From NCBI GenBank assembly GCA_008932965.1, contig WBXG01000040.1, positions 1 to 14,553 on the forward strand: a stretch of DNA of 14,553 bases. The letters run 5' to 3'. How positions within the stretch are numbered: position 1 is the stretch's first letter; every line of letters begins with the position of its first letter. Shown piece by piece: positions 1 to 14,553 of the stretch. The notes below the pieces were generated by a model, which was not told the DNA's origin, made no database searches, and saw only the letters and a list, made by a program, of their open reading frames with translations. The translations under genes were made by a program, and so were the position numbers. This stretch comes from Verrucomicrobiota bacterium (lineage in GTDB: Bacteria; Verrucomicrobiota; Verrucomicrobiia; Chthoniobacterales; UBA6821).

Positions 1-266
1 CCCGGATATTTCATACCAATCACCTGCGGAGGTCGATAAGCCAGCTGGATGCTGCGTTGAGCTCGAAGTCATCCTCGGGCAGTAGGGACTCATACAGCCC
101 TGCATCAAAATATGTTTCTGCGTTGACTCGCTCGCTCCCGCTCGTCTCGCCCTTTCAGGGCTGCCTAAAGGAAGTCTCTGGCAGTCCCCTCGCGGTCTTC
201 CGACCTCCGGTGGTTCCCCATCAGCCTTTGCAGCCTCCTCGTCACGATTAGTATGAAATATCTGGG
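1..266 (+). mobile_element. MITE-like palindromic element, copy A (long, composite variant; its 5' end coincides with the window edge)
   Basis: The 5' end cccggatatttcatacc (1-17) is the inverted complement of the 3' end gtatgaaatatctggg (251-266). Positions 1-105 align with the 5' arms of copies B-E. The centre gtagggactcatacagccc matches copy C, and the last ~50 nt (ccatcagcctttgcagcctcctcgtcacgattagtatgaaatat) match copies B and D. It carries ~85 nt of extra internal sequence. CTAG follows at 267-270. Confidence 0.85.
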
Positions 267-421
267 CTAGATAAGATTTTGAATGGTTTAGGAGCTCTTT
301 GTACGAAGCAGAAGAGTCTGTTTCCAAGCAACGATCCTGCACTTCGCATCTGCTTCTTTGATCACTAACCAGGTTTTTAGGAGGAAGTCCATTCACACTC
401 ATAGATCCTTTGGTGTCTCTC

Positions 422-2416
<1,995 letters not shown>

Positions 2417-2533
2417 CTACGAGTAACGCCTATTTTTTAAAAAAGGCGCATCTCCTGAAAATTTTACTAGCGTGCATCGCCAAGGAGACCTCTCAATAAT
2501 CTGTCTTACTGCCATTTTTAGAAAAATAATGAG

Positions 2534-2709
2534 CCCAGATGTTTGATACCGATCACCTGCGGAAGCCGGGAAGTTAGATGGATGCTGCGTTGATCTCGAA
2601 GTCTTCCTCGGGCAGTGTGTATACACACTGCCGTCGTCAGACTTCATCGCTCGCCTTGTCCCATCTGCCTTCGCGGCCTCCTCGTCACGATCAGTATGAA
2701 ATATGCAGG
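2534..2709 (+). mobile_element. MITE-like palindromic element, copy B (subfamily I)
   Basis: The 5' end is cccagatgtttgatacc and the 3' end is gtatgaaatatgcagg. A central perfect 22-nt palindrome ggcagtgtgtatacacactgcc (2611-2632) is extended by gaagtct/agacttc pairing. The copy is about three-quarters identical to copy D by eye. Flanks are TGAG (2530-2533) on the left and CTAG (2710-2713) on the right. Confidence 0.9.
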
Positions 2710-3777
2710 CTAGGTGTTCTGAAGGGTCGCCATATCAATGACAAAGCGGTAATGCACATCACTTCGAATCATGCGCTCAAAAGCGTTATTAATCTCTTCT
2801 ATCGAGATAAGTTCAATATCAGCTGTGATGTTATGCTCTCCACAAAAATCGAGCATCTCCTGAGTTTCTTTGATTCCGCCTATGAGTGAACCCGCAACTG
2901 TTTTGCGTCCTCGGATCAAATCAAACAACATGAATTCTATCGGTTTGCTTGGAGCTCCTACAATAGCCATCTTCCCATCACGTTTAAGTAAGTTTAAGTA
3001 GTGACTGATGTTATAGGGTGCTGAGATGGTATTTAAAATAAAATCAAAACTCTCCAGATGTTTCTTCATCGATTCCTCATCGGTAGAAACAACAATATCT
3101 TCTGCACCCAATTGAAGTGCATCAATTTTTTTATCAGGGGAGGTAGTAATGGCAAAGGTCTTGGCACCCAAGGCGTGAGCAAATTTAATGGCCATGTGTC
3201 CTAATCCTCCAATTCCAATAACAGCTACTTTTTGACCAGCTCTCACATTCCAATGACGCAGCGGAGAATAGGTTGTAATTCCAGCGCAAAGTAAAGGTGC
3301 TAGAGCAGCAAGAGGTAAATGTTTTGGAAGGCGTAAGACAAAATCTTCCTGGACGACGATGTGCTCAGAATATCCACCATAGGTCGGGGTTTTTTTATCT
3401 TGCTCGGTTCCATTGTAAGTGGAGGAGAATCCTTGTTCACAAAATTGTTCCAATCCCTCTTTGCAAGAACCACAGCTCCTACAAGAGTCGACCATGACAC
3501 CAACTCCTACCACATCCCCTAGCTGAAATTTTGTAACATGAGTTCCCACTCCCTTGACATGTCCTACAATTTCATGACCTGGAACAATGGGATAAGTACT
3601 ACCGCTCCACTCATTGCGAGCCTGATGAATATCGGAATGACAAACACCGCAATAATCGATACTAATGGCCACATCATGAGGTTCGAGAGAGCGCCGTTCT
3701 AATGAATACGGAACAAGAGGTGTTTTGGCACTTAAAGCAGCATAGGCTTTGGTAATGGAAAATGGTTTTTGGTTCAT
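2710..3777 (-). CDS. Zinc-dependent NAD(P)-alcohol dehydrogenase (MDR superfamily, cinnamyl-alcohol/YahK-like)
   Basis: Motifs present are the catalytic Zn site CGVCHSD, GHEIVGHV, the structural Zn site CRSCGSCKEGLEQFC and the Rossmann motif GIGGLGH. I moved the start to ATG 3775-3777 (MNQKPFSITKAY...). The 36 extra N-terminal codons of the track ORF (to 3885) look non-homologous and would overlap the divergent gene. Confidence 0.9.
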   Translation of the reverse strand: MNQKPFSITKAYAALSAKTPLVPYSLERRSLEPHDVAISIDYCGVCHSDIHQARNEWSGSTYPIVPGHEIVGHVKGVGTHVTKFQLGDVVGVGVMVDSCRSCGSCKEGLEQFCEQGFSSTYNGTEQDKKTPTYGGYSEHIVVQEDFVLRLPKHLPLAALAPLLCAGITTYSPLRHWNVRAGQKVAVIGIGGLGHMAIKFAHALGAKTFAITTSPDKKIDALQLGAEDIVVSTDEESMKKHLESFDFILNTISAPYNISHYLNLLKRDGKMAIVGAPSKPIEFMLFDLIRGRKTVAGSLIGGIKETQEMLDFCGEHNITADIELISIEEINNAFERMIRSDVHYRFVIDMATLQNT

Positions 3778-3833
3778 AATTTCTCGACATTTTGAGTGAT
3801 CATGAATAAGTTGAAAATACTTTTTTTGTAAAT

Positions 3834-5948
3834 ATGAGCACTCCTTTTGTAACAGGTCACAATATTGCTGCAACGAGCGACACAAATCAGGATATCTCCA
3901 GAGGTTCAGAGTCTTCTGATCAACATGTTCAGTTTGGCTCTACATTAATGAGTAAGACATCATCAACTCCAGCTTTAGACGAGCATGAGCGTAGGAGTAA
4001 GTTTCCAATCGAGAGTAGAAGCAATCTTACTCCTCAGCTCGTTTTAAATAGGGCTTTTTCTGATAATAGGGTAAAGGAGATTGTTGGAAGCTACTGCAAA
4101 AGGATTACCGAAATTGAAGAAGAAAAAAATGCACAATTAACTTCTTCTCAATCATTATTACATTCCAAACAATCCCATGCTTTAAGAAGAGGTTATGCAG
4201 CTGCCGTCAATGCTGATTGGGGAAATCAGTCAGAAACAGAAATAAGGGAAATTAAAAAAGTGGCAGCTAGTAAAAGATGTGTCACCACAGTGCAACTCAC
4301 TAAAAATCTTTTGCCTTATCAAAAAGAAGCTTTTCTAACCTTCCTTGATCAACGCTCTCAACAAATAGAAAATGATCCTGTTGCCTATGAGGATTCAACT
4401 CTCCAACAAGAGAAGAGCGAAGAAATACGCGCCTCTATTGAAAAAGTTTTTGCTATCAAAGAATCTCTTTTTTCTAAATCTCATACAGAAATTGAGAGTA
4501 CTGAAAAAGCAGATCTTCAAGCTTCTCTAGAAATTTCTGCAATTGCAGATGCTCTGTGTATGAGTCTCCTTAATGAGGATGCAGATAGTTATATTGAACA
4601 GGCTCGGGGGTCATTAAAAGAAGTGGATAACAGGGTCAATCTTACGGCTTCATGGTCTCAAGAAAATCGATTTTCTATTTCTGTATGGGGTACCCGATTC
4701 AAAGATGCTCTTGCTAAGCATCAAGCAGAACTGAAGCTTGCAGAGACACTCTCTCCCGAGACAGCGACATCGGTTGTTAAGGAAATCGTCGTTAATCTAG
4801 AGAAAGAAATGCTGGGGTTACGAGCTGCTATCACAGAATGTGATGTATCATTAAAGTTAGCAAAGCTTGAAGATCAGACCGCACTTAACCTCAATGCTCT
4901 CGGTCTTCAACAACTTCTCTCTGCAGCAAAATCTGCTGAAGCTATCTACAGTCGAATGGCAGAGGAGTATGAGGTTAAATTAAAAAACAGCCCTCAATTA
5001 CGAGCGGAACTTCTAAAGCTTTCCTCCTCCATTGCGAGGGATGATTCAGCGGAGACACCCCAAAAAACTCTTCTTGCGAGTCTTTTATCATCCCTGCCTC
5101 TAGCTCAGGTAACAGAATCATCTAAAAAATCAGACGAAATTTCCTTTTTATCTCAGCTTGATCTGCAACCAGAAGAAAAACTTGGTTATTTTGTCATTGG
5201 CACTCAAGAAAAAATAAAACTTACTCCACCTTCAGAATCGATTTCTGATGAGGATAGAGGACATTTTACTCAGGGGATACATCTTATCGAATTAGCACTT
5301 TTTAGAAATTTTGGAATGGAAGGAGTGAGGAATTTTAAAATGAAGTTTCATGATGCTATTCAAGCCGCAAGCCCCATAACGCTCAGCAAGCTGCAAGATT
5401 TTGTAAAATCCGAAAATAAAAGTAACAGCAATAGCTTTTATCTCTCGACTCAACATGGTTGGAGTGAGCTCCAAAATCAATGGGAAGATCCTACCAATAA
5501 TGGCCGAGTGATTCAATCTGAGGGAGTGTCATTTAATCCCTTTTCAAAAGAATTAGAATCAATAACAAAAACCCGAAATCAAGAGCAATCCATTCAAGAA
5601 GGAATCCAAGTCACACGAAAAGTTCTAGAGGATCATTTAGAAGAGCTCGCACCTCAGGTAAAGAGTGAAATACTAAATCGCTTTGACCAAAGATTTGTCA
5701 AAAATAAAATGTCACTAACCTTAGGAAGCCTTAAATCGCTTCTTCAAGAAAGTGAGCCGCAAGGTTATTTTAATTTATCAAAGGCCATTATTAACAATTT
5801 AAAATGGAATTTATTGAAAGCTTCTGTCGGTGCTATACAAAACACAGCATGGTTTTTAGGCTCAGGACCATTACCAGCTTTTGCATTAGAGTTTGCGATG
5901 GAGTTTTATGGGGACCTCACTATTAGAGAGAGAACGCTGGACCATTAG
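3834..5948 (+). CDS. Hypothetical 704-aa protein (ORFan) with a Ser/Thr/Gln-rich N-terminus, a long helical/coiled-coil-like middle and a hydrophobic C-terminal segment
   Basis: An uninterrupted 2.1-kb ORF in AT-rich sequence is very unlikely to be chance. I recognise no family motif. The start is uncertain: an alternative Met lies at codon 39 (MSKTSS), and only 56 bp separate the ORF from the divergent ADH start. Confidence 0.7.
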   Translation: MSTPFVTGHNIAATSDTNQDISRGSESSDQHVQFGSTLMSKTSSTPALDEHERRSKFPIESRSNLTPQLVLNRAFSDNRVKEIVGSYCKRITEIEEEKNAQLTSSQSLLHSKQSHALRRGYAAAVNADWGNQSETEIREIKKVAASKRCVTTVQLTKNLLPYQKEAFLTFLDQRSQQIENDPVAYEDSTLQQEKSEEIRASIEKVFAIKESLFSKSHTEIESTEKADLQASLEISAIADALCMSLLNEDADSYIEQARGSLKEVDNRVNLTASWSQENRFSISVWGTRFKDALAKHQAELKLAETLSPETATSVVKEIVVNLEKEMLGLRAAITECDVSLKLAKLEDQTALNLNALGLQQLLSAAKSAEAIYSRMAEEYEVKLKNSPQLRAELLKLSSSIARDDSAETPQKTLLASLLSSLPLAQVTESSKKSDEISFLSQLDLQPEEKLGYFVIGTQEKIKLTPPSESISDEDRGHFTQGIHLIELALFRNFGMEGVRNFKMKFHDAIQAASPITLSKLQDFVKSENKSNSNSFYLSTQHGWSELQNQWEDPTNNGRVIQSEGVSFNPFSKELESITKTRNQEQSIQEGIQVTRKVLEDHLEELAPQVKSEILNRFDQRFVKNKMSLTLGSLKSLLQESEPQGYFNLSKAIINNLKWNLLKASVGAIQNTAWFLGSGPLPAFALEFAMEFYGDLTIRERTLDH

Positions 5949-6113
5949 CACGAATGTTTCATACGGATTGAAACGAGGGAACGACCAAGACACGGTGCGA
6001 TTGGCTGACTGAGATACTCCTATCAAGGCTTATATGAGGGCTGTGTGAAGCCAACATGATGTCTGAGTTGTACCCCAGCTAACTCAAAACCTGAAAAAAG
6101 TGTGATGTAGAAA

Positions 6114-6557
6114 CTAGCGTTTCGAGAATTGGAAACGTTTTCTTGCTCCAGCACGACCTGGCTTATTACGCTCACGACGACGAGGATCGCGTGTGAGGAG
6201 TCCATTTTGTTTTAAAATGGGACGAAGTTCTGAATCAATGCCGTTGAGTGCACGGGCAATTGCAAGACTAACGGCACCTGCTTGTCCATTGAGCCCGCCA
6301 CCTTGTGTTTTAACAATCACATCGTATGACTTAATCGCATTCACAGAATCAAAAGGTTTTAATACCTTGTTCTGCATGGAGACAGTTGTGAAATAATCTG
6401 AAAACTCACGACCATTAACACGAATCTTTCCAGAGCCATCAACGAGACGAATAGTAGCAACAGCCGTCTTGCGGCGTCCAGTAGCTGTAACATTACCAGA
6501 ATTACCAACTTTGACTGGTGTTTTCGTTGTTTTTACGACTGGGGTTTCTTCGAGCAT
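6114..6557 (-). CDS. rpsI: 30S ribosomal protein S9
   Basis: The protein shows GRRKTAVA...GGGLNGQAGA...LTRDPRRRERNKPGRAGARKRFQFSKR, the canonical S9 core and C-terminus. It lies directly downstream of rplM, as in the conserved rplM-rpsI operon. Confidence 0.96.
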   Translation of the reverse strand: MLEETPVVKTTKTPVKVGNSGNVTATGRRKTAVATIRLVDGSGKIRVNGREFSDYFTTVSMQNKVLKPFDSVNAIKSYDVIVKTQGGGLNGQAGAVSLAIARALNGIDSELRPILKQNGLLTRDPRRRERNKPGRAGARKRFQFSKR

Positions 6558-6593
6558 AGTTTTATAAAAAAGAGTAACGCTGTTTGACCTAGA

Positions 6594-7037
6594 TTAAAGG
6601 GCTGCGGGAGCTAATGAAATAGACTGGGGATGATGGGCATGATGAGGATGTTCTGCTCCACTATAAACTTTAAGTTTTGTATAGATTTTAGAACCTAGAC
6701 GATTGTGAGGGATCATTCCTTTGACTGCTTTTTCGATGAGAAGTTCAGGACGACGTGCGCGGCGTTGGCGAAATGTTTCGGATTTATGACCACCAACAAA
6801 TCCCGAGAAACTCATGTAGGTTTTTTGAACCTCTTTTTTTCCGCTCACTTGAACTTCAGAAGCATTGATCACTACAACATAGTCCCCCGTATCAACGTGG
6901 GGTGTAAAGATAGCTTTATGCTTACCTCGAAGAAGATTTGCTGCTCTGACGGCTACATGGCCAAGGTATTGATTTTTAGCATCAATAACCCACCATTGAC
7001 GTTTTACTTCGGGTGCTTTTGCGGAGAAAGTTTTCAT
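6594..7037 (-). CDS. rplM: 50S ribosomal protein L13
   Basis: The protein shows WWVIDAKNQYLGHVA..LRGKHK..FTPHVDTGDYVVVINA...AVKGMIP.NRLG, typical L13. It lies 36 bp upstream of rpsI. Confidence 0.96.
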   Translation of the reverse strand: MKTFSAKAPEVKRQWWVIDAKNQYLGHVAVRAANLLRGKHKAIFTPHVDTGDYVVVINASEVQVSGKKEVQKTYMSFSGFVGGHKSETFRQRRARRPELLIEKAVKGMIPHNRLGSKIYTKLKVYSGAEHPHHAHHPQSISLAPAAL

Positions 7038-7063
7038 TCAGTTTCAGTGTGCGAGAGGGGGTG

Positions 7064-7092
7064 AAATTACTTTTAGATGCATTCAGTGTCAA
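7064..7092 (-). promoter_or_regulatory. Putative sigma-70-type promoter for rplM-rpsI
   Basis: On the minus strand: TTGACA (7092-7087), a 17-nt spacer, then TAATTT (7069-7064), about 27 nt upstream of the rplM ATG. The -35 is perfect and the -10 is mediocre. This is a sequence match only. Confidence 0.35.
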
Positions 7093-7108
7093 GGAAAAAT
7101 ATGGAAAA

Positions 7109-7510
7109 TTACTTTTCCTCCTGTATTTGAACCACTGGAAGTGGGATACGCATTTTTAACTCGTCATCAAGGTGAACCTCAACGTGATAAATACCAAAGC
7201 GTTTGAACTGAATGCCAGCAAAGAAATGAACATTGGTGGCATGAGCATTCATATTAGTAAGTTCAAAAGCGACGGTAGCTTCAGCTATTGGTTGCTTTTC
7301 TTCAGGATCAAAAATGGTAGTGCGTTGAGAAAAGCTTCCCACTCCACCACACCAGCGAGTCCAGAGACAAAGTTTAAAAAATCCGATAGGCAAGGTGCTG
7401 GTGGGAATCACTCCAAGAACACCTACGAGTGTTTGTTGGCCACTGTGTTCGGCGCGTACATCTTCGCAGAGAACGGCAGCTTGTAAATCGGGTAAAACGG
7501 GAGTGTTCAT
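7109..7510 (-). CDS. Hypothetical 133-aa protein
   Basis: The ORF is packed between uppP (30-bp gap) and rplM (71-bp gap) on the same strand. Its composition looks globular and non-repetitive. No family is recognisable by eye. Confidence 0.6.
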   Translation of the reverse strand: MNTPVLPDLQAAVLCEDVRAEHSGQQTLVGVLGVIPTSTLPIGFFKLCLWTRWCGGVGSFSQRTTIFDPEEKQPIAEATVAFELTNMNAHATNVHFFAGIQFKRFGIYHVEVHLDDELKMRIPLPVVQIQEEK

Positions 7511-7540
7511 GGAGAAAGAGTACAGAAAAGAACCAGGTGG

Positions 7541-8395
7541 CTATAGGAAAAAATAATTTAAGACGAGAATTCCTCCAGCTGCAACAAGGCAATAAAAACC
7601 AAAAAACTTCCATCGTCCCTCCTCTAACCAATGCGAAAGCCATTTCAAGGCGATAAGCCCTGCAAGAAAACTAAGCACCATTCCGGCACCGCATTGAACA
7701 AGGAGATGAAAGGTTTGTGAGCTTGAAGTGATTGTAGCGTCATGGAGAAATCGATGCAGTTCTTTCGCAATCACCAAAGGGGTTAAAACCACAGCAAGTG
7801 CAAAGCTGAATGCTTCAATTTTCTTTTTTGAAATTCCCAGTATGAGTCCCATTGAGATGGTCGACCCTGAACGAGAGAAGCCACGAAAGGGAAGAGAGAT
7901 ACCTTGAATAATACCGATCCAGCAGGAGGATTTGATATTCAATTCTTGAGAAGCGTTCCCCTTTTTACGTGTGCCAGCATAAATCATCACACTTCCAACA
8001 GTTGCCAAGGCAAATGAGATGAGCGGAAGATTAGAAAAGAGGTGTTCTATTTCTGCATGAGGGAGGTGGCGCATGAAGATTTTTTCAATCACTATTTTAA
8101 GTAGGAGCCCAAGGACTCCGGTGCACAGCGTAGCAACAAAGACCTGTGTTAGGATCTGCCTAAATTTCTTAAAGGAGGAAAAATAGTGAAACTGCCATTC
8201 TTTCCAAAAATAGAGAATGACAGCAAACATTGTGCCAGTATGGAGCATGACCAACAGTAAGGTCATGGCCGGTGCTGAAGGGTTCAGTCCCATGATCCGT
8301 TCTGCAACAATGACATGAGCAGAGCTAGATACTGGAAGTAGTTCGCAGAGACCTTGGATAATGGCTAGGAGAAAGATTTGTAAATAAGAGAGCAT
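7541..8395 (-). CDS. uppP: Undecaprenyl-diphosphatase (BacA/UppP)
   Basis: The N-terminal signature is IIQGLCELLPVSSSAHVIV (UppP motif QG.TE.LP.SSS.H), followed by a later SRSG motif (FRGFSRSGSTI). The 284-aa polytopic hydrophobic protein is of typical UppP length. Confidence 0.92.
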   Translation of the reverse strand: MLSYLQIFLLAIIQGLCELLPVSSSAHVIVAERIMGLNPSAPAMTLLLVMLHTGTMFAVILYFWKEWQFHYFSSFKKFRQILTQVFVATLCTGVLGLLLKIVIEKIFMRHLPHAEIEHLFSNLPLISFALATVGSVMIYAGTRKKGNASQELNIKSSCWIGIIQGISLPFRGFSRSGSTISMGLILGISKKKIEAFSFALAVVLTPLVIAKELHRFLHDATITSSSQTFHLLVQCGAGMVLSFLAGLIALKWLSHWLEEGRWKFFGFYCLVAAGGILVLNYFFL

Positions 8396-8416
8396 AAGTT
8401 GTGGTAATAAAGTTAA

Positions 8417-8599
8417 CTCGGATATTTCACACTAAATCACTTACGGCTTGTGGAAAGCGTATCATTACTGCGTTGGTCTCGAATTGTGATTGGGGGGTGC
8501 GGTAGGGACTCATACAGCCCGGCATCCCAATCCTTCGCCCGCCTTGTACTAATGAGCTTAGCACGGCGCCTCATGACATATCAGTATAAAATATCCGGG
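8417..8599 (+). mobile_element. MITE-like palindromic element, copy C (subfamily II)
   Basis: The 5' end is ctcggatatttcacac and the 3' end is gtataaaatatccggg. TTAA flanks both sides (8413-8416 and 8600-8603). The 63-nt block 8511-8573 is 61/63 identical to copy E. The element lies 21 nt upstream of the uppP start codon, in the uppP/nnr divergent region. Confidence 0.9.
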
Positions 8600-8799
8600 T
8601 TAAAAACTAAAAACATGCTTGAAAATAGAAAATAGGATGGACTCTGCCTGGGTTGAAGCATTTTTTTTAAAAAATACTGATGGCATAACCAATCTCATAT
8701 CATTCATAATGCCCTCTTCTGTGTTTGATTTCTAGGAGCCTCCTAGAAAAACTTGTTCTACTGTTAGTGAAAGTGACTTTTTTAACCGACCACCAAAGT

Positions 8800-10326
8800 A
8801 TGATTCTTACTGTTTCCCAAATGCAGGAGGTAGAGCGCGAAGCTTTCCAACGAGGTGTTGAACCCGCGATTCTTATGGAGGAAGCAGGGGAGGGAATTGC
8901 ACGTATTGTTCAGCAATTTTTTCCAGTGCCAGGAGTTGCCGTTGCCTATTGTGGTAAAGGAAATAATGCAGGGGATGCTCTTGTTGCTGCTCGTATGTTA
9001 GCCCATGAGGGTTGGAAAATTGGGGTACGACTGACCTTTCCCAAAAATGAAATGGCACTGCTCTCGAGGGCCCATCTTCAAGAGCTCGAGGAACATGATG
9101 GAGTCTCTATTTTGGAAAAAATACCTAAGGAGACTTCAGGCACTCTTGTTCTTTTAGATGGCCTTCTAGGGATCGGTGCTTCAGGAAATCCACGTGATTC
9201 TCTGAAAGATGCGATTGAAGAAATAAATTTTTTACGGTCCCATCATAGTGCCTTTGTTGTGGCTATTGATCTTCCTTCTGGGCTAGATGGTACTACTGGG
9301 AAGCCGTTTCCATGCTGTGTGGAGGCTGATTTAACCGCAACGATTGCTTTTGCTAAAGAAGGACTTGTCGCTGATACCGCTACGAACGTGGTGGGTAGAA
9401 TTGCCGTGGTTCCCCTATCCGGGTTAACCCGTATATTTCATACTCATCACCTGCAGAAGCCCGGGAGCCGTAGGGAAGGTGCGTCATTGATTCTCCCAGA
9501 GGCTTTGAGAAAGGTGCTTCCGAAACGTGCATTCGATGTTCATAAGGGTCTTTTTGGTCATGTAGGAATTCTTGCTGGCTCACCAGGCTTTCTAGGAGCA
9601 GCACGCCTTGCCTCTGCTGCTGCCCTTCGTGCCGGGGCAGGTCTTGTTACCCTTTATGCATTGCCCGAAACCTATGACATGCTTGCGGTCTCGACCTCTC
9701 CAGAAGTGATGGTCAAACCAATTAAAAATTATCTCGATCTTTTTGAAGAGCCTTTGGATGCTCTTGGGATTGGCCCTGGGCTTGGTTCTAAATATTCTCA
9801 TGAAATTGGTGAGATTATTGAAAAATTACCAATACCCTCTGTTATTGATGCCGATGCTCTTAATGCTTTGGTTCAAGAAAAATTACGATTATTAAAGTGT
9901 CACTATCCTCGCCTTCTCACCCCTCATCCAGGCGAGATGGAACGACTCTTTTCCGCAGAGGGTCGCTCACGTTCCGCATGGGCAAAGGATTTTGTCGATC
10001 ACTATCGTGTGACGCTGCTTCTTAAAGGGGCCCGTACTCTGATCGCTGAATATGCTCAGCCTCTTCTCTTCAATACGACTGGCAACCCTGGCATGGGAAG
10101 TGGTGGCATGGGGGATGTTTTAACAGGAGTTACTACTGCATTTTTAGCATCAGGTCATTCTTGTCGGAATGCAGCTCAGCTTGGAGCTTGGCTCTGCGGC
10201 AGAAGCGCAGAAATTGCAGTTTATGATTCGGGGAACTCCCCTGAATCTTTGGTTTCCAGCGATGTGATCGCCCATCTCGGGATGGCTTTTCACTCGATGA
10301 GGGTTGGTGAGTTCAGGGCTAACTAG
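8800..10326 (+). CDS. nnr: Bifunctional NAD(P)H-hydrate repair enzyme Nnr (N-terminal NAD(P)HX epimerase plus C-terminal ADP-dependent dehydratase; YjeF family)
   Basis: The N-domain shows CGKGNNAGDALVAAR. The C-domain shows HKG..G.V.ILAGS.GF.GAA.LA..AALRAGAGLV, LTPHPGE, KGA.T and GNPGM.SGGMGDVLTG. I chose ATG 8800 (MILTVSQMQEVE) as the start. The track ORF begins at a TTG at 8725, which adds 25 non-homologous residues. Confidence 0.92.
   Translation: MILTVSQMQEVEREAFQRGVEPAILMEEAGEGIARIVQQFFPVPGVAVAYCGKGNNAGDALVAARMLAHEGWKIGVRLTFPKNEMALLSRAHLQELEEHDGVSILEKIPKETSGTLVLLDGLLGIGASGNPRDSLKDAIEEINFLRSHHSAFVVAIDLPSGLDGTTGKPFPCCVEADLTATIAFAKEGLVADTATNVVGRIAVVPLSGLTRIFHTHHLQKPGSRREGASLILPEALRKVLPKRAFDVHKGLFGHVGILAGSPGFLGAARLASAAALRAGAGLVTLYALPETYDMLAVSTSPEVMVKPIKNYLDLFEEPLDALGIGPGLGSKYSHEIGEIIEKLPIPSVIDADALNALVQEKLRLLKCHYPRLLTPHPGEMERLFSAEGRSRSAWAKDFVDHYRVTLLLKGARTLIAEYAQPLLFNTTGNPGMGSGGMGDVLTGVTTAFLASGHSCRNAAQLGAWLCGRSAEIAVYDSGNSPESLVSSDVIAHLGMAFHSMRVGEFRAN
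9416..9500 (+). repeat. Fragment of the MITE-like element embedded in frame in the nnr interdomain linker
   Basis: The segment 9428-9467, cccgtatatttcatactcatcacctgcagaagcccgggag, aligns with the copy B 5' arm cccagatgtttgataccgatcacctgcggaagccgggaag. Weaker similarity continues to about 9500. It is preceded by TTAA (9424-9427) and by tatccggg (9416-9423), which equals the element's 3' terminus. The segment is translated as GLTRIFHTHHLQKPGSRREG. Confidence 0.65.
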
Positions 10327-10504
10327 CCCCTATATTTCATATCAATCTACTGCGGAGTTCGGGAAGCAAGGGTGGATGTTTCGCCCAAGCTCGAAGTCTT
10401 CCTCGGGCAGTATGTACTCATACAGCCGTCGCAAGACTTCATCGCTCCCCTTACCCCATCAGCCTTCGCGGCCTCCTCGTCACGGTCAGTATAAAATATC
10501 CGGG
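10327..10504 (+). mobile_element. MITE-like palindromic element, copy D (subfamily I)
   Basis: The 5' end is cccctatatttcatatc and the 3' end is gtataaaatatccggg. CTAG flanks both sides (10323-10326 and 10505-10508), and the left CTAG contains the nnr TAG stop codon. The central hairpin is ggcagtatgtactcatacagcc (10406-10427). Confidence 0.9.
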
Positions 10505-10570
10505 CTAGCTATTTTTTTTTAAAAAGACATTGCGAATTGAGGTCTTGATCGCTACAAATGACCTCCTCTT

Positions 10571-10641
10571 TGTCCTGTGGTGTAATGGTAACACAGTGCC
10601 CTTTGGAGGCATTATTCATGGTTCGAGTCCATGCGGGACAG
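10571..10641 (+). tRNA. tRNA-Gln (anticodon UUG)
   Basis: A manual cloverleaf fits. The acceptor stem is TGTCCTG/CGGGACA with discriminator G. The D arm is GTGT-AATGGTA-ACAC. The anticodon arm is GTGCC-CTTTGGA-GGCAT, with U33 and anticodon TTG. The variable loop is TATT and the T arm is CATGG-TTCGAGT-CCATG. CCA is not encoded. Confidence 0.93.
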
Positions 10642-10857
10642 TGTTTTTAGAAAGTCACTTGAATCGTTTCACAAGAATATTTCCTAGTCAGTTCAGTCGT
10701 ACGATCCCACTGAGTATCTCCTTTAGGAATAGGATGGAGTCTCCGCTTGTTCATCCATTGTGCATGAGCATATTCTTTATTGTGCTTGGGAGGCTCACAA
10801 TTTTTTTCTGAGGTGAACCTCGATTTATAATTTACAAACTATTGCTGTCGCTTCCTG

Positions 10858-12192
10858 ATGCAACTTTCAGCCGGACTCTCTCAACAACAATTTCTCTCTG
10901 TGCAGATGCAGCAAGGTCTCGAGCTTTTACAGGCTCCTGCAATGGAGCTCCGGGGTTTGATTGCTGCTGAACTTGTCGCTAATCCAGTGTTAGAGGAGGA
11001 ATTTTTTTTAGAACCGACTGTTTCAGAGAAAAATGAGACTGCTGCTTCTAATGAAGAACTCTCTTGGAGAGAATCAGAGGCACGAGGAAATCAGGATGAG
11101 CAACGGCAGCGATTTCTAGAATCACGTCCCTCTAACACAACACTTGCCGAGACGATTGAGGCTCAAACAGCATCATTCCTAGCGGAAGATCAACCCATCA
11201 TTCAAGCGATCGCTGGTAATTTGGATGCATGGGGATATTTGCGGGTCAGTTGTGCAGAGATCGCTGTATCATTGAGTCTCTCAGAGCAACACGTCGAAGA
11301 GGTTTTAGAAAAGATTCAACTACTCGATCCTCCTGGGGTAGCTGCGCGTGATCTTAAAGAATGTCTTTTAATTCAATTGCGCCATCAAGGACGCGAGAAT
11401 GGCTTGGCTAGCAGGATTGTAAGTCATTATCTACCGCAACTCGCACGGCACCATTATGAGGAAATTGCTAAAAATCTGCGCCTTCCTCTCTCCGAGGTTC
11501 TCAAAGAAGTAGCCATTATTACTGCATTAGAGCCACATCCAGGCCGTCCATACATAAAATCTGAGGAACAGACTGTGATTCCAGATTTGATTGTGATGGA
11601 GGAGGAGGGGGTATTTTTAGTCCGTTTTAATGAGGAAGGGCAGCCTCGAATGAAGATTAGTGATTATTATAAAGAGATGTTGTCATCGCAATCGGAGAAT
11701 CAAGAGCTGCGTCACTACCTGCAGGAAAAAATTCGGCTTGGAAAATCTTTTATTCATCATGTGGAGCAACGTCAATCTACCCTAATGGCTGTGGGACGTG
11801 ACATTGTTCGTCGACAAGAAGATTTTTTTAAATATGGAACCTACGGCCTCCATCCCATGACCATGGCGCAAGTTGCCCAAACCCTCGGAGTGCATGTGAC
11901 CACTATCAGCCGTGCTGTTGCAGGAAAGACGATGGATACTCCACGAGGTCTGTATTCATTAAAATATTTTTTTACTGCAGGTATTGAGCAAGAAAATGGG
12001 GCTCATGTCAGCAATGAGATGGTCAAGTCGTCATTAAAAAAAATGATTCAAGAGGAGCAAAAACAGAAACCTTGGAGTGATCAGAAAATTGTAGCTCGTT
12101 TTCAAGAGCTGGGGATTCATATAGCCCGCCGTACTATTGCCCATTACCGAGAGCAGCTTGGGATATTACCAGCGCATTTAAGAAAAAAATAG
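10858..12192 (+). CDS. rpoN: RNA polymerase sigma-54 factor RpoN
   Basis: Region I is Gln/Leu-rich (LSQQQFLSVQMQQGLELLQAPAMEL). An acidic region II follows. The C-terminus has the HTH (MTMAQVAQTLGVHVTTISRAV) and the RpoN box ARRTIAHYRE. Confidence 0.96.
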   Translation: MQLSAGLSQQQFLSVQMQQGLELLQAPAMELRGLIAAELVANPVLEEEFFLEPTVSEKNETAASNEELSWRESEARGNQDEQRQRFLESRPSNTTLAETIEAQTASFLAEDQPIIQAIAGNLDAWGYLRVSCAEIAVSLSLSEQHVEEVLEKIQLLDPPGVAARDLKECLLIQLRHQGRENGLASRIVSHYLPQLARHHYEEIAKNLRLPLSEVLKEVAIITALEPHPGRPYIKSEEQTVIPDLIVMEEEGVFLVRFNEEGQPRMKISDYYKEMLSSQSENQELRHYLQEKIRLGKSFIHHVEQRQSTLMAVGRDIVRRQEDFFKYGTYGLHPMTMAQVAQTLGVHVTTISRAVAGKTMDTPRGLYSLKYFFTAGIEQENGAHVSNEMVKSSLKKMIQEEQKQKPWSDQKIVARFQELGIHIARRTIAHYREQLGILPAHLRKK

Positions 12193-12240
12193 AGGTTTGT
12201 TTCTGGTTTTTTAGGATTATCCAATTTACATACCTCGTGA

Positions 12241-12264
12241 CTTTAGAAATACTTCTAAAGCTTT
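12241..12264 (+). terminator. Weak hairpin downstream of rpoN (possible intrinsic terminator)
   Basis: The perfect 8-bp stem ctttagaa/ttctaaag has a 4-nt loop (12241-12260) and is followed by cttt. The stem is AT-rich and the U-tract short, so terminator function is doubtful. MITE copy E begins immediately after it. Confidence 0.3.
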
Positions 12265-12266
12265 AA

Positions 12267-12444
12267 CCCGCATATTTCATACCGATTCTGCTGCGGCTTG
12301 CGAACACCTGATGGATACTGCGTCAGTCTCGAATTGCTCCTCGGACAGTATGAAACATACAGCCCGGCATCCCAATCCTTCGCCCGCCTTGTACTAGTGA
12401 GCTTAGCACGCCGCCTCAGGACACTTCATGATGAAATATCCGTG
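12267..12444 (+). mobile_element. MITE-like palindromic element, copy E (subfamily II)
   Basis: The 5' end is cccgcatatttcatacc and the 3' end is catgatgaaatatccgtg. The flanks are TTAA (12263-12266) on the left and TCAA (12445-12448) on the right. The block 12356-12418 is 61/63 identical to copy C. The element ends 19 nt before the SulP start codon. Confidence 0.9.
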
Positions 12445-12463
12445 TCAATCATTTGTCTCTACT

Positions 12464-14553
12464 ATGATGAACCCACAAGTAAAAAATACCTGCCAACCTC
12501 AAATAACAAGTAACACCTCAAGCAGCTTCATTGCTGGAATTGTTGTTTTCTTAGTGGCTCTTCCTCTCTCTCTGGGTATAGCACTGACTTCTGGAGCTCC
12601 TCTTTTTTCGGGAATTTTAGGGGGTATTGTGGGTGGTCTTGTTGTGGGAGTTTTAAGTGGTTCTTCCGTCAGTGTGAGTGGCCCTTCAGCAGCTCTTGCT
12701 GCCATTGTTCTTCAACAGATCGCAGAGCTCCATTCTTTTGAGGCTTTCTTGCTGGCACTTGTGCTAGCAGGATTTTTTCAAGTGATTTTAGGACTCTGTC
12801 GCAGTGGCTTTATAGCAGAGTTTTTCCCATCCAGTGTTATTAAAGGACTCCTTGCTGCCACAGGAATTCTCATTGTGCTTAAGCAAATTCCTCATCTTGT
12901 CGGTTACGATCCGGTTCCTTTTGGAGATGCTGATTTTTTGGAGTATGATGGATCCAATACCTTTAGTGAAATCAGCTCCTCCTTTTTTCATGTGCAAGTG
13001 GGAGCTTTTTTCATAGGCATACTCTCTCTATTTTTTTTAGTCCTCTCGGAAAGGATGAAGTTTTTAAAAAAAGGATTGATTCCAGCGCCGCTGATCGTCG
13101 TTCTAGTTGCTGTTGGAATAAGCTTTATGCTACGCAAGATAGGGTCAGCTTGGTCTATTAGCCCTTCACATCTTGTTCAAGTTCCTCAAGTAGTTGATAT
13201 TTCCTCATTCCTAGGAGCATTGAAGTTCCCTGACTTCAAACAGATTTTTTCTCCTAGCATCTACGTTGCTGCAGCAATTCTTGCTGCGAGTGCTAGTTTA
13301 GAAACATTATTAAATTTAGAAGCAGCTGATAAAATTGATCCTGAGCAACGATTGAGTCCCCCTAACCGGGAGCTTCTTGCACAAGGTTTCGGTAACATGA
13401 TTTTGGGTCTTGTAGGTGGAATACCTATTACAAGCGCCATTGTCCGGAGTAGTGCTAATATCAATGCTGGGGGTCGAACACGTCTCTCTACCATTGTGCA
13501 TGGAGCATTACTTTTAGGATGTGTGACACTCCTTCCTCGATGGCTTAATGAAATTCCTCTCTCGGCACTAGCTGCCATTTTAACGGTTGTAGGAGCAAGG
13601 CTAGCCAGACCTCAGCTTTTTATGTGCATCTGGAGAGAGGGAGTAAATCAATTTGTTCCTTTCATTATCACCATTGTAGCCATCATTTTTTCAAATCTAC
13701 TTTTTGGTATTTTAATCGGGCTAGGTGTTGGCTTGCTCTTTGTGCTTCATAGCAATTTGAGATTTCCAATGCATCAAATTCTGGAGCGACATGCTGCTGG
13801 AGAGGTCTTACGACTTGAGTTAGGAAGCCAGGTAAGCTTTATAAATAAACCCTTTCTCGTTAAGGCCCTCGATGAGGTAGCTCGAGGAAGCCAACTTCTT
13901 ATTGATGCTCATGCTACCGATTATATTGATCCAGATATTTTGAGCATTATTCAAGATTATGTGGACCAAAAGGCTAAGATTCGCAATATCACGGTCAGTC
14001 TTATCGGATTTAAAAAAGAATATCGATCGTTGAAGGATGATATTCGTTTTATTGATTATTCCACACGTGAGGTTCAATCGAGGCTCTTGCCTGCGGAGGT
14101 CGTCGATATTTTACGGAAAGGGAACCAACGTTTTTGTCAGGGAAGGCCCTTGCTTCGCAATTATCAACGACAGGTGGAGCAAACAAGTAAGGGACAGTAT
14201 CCAATGGGGGTTATTCTTAGCTGCATCGATAGTAGAGCTCCGGTAGAGATTATTTTTGATGCAGGTATTGGTGATCTTTTTAGTATTCGTATCGCAGGCA
14301 ATGCGGCTCATGAGAAAGAACTCGCAAGCATGGAGTATGCGTGTCTTGTAGCTGGAGCAAAATTAATTCTCGTCTTGGGACATTCCTCCTGTGGGGCAGT
14401 GAGTGCTGCTGTTGATTTTTTCCATTGCGAGGTTCCCATTGATCAAGCAACAGGATGCGATCATCTTGAAGTGCTCCTTCAAGGAATCCAAAAATCGATT
14501 GATCCTGCTACCTTCTCCTCCGAACAACTCAAATCAGGGGAGTATAGAAAAAC
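12464..14553 (+). CDS. SulP-family anion transporter fused to a STAS domain and a C-terminal beta-carbonic anhydrase (3' end runs off the window)
   Basis: I translated this frame by hand and found no stop from 12407 to the window end, which is why it is missing from the ORF track. SulP-like TM segments include AGIVVFLVALPLSLGIALTSGAP, GGIPITSAIVRSSANINAGGRTRLS and others. A STAS-like segment spans about 13800-14010. Beta-CA motifs are SCIDSR (14219-14236) and GHSSCGA (14378-14398). The start is uncertain: ATGs at 12464 and 12467 are preferred, and in-frame ATGs at 12428 and 12431 lie inside MITE copy E. Confidence 0.9.
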   Translation, partial: MMNPQVKNTCQPQITSNTSSSFIAGIVVFLVALPLSLGIALTSGAPLFSGILGGIVGGLVVGVLSGSSVSVSGPSAALAAIVLQQIAELHSFEAFLLALVLAGFFQVILGLCRSGFIAEFFPSSVIKGLLAATGILIVLKQIPHLVGYDPVPFGDADFLEYDGSNTFSEISSSFFHVQVGAFFIGILSLFFLVLSERMKFLKKGLIPAPLIVVLVAVGISFMLRKIGSAWSISPSHLVQVPQVVDISSFLGALKFPDFKQIFSPSIYVAAAILAASASLETLLNLEAADKIDPEQRLSPPNRELLAQGFGNMILGLVGGIPITSAIVRSSANINAGGRTRLSTIVHGALLLGCVTLLPRWLNEIPLSALAAILTVVGARLARPQLFMCIWREGVNQFVPFIITIVAIIFSNLLFGILIGLGVGLLFVLHSNLRFPMHQILERHAAGEVLRLELGSQVSFINKPFLVKALDEVARGSQLLIDAHATDYIDPDILSIIQDYVDQKAKIRNITVSLIGFKKEYRSLKDDIRFIDYSTREVQSRLLPAEVVDILRKGNQRFCQGRPLLRNYQRQVEQTSKGQYPMGVILSCIDSRAPVEIIFDAGIGDLFSIRIAGNAAHEKELASMEYACLVAGAKLILVLGHSSCGAVSAAVDFFHCEVPIDQATGCDHLEVLLQGIQKSIDPATFSSEQLKSGEYRK

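Follow-up and report, generated by a model that had tools for sequence, protein, structure and literature searches.

Background

In-frame "selfish DNA" in housekeeping genes has long been seen as a peculiarity of Rickettsia, whose palindromic elements (RPEs; Ogata et al. 2000 and 2002) are summarized in PMC10969869. According to the cases given in PMC5896051 and PMC10969869, in-frame miniature inverted-repeat elements (MITEs) of other bacteria include the Coxiella QMITEs, intragenic ERIC sequences and the Anabaena MITEs. With respect to transposases, those of the IS1380 family are prokaryotic, distantly related relatives of the piggyBac transposases (PMC10140906), and the hairpin intermediate of piggyBac has, along one strand, the form end-TTAA-end (PMC7351741).

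Here we describe in-frame residence of a repeat family in freshwater Verrucomicrobia, based on a stretch of 14,553 nt (the window) whose nnr gene carries a fragment of this family, and on related loci from other genomes.

The repeat family and its transposon ends

Apart from the fragment in nnr, the window contains five copies of the family, all located between genes:

1 to 266, forward strand: repeat copy A, a size variant of 266 nt with CTAG directly downstream (267-270); the window begins at the first base of this copy (repeat search, nhmmer)
2534 to 2709, forward strand: repeat copy B, 176 nt, flanked by TGAG and CTAG (nhmmer, fold)
8417 to 8599, forward strand: repeat copy C, 183 nt, flanked by TTAA on both sides (nhmmer)
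10327 to 10504, forward strand: repeat copy D, 178 nt, flanked by CTAG on both sides, the upstream CTAG being the source of the nnr stop codon (nhmmer)
12267 to 12444, forward strand: repeat copy E, 178 nt, flanked by TTAA and TCAA (nhmmer)

The repeats are palindromic over their whole length, have a modal size of 176 nt and carry 16-bp terminal inverted repeats (TIRs) and a 4-bp duplication of the type YTAR; the ends CCCGGATATTTCATAC and GTATGAAATATCCGGG are found on the window copies as well as on 74 non-redundant copies. Copy B is predicted to fold into one long hairpin (-74.4 kcal/mol, z -5.3). Full-length copies account for 108 matches in about 0.8 Mb of loci, and the flanks are most often TTAA (32), CTAG (15) or CTAA (10), with identical flank pairs of TTAA in 23, of CTAG in nine and of CTAA in four cases. 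A duplication of only TA, as in elements of the IS630/mariner type, was considered and rejected, because flanks that are not palindromic agree between the two sides (CTAA/CTAA four times) and the pair CTAA/TTAG was never seen. Filled and empty sites were observed between related genomes at fmt and at a TamB-like ORF; the fetched loci, when screened for empty sites, gave only two further usable pairs. The open reading frames within the elements are read-through frames only, and the elements contain no transposase gene.

An autonomous element bearing these ends was detected in a Pedosphaerales metagenome-assembled genome (MAG):

4916 to 6716 of locus L035: autonomous element of 1801 bp with the same 16-bp TIR, CTAG on both flanks and a DDE transposase

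This transposase, whose ORF is possibly truncated, matches the IS1380 model NF033539 with 244 bits (cut-off 180) and PF13701 with an E-value of 3e-97. Another region (locus L027, 5831-6917) was examined as a second autonomous candidate and discarded; it consists of two separate ends that enclose a gene for flavin reductase and encodes no transposase. Having terminal inverted repeats, a target duplication with presence/absence variation, many small copies devoid of a transposase and an autonomous counterpart that shares its ends, the family is a non-autonomous DNA transposon, i.e. a MITE. No transposase was found in the species from which the window derives, and judging from ends identical to those of an element in a different verrucomicrobial order, the family is most likely moved by a transposase of the IS1380 family. 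Hallmarks of piggyBac-type transposition, namely a TTAA-centred duplication of 4 bp and CCC...GGG termini, are present, with the target relaxed to YTAR. Comparison with Rfam yielded only a tRNA-Gln at gathering thresholds and no match to the element at E-values up to 1, so that a known structured RNA is not the explanation. A literature search for MITEs lying in frame within genes of Verrucomicrobia or Chthoniobacterales gave nothing specific; this repeat family of lake Verrucomicrobia has apparently not been described so far.

A repeat fragment in frame within nnr

The following features of the window are relevant for the nnr gene:

8800 to 10326, forward strand: nnr coding sequence, bifunctional NAD(P)H-hydrate epimerase/dehydratase (Pfam, PDB 2AX3, AlphaFold)
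9416 to 9423, forward strand: TATCCGGG, identical to the most frequent 3' terminus among the repeats, here encoding part of L-S-G (sequence identity)
9424 to 9427, forward strand: TTAA, the insertion target, in which TTA encodes Leu (sister-species comparison)
9428 to 9484, forward strand: relic of a MITE 5' arm, model positions 1 to about 57 (repeat search, nhmmer, shuffles)

With the ATG start used in the database protein P0001, Nnr comprises 508 amino acids and shows the layout of bifunctional Nnr (YjeF) proteins, with an N-terminal epimerase domain (YjeF_N, residues 23-188) and a C-terminal carbohydrate-kinase-like dehydratase domain (Carb_kinase, residues 255-477); residues 8-477 align with PDB 2AX3 (TM0922) at an E-value of 4e-55. 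The stop codon TAG lies within the CTAG flank of copy D, from which nnr has gained the residues R-A-N and the stop.

A repeat search grouped positions 9428-9484 with four other 5' arms (72% identity to copy A over 57 nt). Using a profile built from the five intergenic copies, nhmmer aligned 9428-9486 to model positions 1-59 with 18.1 bits (E-value 3e-5 in 160 kb), and in a shuffle control the segment scored 17.2 bits compared to a maximum of 2.9 among 2000 shuffles. The homology to the 5' arm claimed in the preliminary description of the window is therefore significant, and it extends further than the 9428-9467 given there. The relic is read as TRIFHTHHLQKPGSRREGA in the stop-free frame of the family, and the segment reads ..PLSG LTRIFHTHHLQKPGSRREGA SLI.. 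(residues 207-228) between YjeF_N and Carb_kinase, with LTRIFHTHHLQKPGSR as the predicted peptide within the linker. Domain limits and reading frame agree with the earlier view that an element fragment is read through, in frame, between the two domains, and TTAA and the 3' terminus of the element lie immediately upstream, exactly where they had been placed. In the AlphaFold model, which is otherwise confident (mean pLDDT 90.2), the insert forms a low-confidence loop between confident domains; low-pLDDT blocks comprise residues 211-230 around the insert (56 and 67), the downstream linker at 241-250 (59) and the C-terminal tail. The predicted RNA folds of the relic and of the 20-bp palindrome around its TTAA are indistinguishable from those of shuffles (z +1.1 and -1.1, respectively) and so make no case for an mRNA structure in this region.

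The segment is absent from all 20 orthologues of other species compared and thus lineage-specific, and the element peptide occurs in none of the best 120 Nnr homologues outside the species, among which no intermediate alleles were found either. The linker had been thought to be about 10-18 residues longer than in E. coli YjeF; it is indeed longer, but the excess over the closest orthologues is exactly 11 residues. Length and sequence of the linker vary freely among orthologues, and unrelated insertions at the same linker occur in other lineages (P0028, P0031). In the sister species, whose nnr is 84% identical at the amino acid and 81% at the nucleotide level, the region reads CCCCTTTCAAAATTAAAAACATCC...TCATTGATTC, compared to CCCCTATCCGGGTTAA, 56 nt and TCATTGATTC in the window. 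The sister species thus has TTAA at the same codon without an insert, which identifies this TTAA as the insertion target. Directly upstream, TATCCGGG of the window stands in register for TTTCAAAA of the sister species, which is different at five of the eight positions, including AAA (Lys) instead of GGG (Gly). Within the species, a second strain allele, represented by 15 contigs from several independent assemblies, differs at ten other nnr positions and has the insert unchanged. At a probability of about 0.8, our main reading of these data is that the nnr segment is the decayed remnant of a MITE which inserted into a TTAA of the linker codons after the split from the sister species.

Full-length copies in frame in other genes

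The modal element of 176 bases together with its 4-bp duplication amounts to 60 codons, and length plus four is a multiple of three in 41 of 74 copies. Frames +0 and -0 are each free of stop codons in 28/74 copies (38%), compared to 0-7% in the other frames; for +2 and -2, which are stop-free in five and none of the 74 copies, Fisher's test gives 7e-6 and 3e-10, although copies are related and the events are not independent. The stop-free frame reads TTA|A and encodes the peptide L-T/A-R-I-F-H-T ... Y-E-I-S-G-L. Full-length copies, all in the TTA|A phase, reside in frame in pheT, glnD, the PBP1A gene, aroB and the genes of a PMT-type glycosyltransferase and a TMEM260-like protein, as well as in the TamB-like ORF, where 180 nt are missing from an orthologue. 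Altogether, at least eight conserved genes other than nnr contain a full-length copy in frame, with a DUF2071 gene also on the list of hosts, and the ORFs with inserts are intact. A sulfotransferase gene of the sister species contains a 5'-arm relic similar to that of nnr, in the same frame. The element peptide is present in 80 representative public proteins, about ten of which are longer than 240 amino acids; of those scanned, three had recognizable host domains (DHQ synthase, DUF2071 and 5-FTHF cyclo-ligase). The family thus combines a palindrome of whole-element length with repeated in-frame insertion in unrelated conserved genes, as expected of an RPE-like element, and given the 60-codon unit and a frame open in both orientations, the in-frame state looks systematic.

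Origin of the palindromic junction

Together with the first bases of the relic, the 8-mer and the target form TATCCGGG TTAA CCCGTATA, a 20-bp palindrome (9416-9435) with a single mismatched pair, just as noted before. The 8-mer matches copies C and D at all eight positions of their 3' termini, represents the 3' terminus in 36 of 74 copies, more than any other sequence, and occurs four times in the window compared to 0.17 expected occurrences; the other three are element termini. Similar arrangements exist elsewhere. Among 207 element ends, eight run on into a partner copy, complete or partial, over 13 nt or more; a further two tandem junctions score lower due to mismatches. Shorter extensions past the duplication cluster at lengths of 8, 8, 8 and 10 nt, where chance would give about 0.14, and the flanks of 146 other ends weakly resemble an element end (C at +1 to +3, T at +7). 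At the 3' end of fmt, one locus (L072) shows the order TATCCGGG-CTAG-element, and two relatives with synteny kept on both sides have the motif without an element, as TATCCGGG-CTAG (L114) and TATTCGGG-TTAG (L113). These empty sites carry an 8-mer plus YTAR, which indicates that the 8-mer can predate the resident element. For the 10-mer at L081, a relative (L115) keeps ATATGTGGG-CTAG, followed by sequence that is neither element nor syntenic. YTAR sites next to end-like sequence were also listed by occupancy; this list is dominated by the ends of other families sharing the TIR, and occupancy cannot separate a target preference from relics made by the element.

Most likely, the 8-mer in nnr is older than the insertion, the element having entered a target whose flank resembled a transposon end; this is the least certain step of our reconstruction, and the preference it implies is suggested by four of 207 ends, by one locus with empty sites, which may hold an older relic or reflect seamless excision, and by a weak flank logo.

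The preliminary description proposed that the palindrome is what remains of a head-to-tail pair of insertions, or of a copy that had been rearranged. Two copies would have shared the TTAA, or a second copy would have entered the flanking TTAA, and deletions would have left just the final 8 nt of the upstream copy and the initial 57 nt of the downstream one. Tandem junctions of the form 3' end, 4 bp, 5' end do exist (L002, L041, L054, L067, L038, L001, L095), partial partners of 43 and 54 nt are known, and the sister species has another 8-mer at the site. However, two separate in-frame deletions are needed, the upstream one of exactly 180 nt if the 8 nt are to be exchanged in register; moreover, the remnants at three other loci are 8-10 nt long, unlike random deletion end-points, and the empty fmt sites already hold the 8-mer. 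The head-to-tail origin is thus not established; we regard it as unlikely, though with an appreciable residual probability.

Clearly less probable is an origin in the chemistry of transposition or in replication, by which a hairpin of the piggyBac type at the transposon end, with a 4-nt target loop, was opened off-centre and filled in, or a template switch across the palindromic TTAA placed a copy of 8 nt of the element end in the flank. The palindromic junctions and the clean empty sites hint indirectly at such hairpins and at seamless excision, respectively. P-nucleotide tracts are usually shorter than 8 nt; moreover, the empty fmt sites would call for an additional seamless excision, and hairpin intermediates of IS1380 elements are a supposition by analogy with piggyBac. 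In favour of this origin are the end-TTAA-end form of the piggyBac hairpin (PMC7351741), the kinship of IS1380 and piggyBac (PMC10140906), the TTAA target and CCC...GGG termini shared by the element, the change in register and the recurring length of 8-10 nt; T.TC, common to the old and new flanks, would also allow the switch back.

Fate of the inserted segment

According to our main reading, a MITE would have inserted into the TTAA of the nnr linker codons in the TTA|A phase, next to an end-like flank, which the transposase seems to favour. Such an insertion would add 60 residues without breaking the gene, whose survival is explained by the 60-codon unit and a frame that usually stays open whichever way the element points. 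Later, an in-frame deletion of about 147 nt would have taken out the second TTAA together with 120 nt from the distal part of the element and 23 nt of linker sequence, so that 56-57 nt remained and the protein was 11 residues longer on balance; how large the parent copy was, and that one deletion of 147 nt occurred, is deduced from one sister sequence at 81% identity. The history may have been more complex, given that identity to the subfamily consensus is only 72% for the relic, compared to a median of 89% for intact copies.

Today the remnant would passively lengthen a flexible loop between the domains, probably with neutral effect. Alternatively, the inserted peptide might have been recruited for a function, e.g. 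in tuning the spacing or interaction of epimerase and dehydratase. The ORF is intact, the insert is the same in both strain alleles, and other lineages have unrelated insertions at this linker (P0028, P0031); but these two alleles are very similar and constraint is not measurable from them, and the low pLDDT of the region, the drift of the relic from its consensus and the free variation of the linker make recruitment very improbable. Least probable of all is that the linker has simply diverged and resembles the repeat, or at least shows the 8-mer, by chance: within the L-S-x-L context the 8-mer needs two third-codon matches and one variable codon (about 1 in 1000 by our own estimate), but chance is refuted for the 57-nt arm by 17-18 bits against at most 2.9 in shuffles, TTAA sits at both the element boundary and the orthologous codon, and frame and peptide match other in-frame copies.

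Implications

The steps from insertion through a tolerated insert of 60 residues to a trimmed relic can be followed here because the family keeps its transposon anatomy and has a likely IS1380 parent. For the annotation of metagenome-assembled genomes, the family matters in that it gives rise to spurious ORFs, lengthens or shortens C-termini and leaves conserved proteins with unusual insertions. The palindromic junctions also give inexpensive access to the chemistry and target choice of the IS1380 transposases, a little-studied family to which ISEcp1, the mobilizer of blaCTX-M resistance genes, belongs. A bolder proposal, which we make tentatively and hold to be rather doubtful, is that the 20-bp palindromes at nnr, fmt and two other loci record the working of the transposase and that the family is a gene-adapted, bacterial IS1380/piggyBac-type counterpart of the RPEs. 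If so, the 60-codon unit, the frame free of stops in two directions and the Leu-giving TTA|A target would suit life inside genes; the palindromes would represent either a preference for end-like flanks of 8 bp or misprocessed hairpins with a 4-nt target loop, and would be the first natural footprint of IS1380 transposases sharing the hairpin mechanism of piggyBac.

Relation to described elements

With the eukaryotic piggyBac, the family has in common the 4-bp TTAA duplication and the CCC...GGG ends, and the palindrome in nnr is laid out like the hairpin intermediate (PMC7351741). It differs from piggyBac in its bacterial host and in a target relaxed to YTAR (TTAA, CTAG, CTAA), and a shared mechanism would be an analogy. 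The relationship to MITEs of IS1380 elements (e.g. ISEcp1) is seen in identical 16-bp ends, in the CTAG flanks of the 1801-bp element and in the 4-bp duplication, whereas the elements of the window lack a transposase and the autonomous copy is from another order. IS1380 elements accept imperfect end-like sequences, as illustrated by the alternative right ends of ISEcp1; we know of no IS1380 derivative described as residing in frame within genes. A preference for ends is also familiar from IS30 and IS911, in which insertion beside a resident end or an end-like sequence results in abutted ends a few bases apart, but their transposase families differ and for the elements described here such a preference is only suggested.

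Like the in-frame MITEs of Coxiella and Anabaena and intragenic ERIC sequences, the family fuses with genes in frame, extends C-termini and provides stop codons; in contrast to their occasional occurrence there, the in-frame state here looks systematic, as in RPEs. The analogy to in-frame RPEs drawn in the preliminary description has proved apt, with at least eight other genes and a preferred stop-free frame, and it holds because pheT, glnD, PBP1A, aroB and others harbour full-length copies in frame, whereas the nnr copy is a truncated relic, unlike a full RPE. Both are short palindromes (about 100-200 bp) over their whole length, with many in-frame copies in unrelated housekeeping genes, a family peptide and permissive positions. 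RPEs belong to obligately intracellular Rickettsia, the present family to free-living or lake Verrucomicrobia of a different phylum, and with different ends and phylum a sequence relationship to RPE-1 to RPE-10 is not expected; the likeness is one of functional kind. What distinguishes the verrucomicrobial family is its 16-bp TIR, its 4-bp YTAR duplication and an autonomous insertion sequence with the same ends, transposon hallmarks which, to our knowledge, have not been defined for RPEs.

The locus and its repeats

The window has a GC content of 43.6% and is collinear with, and 99.3% identical to, a contig of the lake metagenome assembly GCA_029981555.1 (L004); the GTDB representative of the species is the Chthoniobacterales MAG Tobar2m-G38. 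Five intergenic copies (A to E) of a palindromic repeat, whose target is YTAR (TTAA, CTAG, CTAA or TTAG), are interspersed with the genes.

Genes and intergenic repeat copies in the window
1-266, plus: repeat copy A, intergenic
422-2392, minus: thiC
2534-2709, plus: repeat copy B, intergenic
2710-3885, minus: zinc alcohol dehydrogenase
704-aa ORF, function unknown
rpsI, rplM, DUF6941 gene and uppP, all minus
8417-8599, plus: repeat copy C, intergenic
8800-10326, plus: nnr
10327-10504, plus: repeat copy D, intergenic
10570-10642: tRNA-Gln
10858-12192: rpoN
12267-12444, plus: repeat copy E, intergenic
after rpoN: SulP transporter, start only

All five copies and the relic in nnr described below share the plus orientation regardless of the direction of neighbouring genes (1-12444), whereas orientations are mixed at the locus of the sister species, the source of the closest Nnr orthologue. 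The TAG stop of nnr lies within the CTAG flank of copy D (10318-10330, 10327-10508); Nnr ends in ..GEFRAN, three residues beyond all 20 other-species orthologues, and of the intergenic DNA present in the sister species about 100 nt, with the original nnr stop among them, are missing beside copy D. Directly past the stop of the 704-aa ORF, TAGCACGAATGTTTCATACGGATTGAAACGAGG (5946-5978) resembles a degenerate element end, with 76% complementarity to copy B's 3' arm; it is absent from the reported profile matches and may be an old element relic. Two ORFs, 2578-2889 (+), which starts within a repeat copy, and 10530-10811 (+), which overlaps the tRNA gene, are read-through frames and not genes, and public protein sets contain dozens of comparable short 'proteins' built of element peptide.

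An element relic in the Nnr linker

The preliminary description of 9416-9500, an element fragment translated in frame between the two domains of Nnr and homologous over 40 nt to the 5' arm of the repeat, holds, as does its 20-bp palindrome around TTAA (9416-9435, one mismatched pair), and the homologous stretch is in fact longer (57 nt). In a repeat search of the window 9428-9484 clusters with the 5' arms (72% identity to copy A), and a profile of the five intergenic copies aligns 9428-9486 to model positions 1-59 with 18.1 bits; 2000 shuffles of the segment reach at most 2.9 bits, and the similarity is thus significant. The 8-mer upstream of the TTAA, TATCCGGG, occurs four times in the window (0.17 expected), the remaining three being element termini, and is the most frequent 3' terminus of the family (36/74 copies). 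With 72% identity to the subfamily consensus, compared with a median of 89% for intact copies, the relic is either old or drifting as linker sequence.

The segment is a lineage-specific insertion, as had been proposed: it is found in none of 20 Nnr orthologues, all from other species. The linker is 11 residues shorter in 17 of them, and the other three carry unrelated insertions at the identical point, which indicates a permissive site. At this site the closest orthologue (sister species, L001; 84% amino acid and 81% nucleotide identity) reads GTGGTTCCCCTTTCAAAATTAAAAACATCCCAGGATCAGTCATCATCATTGATTC, and the window GTGGTTCCCCTATCCGGGTTAA followed by 56 nt and TCATTGATTC. The comparison shows that the TTAA is ancestral, at the same Leu codon, that 23 nt of linker were replaced by 56-57 nt of element (net +33 nt), and that the 8 nt upstream were altered in register from TTTCAAAA to TATCCGGG. 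An assembly artefact is excluded by a second nnr allele of the species, found on 15 contigs from several assemblies, in which the insert is unchanged despite 10 differences elsewhere in the gene. The insert comprises residues 207-228, flanked by the Pfam domains YjeF_N (23-188) and Carb_kinase (255-477). In an AlphaFold model (48 aligned sequences; mean pLDDT 90.2, pTM 0.89) confidence falls at the insert (56 and 67 for the blocks in 211-230); the other low-confidence parts are linker block 241-250 (59) and the last eight residues.

Among the orthologues, other Chthoniobacterales Nnr proteins (P0016, P0025, P0028, P0031) contain unrelated insertions of about 50-70 residues, which follow the FFP motif, fall within the epimerase domain or share the interdomain linker site; other repeat families may have inserted there in frame.

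The repeat family and its probable IS1380 ancestry

When one genome per species was scanned for YTAR + CCCNNATATTTCATAC, the matches listed were mostly from Verrucomicrobia MAGs (including Kiruna_bin-02438, Tobar2m-G38, Deming_bin.170, SMAG_U8253 and AS27yjCOA_75). The profile recovered 108 full-length copies (74 non-redundant) from the fetched loci, with a modal length of 176 nt and size variants near 128 and 257-293 nt; the element folds into a single long hairpin (-74.4 kcal/mol, z -5.3). The 74 copies are flanked by TTAA (32), CTAG (15), CTAA (10) or TTAG (3). Because flanks are identical on both sides in 36/74 copies, with CTAA/CTAA occurring four times, a TA duplication was rejected in favour of a 4-bp YTAR duplication. 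That the repeat is mobile is confirmed by sites that are occupied in one genome and empty in a related one. Identical 16-bp ends and CTAG flanks are found on an 1801-bp element of a Pedosphaerales MAG (L035, 4916-6716), whose ORF scores 244 bits against the NCBIfam model for IS1380 (cut-off 180) and also matches PF13701. The repeat, of which we found no description in the literature searched, is on these sequence features a MITE, most likely with an IS1380 origin.

This end motif, again flanked by YTAR, is seen far beyond Verrucomicrobia (L012, L023, L040, L082; Pseudomonadales chromosome OZ241746.1), with further matches in Planctomycetes, Omnitrophota, Magnetococcales and Treponema. These sequences are not matched by the MITE profile and probably represent different IS1380-type elements whose ends are conserved.

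In-frame residence in genes

A modal copy plus its duplication amounts to 180 nt, or 60 codons, and length plus four is divisible by three in 41/74 copies. In the frame where the flank is read TTA|A or CTA|G, 28/74 copies lack stops forward and 28/74 in reverse, compared with 5/74 and 0/74 for the remaining frames without forced TAA/TAG (Fisher 7e-6 and 3e-10, values that overstate independence since the copies are related to one another). Full-length copies within long ORFs are invariably in this phase: in pheT (between tRNA_bind and B3_4), glnD (between HD and ACT), PBP1A (after the transglycosylase domain), aroB (3-dehydroquinate synthase), a PMT-type glycosyltransferase, a TMEM260-like protein and, in the species of the window itself, a TamB-like ORF from whose orthologue precisely these 180 nt are missing. 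A sulfotransferase of the sister species contains a 5'-arm relic in the same frame (LTRIYPTNHLRNPGSQMDAAL). When 1.84 billion representative proteins were searched by phmmer with the copy B peptide, 80 matched, the majority short spurious ORFs; about 10 exceed 240 aa, and three of those scanned have recognisable host domains: a DHQ synthase, a DUF2071 domain that the insert interrupts, and a 5-FTHF cyclo-ligase with an element-encoded N-terminus. At L067 (2931-3385) a short ORF runs in frame through two tandem copies in succession, and the long ORF with glnD (L076) has, besides its internal copy, a second element-encoded stretch near the N-terminal end.

In nnr the element inserted at the ancestral TTAA, in the phase that is open in this family. 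The parent copy, complete or nearly so, would have added about 60 residues with the ORF uninterrupted; a later in-frame deletion, of 147 nt given a 176-nt parent and with at most 1 nt of microhomology at its junction, would then have taken the distal 120 nt of the element, the TTAA on its far side and 23 nt of nnr itself. The relic is likely to extend a flexible loop in a neutral way. Elsewhere in the window's own species, 3' of a peptidoglycan-binding protein gene (L117, 2105-2190), CTAG is followed by a 57-nt 5'-arm relic ending in ..GCGT|TAG and directly by a second 5' end (CCCGGATATTTCAC), an arrangement suggesting that a copy inserted at a YTAR within the element, around its position 57, near the end of the nnr relic.

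Possible origins of the palindrome at the 5' end of the relic

While an in-frame insertion in the linker, the core of the preliminary reading, is supported, the two-insertion origin proposed for the palindrome becomes one of several options, which we weighted by tandem counts, empty sites at fmt and the flanks of other copies. With a probability of about 0.4, the 8-mer was an end-like flank that attracted the insertion. Four ends extend just 8, 8, 8 and 10 nt past the duplication (nnr, L072, L097, L081), compared with about 0.14 expected by chance. In L072 fmt ends with codons supplied by the 8-mer (..GYPG) and has its stop within CTAG, and two relatives without the element, synteny being kept on both sides, read TATCCGGG-CTAG and TATTCGGG-TTAG; at fmt the motif is therefore older than the resident copy. 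Among the remaining 146 ends, a weak resemblance of the flanks to the element end is seen as raised C at +1 to +3 (0.27-0.32 vs 0.22) and raised T at +7 (0.40 vs 0.28).

That the 8-mer is the remnant of a tandem partner is a somewhat less likely alternative: 8/207 element ends continue past the duplication for at least 13 nt within a partner copy, whole or partial, as head-to-tail tandems sharing 4 bp, and two additional junctions score 8-9 nt owing to mismatches, yet at fmt the motif was there before the resident copy. A hairpin or template-switch product is improbable, and chance very much so. The sister species differs at 5/8 positions of the 8-mer, two of them synonymous third positions and three within one variable codon, which cannot decide its origin.

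The Fmt orthologue P0127 ends in ..GHGINPDISH, resembling read-through into the element 5' end in another frame (TTAACCCGGATATTTCACAC translates to NPDISH); the fmt 3' end may be a recurrent insertion site in several species. Two sister-species strains (L001 and L002, position 16937 onward) do not differ until an element copy ends, after which they continue into different genes, PBP2 and DHQ synthase, respectively; in L002 this copy is joined through a CTAG to a second, 128-nt short-form one. By such sequence comparison, the repeats seem to mark rearrangement breakpoints.

Comparison with known elements

IS1380 transposases are prokaryotic relatives of piggyBac transposases (PMC10140906), and the repeat resembles piggyBac in TTAA duplication and CCC...GGG ends (PMC7351741). 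In-frame residence in genes has been described for Rickettsia palindromic elements (RPEs; PMC10969869), and the analogy drawn in the preliminary description is borne out by full-length copies in phase within pheT, glnD, PBP1A, aroB and other genes; as far as sequence can tell, the repeat works like an RPE.
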